In this document: positions 1 to 64,000 of the stretch, in pieces
How the letters are laid out: every line of letters starts with the position of its first letter
Position numbering within the stretch: the first letter of the stretch is position 1
Assembly: GCF_964204645.1 (NCBI RefSeq)
Contig: NC_134032.1
Coordinates: 8,048,275-8,112,274, forward strand
Direction: 5' to 3'
Length of the DNA stretch: 64,000 nucleotides
Source of the DNA: Tubulanus polymorphus
Taxonomy: Eukaryota; Animalia; Nemertea
Notes under the pieces: generated by a model
Told to the model about the DNA's origin: nothing
The model's input: only the letters and a program-made list of their open reading frames with translations
Database searches by the model: none
Translations under genes and position numbers: made by a program

Positions 1-364
1 TTTGATTCCAAAGTTTGGGACCCTTTACGTTCCGTGAAAATGAATTGATGCATTTAACTCAAAAAGATCGGCGAACGTGCAAAGCAGAAGGTTGTGGGAA
101 TGACAATACACAAACTGCCCAACAAGAAGATTGTTTTTATACCATGGAATTTTAAGATCCGAGTGGATTTGAATAACGGGCCTGTGTGTTCTAGGTACGT
201 AGTAACTTATAGTGATGATTCTTATGACTCTTTTTTGATGTTTGAATAATTTCCCTAGAGCAGAGTCGGAGTTGTTGCCCCAAAATTGTCTTCGTTTTCA
301 AGGCTTGTATGATAGAAATATCTAGATCGGAAGTTTGGAATTCATGTAATGTAATTCATGTAAT

Positions 365-454
365 GTAGGTCGGCAATTTGAAACCGAACCCACTCACTTC
401 ATTAAAGAATACCCTCCACGAACGAACTATATTGACCTATTCTGGAGTTGAACC
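365..454 (-). mobile_element. Terminal fragment of the foldback element family at 36166-37040
   Basis: taggtcggcaatt..gaaaccgaacccactcacttcattaaagaa...ctatattgacctattctggagttgaacc is the reverse complement of 36166-36255. Confidence 0.75.
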
Positions 455-688
455 AGTCACACCATCTGGTGGGAGAGCGGGTTGTGCAGACTCACAGTGA
501 AATCAATTGGTTTTGACCTCGGTCTTTTTCCAGGTTTAAGTAATTACCTATGCTCAATAATGAACCAGCTTTGATTAGAAATTTACATGAAATATCAAAT
601 CATACTCAATTATCATCCTAACATAAATCAAAAAGTGTCAAACCTAACTCGAAACTGCGAAGCAGATCTCGTTGAATAATTGCCTTAC

Positions 689-3600
689 CTTTGTACGGAT
701 CGGATTTCTGGAAGGTGACGAACGCTACAGCTGTGTCGGTATTACATACAGACGCCTTGACGGCGGCTCCGTTCACTCCCGGTAAACGTCGACCGCTACG
801 AATCAGAAAATAATGAATAGAAATATACACGAATGGATCGAAAAGGTTATAATACAACCTTTTTATAACCTAAATATATTATATAATATAACCTAAATAT
901 TATCTAGGTCAGAAATCTAGACGCAATTATAAAGATAAACCGAAATTGCAAAATTATCGAAAAGTCGTGCCCTCGGAGTCAAATCTTAACCATATTTCAC
1001 AGCCAGGTTCGCGTGAATTTATTTTGATTGTAGAAATCAGGTTTGGTTTTTGAAATCATTTTTACTATAGAAATCGACTATTGGATACGTAGAGTTCAAT
1101 CAATTATATATCAAAATATGTATTTAAAATATATATCATTTTTACCTCAGAACTTTTTTATTTTTGGCTGAATTTATAGTTGAATTTCTTCGCGTTATGT
1201 AGAGTTGAAGTTAATGAAAATGAATTAGTTTAATATCGAATGTACGTGAAATTGACTTTTTTACTATAGAGTTAGATAAACTGAAAAACAACATGTTTTT
1301 GCTTTGCAGTTTTAAATTGATCGGAAACGAAGTAAATTTGACTAGAGTGGAAAAAACTATGAAAATGAACTGATTTTCTAATTCTTAGAACTGTGGAACT
1401 GAGCCATATCTAAGAAAATATCAAATCATATATCACCTATTTTAACCGCAATAATCATATCAATTATCAATTGAAATTGAAATGATTAACTGATTCTGAT
1501 ACCTGATTAGTAGAACTAGGTCAGATCCCGTGTACTTGTTGACTATGGATTGTCTGTAGGTCCGTAGCTGGGCGAGCACCCCGTGTCTGCCTGACCCCTC
1601 GTCTCCGGTCTCTTCTTCCGAGTAGTCGATATAGTCGTTTCTGGTCCACATTTCAAAGCCGACTTCGGTAACGTTCATATCCACATCGCCCGCGTACTGA
1701 ATATATTAAGAAATATATTTTGAAAATGTTTCTATTATTGGTGGCTGATTAGGGACATGGCGCATTATCTTTTTTTGTAGCCGATTTAGGAGGAACAGAA
1801 TTATACATCTCATAATGCAATAGTTTTTACGCCGTGTAGAATCGACGTAAGGACAATGAAAAAGGTTTCATCGATTTTGCGTTATTTATGGTTCTAATAT
1901 TGTAGTTTTGACGCAACGTGGAAAAACAATTCGATGGTTTTACGGCGATATAAAAACCATGTATGATTCAATGATATTGCCTAAAGTGATGGAAAAGGCT
2001 TTTTTCATTATTTTTACGTTGATTTAACGTGTTATAATAACCATCGCGAAAGCAATAATGATAATGCATAAAACCGATGAAGTGTTTTCATTGCTTTTAC
2101 GTGGATTTCAAAAGAGGCGTAAAACAACAATGCGTATTGTGAGGATGTAAATCCTTTTTTAGATCGGCTACAAAAAAATTGCTCGACATCCTATTAGCTA
2201 GTGTGTTTCTCCCAGGATGTTCCGAATCAGGCGCTATACACATGACTTATGATTATGAAAATACCTTGTTCATACGACTGACGACATCGGTCAAAAAATT
2301 TCTCGCTTGGTTTACATCGTAATTAAACGCGTACGACTGAAAAAGAAATATCATTGGCAGCTCAAACTATAACAAATTCATGCAGTATATATCTGAGTCA
2401 ATTTGTGAACGATTTTGAATTTTCCTAATGGGGAAGAATAAGAATTCGTCTAAATAGAGGGCACGTTCACATGTAAACTCATTTGTTACATCAAAACGAT
2501 ATGTTCAAAAGCGCATTTGTCTGATCATTAAACATCATTTGAAGTACATGTGACGCATATGTTATATTTTCATCTTTAGGTAGAATCAAGTAAAATCGTT
2601 GGCCCGACCGAGAAACCATTGGATATTAAAAATGATTTACGTTTGCATATTTCCTTTCAATTCAAAACGAACTGATTCGATGTCATGATCTGATGAATCA
2701 TTTTTCATCACGAACAATTTCTACTTACGCATTCTTTGTCGCAAATCACGTAGATTTCGACGTTTCGCTTGGAGGTGGATCTTTTAATCCGTTTTTGCTG
2801 AAATACGGAAGAAACTATACTCTGCATTTCAGGATCTAGTTTCACAACTCAACCCACGGTTAGGCCACGCAAAGAAATACCCTTGTTTCTCCTCAGCCCC
2901 CTTTTTGGAAAAGTGACGAGGACGGCAGATTTTTATTTTCAAATATCATTTTAGAAATAAAAAGCCATATTCAAAAATTCCAAAAGTGTCGAGGGCGACT
3001 ATTTTCTTATTTCTTTAGATGGGGAAATTTAGGTGATAATGACCTTGAATCAGGATGGAAAGAACTTCGTTACCGAAATACTCACCTGCCACAGTATCAA
3101 TTGGGTAATAACCATTAAGAAAAACATAAAAAGTGTGATCAGGTTGTTTATCAGGACGCGTGCGGGAGTGTTTTACTTTTTTTAAATGAAGTAAAACAGA
3201 TTTCTGCAGCGGGATGAGCAGTCTTATTTTCATTTTTAGCTGACGAACTTTTTTTGACGCGCGCGGAAAATAAAACCGATGAGAAACAAGCATTTTTTTC
3301 GTGGCCTAAAATATTTGAGAAAATGAACTTATTTCGACTGCAGAGTTAACACTAGGCCCACAACGGTGAAACCGATACCAACCTTTGATAAATTCGTTAA
3401 TATATAATTATTATGATCATTTATACCTAGTGAAGTCATAGATTGGAATGAAAATTATATTTTTCGACATTGCCCGTTGAGCTAGAAATTTACTTACATT
3501 TAATCCTGGGAAGCGAAAAATATGAAATGATTCAAACGTTTTATTAATCAAGCAAAACCAAAAATCTTCAAAATGCTTCCTAAATGTATTTTGGACTGAC

Positions 3601-4879
3601 GCTTATTATAGAAAAGGTTTGATTTTATATGCGAAATGATGAAAGTCTAAGAAGTTTCAAATGTTTACATTGTATCAAAGCTCATTGATACTGATTTTTT
3701 GAAAAGCAAATCATAACGAAACGATTCATAATAAAACTTATCGTGCTGGAAACTGTAAACAAATGGTTTCATGATGTAGTGAGTTTTGCTTTAGAATTTG
3801 AATTACTTACGTCGAGCTGAAGCCTGAAGCGAGGCAACTGCTAAAACCAGAGTCACCAAAACCCATAAACGCCCTGAAAACGAATAGATTAATTCTGTAT
3901 AACATAGAAATTGATATACAGGCATAGACGTTCCTAAACCGGATTTAAGATTGCAAAAACTCATTTCAAGATGTCAAACCAGGAATGTGCAAATGGTGAT
4001 CTTTGAAAAAAGGCATTTGAAACAAGTTTCACGTACGGTTGGGAGTGAGAGCTCAAAGTGAAATTCATTTTCGTTTAAATGTTACATTATAAGACGTAGT
4101 TATTATGTAAGAAGAAGAATGTGGCACAGCAATGGGGCTACACCGAGAGACTGACCAAGTAGGCCGTATGATCCAGGGGCCAGTTGCACAGTCGTGGCTC
4201 AAGTCCAAAAGCGGTCTTCAATCTTTAGACCGGTCTTACGTTAGTTGTTAGTTTGGCTATAGAACTAAGTTGGACTTAACCTGGTCTTAAGTCTAAGCCA
4301 TGACTATGCAACCGGCCTCAGAAGATTGCAAACCACATTCATCTCACCCACCACGCCTCGCACACACGTATCAAATTGACGAATGGAAATAGAAAATGTA
4401 TAAAATCTTAGACATTTTATGATTATGTTATATTGTATAGTCCGGAAATAAGTCAATTTGAGTGGAAATAAGTCAATTCTTAATCACATCAACCCATATT
4501 TGACATTTTTACTGACGCTTCTGGAGGAACTGGATCCCGATTGAAATTCCGCGTGAAATTGTAAATCGATTAGTTAAAACTGAGAATCTTTGGCACGAAA
4601 GATCGAAATCGTTTTTGTTCAACCCGCTAAGCGCCACGCAGGGCATCATAAGTTCGATGTTTCCTTTTCCCAATGGGGTTCGAGACCAGGGAAGAACCTT
4701 CGACCAAGAAACTCTGTCGCCACCAGGGATTGAACCCATAAACCCTCGATTGACGAGACCAGCGACCGGCGGCTTAACCCACACGGCCACTGCGCCTCTC
4801 AAATCGTTGATTGGACGAACATTTAGAGTCGAATATAAGAAAGACTAAAACGTTCGATATACGTACCCGTGTTCACCAT
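689..4879 (-). CDS. Secreted reprolysin (M12B/ADAM-like) metalloprotease, gene 1; 5' part only, continues beyond window start
   Basis: Phase-consistent GT-AG exons 4867-4879, 3811-3873, 3498-3505, 2729-2797, 2265-2336, 1503-1696, 689-795 give MVNTGRLWVLVTLVLAVASLQASARRLNQKRIKR|STSKRNVEIYVICDKECSYAFNYD...GFEMWTRND...DLVLLISGRRLPGVNGAAVKASVCN: signal peptide, furin site and N-half of a reprolysin domain. Intron positions match gene 2. HEXXH exon not found in the window. Confidence 0.85.
2860..3309. mobile_element. Non-autonomous TIR element (MITE) in an intron of gene 1
   Basis: Inverted termini TTAGGCCACG(C/A)AAA ... TTTTTCGTGGCCTAA; no coding capacity. Confidence 0.55.
4177..4318. mobile_element. 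PIF/Harbinger-like MITE (related copies near 38530-38632, 39272-39430, 40288-40400, 47545-47685)
   Basis: TIR GGGCCAGTTGCA...TGCAACCGGCCT flanked by 3-bp CAG duplication; largely palindromic interior. Confidence 0.65.
4614..4800 (-). mobile_element. tRNA-derived SINE, apparently full length
   Basis: Minus strand begins GAGAGGCGCAGTGGCCGTGTGG (A box) with GGTTCAATCCC (B box); 8-bp TSD AAATCGTT at 4606-4613 and 4801-4808. A degenerate relative ends near 46920. Confidence 0.75.
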
Positions 4880-4964
4880 GTTGACGAGGCTATCTGATAA
4901 TCCGAGTTTGAATGAACGAACGGCAAGCTAGGTCTATGATACAATCCCGGTGATTCTAATCGCG

Positions 4965-4972
4965 TTATATAA
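4965..4972 (-). promoter_or_regulatory. Candidate TATA box of metalloprotease gene 1
   Basis: TTATATAA about 90 bp upstream of the ATG at 4879; gene 2 has a similarly placed TATA. Confidence 0.4.
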
Positions 4973-6230
4973 CGGGCAATGTTTTGATTGACACGTAAAC
5001 CAACAGATATTAACCTTTAAATTAATTCGAATATGATTGTATTTGCTCATTTATATCTACTGAATTTATGAAATGGAATTGTATTTGATAAGGATCAGTT
5101 TGTTGTTGTATCTGTCACCCGATAAAGTACCGATTGTTATAAAAGTTATCTAATTTTACAAGTTGGGAGAATGCCATCTGCCACGAATGACCATCGTAAC
5201 ATTGATCTATATCTAGATTTATCATCAATGGAAATTTCCTGAAAATAATTGGAAAGTTGCTGCGCCCGTCTGTGTAAACACCGCTGATAGGAAATTTACG
5301 TCTTTTCCAGCTGCGGCACGCGAGTGAATCGGACGCCCACGGATGAGAATAACCGCTGGACGTAAACATTACAATAACTAATTCAAATTATCGCTCGTCA
5401 TCAATCCAATATCTCTTCATTATTATTCTGCAAGTATTTATTCAGGCACCGTGTTGGACCGTAATGCGTTAAAAATCGATAAATCAAAACCACATAATGG
5501 GCAAATCTTATTTTAATGCTACGAGCTTCCGCGATTATGTACGCATAACTGGGCCTGTATAGGCCTAGCCAGTCTTTTCAAGTCAAAAATACACAAGCTT
5601 TATTTCAGTGTAATGACCTGTTACCCCTTATGTCACATAATTTAACTTAAAGCTACCGAGTGGGTATTTCATTTTCAGGCATATTCATTGTTCACGGGCT
5701 TGCATTTTTTCGTTAAGAGTAGAATCAGGATTTTGAATGTATAATGTTTATATGACCGGGTCTGTATTCAATTGTTAAACTACGGTTGAACGTCAAGTAG
5801 AATCGGTCGGTCGATTCGGCGTTGCTTTCAACATATCGCGCGCAATCCTCCTATTTTTAACCCCGCGGCGGATTTTAACCGGGTTCAAATACAGTTTTTA
5901 AGCATTTCGAAGACTCATTAATCAAATTAATATTCGTTGCTGAAATATTTCACGTGGGAATATACGGTTGAGCGAATTCTGCCCACAGGGCGTCAGTCAA
6001 CTAGTAGCATTTCAACGGAATCCGCGTGAGTAGAAACTGCCGAGGATCGTTGTGAAACTGTTTACTTTTTAGTAAGAAATAGTTTTTCTTAAACTTCAAT
6101 TCTACATTCATTTTTAGTTCATTTTCAATCGCTTAAACTCCGCCATTTGGATTAGTTACTTTTCAATTATACGCTTCAACTTAACAATCGTTTCTACATT
6201 TTCAGATCAACATTAGAGCTCATGTTTGAT

Positions 6231-6445
6231 TATAAGATAAAAACCCACTATCTACAGATTAAAAGAATGTGAAAACAAGTATTTATTTATTCAATCTAAA
6301 ATATATAGGATACACGACGTTTCGATCTCACCCTAGAGATCATCGTCAAGTGTGCTACACCTGACGATGGCCCACACCTGATGATGATCTCTGGGTTTTT
6401 ATCTTATTATCCTTTCACCACGTTTGAGTGTGGTTACCGTTCTAT
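6231..6445. mobile_element. Penelope-like terminal repeat in inverted arrangement, with hammerhead motif
   Basis: 6231-6354 is the reverse complement of 56802-56925; 6356-6445 is a forward, internally deleted copy of the same repeat. Confidence 0.65.
6311..6354 (-). ncRNA. Minimal type I hammerhead ribozyme motif (core variant UUGACGA)
   Basis: Minus strand CACAC-TTGACGA-T-GATCTC-TAGGGT-GAGATC-GAAA-CGTC-GTGTA: stem I ACAC/GTGT, stem II GATCTC/GAGATC, GUC cleavage triplet. Confidence 0.55.
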
Positions 6446-6823
6446 CATGTTTGACTTCTTTTAACGCCTACTGGTGAATGGGTTAGGTGTACAAGCAAAG
6501 TGAAAACTGATCGGGGCCCCTACCGATAGTTCTTTAGCAGGACTATATATGAATTAAAACTCCCGAGGGCACCCTCCCACTGTGTGTCGCTTAAGTACTT
6601 AATTCGTCTTTTTTGTGATTAAATGTCATTCTTTCTTTCGCTCACGATTGAAGAAGTGTCGGGGGACCAGGGGACCATGAAACGGCGGCGTAGATTTGGT
6701 GTTGTCGGCGGTCAAACGTTCAAGCCACTGCCACCCGAAAACAAAATTCCGAGTAGGCCTACTGATCCGTCGAGCGCAGCTAGTTTATACGTCCATACCC
6801 ACCCGGCAACAGTCAGTTGCATC

Positions 6824-8274
6824 ATGAGCGGGGAAAAGCTCGTGGAATTACCGCGAAGATTTCTACGAGAATCGACGACAGGCTCTTTGGAAGAGCCATC
6901 GTCTGGACTCAGTCAAGCAGCGCATAACGCCCCCTGTACAGAAGAGGATTTAAAAACGGCATTGGTTTGGATAAGACAAGAAATAGTAAGTTATTATCGA
7001 GAAGGAAACGTAAAGATTTGTAGAGAGATTTATAAAGTCGAATACAATCTAACAATAATTCGGCCACTGAGATGTAAAGGTCTCAAGTAAAAATGTAAAT
7101 ATTTAGAGCAACGTTTCGGCTAAAGACCATTAACCAAGAATTTCACATCTTTGGCTGAACTATTGTAGGATTACGCAAATTCATCTTACACGGATATTGT
7201 GCATCGTCTCAACTTATTGTAGCAAAGCCTATTGTGGCGTTTAACTCAGATAATTTGCCAGCTATGTACCCAGAGATACGTGAAACGTTTCTTATTGGTT
7301 AAATTTGCGAAAAAGAAAAACTATGTGGTTGAACCTGAAAAGAAATCAGCAATGTCATACACAACACACCTGGTCGATCTTCACTCGCTTGTGTGGATAC
7401 GTAGTAGAAAAAAAAACTTAAACTTTATTCATTCATCCTGACGATGTCAATTGTATAAGGCAATTATGTAAGGATATAGAAAAACATGCACATTAATACA
7501 CTTAGAAACAAAATATTTACAGAACATTTCAACATATATATGATATTCATTGATAATTTCGAGTCCTTCGTATTCAATAACTCGTAATATTTTAGCTCGG
7601 ATGGATTTTCGTAATAGTAACTTGTTAGGTATCTTCCTCTCAGCTCGGTGTGACAAACGCAGATCATTAGATAATGGTATTCATCCCCAATTTCACCAGA
7701 ATTACATATTGTACATAGTTTTTCTTCTTTCTTTTTCGTATATCTATCCTTTGCAATCGGTAAACAATGATTATTGGCACGGTAGTGTAGCAAATAGTGA
7801 CAGAATTTTGGATATCCTACTGCACACTAGTGACATCTGTTGGATCCTCACGCGGCAGTAGCGTTGATGGGGCATTCGCAGTGGCATTCCAATTTAGATT
7901 TCTTTGAAAAGGTAAAATACTAAATAAACAAATTTCAGTTTCAGATGCGGCAATTGGATCGATCATTGACCAAACAACTTTTAGACATAGACAACGCTAT
8001 TACAGAGTTCAAGGACACTACCACTGCCATCGGTGAGAACGTCAGCGATTCTAGGATATCCCTGATATCCGACCTAGATATCCCTTCGGTGACAACATAT
8101 CGGAGGTATCCACTTCAGGGCGATTCGGGAATGATCGAATACAGAGTTCGGACAGTGTCGACAGTGCTGCCACCTAATTCCCAAAGATTAAGTCGCAATC
8201 GAAAGTCGTCGGCTCCGATTTTGGAGCATACGTCATCGGAAAGGCAGCAAGCGACTTTTATACTGAAAATATGA
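6824..8274 (+). CDS. FAM167-like coiled-coil protein, two coding exons (start may lie further upstream at 6623 or 6677)
   Basis: Exon ending 6985 (GTAAGT donor) joins acceptor at 7939 in frame, giving LKTALVWIRQEI|FQMRQLDRSLTKQLLDI, which resembles the FAM167 motif ALxWLRxELxEMRxQDxxLARQL. Confidence 0.6.
7450..7830 (-). mobile_element. 3' fragment of RTE-X-like LINE in the FAM167-like intron
   Basis: NNHCLPI..RY....EKLCTICNSGEIGDEYHYLMIC matches the C-terminal motif of the LINE ORF2 at 29.5-29.7 kb. Confidence 0.75.
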
Positions 8275-9889
8275 TCAGTTGATTTTGAAATGCAAAGTAA
8301 CTGGTTACTTAGGCCTTGTCATTCACAAACTGGCCGTTATTAGTCAGCCATTCTATTTCATATCTGATTGGTTGATTCAAAACACCGGAATATATGATCG
8401 GTGAAAAACGATCATCGTAATTCTCGAACAGGCCACTAGGTGTCGTCTAAACCGAGCAATTTTAAAAAAACTGGTCCTCTTGCGAATTGACTACCAGGAT
8501 CAGCTTGTATGATGGGTATGATGGTGTGATGCGGTTAAGCCAAAAACGATCATGTCAATTCGGACACTGGTCACTGGATGTCACTTTCCTATCGTATTCA
8601 TTATTCTATATAATATACTTTGCATAGGCTTTTAAGGCGATTATTGTGAACTTTATTTCGCTCTTTGAGGAAAGAATTTCCTCATTATAAAAACAACGAC
8701 GATTTAACAGTCCACGGACAGCCCGAGGCTTAATGGCGACAACCCTGCTGAGAGTTAAATGGTCAGTTAAATCGCCATTTAATCGATTATGGCGTTTATC
8801 TTGCGCACGCTCTGTGTCCATGGTTACCTTAACATAACAAATTCTGATATTCCATTGTATTTTCCAAAGAGGAGAGTAAGATCGAGAATGAATGTCGTTT
8901 CATCGTTAACAGCAAAGTCCGGCGGCATACCCTTAATACAACATTTACATTGATCTTGTTGTGAATGTCGTATGGCTTCTAGTGAAATAAATTGGTTACA
9001 CACGTTTCAGATAATAGTGAAATAATGATGCGTTGTTCTTATACGGCGCAAGGATCCAATAGTATAGTTCAAATGCGCCCTTCTGGGAAAATATCGTGGG
9101 AACTGAATGGCTCATTGACAACGATAATTGCAATGATGCATACGAATAGTGCAACTATTTTCGATTGATTTTTATCTGACTCTCGACTCGAAATTCGGAC
9201 CCAGAAAGTTTAAGGTTAGTAGGATAAATCCAGGGACTAATTTCTTGATGAACTATCTAAATTCTTATGGGCGCCTTGATATCCAAAATGACATGTTTAA
9301 ATGGGTTTCATTTATTAAATTGGGTTCTTTCCCGGACTGAAATGCTTTTCAACAATAGGAAATCGGTGCTTTTCAGTGCGGTATTCATTGTCCTTAGGAA
9401 TGTGGAAAGTTCTTCAAAGATTTTGCCCTTTGTAACCATAAACTCTGGGTTGTTTCTGGCTACGAGTTGGCGATTTAGAGCCAGATTTAAACTACACATG
9501 TTTATCCGGGTCCTGGTATTCGCTATTACAGAAGAAAACACGAAGATTATTACACTGTATTGTTATGCATCATTAAAATTACATGTATCTTTATTATCGT
9601 TAAAGAGACATTCAGTACATAATTGGAAATTTCAATTTTTTAAATTTTTTTAACAATCTTCCAACAAGTATTAACACATAAATGCCCCCGTATCATCAAC
9701 AAGAAACATATTTGAAAGTCTATTGACGCCTTGAAAAATAAAACATATCGCTCAATATTGTCAACAATAAATAATATAATGTAGCATTAAAGATCAATAA
9801 AGTTATTTTAAAAATATCGATTTGATTGGATTGAATTGACCGGCAGCAAAGTCTATGACCTAGTGCACATAATGATGATTATTGTTATC

Positions 9890-10400
9890 ACCATTATTAT
9901 ACAAAATTTGTATAGCGCCTTATTCCAAAAGATGCTCTAAACCGCTTTACACAACACCATAATAAAAACAGACGCAGTACTTAAATCCTACAAAACATTC
10001 AAAACATCCAGTATGGAAAATTCAGTTAATAAAATGTCTGGTGAAAAGTTCAGTTTTGAAAAGAGTTTTAAACGATTCAGCAGATCTTATGGCACTGCAG
10101 GGTAGAGCATACCATAAAACTGGCGGTAAAAGAACGTAAACCATAGCGCTTAGTTTTAAAACGCGGAAAATCAAGTAAAATCTGTTTACGTACATGGGGT
10201 ATATACAGAAATCATTGACTTTATATACTCCGGGCACTGTCATGCAAGACTTTATAAATATACGATAGAATTTTAAACTCAATTCTCAAATGAACTGGGG
10301 AGCCAGTGAAGTCTAGTTAAATATGATGCTTATGATCTTACATGATGCAGATTTAAAGATCTGATGGTCCTCACACCTGACGATGAGCTCCATTAATTGT
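9890..10400 (-). mobile_element. Decayed 3' end of an L2/CR1-group LINE
   Basis: LWYALPCSAIRSAESFKTLFKTELF resembles the L2/CR1 ORF2 C-terminus; tail GTAAAGCG..TAGAGC...AAGGCGCTATACAAAT followed by (AAT)n-like repeats. Confidence 0.65.
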
Positions 10401-10887
10401 TCAGGTGCCATTCCATGAAAACATTTCGAAGTCGTTTTCGTCAATGCAGACGCCAAGATTTTAACGTAATGGAGATCGAGAAATCCATTCACCATCAACC
10501 AATATACCTACCCAACTCGAGAAAAATCCACCCTCGTAACATAGTTGATATTGCAGCACGTGATCGATTTCCTGATATAATCGACAATGAATAATATGAT
10601 ATAAAACTAAGGACCAATAAGTATGAGTCTTGAATTTGAAAATATCGACGATTGAATTGAATTGACCGGCAAGCTCCAATATCGATGACATCCACTCAAA
10701 ATCCATTATAAAAACACGTGTAAAATCTATTGAGTAGTAACTAAGAGTCATGAAATATATCCAATTACAAAATAAAGGCTAAAATTAACAATAGCAGAAT
10801 AGAAATCGTTATTATGAAACACCAATATTGACGATGTAATAGGACGGTGTTAAATGAATAAACAAAATAGTACCCTGATACACACTT

Positions 10888-13800
10888 TTATGCATCGTCT
10901 TCTTGTTTCACCCTTTGCCACTGGACGGTAGACCGGGAATATGTCCAGAGGTTAGACAATTTTGCTTTCGCACAGGCGGTAAAAGGGGGTAATGGATTTA
11001 TAACGGATAAACCTCTGCGGACGGGTGAAAATATTGCGCCGATTATCTTCCTGATACCGGGTTCTAGTGCAGCCGTCGGCATTTCTATACATAGACTTAG
11101 TATTGTTCCGCCCGCGTAAGATATTAGCGTATTACCTATGAGTAAATACAGCTGAAATTAACAACAACAAAAAAACAATTATCATAATGGTTCCACAGAT
11201 GCCGCCCACATTCCCGACAGAAAATGCCGCGACTTATGGAATTCGCGTAAATGATAGTGGAATGCAGCAATAGAACTAAAAATGCTACAATTTGGTCACT
11301 ATTTAAGATTGTAAAAACTGCATTTTACTTCATTTTCGACGTTTCTCGATTAATGCAACATATCCGCAATTAATGTTACTTACAAAGCTGGTGTAGTTCA
11401 GGTGCAAGGGGGTCCGTAGGGATAGACCTCTGTACAAGATAACTAGAGGATGTAGCAAGTAGGTGCAATACGACAATCGACCGAGCGGTAAAAATCCCCT
11501 CCACGATAGGAAACTATTCACAACTCCTAGAATCGTGAAAGAGAGAGAATATTAAAATCTAAACTCCTACAGAATATCGCAAAAACGTTATGTCGAATGA
11601 ATTTTGAAAATAAATCTCAATTTTTCGTGCACTTCATAAAGAGATACGACCTGACTCCATTGCATGAATCCAAAAACGAAGCCTACGAGCCACCTCGATT
11701 TAAGGCTGGTCTAAACCGTACGAAACTAAACGAGTGGTTACCAACTTGATAGGGTCGTAATGAGTATAAGACTATTTGACAATTACCTCCGTAACCATTT
11801 TGACAAGCGAATATAATCCACCCCAATCCGATACATAACACCGTATTCTGACACGAGTAGTACAGATTAATCATTGTCTGACTCATCGGATGTCCGTTGA
11901 AATGGCCGTGTAATCCGAATAGAGGCCAGTAAATACACGCGATACCGATTACCCATCCAATAATCACGATTACCTGGAGTTAGAGAGGCATAGAATATTT
12001 ATAATCTATAAACATACAGAATTACTCAATCGACATAATCGTTTTAGGTAAACTAGGTTCTCATCGGAATTTCCCAGTTCTATTCAATGACGGCCCCTCC
12101 CCTTGTGAACTCATATACGAAAACCGATCACTTGAAACGGACCATAATCACTGAGCAACAATTTTGCAGTTGATTGTGTTAACGATATAAAATACATGTC
12201 TAGACACACCGATATATATTATTGCTGCAGTGCCTTTTCATATGTTTCCATTATCCAACGCCTCCTTGTGTTATTCAGAAACTAGTAAACTTGAAACTGA
12301 CCATAGACAAAGCAAGTCATGAGCAACAATTTGCAATTGCTTGTGGTGAGAAAATATAATGCATGGTACCAATACGAATGACAAAAATACGTTATTGAAT
12401 ATAGGCTACCTACAAGTTAAAGTCAGTTGCGTAAAATTCTCCTGATCAAAAAACCTGTCTGATATGTTAGAGATCCCTTCCCTGATTACACCCATCACGA
12501 ATTCCAATGGAAAATGGCGAACCATTATGTAGGTCTCGGGCATTAGGCCAAAAATGTGGGCATAAACAAAATTATGGGACGACCATTCAGGGTGTGATCG
12601 ACCAAATTGCTTTTATGATAATAGCCCCTTTGAGGATGCAAATACATATGAATGGTCAGCTAACGTATCTAGAATAGATACAAGTATGAACTAAATATCA
12701 GGACAATCTATGGAAGCTTCTTCCAAACTTCCCCAAATAACTAGATTATGTCTACGGACGAACAGGCGGCCGAAAAGTGAACGCATTAGCCCGCTGGGAC
12801 TTAACTCCCAAGTGTGCTAACATGGCGGTGTTTTTCAAAAATTAAATATCTACAGTAAAATCAGGGTTCATTTTCAATTTGGAGAACATGGATAAGTCAC
12901 CACGCCGATGTGAACCTCTGAGGCGAGTATTAGTATATACATTTTGTGGGAAACAGAAAAATAATTCCTTTGAATCTTACCCGGTTGATTGCGATATTTT
13001 TGGTGAATGCGATATTTTTTCCATTGGTTTTGGCCATGATGTAGCCGACGATGAGTCCGCAAAAATGTGGACTGATGTGATACCACGGTTTTAAGTAATA
13101 CCCATAGAAGAAACTGGAAACAACAAAAGGCGATATCTAAATGTGCAGTCTCCGGTGATGTAAATTCTTAAAGGATAATCTTGGAAATATCGTGCTCTTA
13201 CTTTCCACCAGCTCCAACACCCCAGTGCCGAACGGCCCAGATATGCGCAAAATATCCTATATGCACAAATATTGGAATGGAAGCTACCAGCACACCAAAA
13301 GCTTCTTTCCTGTCAACATGTAAAACATGTATCTACTCTGTGATAATCGTCTTTGAAACATGTTACTACATGTATTTGGTGATAATGATCTTTAAAATCC
13401 TTAAAAACTATTTTATATAGTTTTTAAAGATTTTGTATATGCAATCGAATCGAAATCGAATTTGGAAATTGATTATTCTACTAGTAGTATCACTTACCAA
13501 CAAAAGGCCACGAGAACTACAGGAGATACCCAATAAAATTGCATGTTTGCACTCAAGAACCACGTCCATCCGCAACACTGTAACCAAAGAGCACAATTTA
13601 ACAACGATTTTACATTGGATATTCGAATCATATTCTCTCAGGAAATTTAATCGATAACTTTTCTGAATGAGATATTTACATTTTAATGATCTAGCCAAGA
13701 TCTATTCTAAACGATAATCAAATGAACGGAATTATAAGCGGGCGAGAACTTTGACTCCTCAAAAATCCGTCGGGCACAGCTAATAATCTTCTATTACAGA

Positions 13801-16800
13801 AATGATGTAACATTTGAAAACTATATTTACCGTTATCAGCTTGATGACGATTATTTCAGTTCAGGATCAGATCTTATCTTTTACCCGTTAGTAAAATCAT
13901 AGATCCCATATTAACCTAGAACTGATATATTATGCCATGCCTGCAACGTTTAAGGCGATGACCTAGATTATATTTTTTTCCATTGTAAATCACTGAATTC
14001 CGTGAAAACTTCTTAGATTTATATGTCTTCAACTATCGAAATAGCTAAATTTTACAAAATTGGACTTAGTCTATAGATCCATTCAATAGTAGTATATTGT
14101 TAAGTGAAATAGTTTATTAGAGACGCGAGCATAGCTTCTGTTTCGGACCGTTGGGTTTGTTGGTTGCTTCAGAGCTTTTGGATTATTATGTTTCTTTTCG
14201 CTGCTGTGATTCTGATTTCACGGTTTAAGTATTTCCGGGTTTAATATTATGTACGTGTATTTCTGTTCAAGTGGGTTTGTGACTGAGTGGCGTTTTGGTC
14301 ACTGCAGTGTTTCGTTACATGAAGAAGCGGAAGTAATTTGTATTGCAGTTAACGGTTATTCTAATAAACCAGTAAAAATTGTCCGCGTATTCCGTCGTTG
14401 GTTTTTGGATTCGTCCTCGGACAGCTTCATCAGGTAATGATGTATATAGTAGCGAAAGTTTGTATCGCGAACTAGTTAAACTATAAAGTATGCCTACTAT
14501 CCAAGCATGTCTCTACATTTTACTGATTTAAAACCAGGTTGAAACACGGCTCCTCTACGAATAAATAGATTAATAGCGGTGCCTAGCGGTTTTCTGAGAA
14601 GTCAGTGTTCCTGTCTGCTAATACGATTGACTATTTACCACTTCGATTTCCCTATCAAGAAAATTGCTCGTGTACATTAGATGCGCCTTCCACGAATCTC
14701 TGCAGTTAGGGTTAAAACCCCAGAAATCGGGATATACCGGTCCATCTCCAACATAGCGACTTAGATTCGTCGATACCGCGAGTACTAGCATATACGTAGG
14801 AGTCAATCTAGGAAGATGTATTTACATCAATTATCAATAACTTACAATGATGTTTCTTTAACAGGCTACTACCCGTTTCTGCAAAAGTGCGAAAATCAAA
14901 ATGTAGATAGCTCTATAGGATTATCAGGCTTGTCCCATGTTCGCGGGTACGAACCCATCTGGCCCCATTGGGGCCATAGTGCCCGAGCAATATCATTCTA
15001 AATCATAATTTACATATTTTGCTTCAAACTTCATACACAAATATCTAGCCCGGAGATTTAGCAGTCATTTTTTATTTAAAAAGCCCGAACGGCAGCGTGT
15101 GGGATAGTGAATTTTAGCACTTTATAACCCCCCCCCCCTTTGAAAAAATCCCGGGGACGCCCATGGTCAATTAGAGCAGCTGGAGCAAGATATCAATTCA
15201 ATTAAACTACTCCGTTAAATGAGGAATTAGATCGATCAAGAGAAAGACTCATTATTTATAATAACTTCGAATTAAAATGAAAAATATGATAATCTTTAAC
15301 AGGGGCGGATCCAAGGGAGGAGCTAGGGAGTCTCCCCCCTCCATGCTGCGTTTCTGATAGTCATATCGAAAAAAGGTACAGGCTCCCCCCTAACCCCTCC
15401 CACCCCCCCCCTTTCGATCAAATTTCTGCATCCGCCCCTGCATTAAGTATGAAACTTGTTTCACCTCCAGAAGCGATGAGCGTAATACGCGAACCAGTTG
15501 TATTTCCAGGCAACTCCGTCGACTTTTGCGATTTTCAACATGAAGGAATACGATATGAGCACGGCGCTGTAATCAACAAGAAAACTAATTTGAAAGTTGT
15601 TGTCGCCGTACGCGATAATGTACATATATTAGTGCACAATTAGTGGCGACATTGTTGAGAAGCTAATAAATGTTTATCTATTTTTCTAAAACTGGTTATG
15701 ATAATTTTATAAAATGTATGCGAATTTAACAGTTTAGACATCTTACAAAACGATTTTACGTGAAGTTTAATGCGACCGATGTCATTAGTTCTATCGGAAG
15801 AATGATTGAAATTTGATTCGAGATTTATTATATACATGCGTGTATATAATATGCGTGTATATAATATAGTGCAATGCATTTGTTGAAATGATTCCTTGGA
15901 AGAAGTAACACCCGAGTAATTACATATGGAGTCACTTTTTAGGTAAGGTACCCATCTATACCCGGACGGAGAGAGGCAATGGGGATTAGTCACTAGTCCG
16001 AGGACACTGCGGTAACGTGTGGGGCTCAAAACCATGACCTGGCTGCCCACAGTCGATCGTCCGAACCACTCCTGCATCGATTCACATCACATCGACTCAC
16101 ATATAAATAACTCGCTAACTGCTTTCTTGCGTTATTCAATGGAATAATGTTGTGGCGAGCAATTAGCAATTAGCAGTTAGTAGGTAACAATACGGTGTTA
16201 AAAGTGTAGCTAAGAATATCGGAAACGATTAACTTCATATGCTCGGAAATTAAATGAAAGAATGAAATACAACCAACCTGAGAAAGAAGAATAAATCGAC
16301 AGAAAGAATAAATGCATTGTCCAGCTGATAATTCCACGTCGCAATTTGTTCCAAAAACCACTGTATATTATCTGTAAAATAGGCAATGTTTCGTTTGTGT
16401 CAATAGGAACAAACAGTGCATAGGCAGGTGTGGGTGCAGGATTCGTTCGTAAATACATTCTTAGACTAAACCGCTCTACCCCGAATTATATGGTGTATGG
16501 TGAGACTGGTAGAACCCCGTTTGGAATGCGAAGTAAAAGCCAGAATGGTGAAATACTGGGCTAGTCTTATCTCCAAAAATAAGAAAACCGTATCTAGTAA
16601 AACATATCATGTAATGTACACAGGTGCAAGAGAGGGTAATGGTTCCAAATGGGTCTAGCATTAAGCGTGTACTGGAAGACTGTGGCATGGCCGAATTCTG
16701 GCTCAATCATAATATACCTAGTCCAGGATTTATTCACCAGTCGATAAAACTTAGATTAAAAGACCAGTTTATTAAAAAATGGTGTTTTAATTGTATTAAT

Positions 16801-19800
16801 TCCCCAAAGGCTGTGACTTACCAATGAATACTTAAAACCAACTTTCAGCAAGAATTCTACCTAACTAACCTCCCGATTAATTTCCGCGTTATCCTAGCTT
16901 GTTTTAGATGCAGGCGCAGAATTTTAAGGGAAGATATGCACTGTGATCAGTGCAATATGCAAATCTTAGGCGATGAACGCAATGCCCCCTGCTAGAATGC
17001 CCTGCATATGCGGAAACAAGAGATCGCCTACTCCCACGAAAATTTTTTTCATATCCCAAGCCTTGAAAATCTAAAAAAAACCGGAATACCTATCTATTAT
17101 GTCATTTAAGCAAATTATGTCGTCAGGTTGACAATAGATAATTGATCCTACATACGCTTACTCTCTGATTGACTATAAATACTATTTAACGTTTCAGCCT
17201 GTATCTAACTGGGGTCAGTCCCACGAAGAAGATTAGTGATCAGTTGCTTATGGTAACCTTTAAATTTTTATTGTGTTTATTGTGTAAAATTGATGTAAAA
17301 TTGCCCCTTGCCTGTGCGGCTGCTGCCGCTGCTGCTGCTGTCGCTGCCGCTGCTGTTAAATCTCAACTTGTCATTCATAACACTTATATTGTGAACTAAC
17401 CATTGAAACAGCTTTTGTCAATGCAATTTTTTTTGTAGACAATAACATTTTCTATCTTTCTTTCTTTCTAGAAGGAGGTGAAGGCATTTTCTGTGGCTTG
17501 GGACAACCTTCCCGATTTCGGAATTTTCCAAAGCACCAGTGGGATAGTGAAGACTAGAAATGCCCTTTGTAATTCATTGTATATTTCTATTAACACCAGT
17601 TCAATGCGTTATCGTTATATAATGTAGGCCTACGGTGGAACCTCGTTAATATGACTATTTTTTAGGCAATAGAAAATCATTCGTATTAACGAAAATTCGT
17701 AACATGCAAACCAACGTCAAATCCCTAACATTTGTCTATCTATTCCTACGTAGCACGCGCAACACGTTCCCTCTTTAACGTAGGCCTATATGTATAGACG
17801 GTTCTGAATAATGAAAATGAAGACATAGAACGAAAAAAAGTTCTTTCCATTTGTCGATCTTTCAAATCCTTCGGCACGATGTCAAATGTCAGTATTATAC
17901 TACGAATGTATTATGTTTGATACAGATGATGCACTCGAAAGAAATAAGAAATAGGGAACGAAAATTTGGATCGTTTTGATGAATTTTTCGTATCATCATG
18001 TTCAGAGTATTTAACTGATTTTTTACTAGCAATTTTTACTACATTTGGCCGGGACATACTCAAATCATCGTTGTATCACGAGTTTCGTAATTGGGCCCCC
18101 GAGTCTCGTATCAACGATGCATCAAACATGGTAACAAGTATTATCGCCGAATTTTCAATCTGTGATTGCTAAATTCGTACAGTTTGTCACCTCGCGATGG
18201 AAAAAATACTTGAATACCGAATCACGTGCTCATTGTTCCGCGGCCTTCGCACCGATTTTGCCTAAATTCAATCGCGGACGAATCATTCGCCAAAGAAATC
18301 CGTCCTAGTCTGGCACAAGCTGTATAGCATCATCGATTGGCAAAATTCAACTCACCTGCTAGTAAAGCATTGCCGACGGAATACGAGATAACGTGACCAT
18401 ATATGATCCACTGAATACCGATAATTCGCAAACCGTTTACGCAATGAAGACCCGATGCAGGTGATTCCAGCGACGATAATTTGCTCATGTTCGTGTAGAG
18501 AGAAAAGGCTCGTAAAAACTGCAAAACTAGAACGAGAATTTAGAATAATACTCGCTTTTTTATTCGTCAGTGACGTCTCGCTGGGGGAGGGGTGGCCATT
18601 TTTTTAGTAGGGCTTGGACTAATGATCTGCTTAAAGACCATCTTATAGCGAATCTTACAAATTACGTAATATCAGTCTAAACTCATTTTGATTCTAAGCA
18701 TAACCAATCTTATAACTTAAGATCGGCCTAAGCATATTTTGGTTCATTGCAACTCCCACCTCCCTAGTTGTAACAACTTAAGACAAGTCTTAAGATTTAA
18801 GACGGCTTTGGACTACTCTCGACTACGAAGGCGGTTCCTGAGAATTATGAGAAGTCATGGGACTAACTGGAACCTTTACTTACAGAATGATAGGATATTG
18901 GCTATGGCTTTATTTCTCTCTGCGGGTTTTCCTCCAACATCATCACCATTTTCGGCATCTGACGTTTGCTCAGCAGTGGAGACTGGTTTACTACCGTCAC
19001 TGCTCTTCCGACAGCGACATAGACTTACGACGTACGGCTGCAGAATATCGACAATTGTTGCCACGACAATTAAAGCAGCCAAAGCTATCAGCCAACGTCT
19101 ACGGAAAAGAATGGATTCAACAGTTTGAAGTATTCAAGTAGATACGAGATCGGATTCAGAATGATGTTCAAAAGGTTTCAATTCAACAAATACGCCCAGC
19201 GGTATCGGTTGAGAACATTTAGTTCGTTCTGCATCGGATAATGGCGCTGTGTAAAGTTTCAAGATGGAAGCGCCCAGTTAAAGTTTAAAGCGGGGAAGGT
19301 TACAACTTTTTTCATCGGATCTCCGAAAATGCACACGTTTACTGCATATACATCCTCGTCATACAGAGCAACGTCATTTTCGATAATGAACGTAAAGAAA
19401 CCATTGTTCGATACCATTTGAGCTTTTTCATGAGATGGTGAATGAGATGGTTACGTATTTGCGATATAATGTATACTAGAATTATTTTAACTTCTCGTAG
19501 AATTCATCTATTCTATTTGGACGTCAAACACACTTGCATAGTATAATAAAAAATCGAGATCGTTCAATGCTACAACATGACATATATCATAGTCTAAACA
19601 AAAAAAGTTTCTATCAAAGACTAAATTGTATCGAAAAAATGTCTTTTGTATTTTGTTTTCTTACATATCAACCTGGCATACTCAAAAAGGTACAAAATCC
19701 ATCTTAATCATCTTGGTGAAAAGAACTGGGCGAATCAATGCATATGTATGCTTCAAGAGGTCTATATCATACCGGTATACATATTTGAATGTATATGAAC

Positions 19801-21091
19801 TCGAGCAGTTTTCACTATAGTTTTATCACGGGCATCAGGGTCAGGTCCGTTTTGAGGATTTCTTTTTTTATTTTTGACAATGTCTATACTCACATCACGA
19901 GCTTGTCGTCAGCAGTATACGTTGGTTTTCTTCTTTTGCACGTCGTAGCAACATTTATGCTAAACCCAAATTGACGAAGTACTAGAAATAAATTCATTTT
20001 AGCGCGGTGCTACCCTTTAAAGATGTCGAAAAATAACAGCCAAAAACTGATATTGCTATACATAAAGACACACATACGTACTGTCGTTCGCGATGGTCTG
20101 AGTATCTATCGCCGTGCATGCGATCGGTAAACACGTTCCAAAGACAGTCTTCGCTATTTTCTGAACAAAATGAGTGAAACGAACAAAGATCAGGACACAA
20201 ATTTTGTTGTAGAATCTTGAAAGGATACGTTGTGAAGAAGCATATATGAATAAGCGATGATCAACGCCGTGCGACGAAATCGGTTGAAGCCGCGGGTGAA
20301 CTTTCAGGTGACACGTTTGGTTAAGATTGTTTTCAACATTACTTCCACAATCCATTACCCCGTCGACAATCACGCTACCTACGTACGTGGCTCCGGTCAT
20401 TAACCACTGGGTCAATATTGACCTTATACGGTACAGCGCAGATCGCAGACAATAACCCATTTGAAAAATTACCCACTAGGCAATTGCACTTCGCAAATTA
20501 TCCAAATTATTTACTTCCAGACAACCCCGACTTTGACATTGCCTACTACCCAAGAATTCTATCCCTATGGAGGGATTTTTGTTTACAGGTATGCACAAAA
20601 GGGCCGTGGTCACGTGATCTTCGAGGGGGATTCCACGGGTGGTCCGCAGAACGCCAACGTAACGCCAGTTTAATCTAGGTAAACTTGTGTTGATATAAAT
20701 GAAAAAGAAAAAAAGTTTATTTGCATTCCTGGATGCAAATCAAGACTGAACAGTCAAACCGATGCATGATATACGCAGATCAACTGATTATTGACGAAAT
20801 TACGGATCGTTACGTCGCACGGAGGGCATGTGATGATAAATAGCAGTGATCTAGACATTGGTATTTACGTGAATAAATCACAAGAGGATCAAATCTTTTT
20901 GTAGTGAATGTAAAAAGCGTTAAGCAGTTTAGTTAAAGGAAATATGTTTTAGAAATGTATAATTACTTTAGATCTTCCACGACCAGCTATAGACGCGCAG
21001 TACTGAGCAGTTTTGATTGTATGGCAAAGATCAAAATCGCCAATCCAATGGTTATTTTTTCCGAATTTTATCTCTCCAGTTGCACGAAACA
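10888..21091 (-). CDS. nrf-6: NRF-6 / O-acyltransferase-like (acyltransferase-3) multi-pass membrane protein; 5' exons not identified
   Basis: About 14 phase-consistent exons: NRF domain NNHWIGDFDLC (to 21091), FGTCLPIAC, FSLYTN..LHCVNGLR..WIIYGH, SVDLFFFLS (16278-16371), YYAHRFWRLTPTY, WTWFLSANMQFY, YYLKPW, FLSWRGFLPLGRLSYCTYLLHP, terminal LCIEMP; stop at 10888. Symbol denotes family membership, not proven orthology. Confidence 0.88.
15300..15440. mobile_element. Short TIR element (CAGGGGCGGATC...) in NRF-6 intron
   Basis: Inverted termini CAGGGGCGGATCCA / TGCATCCGCCCCTG; absent from the homologous intron of the duplicate near 24800. Confidence 0.6.
15945..16077 (-). mobile_element. Degenerate tRNA-headed SINE, 5' part
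   Basis: Minus strand has a decayed A/B-box head (GGTTTTGAGCCCC) followed by CATTGCCTCTCTCCGTCCGGGTATAGATGGGTACC, similar to the body of the SINE at 21350-21648. Confidence 0.5.
16620..17070 (+). mobile_element. Decayed 3' fragment of RTE-X-like LINE
   Basis: SIKRVLEDCGMAEFWLNH...IKLRLKDQFIKKW parallels CIKNTLESNGLGDLWYNQ...RTRLTDQFTQTW of the long LINE. Confidence 0.7.
17316..17356. repeat. Imperfect (GCT/GCC)n microsatellite
   Basis: gcggctgctgccgctgctgctgctgtcgctgccgctgctgtt. Confidence 0.8.
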
Positions 21092-21113
21092 CTGAAATAA
21101 TTTCAATGATATA

Positions 21114-21291
21114 CAGCCAACCCCCGATATACCACCCACATGGGTGCAGAACGATGTTGGCGGTATAGGGAGTATGGCGGTATATCAGGGGTGTTTTACT
21201 ATGAATTTGTATAGAGAGGCGCATTGATAAAAACCTGGCAGTAGGCGGGGTTGGCGGTAAATGGGGTGGGGTGGTATATCGGGGGTGACTG
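21114..21291. mobile_element. Tc1/mariner-type MITE
   Basis: TIR CAGCCAACCCCCGATATACCACCC / GGGTGGTATATCGGGGGTGACTG, preceded by TA. Confidence 0.7.
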
Positions 21292-21349
21292 CATATTGAA
21301 CATTAATACTTACTTACTTCTGAAAAAAATTTTGATATAGTTAGGCCTA

Positions 21350-21648
21350 TACGGGGCTTTTTAACCCTATGCGGTACCGCATTGTCACTCATCCTGATTG
21401 CCTCTCTCTTCGCCGAGGAGTGAATGGGTCCCTGGGCTGATAGACGACTCCTGAGCGCCTAGCAGCTGCTCGGATATCGCTTCTTCCCAGGGAGAGATGA
21501 CTGATAAATGGTTAGAGCTGGAGTAATCAGTCTGATTACTCCAAGGCTCGAGTGATAGGTCGGCGGTAGTAATGCCGATTCAATGCAAGCGCCTTGTGGA
21601 AACTTGTATCACAGTGAAAAGGGCGCTATAGAAATTGAAATATTATTA
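21350..21648 (+). mobile_element. 5'-truncated SINE with L2-like tail
   Basis: Ends GCAAGCGCCTTG...AAAGGGCGCTATAGAAATTGAAATATTATTA; internal TTGCCTCTCTCT..GAGTGAATGGGTCC shared with the SINE at 15945-16077. Confidence 0.55.
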
Positions 21649-21789
21649 CGGTACTAAGCGCAAATTGAGAATGCGCAGTTATAAAAATTAGGAATACTAA
21701 CTCTCGCGGTACGAAACAGGACAGATTTCGAAACTGTTTGCCCTTAAGTTTTGGTTGAAAGAGATTGAGTTGGGTAAATAATATTAGCA

Positions 21790-23470
21790 ATTGTCCTCAA
21801 ATACGGTTTTAGAAATCGGGTTCGAATATTGTGAAGAAAATCCAAAGATGAAATGGTACTCGTCCCCGATGTTGCTCATGATAGGCTACGCAAATTACGA
21901 TTTCTCTTTTCTTTAGGGTATTATAGGGTATTATATTTTATGCATCCAAATATGTATTTTTGGTTTGAACAGCGAAATCGGTAATATCGGTAATTATATT
22001 TAGATCAGTGAAAAGGTAACCAATATTTGTAGAACCAATATTATTTTGATTTGCGATACATGACTAAAGATACATGAAAAAGAATTTTACTAAAGATGAA
22101 AGTATACATTTTTCAATGAATTTGTCGAAATTGGACAGAGGTTTTTAGAAAGGAAAGTGGGCTGTTATCGGTCGCAGACTTATTCTGTCGAGGAGTACGT
22201 CCCGTGTTTGTTGCCGGGGCGGCTGCTGGATTTACTTTTGGAGTTTTTTCTAATAACCGGCCATTGCTCGCCAGTTTGAGTGTTTTCCCACCTGGAACCA
22301 TTTCAAGTAATTTCCGAGTGTTAATCTCATGTAGACGCTCAAGATGAGATTTGCTGCTACGGAGCCAGGTACTTCCGAATTCTTTGTCATCTCTTAGTTT
22401 ATTTTTTGCACCGAGGACCTTTATCTTTATCTCCTTACTTTCCAACGCTAACTTTACTAGGGGTGGTACGCCCTCAACTCGGGGCTTCAGTCGCACACAC
22501 TTGATTACCCTCGGGGTCGGCTGTATTAATTTTTGCATGACTTTTGAGCAGGTGGTTTCGAGGTTTTCGTTCGTTTCCACTTTCAGGTTAGAAATTATGA
22601 TGCATACATCCGGGTTGTCCAGCGGGTCTCTTTGGTTCTGGGTATTCAGTTGTCGTTGTAGATCCATACATAAGGCCTCGAGTTGTTTCACGGTGGACTG
22701 CGACTGTTCAAGATCCTTACTCAGGACAGTGATTCTTTTCCCGCAAACTTTCAGGTCAATTTTTTGTTTTTCGCTTGTCGATTTTAATTCTTCATACGAC
22801 AGGCCGTTGAATTCGACAGAACTGATTACTTCATCAATTTTTGCGTCATTTTGTTTTACTTTTTCTTTCAGGGTACTGACGTCTTCATATAAGTTGTTAA
22901 ATTTGGCGTAGTCTTGCTTTTGTTGTGTTTTAATTTCTTCCATTGATGATTGTAGTTTCCCAACGGCATTTCGCATGAATATTTCGAAGTCTACAGAGCC
23001 TTCAGAATTAGCGGCCATGGTATTCGTCATGGGGCAACAAAAATATAAAAAATATCAAATTTTATCGTGCGTAACAGCGTCAGAGCTAGCGTTGTAATAA
23101 TCCGCCTAACGGTGTGTCCTTCATAGATTATCGTGTAGCGGCTTTCAATACAATAGTTCTAATGACGATATGTGCAATCATGCGGAACTGTTCTCGGTCA
23201 GCCTAGGCACCAGTCCAAATACACGTATATGCCTTTGATATGGTTTGATTGAATTTATTGAATTTATTGAGTGTACATCAGATGCAATTAAACGGTCCAA
23301 AATACGATTTCGTGGACTTACAGCATATGATGTAGAGAGCTCACCAGAACAGCGGTTATAGTTCTTAAATATGATATCCTACTTTAGTGACGAGACACTC
23401 TCTAAAGCTATTCGTTAATGATTCCAGCGGAGCAACGAAAACACGCGACTTGACCAGTCCGCCATATTGT
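21790..23470 (-). mobile_element. LINE 5' UTR plus intact ORF1, adjoining a decayed LINE 3' end; ORF2 essentially absent
   Basis: Starts CAATATGGCGG (YY1-like LINE 5' motif) near 23468; ORF1 at 22113-23030; 21790-22030 holds RFRCSN..IGDEYHFI remnants. Confidence 0.65.
22113..23030 (-). CDS. LINE ORF1p (coiled coil + RRM/CTD-type), 305 aa
   Basis: Heptad-rich N-half, then CIIISNLKVETNENL, RLKPR..PPLVKLAL, KVLGAKNKLRD..WL, the L1/Transposase_22-like ORF1 pattern. Confidence 0.75.
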   Translation of the reverse strand: MTNTMAANSEGSVDFEIFMRNAVGKLQSSMEEIKTQQKQDYAKFNNLYEDVSTLKEKVKQNDAKIDEVISSVEFNGLSYEELKSTSEKQKIDLKVCGKRITVLSKDLEQSQSTVKQLEALCMDLQRQLNTQNQRDPLDNPDVCIIISNLKVETNENLETTCSKVMQKLIQPTPRVIKCVRLKPRVEGVPPLVKLALESKEIKIKVLGAKNKLRDDKEFGSTWLRSSKSHLERLHEINTRKLLEMVPGGKTLKLASNGRLLEKTPKVNPAAAPATNTGRTPRQNKSATDNSPLSFLKTSVQFRQIH

Positions 23471-23724
23471 ACTATTGTATTTGACTATATATGCGACGCT
23501 CATGCCAGTCAATACGGAGTTTAAGCAGGGCAGCGTGTACGCTAACGTTGCACATCTGAAATAGTATGGTGGCCGATATGTAATTTGCTCCAGAGAATAT
23601 GTTTTTATGCTACTTGAATCTAAAAGTCAAAATTACACCTGTTTTGATCCATAATATAGAATAATTAGTTAATCGATCGATGACTTTTGTATGGTGGCTG
23701 ATAAGGGCCATAAAAATATATCCT

Positions 23725-23965
23725 GACAAAAAAAATAATTGCGTCATGAAAAATAAATTTCCATCGAAAAATATTTCGTGAGTCAAAATAATTTCATGAA
23801 AAATAATTTTCGATCGAAAAATATTTCGTGAGTGAAAATAATTTCGTCATTAATTCCCATCGAAAAATATACGCGAGTGGAAATAATTTCGGTGTGAAAA
23901 ATAAATCGCCTTTAAAATATATTTTGTGAGAAAAGATATTTCCATCAGAAATATTTTCCTATGTC
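23725..23965. repeat. Degenerate AT-rich tandem repeat
   Basis: Recurring AAAATATTTCGTGAGT(G/C)AAAATAATTTC and CCATCGAAAAATAT units. Confidence 0.6.
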
Positions 23966-24688
23966 TAAAAATATCTTTGCTCAACTTTGAATTCCGTTAT
24001 TTTGAATAGTGCTAATCCCAGAAATTCAACAATCTCGGGAACTGTGTGCACAGGCATTTTAATGTTCTGGTGTTGTAAGTATGAATTCGAATAATTGTCA
24101 AATTCTGCTTACGTAGCAAATTATACAATGTTACCGTATTGTGGTTTTCTGATCCAATAATATCAGACAATTTCTTAAAGATATAGATATAACTACTTTT
24201 GACATCTAAAACTGGCCATGCAACTAATTGCGAGTAGGGCAAATTTTATATATTACAAATTTTCATCATTCGAGTTTCTGCTTTTAATCTTATGTTTATC
24301 TTTAGAATCAGTTGATGCACCCATATCAACATGCATTTGAATAGCTATAAAATGACACTAGGTAAGATAAAGGAATGATTGACCCAACAATGCAGGACCC
24401 TAACAAAATGGCGGCAGCACTGTAGAATGGTTTATTCATTTCAAGTCTCTTATTTTTCTATTCAATGATTTCTTATTGTCTTTGATGAGTTTCAATGGCA
24501 ATTTGAATATCGTGTGAGTGGATGCGCACAACGTCATCGATATTGGAGCTAGTCAATTCAATTCAATAGTTACTATATTCAATTTCGATATAAGTTTATT
24601 GACCCCCAAAGTATTGTCGCCACTATCGTGCACTATATATGTACGAAGAATGTTAAACGTTCACGTTAGTTTTCTTTGTCGATTACAG

Positions 24689-27600
24689 CGCCGTGCTTAT
24701 ATCGTATTCCTTCATGTTGAGAATCGCTAAAGTCGACGGAGTAGCCTGGAAATACGACTGGCTCATGTATTACGCTCATCGCTTCTGGAGGTGAAAAAAA
24801 ACTTTCATAGATTATCATATTCTCTGATTTGATTTCGATCGTATATTACGAATTTGAAGATATCATCAATAATGAGTCTTACTCTTGATTGATCATTTAT
24901 GAATTGGATTTCATAACGAATAATGATGCTTTTCGGCAATGCAATATAATTCTTCTTATATAATAATGGATGAGTTTTGATTAGTGAATTGATATCTTGC
25001 TTCATTGGATGTAATGGCGGCGACATTTAACTCGCACGTACGCAGAGAACGCTCCATATTCAAACGGAATTTTATATGCTAACGTTTGCTGTTTAAGTCT
25101 GGAATATCTTGGAGAAGATCGATTACAGTTTTGCACACAAGTGAAGGTAGTTTACGCTTGAACCTGATCGTTAAACTACAGATATTTGACTTAACGAAAA
25201 TTCACGTATACGTTTGAAATTTTGTTGAAATTTTGCTATAGTCGGGCAGTACAAACAAACAGTGAATGATCGAAAAATCGTCACGCATGAAGTGACACCC
25301 GAGTTGAATTGAAGGAACGAACGAACTTGGCATTTGCCAGTATGACTGGAGGGAACAAAGAGCAAAGTAAAAACGATAAACATTGTAAGCACAACCAACA
25401 AAATCAGAATAAAATATCGTAAGAGGGAAAGCGTGAAAGGTCCACCGGATCTGACTCGTCCGCTGCAGCAACGCCCGTCCGAAAATTACCAAAAGTGAAC
25501 GAACAATCGATCGAAAGTGACAGCGAGTTTGAGGATTCCGATATCGAAAAAGTGACACTTACAACCGTGATAACAGAGATACGTAGCCTGAAAAATCACT
25601 CGAGACAAAGATAGAATCAAAATTTGATTCCCTAAAAACTGAAATCGATAGCCTTAAAAGTGAGGTTGAAAATCTAAATTCACTTAGCGATAAAATCAAC
25701 GATGTCGAGGAAAAACTGCAGAGCGAATTTACGATAAAGATTAGTGACCTAGAACAGAAATTCAGCGCGGACTTGAAAATTCTTAAAGAGAATGCCAACC
25801 CCGACCGCTTGAAACTAGATGCGTTAGAAAGGCGCATCATCGATCAAGAAGCCAGGTCACGCCGCATTAACCTCGTGTTCCATGGTGTGCCAGAAGTGGA
25901 AAGTGGACCGGAGGATTGCGAAAAAACCGTTAAAAACTCTCTAAAAAATGCGTTCGGGATACCCGTGAGTAAATTAGATAATATGATCTTCGAAAGGGTA
26001 CACAGAAACCAAAACCGGTCCTACCCACGTACGATAACTGTGCGATTTCACGATTATAACGATCGCCAGTTCATCTACATGTCGAGATTCAACCCTGAAA
26101 ACAAAAGTGGAATACGAATCTCAGAGGATTACCCGGTCGAAATACGAAAAATTAGGAAACAGCTGTTTGAGAGAATGAACAATATAAAAGACAGCGACCC
26201 GAACGCCAGCGTACGGGTGTCGTATGATAAACTGATCCACAATGGCGATGTGTTTCAAGTGATCGCGGGCGAAATCAAATTATTAAGAAAAGGAGAACCG
26301 CCTATCCGACGACAGTTTAACCACGGAGCAACGGAGGCAAGTCTGGTCGCAACGACAATCAGCGCACACAACAAGCACCGTGGCAACCGATAAACCTACG
26401 CAATGATACTGCCGGCAAAGAAAAGACAGCTGGCGATAACCTATTATCTTTCGGCGAGCCACAAATCCCGTACGATCGGCGCGCAGATACCCCCCACAAA
26501 TGTTGACCTACTCTCTACCAACGCTCCAATCCCCCCGCAGGCTGCCTCGACGCTGCAGCCAAGCCCTGTCAGGAGAGATGGAGAGCGCGCGTCTGCTACT
26601 GGAAATACCGGCATAGGAACCCGCTGAGCCAAGAAACAATACAAACATAGGCGATAATGACACTTCGTTCTCTATCCTGAATCTTAATGTCTGCGGTTTG
26701 CGATCGAGAACTATTGTACCGGAATTTGGTGATCTATTAAAACAATTCGAGGTAATAACTTTGGTTGAAACCAAGGTCGACAATGCCGATGATTTATGGA
26801 TTGAAAACTATTTTAATGATCTGGGTTATAGAATTCTTTGCAACAATAGACGAAGTTTGTCAGTTAGAAAATCAGGGGGTATAGCTATTGCCATCAGATA
26901 TGACATATCTCAATATGTTATTCGATCGTTCCACCTGAGCAATCTTGCGCAGTGGATTGAGTTTGATAAAGTTTTGTGGAACACCGATAAGCATGTTCTA
27001 TTCGCTGGTATATACTTGCCACCCGAAACTAGTGTTTACGGTGGAAGTCATTTGTTTGACGATTTAAACAGCGAGATAGCGCATGTTTTAAAAGATGAAA
27101 ATTATCTCTTCATTAGTGGAGATTTTAATTCATATACAAAAACCTTCCCAGAATTTATAACCCATGATGAATTCATAGCAAATGAATTGGGCCTGGACTT
27201 CATTTTTAATGACGCAGTGGTAGCTTTGGCTGAACTTGATAGGCTTGGAATCCGTAATAGATGTAATGAAGATAGCGGGATGAATAACTATGGGTACAGG
27301 TTGATTGAACTTTGTAAATTGTGTAATATATTTATTGTGAATGGCCGAGTTGGAGTTGACAGAAATATCGGGAAGTGCACGTGCTTCAAGGGAAACACAA
27401 AACACCTTGTGGACTATTTTATCAGTTCATCGAGCATTTTCAAAAACATTACAGATTTCCAAGTACTCGAATTCGAAAAGCTTTTTTCTGACGTTCACTC
27501 ACCGATATCTTGCCAAATTAGAAGGGGAAATTTACCAAAACCAGAACAACGGGACCACCCGACAGTTGTAGATCAAAATGCTAGGATTAAGTGGAATAAA

Positions 27601-30600
27601 CAAAGAGTTGAAACCTATAAAATTGAGCTCAAAAGACGTAATGAGGACCAATTAATTGAACTCAATAGAGAACTAGATGATAATATCAATGCTGGTGATG
27701 CGAGCAATATTTTAACTGACATAATGATCAGTACTGCAGTTTCAATAATGGGGTTACAAAATGTAAAAAGTAAGAAAACGGTCAGAGTAATAATAAGGGG
27801 TTTAGCCCAAGATTAAAAGAGCCGAGGAGAAACTATCGTCAGATGAAACGGAGATATAGGAGGTATAAAACAAACCTAAATAGAACAGAAATGAACAAAG
27901 CTTTTAGGCGATATAAAAATGCTATCCGAACTCAGAGAAATATAAAAGTGAAAAATATGAATAACACAAACAAAGCTGCAGGAATAGATCGCATAACTAA
28001 CGAAATTTTAAAAGCCTCACAAGAGTTCATATTACCAACACTTGTTTTACTTTTTAACACTGTCTTAGATACCGGTGTTATCCCCGACAGTTGGACTATT
28101 GGTACTATCAAGCCAATCTATAAGGGAAAAGGCGATACCAAAGACCCAGACAACTATCGAGGGATCACCCTCCTTAGCTGTCTGGGGAAACTTTTTACTA
28201 GCCTGATAAATGATCGTCTGACGGAATACCTAGAAATCAATGATCTTTTACTGAAAAACCAGGCAGGCTTCAGAAAGGAGCATTCTATACTAGACCATAT
28301 CTTCACTTTGAATTCACTGATTGAATTATTTATAGCTAACAATAAGAAGTTCTTTTGTATCTTCATCGATTATCGAAAGGCATTCGATTCAATATGGCGT
28401 AAAGCACTCTGGCATAAAATGATAAATACTGGTATAACTGGAAAAATATTACGAGTAATTTACAATATTTATCAGATGCAAAGTCATGTATTCAAGTAAA
28501 CGGCGTCAATTCGGAGTACTTTGAGAGTTTTAAAGGATTGAGGCAAGGTGAGAACCTCTCCCCTATTCTGTTTTCAATATATCTGAATGATATGGAACCG
28601 TTTCTGATTGAAAGTCAGTGTGATGGTATTAGGTTCTTTCGTGACCAAGAAAGCTTAGATGTTTATTTCCGACTCCTATTATTGTTATATGCAGATGATG
28701 CCGTTATACTAGCAGAATCTGCCCAAAGCCTACAATATACAATCGATAAAGTCTTTGAGTATTGTCAGATGTGGAAACTCGACATCAACTTGGATAAAAC
28801 TAAGGCAATAATCTTTCAAAAGAGGAAATGTCGAAATCCTCCAGAATTTTTCATAAATGGGAGTAAAATAGAATTAGTCTCCAGTTTCAGATACTTAGGT
28901 ATCATTTTCTACTATAATGGAAACCTATCGACATGTATTGAGTCTATAGCTTCACATGCTAATAAAGCTATGTTTTTTGTTTTGAAAAAGGTAACAGAAT
29001 ACTCCTTGAGTGTTGACTTAGCTTTGCAACTCTTCGACAGTATGGTAACCCCAGTTTTAACATTCGGTTGCGAAATTTGGGGATTTCTTAATCTGAACTT
29101 GCTTGAGAAAGTTCAAGTGACCTTTTTCAAATATCTATTAAAACTAAAAAGGTCGACACCGACCTTCTTTGTCTATGGAGAACTAGGACGTTTCCCCTTT
29201 GAAGTAAATGCTTAAATTTTGGAGCAAATTGTTGAATAATCATAGTAAGCTTTCTTCTTTTATGTACAAGGTTTTGTACCAACAGTCCTTATTTAATAAT
29301 AATACGAGTAGATGGTTAAAATGTATCAAGAATACATTGGAATCTAACGGACTTGGTGATTTATGGTACAACCAAAATACACCGGACCTGGAGCTCTTCT
29401 CTTTAACAGTGCGGACACGATTAACTGATCAATTCACCCAAACTTGGCACAGCATAGTAAATGAATCAAGCATCGCCACGTACTATAAATTTTTTTTAAA
29501 CCAATGGCGTATCGAAAATTACCTTGTCAAACTGCCAACGGATCTTAGAAAGATACAACCGTACCCCCAGGGAAGAGCGAATATGTAATCTATGTAATAT
29601 GAGAGTCATTGGGGATGAGTACCACTTTGTTCTAGAATGCCCTTTCCTTCAGAATCTTCGCACCCGGTTCATTAAACCTGTAACCTGTCTCGCTTTAAAC
29701 AGCAAGAATCAAAGTTTCTCTAACTCATATTAAATATGTACTGTTCAATGCCCACCTTAAGCTATTGTTGATTGATAAGTATTCATGTATTCTTCTCATT
29801 TAAACCGTGTTTGTATGAATTCTGTAAACTGCATGTATACGTGTACAATGTATGAACCTGTTTTTTGTGCTCTGTGCAAATGTAAATTTTGTGGAGCAAT
29901 AATCTAATTGTAATTGTAATTCAGCCGCTCTTATTGACCATGGGCGTGCCCAGGATTTTTCAAAGGTAGGGAAAAATTTACAAGGAGCCAAAGTCCACTA
30001 TTCCACACACTGCCGTTATATAGAGCTTCTCATATGAAAAAAAAACATGACTGCTAAATCCCGGGGCTAGATCTTTGTGTACGAAATTTGGAGCAAAGTG
30101 CCCCCAGTGACGCCGATGATGTGTGTGTGTGATTATCAAATGATATTTTTCTAGATTGACACCCACGTATATGCTAGTACTCGCGGTATCGACGAATTTA
30201 AGTCGCTATTTTGGCGATGGGCCGGTATATCCTGATTTTTGGGGTTTTGACCCTAACTGCAGAGATTCGTGGAAGGCGCATCTGATGTACACGAGCAATT
30301 TCTTAGCTAAGGTTATCAATGTGGTAAATAGTCAGTCGTAGAACTATAAGCAAACGGGGACGATGACTTCTCGGAAAACCGCTAGGCAGCGCTAGGAATC
30401 TTGTGATTTGCCCTCAACGTTAGCGACAAACAACATGGGAATCGGGCAAACTGAGCTTATTTTACCATCTAGATGGGCTTCGGATAAATACACATTTTCG
30501 TTACTACTACTCGTAGAGGAGCAGTGTTGGCCCGGTGTTGAATATAAGTAAAACGAGACAGATAGTACTTAAGGTTTTGATTTGTTTATTCGAAGTATGT

Positions 30601-33513
30601 TGCCAATGTATAGATTCTTCGTCAGGTAAATGAGTGAGTCGTTGCCTTAATCTAAAATAAGAAAAAAAAAATAAAAGGTACTCCATCGCCTACTACGTTC
30701 CAGCCAGGGCATAATCTATCAGTTCAGGTTCGATAATTTACCAATGGGCAACAAGTTAAGATCCGATCCTGAATTGAAATAATCTGGTGGCTAAATCGTC
30801 ATCAAGGTGGTTGATACAATTGTATACAGTTTTCAAATTTGATATCATTTTTGTAATACAAAATTATTACCGGTACTAGCGGTACCGGATGGGTTTTGAG
30901 AGGTCAAAGTTTTCGTGTGCTTGTAACTCTATGGTTCCATTTAGTTAGCATTTAAAATAGACTATAGATCAAAATATAAATAACTCATTCAGAAAAGGCT
31001 AGCCAGATCACTTATTGTTTTCAGTGTTTAGGGTACACGTGGTTCTTGAATGCAAACATGCAATTTTATTTGGTATCTCCTATTGTCCTCGTGGCCTTTT
31101 GTCGGTAAGTGATACAATAATCCAATTCCAAAAACTATGTAGAAATTCATTTTTCTTTCTATCAAAATCGTTTTTAGGCATATCTAGAGATATTCATCGC
31201 CAACCACATAGACATAGATTGTTTTTACACATTGACAGGAAAGAAGTTTTCGGTGTGCTGGTAGCTTCAATTCCAATATTTGCTCATATTAGTTATTTTG
31301 TGCATACCTCGTCAGTTCATCGCTGGGGTGTTGCAGCTTTGGCTAAAAAGTAGGTGCAAAATACTTCCAAGATTATCCTTGTGAAATTATCTACTCCGGA
31401 GGCCGCATATTTGAATATTGGTGTATTCTGCACATTTAAATTTTGGTGTTTGACATTTCCAGTTTCTTTCATCGATATTACATAAAACCGTGGTATCACA
31501 TCAGTCCACATTTCTGCGGACTCATCGTCGGCTACATCATGGCCAAAACCAATGGAAAAGATATCGCATTCAACCGGGTAAGGTTCACTTCGATTATTCG
31601 ATCGGTCATATACAGCCCGATTTCATTTGATCAAGTTTTGTTATGAAGTAAAATAGATCGCTTCGTTATTAGTATTTGAAAACCAGTCAAGCGTGGTGGT
31701 CTGCATGACCCATGATCTATAGCGTGTAAAGACACTAATTTTTAAGCCATCACAAAAATTCACTTGATAATAATAAAGATTAACTTTGAAATGTTTGATC
31801 ATTTCGGAGGAACCATTTTCTGGGACACACTTAAAAACTCTAGACAGTTCAGCAGCCCAAAAACTGACCTGATCAGATTCACGATGTCTGACCATTGTTG
31901 TTCGCCAAAATCAGCACTTTTTACAGATTTTTTAAGTTTTCAGGGGGAATTCTGAAGATGCTTTGACCAATTTCCTTGATGTTTCATTTGTATCATTATT
32001 GTGAGAAGAATTTGGTCGATCGGACACTAGTTGGTCATCCCAAGACTTTTTTGTGCCGAAAGGGTCATTTTTGGCCTGAATTCTGAGACTTGTAATGGTT
32101 TGCGATTTTCCATTTAGATTCCCGATGGGTACACTTTGGGAAGGGATCTCTAACATATCAGATATGTTTTTCGATCATTCAATTTTTATGAAATTGGCAG
32201 CCATCTTATCAGTCGTCTTATCAGTGCTCATGTGTAGAAGTGTACGCCAAAGGTTTTTTGAAGAATAAGTCAGATGATTTTAACATAAAGTCCTGATATT
32301 GAATTGTATACAATTTTTCATTTGTATTGGTACTTTTACATTTTGTAACCGCAATCATGGTCAGTTTCAAGGATATCGGTTTCTGTATATGTTCACCAGG
32401 GACGTTGAATTACGGAAAAAAAATGGTATTTCCGTATGTATGGAAATACCATGCGAAATTATTGCTCATGAGATGCGATGATTATATGGCGAGTTTCAAG
32501 GTGATTGGTTTTTCGTATATGGTCACTAGGGGGCATTGACAAAAGGGTTTCATAAAGTGAATTTCCGAGGAGTAACAGGAGTAACGTAACAGGATTAACA
32601 CCATAAAATAATTCTGTAAGATGTTTTTTTCTTTCTTTGACACTCGCAATTCACTTATTTACTTAATTCCACGTTATTTCCGACAAATCGGAATCAGGTA
32701 TTACATCATACTATTAATGATGTTTTAAAAACCTAAAACATTATCAAAACAAACGGACTTTGGCAGCGAGGGTACTTCCGAAAAGCTTGAGAATTGGGAA
32801 GTCTCTTATAAACATGTAAAAAAAAGAAAAAAGGAGAACCGAGAAAAATGTTTCATGCTTTTCTTTCCCCAGGTATTCGTGATTATTGGATGGGTAATCG
32901 GTATCGCGTGTATTTACTGGCCTCTATTCGGATTACACGGCCACATCCGATGAGTCAGACAATGATTAATCTGTACTACTCGTGTCAGAAAACGGTGTTA
33001 TGTATCGGATTGGGGTGGATTTTATTCGCTTGTCAAAATGGTTACGGAGGTAATTACAAATAGTACGGCCCTCTCAAGTTGCTACTCATACGTTATATTC
33101 ATTTCGAACGTTTTAGACCAACCAAAAATGTGTACCGATAGCCGTTTGGTGTCAGCCACACTGCTTATTATGTCCACACAACCAACCCTTCACACTAAGC
33201 TTGAAGTGGCTCATGCTTGGTTTTGGGTTTACTTGAGGGAGTCAGGACGTATCTGTTCATGAACTCCCTGAAAAATGTTCATTTAAAATCATTTAAACCA
33301 AAATTCGTTTAAAATCCTTCACATTTTTGACCAGTCTAAATTTTAAAATTCTTTCCTTTCATGATTCTAGGAGTTGTGAATAGTTTCCTATCGTGGAAGG
33401 GATTTTTACCACTCGGTCGATTGTCGTATTGCGCCTACTTGCTACATCCTCTGGTTATCTCGTACATAGGTCTATCCCTACGGACCCCCTTGTATCTGAA
33501 CTACACCAGCTTC
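24689..33513 (+). pseudogene. Inverted partial duplicate of the NRF-6-like gene (7 internal exons)
   Basis: Exons near 24689-24790, 30154-30322, 31025-31105, 31239-31350, 31463-31577, 32873-33049, 33372-33513 mirror copy 1. A 10-nt deletion (TTTCAACGGA) near 32943 frameshifts it; N-terminal and terminal exons not found. Confidence 0.8.
25005..29920 (+). mobile_element. Near-full-length decayed non-LTR retrotransposon (RTE-X-like): ORF1, APE endonuclease, RT, C-terminal Cys/His motif
   Basis: ORF1 ~25.55-26.4 kb (EARSRRINLVFHGVPE, ISEDYP); EN LNVCGL..LVETK..GDFNS..VDYF..SDVHSPI; RT PDNYRGITLLS, NQAGFR, FIDYRKAFDSI, LRQGENLSP, LLYADD, FRYLG; tail RICNLC..IGDEYHFVLEC; several frameshifts and an apparent EN-RT linker deletion; (AATTGT)n tail. 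Clade label is by motif recall only. Confidence 0.92.
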
Positions 33514-35159
33514 GTAAGTTACATAAATTGCAGATATGTTGTATTAATTGAGAAAGTCGAAAATGAAGTAAAACAAGACATTTTTTCGTAGTCGTAGCAT
33601 TTTCAATTTTATCTCTGGCATTCCACTTTCCTGTACGCAAATTCCATTAGTCCCGGCATCTTGAGTAGGATATGTGGAAGGCTTCCGTAGAAAACATTAT
33701 AGACGGACGTCGGGCGCCAAAGGCGCCCGGAGGACGTCCCTTTGGTAAACGCGTATATGTGGATACTACGAAGTGTCTTCTTAACCGATTCTGACTAGCT
33801 GACAAAGTCAGAAAAAAATGACGTCACTTGACGTCCGGTTTGAAGTTCATGGGGAAATCGGAAGTAGAATTACGTCACGCTAAAATCTGGCAGCCCATTA
33901 ACTAAAACAAGGCAATTTATGGATAAGGTTATTTCAGAATTTATTTATTTCATGAAATTTCGAACAAGATTGGGTCGATGAATAGTTTAACAATGAACCG
34001 CGTTGATCGAACGAGTTCGAAAATAGCTGAAATTCCCTTAGCAACGGGGTAGCGAATTCATAATAAACAAACCACGCGCCGGCGGCGCGCCCGGTTCAGC
34101 CATCGCAGGTTCGAATCCCGGAGAATCACGCCCTCGCGCGCGCGTGCGACAGTCAACCCCAGCCGCAGCGCTGAAATATGTAATCAATTATCAAGTTTAA
34201 TGACCCTAAAACTGCGATGAGTCGGTTGTCGTACAATTTGCTTTAAATTTCAAGGGCGCGGCGGATCGGCGGCACGGTCTCGCTCCGCGGAGCAGCGACA
34301 TCGCGGTCGGCAAAAACATTAGTCTCCGCCCCTTCTTTCACCAAATAAGGAATTCGGTACCGCTGGCCACGTGCACTATTAATTTTGAGCCGTAGATTCC
34401 CGGTACTCGACATTCCCCCGAGAATTAGAAACAAATAAATATTTTTCGCGAGAGAAATCAATTTTTGTATTGACATTTAAATTTTACTGCTGATAATTTA
34501 TTCGATTTTTTTTTCTGGCAGAAAAAAATTATGCGATCGAAGCGTTTCAACGTGTCTTTCATTTTTTCTTGTCTTTCTTTACTTTTCAAATCGAGCTAAT
34601 TTCTAAATTAACACCAGGTCAAATTCTTCAATCTTGCAAACCGTCTCAGTTTCACCATAATGTCGGTTTTTACATTTCGGGTTTTACAAAGTGGTTTATA
34701 AACCATTGAAAAACTCCTGATACAAATCGAAATAGTAATCTTTTTAGCAGTGGTAAACCGACCTGCCACGGGTAGCCAAAGACCAGTTTATATTTAGTTA
34801 AGAAATGGGTCAAGTTATTTTCATAGAAAATTGAATTTCATTAGATCTACAGATGAAATGAACAGGTTCGTCATAATTTTCCTAATCAAAATATAAGCCA
34901 AAATTCTTAATAACCAGAAATTAATCGAACCTTAAAGTTGAAGTTTCATCTTTCTTTCCCCCACCACTTAACTATATGGCATCAGTTTTCATTTTTCCAA
35001 GCTTAACAATAAGAATTGATTTAATTTCTTTAATAATTTAATGCTCGGCCGGGGCCCAAATCTACAGAACAATTTCAACATCGAAATAAAATTGATAGAC
35101 TTTAAGAGTTAGTAAGAGTTTCTTTCCAGTTTCATTGACAACAATTAATTTTCTTGCTT

Positions 35160-35740
35160 TCGATCGCAACCGACATAAGCTCATCTGCGACGCGACGGAA
35201 CTGAGCGCAAGGGTTCCAGCCAATAAGAGACCGCATATACATAGTACAAATTATGACCCCTAGTTAGCGTCATTCGTAATTAGTCATAAACTTTCAAATT
35301 CAAGTATTTATTTCGAAACGTAAACCAAACCTTCATCACGGCAGATGACTGGACCGAAGATCTAGAAGCGAAATTGGTAGAATTATGGTGTGAGCGGCCA
35401 TCGTTATATGACGTCGCTAGCACGTTGTATTCAAAACAGAATCAGAAAGATAAAGATCTTAAAGAAATAGCTTTTCTAATAGAAATATATTTCCCAATAA
35501 TTCAAAATAAATCAAATTTATTCTCAAAATGCTTATCACGTGACCATCTGAGCCATTGCAAGTAATCGTAACCGACATAAGCAGGGAAGCAACTGGAAGG
35601 ATCTCGTATCCCGATAGTCGGCCTCAGTTGCTGCGAATCGGAGCGCAGTCGACATAAGCTGGGCTGCGATCGCGGTTGCTCTCAGTTGCGTAGGTAGTAG
35701 TCGGTAGGCGTCGCGTTGCTTGTCGACATAAGCCAGCCTT
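35160..35740 (+). mobile_element. Harbinger-derived non-autonomous element with MADF/Myb-SANT remnant
   Basis: WTEDLEAKLVELWCERPSLYDVASTLYSKQNQKDKDLKEIA (35341-35470) is a MADF-type helix pattern; subterminal GCGAC/GACATAAGC repeats; ends ...CCAGCCTTAA. Confidence 0.65.
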
Positions 35741-36240
35741 AAAAGGGACGGCGTATCAGAGTCGTCTGTATGTTCATTTTACAACCACGGTTGATATGCA
35801 CTACGTACCCAGCGGTTCAAAATAACCTCAGTAAAAATGGGAAATATAGCTTTAATAACTACTAAAATTAATTTCAAAATTAACGAAAATCGCAATTTTT
35901 TACGTTAAAATATGCGTCCTTGGTTTCACAAGGTCACTGCTCTCAATTGTTGCATTAAAAATATCCAATAAGCACTGGCAAATAACTGCATTTCATTTCC
36001 TTTAAAATGGTGTATTAATGAAGTTAATCAAGCAAGGGACTGCAAAGTTATATGGTATTCAATCAAAAATTATCGCAACAATGGGGACCTCGAGGGACCG
36101 CCACAAAAATGGCGCCTAGAAACTAGAAACTTCTTTATTATATGACAGTTTCGGATGTGAAATTTGGTTCAACTCCAGAATAGGTCAATATAGTTCCATC
36201 GTGGAGGATTTTCTTTAATGAAGTGAGTGGTTCGGTTTCT

Positions 36241-36505
36241 AATTGCCGACCTATTTTACTCGTCGACAATTCCGACGATTTAGAATTGCCGACCTATTTT
36301 ACTCGTCGACAATTCCGACGATTTAGAATTGCCGACCTATTTTACTCGTCGACAATTCCGACGATTTAGAATTGCCGACCTATTTTACTCGTAGACAATT
36401 CCGACGATTTAGAATTGCCGACCTATTTTACTCGTCGACAATTCCGACGATTTTAAATTGCCGACCTATTTTACTCGTAGACAATTCCGACGATTTAGAA
36501 TTGTT
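36241..36505 (+). repeat. 43-bp tandem repeat x~6 (inverted copies x~3 at 36845-36960)
   Basis: AATTGCCGACCTATTTTACTCGTCGACAATTCCGACGATTTAG at 36241, 36284, 36327, 36370, 36413, 36456. Confidence 0.95.
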
Positions 36506-36571
36506 GAAGGGAAGATAAATTTTCAAGCAACGACACGGCCACTTGATGCCGATTGCAGTTTGTATCTATAA

Positions 36572-36844
36572 AGGGTAATCTACACACGGTCCTTCATCCC
36601 AGCCATTTTATATCAGGGTAATCCACACAAACACCCAGCCCCTCGATCCCAGCCACCTTATTCAAGGGTAATCCACGCAAACACACAGCCCCTCGATCCC
36701 AGCCACCTTATTCAAGGGTAATCCACGCAAACACACAACCCCTCGATCCCAGCCACTTTATATCAGGGTAATCCGCGCACACACACAGCCCCTCGATCCC
36801 AGCCACTTTATATCAGGGTAATCCACGCACACACACAGCCCCTC
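36572..36844 (+). repeat. 50-bp tandem repeat x~5.5
   Basis: AGGGTAATCCACGCAAACACACAGCCCCTCGATCCCAGCCAC... at 36615, 36665, 36715, 36765, 36815. Confidence 0.95.
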
Positions 36845-37109
36845 GGAATTGTCGACGAGTAAAATAGGTGGGCAATTCTAAATCGTCGGAATTATCGACG
36901 AGTATAATAGGTGGGCAATTCTAAATCGTCGGAATTGTCGACGAGTAAAACAGGTCGGCTACCTGGCTCGCGGAAGAATACGTGCTATGTACTCAGCCTG
37001 GCCTGGGCAGATCTACTTTTACCTGTTCTGGAGTTGACCCTGAAATTTGGGGAATTGAAAATTTGTCAATCCTAGGATTCAATTGAAATTTTTTAAGCAC
37101 ATTTTGAAG

Positions 37110-38030
37110 CTAGAGAAGTCATCTCCTACCATTTTTGTGTATGGAGAGTTATTACTAGGGCGTTTTCCACTTGAAATTATTATAAAAATTGGATTAATTA
37201 AGTTCTGGGCTAAACTGCGCAATAGCAATAAATTATCATCTGAAATATCTTATCGCATGTAATACATAAGTCTGCGGAACGTGGTTCCCGCTATGACTGG
37301 GTAGTTTTTATCCAAACACGGTTATAAAAAACGGTCTTGGACATTTTTGGTACGACCAACCCCGCATAACCCCGATTATGTAGCGCTAAGTCTGTCACTA
37401 CGATTAAAGGACCAATTTATTCAATATTGGAAGGATCAGTGTAACATTTCTAGCATTGCTGATTCATATAAGATATTCAAAACGGAATGGGGATTTGAAA
37501 CTTATCTTACTCAATTGTCGGATGATCTAAGGATAACCCTTTGTAGATTCCGATGTTCGAACCACCGTTTACCTATTGAAGCTGGGGGTATAACCGTTTC
37601 CCACGTTCGGACAGACTTTGCACAAATCGTGATTATGCGAGTTGTCTGTGACGAATTTCATTTCATATCTGTTTGTCTGTTTTTTTGCCAATTTCCGTCG
37701 AGACCCTTTTAGCTTGAACTTTGTAGATAAGCCACAATAACATAAATGTGTAGATTTATTTAGATCATCGGATGTCAAACTCCGAAAGCTTCCTTACTTA
37801 TACGAAGTGGTCTCAAATATTTTGAATAACATTGCTGTATTATTTTTGTCACACATTAACTGTGTAGTGTAATCTTGGATAGATATTAGCCTCGGCTATC
37901 ACCTATCCAAAATACAACAGAATTTTGTTTCTGATATTGTATTGCATTGACATTCATGTTGTTTTGTCTTTTTGCTCTAAGCAAATGTACTTTTGTGAGC
38001 GATAAAATACATTCTATATTCTATTCTACT
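37110..38030 (+). mobile_element. Decayed 3' portion of RTE-X-like LINE with tail
   Basis: LRLKDQFIQYW..YKIFKTEWGFETYL..LCRFRCSNHRLPIEAG..DEFHFI; 3' TTTTGCTC..GAGCGATAAA and (TATTC)n tail. Confidence 0.8.
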
Positions 38031-39881
38031 ACTTACCTAAACATTTCATTTCCAAGGTTGCCTGTTCCCCCATTCAACACGCCGGAACTCAGAGCATTAT
38101 TAGCAGGCTGAAGTGTCTTTTCCGCTCAACCCACTGAGCACCAACGTAGAGCTTACCGGATAGAGAATTCTAGAAAGATTCCCGAAAAGATACGTTGAAA
38201 AAATCGCTGAAGAGAGAATAATTGATATGTTTAAATGTCATTGGTTATGCAGCCGACGTATTGCCCATGGGATTGCGGGGTCCATTCAAAAACTCTTTTC
38301 CTGCGACACTTTTTCTATTGTACGTAAAACAAGTTTCTGCGACTTCATTCTTTTCAGAACGATTCCAGTTCCATAGGAGTTAAATCAGAATCTAACTCTT
38401 AAGTAGGCCTACGAATACGAATTAGGTGATTTTTACGTGAACATAATCAAATTTGACGAAGAAATAATGAACGATCCTGGTGACAGATATGTGTAACCGG
38501 GAACTAGGTGTCAGACAGGTTATAGACATGGGCCCAGTTCCATAGTTGTTAGAGTTAACTCTGAGTGAAAGTTAGTTCATTTTCAATGAGTTTACTCTGA
38601 GTCAAATTTAACTCACAAGTGTGGAACTGGACCATGAGGACTCACAAACTAACCCCTAGTGACATGTTTGAGAAACACAAATTAATTATTGATGAGGTTT
38701 GTCTAGAGCTAAGAATACATATTGAGTAACGTGAAATGTTGATTACGACATTAAACATTACATAGTTATACTTAATCTTTTGAGCCCTGTTTCGGTGGGA
38801 GGCCTTTTATTTTCCAAGATGACATGATATATACCCCACACGTGTTCAGGACTTTCATGGACCATGGACTGAAGTATCATATTTCGATATTAAATGTATG
38901 ACTTAACAAATGTATATCAGGGTGACAGATGGACTAGTTAACCTTTTGAACAAAATGGCCTCGAACGGCTGAAATGAAAAAACGGGCTTGACATTGATTT
39001 TCTGAATGCAAGTAACGGAAAATCGTAATTGAAATAGTGATAACACAGATAACTTGAAATAACATTTTCTTTTGTAACACAAACCAATAAAATGTAGAAT
39101 GTTATTTGAAAACTGTGGTCACAGATGCTGCAGAGACATGAGAATATAGTAATAATTAAGACCGTTTTTATTGTCACAGTGCTCGAATTATCAATAGGTT
39201 TACTTACGTCAAATAAAACCAACTGTTACACAACCGTGGAACGGTGCAGTTAAGTAAACGCTTGAACTTTGGGACTGGTTCCGATCCAGAGAACGAGTTT
39301 TACCCAAGCAACCTGCACCTGATCCAGAGTCAATTCAGACGTATACAACTAAATTCAAAATCAAATTCAATCTACACAAATGTGGAACTCAACCAAATTA
39401 AGCCCACACGCCAGCCAGTGGAACTTGGTCCAGAGACACATTTCATCCTATTGGATGGGTCCATTATAGAATTGAATCCAAATAACGCAAAGTACGCGGA
39501 ACAGAATAAAGAGTAAGATCAATAAAACACGACTGTAAAACCTGGTCTGGTACTTTTTTAGCAAAAGATACACTTGAATTTTCGAGGGACAAAAGTCGTG
39601 AAATTAATTTCGGCACAAATGACTATCATTTGAATTAAGCGTCGAAAACATTTCCAACGTAATAAACGGAAACTGGGGATCACAAACGACACCCAAGGCT
39701 AAAATAAGCCAATCTGCAAAATTACTGCGGCGATTCACTTATCGTCACCTGGCACCAAACCCTCGCATTTACACAAATGAAATCATTTTAATTAGTTTTC
39801 ACTAATCGCATTTGAGGTTAGAGTTATTAATTTTGCTCTCCGGAGAGAGCAGAGCATTCCGGTGTTTTTTGTCCGGGACGG

Positions 39882-39889
39882 TATATAAA
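39882..39889 (+). promoter_or_regulatory. Candidate TATA box of metalloprotease gene 2
   Basis: TATATAAA about 55 bp upstream of ATG 39939. Confidence 0.5.
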
Positions 39890-39938
39890 TATTTGCAAAG
39901 CACGTAGAGCAAGTCACTTTAGGACCTCATCCACACTC

Positions 39939-42900
39939 ATGGGTAAGTGACATTTCGTTTGAAATTTAGATTTCTATGCAAGGTTCTTACACTTATCTGT
40001 TATATTACATATAATCATCAATATCTGTTAATCTAAGTACGTTGCAATTTCGTAGATTTTTACAATTTACCTTTGATATTCAATTCTTTCTTCTTATTTC
40101 CCGTAAATTTCTCACCTCACGTCTTTTCAAGTCGAGCATTTTTCAGGAAAAGATTTTTGAACATTTCTTAAAACGGCCTCGCGATATTTAAGCTAGCAAT
40201 TCGTGTCCTAAAGATTTCAATCGCTTTCGAAAATCTTTGGGCGGCAGGGTGCACGAAATGCCTTCTAGGGATATGAAGACGATCAAGGACCGGTTTCACT
40301 AATTGTGAATTTGAGTTAACTCTAAGTTAAATTTAGTTCTTTTACACTCATAAATTTTAACCCAAGTCAAATCTCAACTCACAACATGGAAGTGGGCCCT
40401 GGTACAACGGGGACACACTGGTGTATAGAATGGTATAAATTTTCAATTTGACCATAAAACGGGATAGGGTCTGTTCTCATAAAGTAGGCCTACAGGCTGT
40501 GGTCGCAAATAACACTAATATGTTTGAATTATGTTGTTTTAGAGTTGTTACGACTAGCGACAGTCTGCGTACTGTATCTTGCCGCGGCCGTTAAAGGTAT
40601 GTGCCTTTTCAAAATTGAACCTTATTTCGGTTAAGCTAAAATAATCTAATTTCGATACATTCAATATAAATCACCTATTGTCATCGCTGATTAGAAAATC
40701 TTTTTTTTCTATTCAAGCTGTGCCGTACAATCCGTCAAATTTCGACGAATTAACAGACATTCGACAGCGACGTTCCTTAAAAGGTAGGTTCAAAATTGCC
40801 TTCATATCTGTAGCATATCGGGCGTCAACTTTAAACACTACAGTCGTAGTACCGCAGATCCAGATTCATATCCCAATTTGAGATTTTGAGAACTCTTATT
40901 ATATCTACAGGAACTGAGCCATTCAATCCGTCTAATTTTGATGAACTAGAAGAAGGACCGGAGCAGAAACGTAAACGGCGGTCATTAGGTAAAAACTGCT
41001 AATCATTGAAATGATATCCTAGAAAACCCAAGGGCAGTTGCTTATTTGAAAGAGCCAATCAAACATCTGAAGCAAAGCTTAAGCTAATTTCAGTTCTATA
41101 ACCGATCTAACAACTTGAAAACAATCTAAACCAGATGCATCGAAACTGGGGGATTAGCTTACAAATTGCGCCAGGTCTAAACTTTGGTATCTGGGAGCAA
41201 GCGTAACGAACAAAGTCTAGCCATGAGCAGTCACGGAACCTAATGAAACTGTCATTGAGTAAACAACGTCGTTTTTTGTTCTATCATTGCAGACGGTGCC
41301 AGTCACGCGACCAACTACCGATCTCAGGGACGACGATGTAAGTTAGTGACCTTGACCTGACCCCGTTACGTCAAATGGCACGAGGTTACTGCACACCGCG
41401 TGCCGCAACTTGCTGCTCATTTTACGTAGTCATAATTTACAACTTTGAATGAAGTGAATCTGAATGCTGATATCCATCATCAAACCATAAAAAGTTTCGC
41501 TTGGTGTTTGGTGTGTTTCAATTGATAATTTGTTTACTTCAGATTAAGGCAAATTAATTCGATTTTGATTGAAACATAAAAACTATGTAGATGAAATAAA
41601 AGCGCAGAAAGTGGAGTCAATATTAGCGCAACCGCGTATATATACTCGCTTTCCACAGCAACGCTGCCGGTATCCCGTCCTATAACAATTTATGTATGAT
41701 TTTTACTTTCTATTCCGGTATTTCAGCGGCAAGCGATAAGAAGATCGAAATATTTTTCGTCTGTGACCAAGCTTGCGTGAGTTACTATTCAATTTCGTAT
41801 AAAACCTACGTACAGAACCAGCAACTATTTTCCCATAATGGTGCCAATAACATTATTTTATGCACTGAAAGAAATGGCACTGGGCCCTAAGAAATTGCGC
41901 CACGTGGGGAGACCCTCAATTCACAGTAACCATGCAATATATATCCCAGTAAATTTGGTTACGTCATGCTACGCCATCAATTGGAGGCTGGATTTTCAGA
42001 GCAACTAATCTGTCCTTAGAAAAATTGGGAGACACGCAGCAGTATAAATTAATGATGACTACTTTTCAGGCATTCGCATTCGGATACGAAAAATCGAAAA
42101 TCGAGAGTTTCATCGAAGGCGTTCGCGAAAGAATGGATTCGGTAAGTCTTAGATTTATTATTTTAGAATATATCCAAAAACAGATGGGTTTACAGCTCTG
42201 TGCTGGGAGTGGGCATCAGCTAGGGCAGATGCACTAAGTCCTCTCACTTGATGCTGTGGGAGACAACACAGCTGCACAGAAAGCTGAGTGACTATATCGC
42301 CACACAGGGGCTCGCAATGAGATCCAATCGCGGTTGCGTAGCGAATGAGTGACTAGAACAGATTAATGGGTTTTGGAGAACTTTCCGCACAACTGCAAAG
42401 GAAGTTGAGTAACTAGGGACAGACACGGTCCTACGTGAAATCACAACAATTAGTTTTTTTTTCAGGTTATATCTGCAGCTACAGACCAAAAATTACGCGT
42501 AACCTCCGTAGGCAAACATGTTTGGTTGAAGAACGATTTAATCGATTACACAGTTATAAAGGACAAAAGTATCGGAGAAAAAATGACGGCAGTACTCACA
42601 GAAATCGCCAACTATAGAACAAGTATTGCGAACAAAAGAATCAATTCGGACATCCTCATCGTGTTAAGGTAAAGCGATCATTATGAGAAGTACTTATAGA
42701 TGAGAGCTTATCTGATACGAATGAGCTATAAAATGATTGAATGTTGTTCATGTGCATATATCCAAATGAGCTATTTAAATATTTAAGGAATGTTGAGGCT
42801 TATAACTCGCATGGAATTTGGATAAGCAAATGAGCTAACTTTCCTATGGGCATTGGTTAATTTTGTGTTGCTACAGCCACTCACGTGGAGTTTATTTGAT

Positions 42901-45900
42901 TTTATGGCAGCCTGTATTCTTTGAATATGTAAATGAGCTGTAACAGTATACGATATTTGCTTTTTCAGCGGTAAACATGATCGCGATCTGAAGGGTACCG
43001 GTATGGACAACTCAGTGTGCAACAGTGAATACGCAACTGCTTGGGTAACTTTCAATGCCGGCGACAGCGATATAATGAAAAGTGAGTAGCAAAACATCTT
43101 GAGTTTTATTCCGATTTGCGATCGATTTAGTAATAAGGCGAGTGGTTTTAGTGCCATATCGTCCTAACCAATAACCCCAATGGCAGCGAGGAAGGGGGCT
43201 ATTTAACTCTGTGGGTCTCGAACTTGCTACAGTGGTGAATGGCAAATGATGTGCACGGTGCCAAGACAAATTCACAAAACAATAGAGAACCTGAAAAGAA
43301 TTGAAATTTGTTTTTTTGGCCTAAAGGTTATTTTCAGCGGTTGCTGATATTAAGTGTTTACGGTGTGCTGATAACAACTCAAATCTTTTTTCATCAGCTT
43401 AAAAAAGGCGTTAGCTAGAATCAGCTTTTCTGTACACATGTGCACTGTTGGGGGTTTCTTCAGAGATTAAACATGCTTGCTTTTGTCTCACAACAAATCT
43501 CGAAAAAAGATTGTGACGTTCATGATCTCTTGTATATAGGAAACAAGGCTGCCCACACGGCTTTACACGAAATGGGACACGCTTTAGGACTCCCGCACAC
43601 ATCTTCAGGTACGGTATATCAAATATCTCTCGTTATAGCATTTGGACATAATATGGATGATATTGATTTGATTTTAAACTTAAAAGGTCTTTAAAAGTGA
43701 ATCAAATACAGTGTTGAAGCAACATCCACCGCGTTTTAAGCAATTTCGGCCATTTTCAATAGTTGTTTTTTTTAGGTTGTAGTTGTGATAATCCCAATAT
43801 CGGTTGTATCATGGATTCGCATCAGTAAGTCTTCAGCGATTGACTTTCCTAATTGATGTTTGGAGAAAAGGACGAAAGGCACTATGAAATTGTAAAAATT
43901 AATTCAAATTGAACCCCGTACTATACCAGAATAATTACTGGCGATACGTGTTCAATTCATGCGTGCCACAATTAGACTCCTCTATCGCGACAATAGCCGA
44001 CATCCTACTGCAAACTTGGGATCCTCCTCACTCCAGTACACACTAGCGCAGCTGGTAGATCATTGCTTGCCACAAGTGGAACCCTCGATTGTCACATTAG
44101 ACGATAACTTCCTGCTGCATACCAGCACACCCAGGAAGAAAGCCACTAAATATTTGGATGGATATATGAAAGCTGTGGGTACTGGAGTGTGTAATGGGTA
44201 GTGTAGTGTGATCTGTGTGCATTTTGGTGGCCAGCACACAGATCAAATTGTTCATTGGGGTTTAGTCCAGGACTCGCGAGATTTTCAACAACACGGAAGT
44301 AACGTGTAATAAATGATGACTTGAATTGCATGACTACCTACCACCCCTCATTATTGTTGGAAAACTAAACGTTCCGCACTGACTAAAAATTAGTAATAAT
44401 AATCAATAACATTTTAGAAATGGCCAGAATTTTAACTTAGGTTCTATCTTATTTTTATTTTACAATTGCGATTGGTATAATTTTTTTTTAAACGGCCGTT
44501 AAGGCTTCATATTTCGTCTGCAATTCACTGCAAATAGTTACGCAACTACGCACATTTCAGTGTTTTTGGCAGATGTACACTCAGTCGGCACCGTTCGTGA
44601 CTAGCTTCACTGCGGAATTATCATTAATTAACATCGCCATATCACATCATCAACTTATATTGTGCCTTAAAACCCTAACAGCCGAAATAATTGAAATGCA
44701 CACACGATTTCTATCATTGAAAATTGAGAGAGTGGCCGTGTTTGTTATCTGCTGCTTCCCGTAAATCCCGCGGGGTGGCGCCACCGCGCGGAGTGGGGCC
44801 GATACGTCTAGTAGATCCTCAATAGGAAGTCTCAATTGCTACAACAGCGGCGTAGCCACTGCCAAATACTGAATAATTAGACTTATATGTAGGCCTACTT
44901 GTAACCCGTGTACAATACATTTGGTCGATATTGGAACAAACATGTTCACATAAGCAAAACGTTCGACATTGATTTCAATCGTATCATCGACATGTTCATC
45001 GTCATTTATTTATCGTCAGGTCCTATTCATCAGTGAACAGCCCCAAATACAGTACGTGCATTGCCGATAAATTGAAAGCGAACACTTTGGGATGCCTATC
45101 TATAGATGCTGAAAGTTTGGTACGTATACGAGCTTTATTCGGTATTTCAATATAGGGCTTGCAACCAGGATCTTTTCCACGTGACATCGCCAAACACACA
45201 ATGAGTGATTTACATGACAGACCCTTGGAGTTTGTAAATTCCTAATCATCGTTTGTAGATTGTTGATATGTATAGCGAGTGCCCAGCATCGTTCGAAACG
45301 AACTATGACGTCCCGTGCTAGACCTCTATACCCGATATGATTAACCAGCGCAATTTACATATTGGCCCATTGCACGTGACATCATATTTGCTTTGCCCGT
45401 CAGTGTTTGATACTAGTCTTGCTATACGTAACAACATACGAGTATACTTGTTACGTATGGCAAGTAAGACAATATGGCCGTTTACAAATTCCTGGGATCA
45501 GTCGTATAAATCATTTGACCGCAAAATGGCTTCGAGTCCAAGGCTCATTTCGATAGTGCGTTTCCAGAAGATGAATTATTTCGTATTTATTCGATTGCTT
45601 GGTTTGGAATTTTTGCCAATTCCGCCATCTTTGTGGCGCTAGAATCTCCTGCCGAAAGGAAAATTCGTCGCCCAGAAGGGCACAATTAAAAAGGTTTTGG
45701 ACTGGATGAGGTCATATTGACGGTCACAATGCAACCCTGTTATGTGTCATGAAAAAGTTTTGAGGGCAAGCTGAAGTGCTATTTTATACAGAGTAGCTGC
45801 GGCGATGGTGAAGTTAACGATGGCGAGGAATGTGACTGTGGAGCCTTCGTAAGTTTTCCATCCCATCTATATGACAAAACACCATTGTGAAACTTGGTAA

Positions 45901-48407
45901 CTGAAAGTTGGTAACTCCTCTGATGAATTTATTATTTCAGCAATGCGACTGCTGTGACCCGAAGACGTGCAAGGTAAGTTTGAAAGCAGTAATCATTCTA
46001 TTTGGAGAACTGTGTACATCCATTTTTACCCACAAGTGGACTGTTTTGTTTTCTAATTTAAGTTTAGAAGCTCATCCGAATTTTGTCCTTCCAACGAGTG
46101 TAAAAAATGCAGTGGCTCGGATCAAGATGTACGTATAGTTCTATGATAAACCGAACCCAATTTGAATTCAAAACTTGTCCATAAAACCATAGCAGATTGC
46201 GCAGGCAAATAGAATATATAGGATACGTATGTTCTATAACCAATCGAACAAAGTAGAACCAGTCATCCCCAACATTTTGGGCATTTTTAACTTCAACCAA
46301 GGGAGGCTAACTCAACTAGAATTGAACTGGGTTGACCCTGTAGTCAAAATTAAACGCGAAAGAGCCTACTGGTTCAACCCAATGGTTAACGCCGAATCCG
46401 GAATCGAATCCATCGGAATTGTAGAGGGAATTAAAATCAAAACTCCAGGTCTATAGAAACCAGGGTTAAAGGGTTAAACTGATATATAAAACCAGCAGCT
46501 GGGATAAACTAGTAACTGATCTACAAAACAAATCTACCATAGAGCCATCAATTTTATATCTATTTTTTTTCCAATTGCCTGGAACAGTGCACGGGAAGTA
46601 GCCTAAAGGACTTCATCGCATGTCACGACGGTAAAGGATATTGTTTTGATAGCCATTGTCAGAGTGCTGATCGTTCATGTCAAAGATTCTTTGGACCAAA
46701 CAGTAAGTGCCAATCACGAATTTGTATCGTTATGTTACCTACCTCTGTGGTTATGCGTGCTGTGAACTGCGAATGACTGGCTGATTCGACCAGGATTCAA
46801 ACACATGGATCCTGGGTTGACGGAAGTAAGGTGAAGTGGCTGACATCTACCATAAGGATTCAAACATGACACCTGAATTGAAGGGCTAATGGCTGAGGTC
46901 GGTCGGCCACTGTGCCTCTCGCTGCAATTATACGCATCGTGCCTAATATAGATAACTGGCAAGAAGAATTCAAATTTGCTATAATTTTAGGCAGTGGCGA
47001 CCTGACGGCCATGAAGTACAACGATGACTACCATTACAGCCAGCATACCGGGGGCGGTTACTTATTGTGGGATCCACAACTTGCAAAATGGAGCAATTAC
47101 GGTGATTTCAAGGCCGACGAGGGTAATGGGTACGTTATGAGAGCCGTTACCTATCTAGAGTTAAAGCATTGAGAATAAAATTAAAACTTTCGCAACTGAC
47201 AATCCGGGTCGAATTGAGTCCAAGCAGTCGAGTGTCGAATGGATACAGTTGCTATGGTCTTCGGGAGTCTTATTAATCAACGTAAATTAAAACCATATTT
47301 CTAGGTACTGCGGCATCCTGGAATGTGTGACGATTTCCAAGGCGAAAGTTCGGGATCAAAACGGCAACGAAATGGACTCAAAAACTTTTAAACTCTCATG
47401 GAATCCTACAGTTCGGTAAAAAGCTTCTGCAAACGCAAGAATTAACAGTTTTAGGGGTATACCTTCGTTGGAGTCCGTAAAAACTTTTCATAAACTAACA
47501 TCAACTTACCGCTGGAGTACTGTAGTTTACGTTAGTTAACTCCAGGGCCCGGTTTCATAGACTGAGCATCAAAGTTATCCCTAGGGATAAATCCTCAATC
47601 TGGCTGACAACCACCATAGTAACAATGAGAAACCATGGTTATAACTGACAAATTTCAAAATGTTCCATATCTATGAAACCCGGGTGCACCCTCGACTTTT
47701 CCGACTTGAAATTTCTCTTCCAAACAGAACAAATGGCTGCTCAGTCAATACAGGCTAGAGACGCGCGCAAGTAGTAACCCGTATTGATTTCCATCCGCAC
47801 CCGTTCCCAAAAAGGTAGATTCTGCCCTCGTAAAAATTGGCTCGGGTTACGATTCCAAAATAATACGGGACGTGTATACGTCCGTAAGTTTCGCGCGATG
47901 GTGGGATGGCCTCTTGGCAGTTTTTGGATCCCTAGACGCTCACTGATAGGTTGAGAATATTGTCTATGTCGACCTTCTTTTTTCAATTTATGGTAGAATT
48001 GCCTATGTCAAGACAAAAGAAGCCCACTGGGGTAGTTACAAGTACGAACAATTCGAAGTGGTCACCGCATCGCGTGGTACGCCTTGTTCAATTGACGGTA
48101 AAAAGGGGGTAAGTAGTTATGATTGTTCGGTAGTCTGGTGGTCAGGGTACTTCCTCTATTGCTGCAGTAGTTCGTACGCCGTTGCGCACTTGCATACCTG
48201 ACGAATTCTCACTTACCACAGTATTGATGCAGTCAAAACGGGATTCAACAGTCACTTTACAACTGTCTGTCACTTTTAACTCAGCGAAACCGCGGCAAAT
48301 TTTGAAAATCCTTTTTTTTTCAGTATTGCGACAATTCAGAAATAACCCACGACAAATGGAATTGGAACGATTTCCGAACAACGAAATGCATACCGCTGCC
48401 GACTTAA
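39939..48407 (+). CDS. Secreted ADAM-type metalloprotease-disintegrin-cysteine-rich protein, gene 2 (~539 aa, 20 exons, no TM)
   Basis: Exons 39939-39942, 40543-40596, 40718-40783, 40911-40988, 41293-41337, 41727-41776, 42070-42141, 42466-42668, 42969-43081, 43540-43608, 43776-43824, 45020-45119, 45792-45848, 45941-45973, 46063-46128, 46588-46702, 46991-47129, 47305-47415, 47997-48108, 48324-48407 sum to 1620 nt in frame. Signal peptide, HEMGHALGLPH, CSC..GCIM Met-turn, CGDGEVNDGEECDCG, GYCFDSHC, YCGILEC, RGTPC. Confidence 0.9.
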
Positions 48408-49631
48408 ATACCCCAATGACTTCTCTCTACTGGATCAAATACAAAGCACAATTAGCCTTCCCCGGATGGTTCCCGGTGAACCCGCAACATCAGCTATCGA
48501 GCACTCGGTCTTACGTTGTCTGAATTAATCTCATGTTCAGTGAATTATGAACAGAATTTTTAGACTCCCGAATCGATATATAATCACAGGACCTACTAAT
48601 ATAAAATGAATTCACTTTTCTATCTGTACAGTTTTTATAAATTATTGATTCATCCAGTTCAGTAATTTGAAATGTATCAGAATACGAACGCGGAAGTTCA
48701 ACAATCTACTAGCGACACCTGGTGGATTCCCACACGCCATAAGTAGAATCCTCTATTGCCACAGTGGCACTGCGGGTACCCCATTGCCTCGTAAACGTAA
48801 TGTAACAACCGAAGAACAAGATCTACGGCCATTTTCAAGACTTACTCAACAAAATGACGAACTGGTATTTCCAACCGGGATAGGCAAAAGTGCTTTGGAA
48901 GAATACGACGACTACGAAAGTTTTGCCAATTTTGCATTTGGCCGATATTTTTTTATTCTCGCTTTACTTTAAAAATAAATCTTGCTTCGACATCAAACTA
49001 TTTACCTCTTGTAAATTCGAGAACTTTTAAAGATGAAATTAAAGTTGTTTTTTTTTCTTTTATTCAGCATCGCAAATCAATTTTTTCGTTTTCTTTGGTC
49101 GGATTGTCCCCGTTATCTAGTTTTTGATTGGTATCGGTTTGTTTTGATTTGGCGTCCCTTACAAACCCACCACACTTCCAACAGCGATTTAGGGGTCTGA
49201 TTTAGAAATCGGCAATCTCATCTACGAAGGAGGCTGCAGATATAAATGGAATGGTCGGCGGTCGAATTCTAAGAAGTTTTTGTGAAATCAAAGTGCATGT
49301 ACACGATTTGGAATCTCGGTTCCGGTTCATGCGAGCTATCTTCCAACCAGCCTGACATGGCGTTTCCCGTTTTTTGGCTGCATTTTCTTTCACCCTGACG
49401 CTTCTACGTTTATCGCGATGACCCGAAAAATAATGATATAGGCTCAACAAACGACGTTTTTTTCAAATGTCGCTTTACTAGTTTCATTTCCGAATAACAA
49501 AGCAAAAACATTTTTTTTCGATAATGAAGTGTTCACCAGAGTACATGTCATAATGTGTCTCTGACAACCGACATTGATGTCTTAGACATCAGGCGCATTC
49601 GAACTGAAACGAAATCGATGGGAAAAGTTGA

Positions 49632-52600
49632 CTAACAGCTTTTCATTACTTCATACTTTGATTCAAATATCGAGACGGGAAATAGAAAAAATCAAATAAG
49701 CGATGGAATAACAAAACATACAAAGCCATACTCACCGGTCCCTGGTATCGTCCATTACGAGATTTGCATTTCTGCCGAAGAGAAATAAGTTTTTTTTTTA
49801 TTCCTCCGATGGTTAATCACGTTTAGCACTCGTACGGGGTTTTTGATCGATCGAAGGTTAGATGGGATATCTCTTACATGAACCAATCAAATAACGTTTA
49901 ACTGAGAGACCGTGCAGTATTGGTTCTGATTGGTTGATTAGAAATTTATTTTTGACCGATCGGATAGCTCATTGCTGATAACCACTACTGGATTTACTTC
50001 CGAAAAAAAGAATACAAATGATTTCCGTTAAGTGTATGTAATTCAACTAATTTAGAGTCACATCTAATCTACGTGTTTCTTATCATAGGGTTGGCTCTAT
50101 GAAAAACTGAAGGCATTCCTCGGACAAAGCAGCCACGCTGAAGACCCGAAATGATGTTCCACTGACCATAGATTTATATATTTTGAAGAAATCTACCCGA
50201 AAATGATGCATAAATGTCATAGCACAACGGGCAATCTCTAGGGGAAGGGTCCTGGTCCGGACCCCTGAAACCACAACCGTGCTGATTTCTACGTTTAAGA
50301 ATAGCGTTTTTTACCTTATTGGTGCTACATGACTTTCCGTACATCATCGACGACTTCACTCCAGACAAAGAACCAGTATCCGACTGACACGGTATCCCCT
50401 TACACACGTTTACAGCCAACCACTATTTAGAAAAAAATCGCTGCATCACAGAAAATCATGGCAGAAAAGATCTTCATAAATCGCCAAATGATATCGTCAA
50501 TATCTTTTTCCACATTTTCTACCTCCATGAAAAACCCTAGTATGTCAACCTTCTAGGTGGTTTTCTTCATATATCCCCCTATAGCAACATTAAGTTGCCA
50601 CCATAGACCTTTTCAGTAAGTTCAGATGACATCATACACGCTTCCAGAAAAGATTACTACATAAATCATGTAGATGTCATGGCAGCAAGTTGGATTCGGG
50701 CTGCTTTATTCATGAATCAAATAGAGTCGAACAAATTCTAGCAATGAAAAAACACCATTCATACCCATTCTTTATTTGCCCACAGAACTTGGCTGATTGT
50801 GTAACGAGCATTGGCTTTGCCTTCGACACCTTTCGGGGCCCCGAATTTCCACGTTTCCCCTCTGCTAAGCATACTGGTGCAGAGATCATCGAGTATTTTT
50901 CGTTCAGCGTCGTTCACCGCTCCTGGTAACACGGTCGGTTTCGGCATCTGCCCGCATTGATAATCCATACACGGGTACACCCAGTCATCGCTGTGGAGGA
51001 CAATAAACAGATTCCATTTGGAATTAACTCGAGCCATTTGAAATACATATCGTTTGATTAAATGCTCTCCCTGCAAAACCTCTGCAGTGCGTCTGTGGTA
51101 ATAGATGGTTTTTGCAAGGGGATCCACAATACGTTACAGAAGTACCAGGTATGCCGGTGGACAAATGTTGTGAAGCAAATGATAATTCCACTTGTGACAT
51201 AAACTTTTATCACAATAGGAAATTCTTATTCTGGCAAAAGTGAGGTTCGCTACATATTTAATTGCATAATTTCATTTGCGGTTAAGTGAGGATGCAAGGA
51301 AGTGTTACTAACTCGGTTTCTGTCAACAATTGAATATTGATATTGAATCAACTTGCTTTAGTAAAGTAGGTCAATCATTAACGAAAATCACACCAATCAC
51401 CGAGAACCGAAAAAACCATATATGATCCATATATATGTCTTAAACTTACTCGAAGATTTCCTTAGCATTTTGTTTGATGCACTGGGACCAGGTGAAAAAG
51501 TTTCCGGGAGACGTCATGATACCATTCATACATCGTCTTTCCCGCGGATGCAAAAACCCCAACCTAAAATTCACATAAGAAAACGTGTTTTTTCATACTC
51601 GAAAAAAATAAGTAATAATTTTTCGAATCGAATAACATATGTACGATAAAAAAAGTTACGAATTACTGCATATCCCTGAACTACTTATCGTTAGCATTTT
51701 CCTGACCTAGTTCCGTACTTACAAATGGCCGATTTCATGGGCGAGTAATTTATCGTAAACCATGTGTTTGTAGGTTGGATTTCCTTGAACGACTCCGCAG
51801 TTCCAAACCGGGCTGGTCTTACAAACGCTACCTATTGACCGAGTTCGACCTGAAATTTATTTTTGTGATCTGTGATTCACTGAAAATTCATTTAGATATT
51901 TTTCCATCGATAACAGAATCGATAATTTGGCTTACCCGCCGCCATTTGCGTCAGTTTGTCTTCGCTTTCGCTTGAAAAATTGGATATCAGCTGTCATTAG
52001 TATTAGTTTTCATAATCTTACTGAATCATTGAACTCATTAAAAATGAGGAGGTCGTCATTAGTGACTAATCATTATTTTACTGGATCGTTGATATCATTG
52101 AGAAAGAAGATATCGTCGCTAGTAACTACTGATATTGTAACTGAATCCTTGATGTTATTGAGAAAGAGGGATCGTCATTGGTTGTAATGATATTTTGCTG
52201 AATCGTTTAAGACATTGAAAAGGAGAAGGTCGTTAAGTTAGTGCTGTGTTGATTATGTTTGCAGCTGCCAATACGTGAAATCATTCCGTGCGAAACCTAT
52301 ATCTGCTTTCATTGGATCAAGCCAAGATGTCGTTCGATAGAAAATAAATAAGTCAAACATCCCTGCCTTCAAATCAATAGCATCTGCCTCAACCAGACAC
52401 CGTCAATTTGGTCGGGGAAAAATTTCGAGTAGATAGTGTATAAAGTCTAGTTCTGCTGATATTTTGGGTCCCCAAACATCATTGAAAATTAGAGGATGCA
52501 GATCTTTCACCTCTTATCTTTCAACTCTTTCACCTTGTATACCCTTTGAAAACTCCATCTCCTAGGTTTTTTAGGGTTCCTCGGTGCAGATTACATTCGG

Positions 52601-54743
52601 CGTTGCATTGTTTCTTCATAGTGACTATGCCAGTTGCGACATCCCAACAACTGAACCCCGCCTTCACGGGGAACTCTGGTCACGCCCTCCTCGCTAACAA
52701 AGACGTCCCCGCAAATATCAATTCGGTTGGATGAAGGTCGTGATAGTCACAGGATTCTTAGATTTGTGATTAGATAAGATTTAGCGTACTTACTGAAATA
52801 GATACATAGCCATGTCCCAGGATTTATCACTGTTTTGTTTGGCCAGTTCTTTCGAGTATTCACAAAAGGAAGCCACGCCGGCGCCGCTGGGCCCGGCTTC
52901 TCCCACGTATTTTGAAGTTTCGTCGCGAATCTTTTGCTGCAGAGAACAAGAAGTTATCGAACATTACTGTTATCCCCAAGTTTAGGTTAGTGTATTACTA
53001 CATCGACTAAACTATGGAAATGGGTTCAGCGTAATATTAAATCCGCACGACTGTAGAACTGTGGGTGAAAAGTTGGAATCATACTTACGGATTCAGAAAG
53101 AGAGAGTGACCGGACTTCGACCATGTTGAAATTGATATCTATTCCGTCCAACTGTTCGTAACTGTAAACATCATTCAACTTCAAAAAAGGAAACATACGA
53201 ACTCATAATGGATTCAAATTTTAACTGGAACAATAGAATCGTGAAAACAAACTCCGCATTATTCTACTGTGGAAATTCAGCTATAAGCATTTTCTGTATT
53301 TATAAGAGCCAGTCGTGTGTAGATGTTAAATAGGATGGAGCCCTTTCTATTATCAGTTAAAGATATTTGACCATAGCGTAAACATCGAAGATGGACCAAC
53401 TTTTGGCTATAACACTTGAAACTCAACAAAAAATCTGCTGAGCTGGATGTAATTAGTCCCAACGAAAAACACGCCTAAAAATGCCAAGAACTAAAATTTG
53501 TGTTTTTGAGAATTTCGTCGCGGTTGATCAATTTACCTTTTGAGCTAACCGTTCCTTGATGGCTTGTATCATGGCGGACTCTGAGTTCGGTTGATGGCGT
53601 CGGCTCCAGTGATCACGCAATTTCGAAGAGACAAAAATCGCTATGTCCACCGTACGCCAATATTTAGCCGGGAAGCCTAGAAGAAATTAGAATAACACAC
53701 AAATGATGAAAATATTGCTAATGACATCTTTCGAAGGTACGTATTGGAGTCTGGAATGCCTATATATAATATACAATATATCTCCTGGAATTATCTTACA
53801 TTGGCATCTTCAAGCGGAATAAGATAAAGTTAGTTTATTACCTATTACTACTGAACTCATTCTTAGGTTTCTCCATAATTTTCGCAGTGATATTCCATTC
53901 AATTGCCTTCTCTATGGTATTAGGCTTTTTACATCCCTTAGGGGAGTCCCTTTTCCACTTTTCTTCACCAGAATTTATAGTGTAGAAAATACATTTATGT
54001 AACTTATCTTATTGTGATTTAGCTGATTTCACATTGTCCTTATCAATAATATAAACTAAGAATAATGAATAAATAATACTTTATTCATAAATAGAGCAAA
54101 ATCCTGTGGAAAAAATCATCACTCTACATGTATAAAAATGCAAAGCGGATTTTGAGATTCAACGGGTTTTAAAAGGAGATGGATTTTTGTCAACTGGTTC
54201 AAGATACGAAAGGAAAAAGTAACAATCGGGATAAACTCAAGATTAGCAAATAGGGCAATTGATGTTTGTTTTTAGGGCATCCAGACACTTACCCTTTCTT
54301 TGCATTGTCTGACAGTTGCCAGCTGAAAAACGGAAACAAAATACGATTGAAATAAATTAGGAAGCAACACCTTTTACATAATTTTCTGGTGAATAATTGA
54401 CTCGTAGCTAAACTTCCTTTTACACTAGTTTTAACTCTAGTGACAAACTCAGAACTAATCGAACCAGAATAGGAAATGAATCAACCAGATGTAAAATAAA
54501 ACAAAGATCTGTAAAAACTTTTCTTACCAAATTAATCGATTTTTCAGAATTTTTTGCATCCTAAAACTTGAAATCTATCTAAATCTCAAAATCTATTGTT
54601 TGAACGTAGAAAAACTACCTCTTACTACGTATATATCATACCATCATTTGATTACATATTTCACAAATTCACTCACCTGCCACAGTCGCCAAGCAGGACG
54701 ATAGATAAACAACTACGATAGCAGAAGCAGAAAGATTCACCAT
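49632..54743 (-). CDS. Secreted ADAMTS-like reprolysin metalloprotease, gene 3 (~379 aa; last two exons tentative)
   Basis: Exons 54677-54743, 54293-54322, 53537-53676, 53089-53178, 52794-52936, 51936-51970, 51723-51849, 51450-51563, 50765-50990, 50315-50422, 49736-49771, 49632-49655. Motifs TVDIAIFV, SFCEY..WDMAMYL, IGSVC..NCGVV, AHEIGHLLGFLH, GIM..FTWSQC, PCMD..LPG, YGKSC. Confidence 0.85.
51995..52235. repeat. Degenerate ~60-bp tandem repeat x~4 in an intron of gene 3
   Basis: CTG(A/G)ATC..TGA..(C/T)ATT.A.AA.GA...TCGTC units at 52021, 52081, 52141, 52198. Confidence 0.7.
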
Positions 54744-55558
54744 TTTGAGTTCACGCAGTATCGTCTGCGAACTGTCGGTGATAGCGTTCATTTAGCCCGT
54801 GTGATAAACACGCCAGACGTCACTGAGCAAACATTTTGCAATCTAGTTCTACAACGTTTAACTTGATTCCGACATGAAATCGTTCTGCACCGCCCAAATC
54901 AAATCAAAAACAGATTACAGTAAGACCTCCTATGGGAACACCTACTAACCCTATCGAACTTATCCCTCATTTGAACTAGTTGTTTAGAGAACCTCAACAC
55001 CTTCTCTACAGCGGGTTGTAATCTTTTTCTTCGGTGGAAGGTCAAACCCAGTATAGGTAAAAATCCCCTAGTTAAAAATCCCCGAATCTTCAAAGTAGGT
55101 AAAAATCATTGGATCCAGTAAATTCATTGGATCTGAAAGGGAATTTAGAGCAGTACATGTACTGATTTTGCAACGCCTTGCCTTTTTCTAGGTCCAACAC
55201 ATATTTCCCTCACTTTTAAAAGAAGACGTCTTCTGACTTTGAAACATGTTCCGTTCGGGAACATATTACCTCCATTGTTAAATGGCACCATTAATATTTA
55301 CCAGGTTTTACCCCCTAAAAAAATCCTCACGGGTATAAGTATTCGGGATGACCCACTATGTATTTTGTATTTTAGTATTGTTTTAGTACCATCTTCGAAT
55401 ATAGTATATACTAGTACAAATGATTTTTTGAACCACGAGCTCTTGAATGAAGGGTTTTGTGTGCTTATTAAATAGCTAATTGCTTAGAGAGGAAATATGT
55501 ACAAAAATGTCTTCTCGGCTAGGGTATGCACCGTAACCGATCACGATTGACCGCCTAT

Positions 55559-56169
55559 TTACTTGTATATTATTCGGATGAAACTTATCCACGTCCGCAA
55601 TACAAAATATGACGAAGTATATCTGTATTGACAAGATATCAGATGAGCAGCCGTATTCTTAGGATTCTCCCTTGAGTTACACAATTTTCTGTCGCAACAC
55701 GTTATTGAGTAACTGTACGTGTTGTAAATCTCCTTGTATTTTTTGGTGCAATCTCTGTTATTGGTGACATTGGCGCAACCTTTTATTCCGAAGTCATCGC
55801 TCAATGATTGAACGAACTGCTTGAAAATACGGACTAAACTAATAATAATTTTGATGATTTCACCAGTCATTCACAAACGAAAAATAAACGCACCACACAA
55901 GCTTTATTGCCTTCTATGCCTGACTCATTCGCACTATAAACGGACCAATCATAACATTCTTGACTTATTCTTAACTTCTTTGAATTCACTGATAGCATCG
56001 TTTTACATTTTTACAACTGGCTACTGAAATCATAGATCGCTAAGACATTAAACCCCATCCTCAATCAAGAGGAAACAATCAAAAATCCATTTTTCTAACT
56101 ATCGAGTATATACTTACAACGCAGAGAAAATAGTATCAGAAAAATACACGTAATTCGCAAGTTTGACAT
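55559..56169 (-). pseudogene. Ly6/uPAR three-finger gene copy B, disabled
   Basis: Same three-exon layout as 58823-59448 (MSNLRITCIFLIL, KRCYQ, CCDRKLCN), but exon 2 reads CAG TGA with a net 17-nt insertion at ~55966-55987. Confidence 0.8.
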
Positions 56170-56309
56170 TGCTTCGTCTAAAATCAGAAAATCAATCGTA
56201 AAGGGGGATGCAGAGGAGCTCTTCTAAAGGTGAAATTTGTTTTTGGTAGTAACGTTTTATTACTTTTTAGGGTATCGTTCAATGGTGAAAGAAAAAGTTA
56301 TCAGTTTTT

Positions 56310-56365
56310 CTTTATATATTTCAATGGAAATTGGCAAAATTCCCGTGGCATGATACGAACATTGC
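56310..56365 (-). pseudogene. Deletion remnant of a GPCR copy
   Basis: 56270-56339 aligns to 59562-59634 (GPCR stop region), then joins sequence matching 60926-60948 (TTCCC.G.GGCATGATACGAACA). Confidence 0.6.
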
Positions 56366-56801
56366 CGATGTGTATAATATAAGCTTACGCGCTGAGTGCT
56401 AGGCAATAAATACACTTATTGGATATACGTTGATGCGCTCATGGCGTTTGCAAGTCCCTTCGACAACCAATCTGGTGTTTCGATACACTGAACAAAGTAA
56501 CACACAGATGAATCATTTATGTTTTTTGATTATTCGATTCAAGAGATAAAATGTTTTATTCAGTGATTTGTAAGTTGTAGATCGCGATAAACAAGCTCCG
56601 AATCGATGATATAAATCGAAATGAATTGAATTGAATTGGCTCATGTCTCAGACCGATTTTGATACCGGCTATTACGGAATACCAAGTCGATAACGATGAA
56701 CGATGAACGATGATAGGTGACGCGCGTTGCGTGAATGATCGATATCTATCACATCGGGCGTCAAGGATTTTAGTGTATTTCTAAAAAAAGGGACTGACGA
56801 C

Positions 56802-56961
56802 CACACCTGACGATGATCTCTAGGGTGAGATCGAAACGACGTGTATTCTATATATTTTAGATTGAATAAATAAATTCTTGTTTTTAAATTCTTTCAATCT
56901 GTAGATAGTGGGTTTTTATCTTATTATCCGTTCACCACGTTCGAGTGTGGTTATTGTTCTA
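56802..56961 (+). mobile_element. Penelope-like terminal repeat with minimal hammerhead motif at 56802-56845
   Basis: CACAC-CTGACGA-T-GATCTC-TAGGGT-GAGATC-GAAA-CGAC-GTGTA followed by AATAAA; near-identical to the 6231-6445 repeat. Confidence 0.65.
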
Positions 56962-57803
56962 ATAGGGACTATTCTCACTACGTGGCGGACAGACGGAAGA
57001 AGTCAGTTTGGCTTTGGTTTTCCTCGCTGCCGGACGTGCGTTTTACGGTTGTGGTGGTTCACAGTTAGGCTTTGTTCTGTGAGCGTGTACTTATGTGAAC
57101 TGTGTGTCTTCCTTTGTGCAGTTTGGAGTCTGTCGTCCGGGATATTCCACTGTGTGGAAGTCTAGTGTATTTGTCGCCTCCTGTGTGCGGGCTGGAGGGC
57201 TGTGTGCCCTGGAGTGTACTGTGTGCGGTTAAGAATATAAGAATAAAGAGTATAAATGAATTATGAGGCATTTTAGGGCAGAGAAAACTCGAGAGGTCAA
57301 GGTTGATAGTTCTCCATTTGTATTGTGTATTTCGGTTTACTACGTTAGTCCCACTATTGTGAGATTTATCGGTCAGGCAGTCGTCTATAATTTCGGTTTT
57401 CTGATCTGTTTCGGCGATTTTATTTAGCGCATTTTCGTTTCCATGGAGAGTTTAATCGCACTCTACGCGTGATTTTAGTTTGCTCCGTTCGACGTGTCAA
57501 ATACCCTAAATGTTTAGTTTTATGCGATGTTTTATGTTTTATGCCGCCTTTTGACCACTCATGTTTTAGGACGTTCTTTGTTTTCTTTATGACTGGTCAG
57601 CTGCTTTTTACTTTTGCCCTTGTATTTCACCGGTCTTACTTAATGATGATCAATGTCTTTTACCGTTTTCGATGTGGAAATAGCCGATTGCATAAGATTT
57701 GAGCGTCTTAAACCCGTTGGTTGTTTACGCTGGTAATAAAGTTAGATCGTTTAAATGTGTTGTTTTATTGCGTCCTATTTTCAATTCTCTATCCGCAGAC
57801 CTC

Positions 57804-57920
57804 TTAAGCCGGGTGTAGGTCGGCCTTGCGACGCGACGCTATCGTCGCGTTGCGTCAAAAGTGGCCGCGCAAGTCGGTTGTCGGCGACTGTGTGCGACTA
57901 AAGTTGAACATGTGCGACTC
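57804..57920. mobile_element. Harbinger-like MITE fragment
   Basis: TTAAGCCGGGTGTAGGTC..GCGACGCGAC..GTCGCGTTGCG..AAGTTGAACATG, GCGAC-repeat architecture like 35160-35740. Confidence 0.4.
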
Positions 57921-58822
57921 ATTGCACCCGCCTTAGTGTCCGTTGTCATGGCTTCGGTAATGTTGGCTGGGGGGGGGTTAGTATACTCCCTTTTTAGTTG
58001 CTTTTGGGTCACTGTACGATCTGTTTTGAGGGTGTGGATTCTATTTTCCGGCGACGATTACCGTTGGGTAACTTCTGAGGGGTTGCTTTTCCTTCCCTCT
58101 GGTCATGGTCATGTTACCGCGGCCGATGATGCTTATGAACCATTGTATGTTATTTTCTTCTAGTGTTTAGGGGAGTTCAGTCCCGTAGGGCTTCAACATG
58201 TTTTCTCAGTTAAATGCGATTTTTGAGGTTTATTCCGAGTTTGTAACTCGGGATAAACTAGTTATCTCAGTTAAATGCGATTTTTAGAGGTTAATTCCGA
58301 GTTGGTATTCCGAGTTGGTAATATGTCCTAACGCCGTTTCTATATCGGCACCCGTCACTTAGTAAAGTAGTAAAGGATATAACAACATTAATCATATACA
58401 TGATTGGATTCTTTTCAGACCTAAGAAACAGTATTTACCTAATTTTAGCAATTCGTTCTGGTTCTGCGTACTCAATAGTTGAGCAAATTTATGTACAGAT
58501 GGGTATCTATAATAATAACGTTTTATAAATTTCCGTCGTAAATCATGAAATCTAGGGCATTTTAGAATAAAATGGTATTCTTCTTCAAGATAAGTTCCAT
58601 CGCAAATCCTCTGTTGTCTCTCCAGTGGTGGTCGTTGCCACCTCCCCGTTTCGATTAATTAGATATGACTACTCATTCGTATTTTAGCTATACTTTTACG
58701 GTAATTTGTATTAATCAGTCTTGAATATGTTTCTTTTTCAAAAATTGATTTTGATTCTCTGTAGAATGTAACTTTTCAGTATTCGTTTAGCTAGCTATTC
58801 GTTTAACCAGCTTTGGTTTTCT

Positions 58823-59448
58823 TCAGTTGTATATTTTCTGTATTAAAAAACTTAGCCACGTCCACAATATAAGATATAGGGATGTATATCTGAATTGATA
58901 CGGAATCGGATGAGCAGCCGTATTCTTAGGGGACTTCTTTGCGTTGCACAATTCCCCATAACAACACGATATTGAGTGTTGATTAGAGTTGTAGATCTTC
59001 TTGTATTTTTCGATGCAATCTCTGTTATCGGTGACATTGGCGCATCCTTTCATTCCGAAGTCTTCGTTCATCGATTGAACGAACTGTTTGAAAATACGGA
59101 AAAAACTGATATTAATAATATTGCTGGCAAAAATTCATCAACTATTCACAAAAGAAAGATTTAACGCACCACACAAGCTTTATTGTCTTCCGCGCACGAC
59201 ACGTTCGCGATATAAAAAGACCGATCGTAACATTCTTGACCTTCGCACTGATAACATCGCTTTACATTTTGGCAGCTGGCTACTGCAATCATAGATCGAT
59301 ATGAAAGTTAGATAGCTCCGTCGATCGTCAATCAAGAGGATTGAATCGAAACACCATTATTTTGCTTTCGATAATTAAATCGATATTCATACTTACGACG
59401 CACAGCCAATAATATCAGAAAAATACACGTAATTCGCAAGTATGACAT
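58823..59448 (-). CDS. Ly6/uPAR (three-finger, quiver/sleepless-like) protein with signal peptide and probable GPI signal, copy A
   Basis: Exons 59397-59448, ~59170-59282, ~58823-59083: MSYLRITCIFLILLAVRLASCQNVKRCYQCEGQEC..SC..AC..KGC..DC..SCCYGELCN then a hydrophobic tail; 10-Cys LU pattern. Confidence 0.88.
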
Positions 59449-59595
59449 TTTGCTTCGTCTTAAAAAAGAATTAGAAAATCAATCAAGATGCGCATGTTTA
59501 TACTCATTCGAACGTAGAATTTGTACTTCTCGCTTGGGCAATTATGTTTTATTTCTATCTCAGGATATAGTTCAAAAGTGAGTAAGAAAGTATTG

Positions 59596-61026
59596 TCAGT
59601 TTTTCTTGCAATATTTCATTGGTAAGTGGCAAAAAGTCGCTGCGAATTTGCGTCTGAAATCGGCAATGGTGAAGAGATACACAAAAAGGTTAACGGTGAA
59701 AGATAAAAAGCGAAGGGGTTCTAAAATACCTTCTAGATATATGCCTAGTCGCTCAAAAAAAATTGACCTTATATGACCTATGATCCAAGCTAGTGCCTTG
59801 CTAGGACTCATTGAGAAAACGTTCAAACCATTGTACTGCAAAACTTTGAAGATCATAAGATTAATTCTTCTAAAGGAAATGGCGATCGAATACGGGCCGA
59901 TAAGTATCAAAAATACCAGCACGACACAAGTCAGAGTTTTGTGACTTCTGGCAGTCTGGCGACTTACAGCAATATTTTTGAAATCCGATTTTGAAAAGTA
60001 TCGCGAAAACATAGTTAACAACGAGAAAATCAATGCAAGACATACTGGAAGTAGATCGGCCACCAGAGAGTGAATCATGGGACACGCGCTTGCAAAAAGG
60101 CTATCATGCGATTTAGGTTCCGTTTCCAAAGTATCACATGAAAAAGTCAAGCGGCTTGTTTGGTTGATCGTTGGGTAATCGTTCACGGCATGAAAGGTAA
60201 TTACGCCGGATGGATCATGCAATTTTCGAAAGATCTCGATCGGAAAATTTAACATACCTAGAGCTACAAGAATAGTAACCGATTGAATTCGTCTTGTGAC
60301 CGAGAAGAATTTCATGTGATTAAATGGAGCGTACACAGCCCACCATCGTTCAAATGCCATCGCAATAACGATCCAATTCGAGATAAAACTTGTCGAAGAC
60401 CCAACAGCTTTTATTAGAATACAACAGACGGGGGATAGAAATGAAAAATCATAATGAATAAGATAGTTGATTATCGGACAAGATCCGCTTAACGTATATC
60501 TATTATCTCTCAACCAGCGTCGACCACAGAGGCGTTTCCATTGGGGAAAGAGTTCTACAAAGTAACTAACCCAAGGTTGACTGTGCATCAAACCTCTGAA
60601 CACAACAAACGTTTGGTCAGATATAGTGAGCGATATGTAATAGACATACATGTTCCTTACAGAAATACAGCGACGACATTTGAACAGAGTGACCATATTC
60701 AAGGTATTTAAGATAAAACCTATAGGAAATATGAAGACGGGTAACGCTCGACGAACATACTCGAGTTCTTCGTAAATGAAAGGCATTCCCAATGGAAATA
60801 CTTGGCTTGCCACGCCACCCATTTCTACGTAATAACACTTTACCTTACCTTTTCGTGATTGGACGATATGAATTGTGCACCGATAGAACATTCCCAGCAA
60901 AAATATAATACGCCGCCGTGTATATTCCCCGAGGCATGATACGAACACAGATATTTTTTGGGTTATCTCTAAGATCACATGTAGTAACCATTGTTTTGAG
61001 TGGAACCGCATTTTGCTTTCCACCAT
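59596..61026 (-). CDS. Intronless class A (rhodopsin-like) orphan peptide/chemosensory-type GPCR; true start probably a downstream Met (~60823 or ~60787)
   Basis: Seven hydrophobic segments; TM1 GFILN, TM2 LTISD, TM3 C..AMAFERWWAV, TM5 LLP, TM6 FLILIGP, TM7 NLFVY followed by FR. Confidence 0.88.
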   Translation of the reverse strand: MVESKMRFHSKQWLLHVILEITQKISVFVSCLGEYTRRRIIFLLGMFYRCTIHIVQSRKGKVKCYYVEMGGVASQVFPLGMPFIYEELEYVRRALPVFIFPIGFILNTLNMVTLFKCRRCISVRNMYVYYISLTISDQTFVVFRGLMHSQPWVSYFVELFPQWKRLCGRRWLRDNRYTLSGSCPIINYLIHYDFSFLSPVCCILIKAVGSSTSFISNWIVIAMAFERWWAVYAPFNHMKFFSVTRRIQSVTILVALGMLNFPIEIFRKLHDPSGVITFHAVNDYPTINQTSRLTFSCDTLETEPKSHDSLFASACPMIHSLVADLLPVCLALIFSLLTMFSRYFSKSDFKNIAVSRQTARSHKTLTCVVLVFLILIGPYSIAISFRRINLMIFKVLQYNGLNVFSMSPSKALAWIIGHIRSIFFERLGIYLEGILEPLRFLSFTVNLFVYLFTIADFRRKFAATFCHLPMKYCKKN

Positions 61027-61200
61027 GTTTGGAGCTATCCCTCTACATTCGAATGTATAGATTAGAATTATTTTTGAAATGTATCACTTCGAATAAGTCT
61101 CTAGAGGAAAATACCGATATCATCGATCTGAAAATGCTCGCGGGAATTAACGGTAGAAAATTAGTTAAGTGTAGACTTTACTAGATACATAAACGATCGA

Positions 61201-63548
61201 AGTAAATAGGAAAATGTTGTTTCAAGCAAAAAGTCGAGAGGTCGAGTGAGTAGAAAATTAAAATAAATTATCGCACGCTCGAATTTATTTTAATTTTCTA
61301 CTCACTCGCCCTCTCAACCTTCGACTTGAAACAACACTTTCCTATTTACTCATATAATATTCATATTTTAAAAGTGTGAGTTAAGTGTTAGCATAATAAT
61401 CTAGATAAATAAGATCAAACATAGATTTCGAATAATAAAAAATCAATTTTTAAACATAAAAAGTGTGAGTGAAATAATTCATATTTTAAACATTGAATAT
61501 TTATATTTATATGCGTTAAATTCTTATTTCTAAACATAAACAGTGTGAGTAAAGTGTGAGTGAAATAATTCATATTTTGAACATTGAATATTTATATCTA
61601 TATGCGTTAAATTCTAATTTTTAAACATAAAAAGTTTGAGTAAAGTGTGAGTGAAATAATTCATATTCTAAACATTGAATATTTATATTAATATGCGTTA
61701 AATTCTTATTTTAATAAAAGTTTTGTTATTGAAATGAAGAAAGAAGAAGAACCTAAATTCAAATTCGAAATAAAAGATACTAATAACTTATTTTCACAGT
61801 TTAACATTGAGAATTATATTTCAGCATCAAATTTAGTGCATAAGAGGCATTATAAAATTGATAATATTACTGTAATTAATCAAATATTATCAAAATAAAA
61901 CATATTTAATTACTGAACTAATAGATACTTTTGATGATGGAATCAAAAATCCGAAAACATTTAATACAGTTTTAAATTATAAAGGAACTTTAGATGAAAA
62001 CATAATGCATATTCTTCAAATTCCTTTTAATGAAAGAAATTATGATTTAATACTGTCTAAAAGTTACAATGATTTGATTATTTTAAGAATTGAAAAAGAC
62101 AATTATATTATTTCAATTTTGATAATAAACAAATTATCTATAATGAAAATTCATCAAATATTGGAATTCAATGTGAATCAGTTAATGATGATAATTCTTA
62201 TAAAGATATGGGAATTCAATGTAATTTAGATGATGAATTTAGAAAATTCATTCCTAATGAGAAAGTGTATCGTGATTGTGGAGGTAAATATTTTAGATCA
62301 CATAAATCAAAACATTATCAAACAATAAAACATATCAAATATGAAGAGAATAATAATTCTATATTGAAATAAGATTAAGCTGTATGTTTCAAATATACAA
62401 TAGTTAAAACATTGTGAAATAAGTTAATTAATAACTGTAAGACTGTAAGTTTAATTGTTATTTGATTTAATCATTTTAAAGTTTAATATTTCAAAAATAT
62501 TGAATTAAAAACTATCAAATATTTATCAATTTTTAATTTTTTTTCCCTAAATAAATGGATGGTTTCATTCCAACTGGAAGTAGTGATTCAAAACATTATT
62601 TAGTTGCTGGAGGGTTAATATTGGCAACGCTTAACTTTTACTATGAAAATATCAGTAAAGATTTGATGAATGAAAATATGAAATTAAGTAAGAAATTAAA
62701 GAAGTTAAATGGAGACACAATCAAAAAGAATTAGGGGATAAAAAAGCATCTTTTAATTTAATTTATTTTATATATTTTAACTACCGGTATAAAAATGAGT
62801 GAAAATATATCAAATTTATTACATCTCATTTACAGAAATCAAGAGCGCATTAAGTTGATAATTATGATTTCAGGATTATTATTCTTTTCATTTTAAAGTA
62901 TAAAACAGCTGTTAGAATTCTATGATAATTGCAAAATTAGATACGCTGAATTAAAAGATAACATAAATTATCTATCGGATAGAAATCATAATATTAAGTG
63001 TTGTGAAATATGTAATAAAAGATATAAAAATGAAAATCATTAAAAACTCATAAATATATTCATGCATTAAATGAAAAATTATACGAATCAAAATAAGAAA
63101 TTAGACTGTTAAATTGGTTGAAAATATATTGTAAAAATAATATTTCATTAAAAAGGGGAGGTTTTAAGTATTAAGGTATCTAATACGTATTAAATACGTA
63201 TCAAATGCAAATTATGCTTTATTTCTGAAATGTTGATTGTTGTAATGTTGTAATTTATTCATATATGATATTAGTGGTATCTTTACGCTGACTAGAATAA
63301 TATGAGTGATACTAAGATAGTTGGTTTATTGTTTTTCTAATATGATTTTAGTCAAATGTAAAGAAATTTAAAGTAAACGAGAATTTAATTTTAAAAAAAC
63401 AATAGGTTTCTTTATCTTTAACTAAATAATACTAGCTTATTCAATTCTAATGTTTTTATTATTGAATCTATTTAAAATATTATAATTTTTATTTTCTACT
63501 CACTCGACCTCTCGACCTTTGGCTTGAAACAACACTTTCCTATTTACT
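61201..63548. mobile_element. Non-autonomous Polinton/Maverick-like insertion (2348 bp)
   Basis: AG...CT termini, ~65-bp TIR (AGTAAATAGGAAA.TGTTGTTTCAAGC..A.GTCGAGAGGTCGAGTGAGTAGAAAAT), 6-bp TSD GATCGA at 61195-61200 and 63549-63554; very AT-rich interior with decayed small ORFs including zinc-finger-like remnants. Confidence 0.75.
61450..61712 (+). repeat. 80-91-bp tandem repeat x3 inside the Polinton-like element
   Basis: AAACATAAAAAGTGTGAGTGAAATAATTCATATTTTAAACATTGAATATTTATAT..ATATGCGTTAAATTCT at ~61452, 61532, 61623. Confidence 0.9.
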
Positions 63549-63559
63549 GATCGAAAATC

Positions 63560-64000
63560 TGGGCCAAGTTTCACGAATGAATTCCTGAATAACCGAAATC
63601 TAGAATGTCTGGAAGCACAATAAACAACTAGTCCACTACTAGTAAAAGCTTTTATATTTCTATTTTTATTATTCATTTGTATCTGGTAATCGATCGAAAA
63701 AATACATTCTTTCACCTACAATCTTTATTCGTTTTTTTCTCAAACGCAATCAAACTGAAACACGATGAGTGTAATGATATCACTGCATCGTTGGGCAAAA
63801 ATGCTAATTTTTTTCCAAACTTTTTTTTCCAAATTATTTATACTCACCGGGCCACGGTAGCCACCATCCATGGATTTACATTTCAGTAAAATTATGATAA
63901 AAAGTGAGGCTGTATCAGATGAATTGTCCAGGGGATAAATCGGCAATGTAATATTCGCTGATGAGCCCACCATCGTTCAAATGCCATCGCAATAACGACC
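63560..64000 (-). pseudogene. GPCR paralog pseudogene, continues beyond window end
   Basis: 63966-64000 encodes VVIAMAFERWWA, near-identical to 60338-60372; it then jumps to a TM5-like IADLSP with stops and frameshifts and a TM7-like LVVY..RFR. Confidence 0.65.

Follow-up and report, generated by a model that had tools for sequence, protein, structure and literature searches.

A 20-exon gene in the window, i.e. the whole 64-kb stretch of DNA analyzed here, is predicted to encode a secreted, soluble metalloprotease of the ADAM/adamalysin family (M12B) that resembles P-III snake venom metalloproteinases in its layout and carries an unusual N-terminal extension. On balance, and with somewhat better than even confidence, we interpret this extension as a lineage-specific propeptide that arose by exon duplication, is removed by proprotein convertases and sits on a soluble ADAM that has lost the canonical pro-domain. 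The predicted propeptide comprises ~60 residues, is both acidic and basic as well as cysteine-free, and is encoded by three symmetric phase-1 exons. ADAMs and snake venom metalloproteinases are thought to need a large pro-domain for folding and latency.

The gene model was traced downstream exon by exon and covers positions 39939-48407 of the forward strand. It comprises 1620 nt (539 codons and a stop), is stop-free, keeps consistent phases throughout and has AG/GT sites at all introns. The window, at ~38% G+C, is DNA of a eukaryote, and its introns are of the GT..AG type. The genome scanned for related sequences is a 268-Mb assembly of 77 contigs, in which the focal gene is located on contig C8. 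The features of the focal gene are as follows.

39882-39891, forward strand: TATA-like box, read off the sequence 57 nt 5' of the ATG, putative promoter element
39939-39942, forward strand: exon 1, the ATG and one further base, followed by a GTAAGT donor, phase 1
40543-40596, forward strand: exon 2, hydrophobic signal peptide, joined in phase to exon 1
40718-40783, forward strand: exon 3 (66 nt), pro-region module 1 with NPSNFDEL, then RQRR|S
40911-40988, forward strand: exon 4 (78 nt), pro-region module 2 with NPSNFDEL, then RKRR|S, tandem duplicate of exon 3
41293-41337, forward strand: exon 5 (45 nt), pro-region module 3, with a terminal QGRR that marks the border to the catalytic domain
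41727-41776, forward strand: exon 6, predicted mature N-terminus and first catalytic strand, 42% identical to the paralogue exon after RIKR
42070-42141, 42466-42668 and 42969-43081, forward strand: exons 7-9, main part of the catalytic domain, matching the paralogue colinearly in tblastx, phases checked
43540-43608 and 43776-43824, forward strand: exons 10-11, zinc site HEMGHALGLPH, then C-x-C and the CIM Met-turn
45020-45119, forward strand: exon 12, end of the catalytic domain, Y-S-x-C ... G-C-L, from phase-constrained enumeration, with the same layout as the paralogue exon
45792-45848, 45941-45973 and 46063-46128, forward strand: exons 13-15, shortened disintegrin-like region, starting with CGDGE...EECDCG
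46588-46702, 46991-47129, 47305-47415, 47997-48108 and 48324-48407, forward strand: exons 16-20, ADAM cysteine-rich region and C-terminus, stop codon at 48405-48407

Exon 2 contains no in-frame ATG, so that exon 1 is the sole way to provide its start codon. The mean Kyte-Doolittle hydropathy of exon 2 is 2.07 over 15 residues, compared with 0.9 or less in the C-terminal exons. Exons 3-6 are flanked by AG acceptors behind pyrimidine-rich tracts and by GT donors, and introns 1-5 are all in phase 1. The edges, phases and translations that the initial annotation had given for the three phase-1 mini-exons agree with the AG/GT sites and with the stop-free model, and its proposal that these exons, two of them duplicated, form the N-terminal pro-region of a secreted metalloprotease is supported. 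For exon 12, another candidate at 45259-45321 (forward strand) was rejected because it is out of phase with exon 11, has no usable donor and ends in TAG. The rejected segment is a decayed duplicate of exon 12, located 140 nt 3' of the true exon and retaining the Y-S-E-C ... C pattern; together with the exon 3/4 pair, it indicates at least two exon duplications in the history of the focal gene. High-copy repeats occupy positions 38394-38787 and 40955-41151 (Logan word depth of ~50,000 and ~740, respectively, with a baseline of ~30-37), and the second of these falls within the ADAM gene, where it sits in intron 4, which separates the duplicated exon 4 from exon 5. Elsewhere in the window, a broken non-LTR retrotransposon is found on the forward strand at 25773-29215, consisting of an endonuclease-like ORF (Exo_endo_phos below the cut-off) and two stop-split RVT_1 pieces of 52 bits each, and an intronless ORF of 476 codons on the reverse strand at 59596-61026 matches the rhodopsin-family 7tm_1 profile with 33.9 bits, over the cut-off.

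The enzyme had initially been described as an astacin (M12A), an assignment that did not survive analysis of the complete gene. The ADAM_CR profile (PF08516; cut-off 29.4 bits) scores 30.5 bits on exon 16 and 32.4 bits when the genome is scanned, whereas the Pfam Astacin profile reaches 14.7 bits against a cut-off of 22.5, and does so via the HExxH stretch alone; the astacin assignment was therefore rejected in favor of ADAM/adamalysin (M12B). The extended astacin motif HExxHxxGFxHExxRxDRD does not fit either, the third zinc His being followed by T-S-S-G and not by Glu. Exons 10-11 (43540-43824) encode an HExxHxxGxxH zinc site, then C-x-C and a Cys-Ile-Met Met-turn. In single-exon scans, Reprolysin_5 scores 19.7 bits on the focal exon (cut-off 27) and 25.7 bits on the corresponding exon of the paralogue described below. 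The sequences CGDGE...EECDCG and CC-D-x-x-T-C are present, single exons give no match to Pfam Disintegrin, and the region is much shorter than usual. Across exons 12-20, all of which were checked, no hydrophobic stretch follows the signal peptide, and no EGF-like, transmembrane or cytoplasmic parts were found; together with the stop codon of the paralogue, located one codon beyond the focal stop, this points to a soluble protein with the P-III-type layout.

With M12B enzymes, and especially with the soluble P-III snake-venom type, the predicted protein shares the zinc site, the C-x-C...CIM Met-turn, the CGDGE...EECDCG sequence and the ADAM cysteine-rich domain, as well as a convertase site immediately preceding the catalytic domain and the lack of a membrane anchor. 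Unlike ADAMs and P-III enzymes, it has neither Pep_M12B_propep nor a cysteine switch, its ~60-residue pro-region comes from three mini-exons, its disintegrin-like part is much shortened, and the third zinc His is followed by Thr instead of Asp. An orthologue search with exon 8 (phmmer against 1.84 billion representatives) returned one match, at an E-value of 2.7e-4, to a repetitive protein that was judged bacterial and spurious on reading its sequence. Exon-level PDB searches and an ESM Atlas look-up yielded nothing usable, exon 8 alone being without a PDB match.

The only close paralogue of the focal gene lies on the reverse strand, at the start of the window.

1-3964, reverse strand: 5' half of the paralogue, which runs past the window start to about C8:8042579 (G000:C8:8042579-8048274)
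~3877-3812, reverse strand: paralogue signal-peptide exon, ending in phase 1
~2798-2728, reverse strand: paralogue exon with RIKR and the start of the catalytic domain, beginning Pro-Lys-Arg-Ile-Lys-Arg-Ser

The paralogue and the focal model are connected by 13 colinear exon-level tblastx matches, with amino-acid identities of 31-65%. The start codon of the paralogue is ambiguous and could be provided by a 4-nt first exon, as in the focal gene, or by an in-frame ATG further up the open frame. In the 1-kb intron between its signal-peptide and RIKR exons, splice- and phase-constrained enumeration detected no plausible phase-1 mini-exon, and local alignment with the three modules, at the DNA and at the protein level, gave similarities no higher than those of shuffled controls. 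Conservation of the motif in paralogues had been proposed as a test of the initial interpretation, and the outcome goes against it: the only close paralogue shows no trace of the modules, and the motif is unique in the genome. The paralogue appears to pass straight from the signal peptide to RIKR and the catalytic domain, an arrangement that points to an ancestral layout of signal peptide, furin site and catalytic domain; the modules would then be either an acquisition of the focal gene or a feature of which the paralogue, having lost it, retains no trace. Given that the paralogue manages without them, the modules are not required for the enzyme as such.

In both gene models, that of the focal gene and that of its only close paralogue, the canonical ADAM pro-domain and the cysteine switch are absent. 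A six-frame whole-genome profile scan did not find Pep_M12B_propep (PF01562) on contig C8, and its seven matches in the genome are distributed over contigs C1, C2, C4 and C5. For one of them, the best ADAM_CR match follows 6 kb downstream, in the canonical arrangement, so the scan is able to detect canonical ADAMs exon by exon. The segment from the signal peptide to exon 6 encodes no Cys residue and no cysteine switch. Latency through an astacin-type aspartate switch, as first suggested, has lost its premise, the enzyme being an ADAM, and the FxGD motif is absent from exons 3-5.

The tandem duplication of exons 3 and 4 with retention of NPSNFDEL, by comparison, held up on closer analysis. Aligned in register, the two exons are 71% identical across 55 nt, and their NPSNFDEL cores (40729-40752 and 40925-40948) differ at 4 of 24 bases, all four differences being synonymous. 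Among the 72 single-base changes possible in the core, 13 are synonymous, and the chance of obtaining four synonymous changes out of four is ~0.001. The introns flanking the duplicates have diverged to near the identity of shuffled sequences, both on the 5' side (53.5% over 150 nt, compared with 46.7 +/- 2.1 for shuffled sequences) and on the 3' side (49.6% over 120 nt, compared with 47.1 +/- 2.5), which indicates that the duplication is old. The combination of synonymous-only divergence in the core with decayed introns implies that NPSNFDEL is held by selection on the protein. Judging from this substitution pattern, the motif is under purifying selection and hence has some function in the protein as long as the extension remains in place. 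Exon 5 weakly resembles exons 3 and 4, the likeness being confined to the first codons and the terminal Gln-(Gly)-Arg-Arg-Ser, and may be a worn, degenerate third copy of the module. Exons 3-5 would represent the growth of a pro-region through duplication of symmetric exons.

Degenerate DNA patterns (NPSNFDEL with one mismatch, PSNFDE exact) revealed no NPSNFDEL elsewhere in the genome beyond the two copies; the other pattern matches in the whole genome were few, no more numerous than those of a reversed-pattern control, and lacked exon context. Blank results of short-peptide protein searches of the genome carry little weight, since these searches recovered the query exon alone and missed even the sister exon. 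NPSNFDEL is absent from the literature searched, and the supplements searched of ribbon-worm toxin papers contain neither the motif nor the zinc-site or disintegrin strings of the focal enzyme.

The same exon architecture might be read differently, with exons 3-5 as cassette exons that are weakly used or unused, in which case the main mRNA may join the signal peptide to exon 6. Each module exon is a multiple of 3 nt with phase 1-1, such that any subset could be skipped in frame, and the paralogue has no such exons; however, the acceptors are good polypyrimidine/AG sites, the donors read GTAGGT, GTAAAA and GTAAGT, the three consecutive exons are open and in phase, and the synonymous-only divergence of the motif shows that it was translated and under selection. 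Among the sequencing runs searched, three contig sets read through the introns and are DNA-like, and one run that may be RNA yielded no sequence for this stretch. We consider the cassette or weak-use reading of these exons unlikely.

The three basic, convertase-type cleavage sites noted in the initial annotation are present at the ends of exons 3, 4 and 5 and, in the numbering of the model, read RQRR38|S, RKRR65|S and QGRR82|S, with Ser after each. Translated in six frames, the complete 64 kb contain three occurrences of R-x-[KR]-R-S-[LA], two of which are those in exons 3 and 4. The last basic site is located five residues upstream of the first conserved catalytic strand, and the paralogue has RIKR at the same junction. 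The recurrence of a basic site followed by Ser at every module end, as in RIKR|S, suggests that the module ends originated by repeated copying, with each module, of an ancestral junction between signal peptide and catalytic domain, which would survive as RIKR|S in the paralogue.

Sites 1 and 2 fit R-x-K/R-R, and site 3 has Arg at P1, P2 and P6. The classical furin rules, reportedly set out by Nakayama in 1997, call for Arg at P1 together with basic residues at two or more of the positions P2, P4 and P6; as Arg at P1, P2 and P6 satisfies them, the Gly at P3 of QGRR needs no special explanation. This Gly had been taken as part of a G-R-R amidation signal, but it is not conserved in the paralogue (RIKR), and QGRR with its P6 Arg also fits an ordinary furin-type junction. 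Proprotein convertases are encoded in the genome by at least six loci with the convertase P-domain, and loci for PHM/DBH-type monooxygenases are many, so that the genome provides the enzymes for cleavage and, in principle, those for amidation. Tandem arrays of exon matches to Cu2_monoox_C (PHM/DBH-type) at C3:23389407-23429139 (4 matches in 40 kb) and C4:1011716-1025674 (3 matches in 14 kb) suggest local gene expansions.

Sequential furin cuts, at an upstream site and at the boundary site, have been documented for the pro-domain of ADAM17 (PMC5159831), so that several sites in the pro-part of an ADAM are not per se the signature of a hormone precursor. As in the two-step furin activation of ADAM17 and ADAM10 (PMC5159831), the focal pro-part has more than one convertase site, the last of them at the catalytic boundary. 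In ADAM17 and ADAM10, however, the sites belong to an inhibitory pro-domain that is folded, measures ~190 residues and contains a cysteine switch, whereas the focal sites end short modules without a recognizable fold.

According to the preferred reading, that of a duplicated and convertase-removed propeptide, signal peptidase would cut near residue 17-20, after which furin-type convertases of the late secretory pathway would cut after Arg38, Arg65 and Arg82, and the last cut would free the mature N-terminus, five residues ahead of the first catalytic strand. While attached, NPSNFDEL might restrain the enzyme, maintain its solubility or direct it to secretory granules; a role in solubility or sorting is as possible as that of a cis-acting acidic switch. 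The released peptides would most likely be by-products.

A more specific alternative assigns the repeated acidic-hydrophobic motif the role of a sorting or condensation signal that guides the enzyme, in gland cells, to granules of the regulated secretory pathway and is clipped en route or at discharge. M12B proteinases, along with those of M12A, reportedly figure among the major components of mucus and proboscis transcriptomes in ribbon worms (PMC7460313), and the motif is selected though dispensable for the enzyme as such, being absent in the paralogue. Nevertheless, it matches no known sorting motif, and the neighbouring paralogue carries no such signal, and we regard a dedicated sorting signal as rather improbable.

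The remaining comparisons concern short prosegments and peptide precursors. The FxGD aspartate switch is a feature of astacin (M12A) zymogens, and fragilysin-3 has an aspartate switch on an adamalysin-like catalytic domain (PMC9848320). The focal protein resembles astacin zymogens and fragilysin-3 in its short N-terminal prosegment, of which an acidic side chain could in principle block the zinc; it differs in not being an astacin and in having no FxGD motif. With neuropeptide and peptide-hormone precursors it shares a signal peptide, repeated short peptides between basic sites and one Gly before a basic pair; unlike in these precursors, a 450-residue protease follows, the copies number only two, and the Gly is found at one site and is not conserved in the paralogue. 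Snake venom metalloproteinases have endogenous tripeptide inhibitors, acidic or pyroglutamyl, that are encoded as repeats in a separate precursor. These inhibitors come from another gene and are tripeptides, and the likeness would lie in the idea of small peptides stored together with an M12B enzyme.

A peptide-plus-protease polyprotein, in which the two NPSNFDEL peptides would inhibit the enzyme in trans or in cis by an Asp/Glu switch and a C-terminally amidated 14-residue peptide would have an activity of its own, is very improbable: the formal signals are all present (three basic sites, one with a preceding Gly), NPSNFDEL is under selection, convertase and PHM-like genes exist in the genome and an aspartate switch is known in fragilysin-3, the catalytic domain of which is adamalysin-like (PMC9848320), but the astacin premise is wrong and no FxGD motif is found, NPSNFDEL is found neither in the only paralogue nor elsewhere in the genome, the paralogue junction has no Gly, QGRR with its P6 Arg is accounted for as a plain furin junction, and a large enzyme domain is not normal in hormone precursors. 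Highly doubtful, too, is the broader proposal that a folded cysteine-switch pro-domain was replaced by a convertase-released array of acidic peptides, one of them amidated, that serve as stored inhibitors or as co-secreted peptides acting on prey.

The analysis, in which a convertase-removed propeptide built from duplicated exons is the preferred reading, describes two neighbouring, apparently intact genes for soluble ADAMs without the canonical pro-domain, one of which has a new, selected mini pro-region. The pair offers a natural test of how the adamalysin catalytic domain folds and is controlled without a cysteine switch, and the focal gene a clean case of pro-region evolution via duplication of symmetric exons. 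Should the peptides prove active, the production of a protease and that of a peptide toxin would possibly be linked in one precursor, and, if the reading as an array of released acidic peptides, one of them amidated, were true, the gene would be a genuine case of a peptide-plus-protease polyprotein in the toxin or mucus secretion of an animal.
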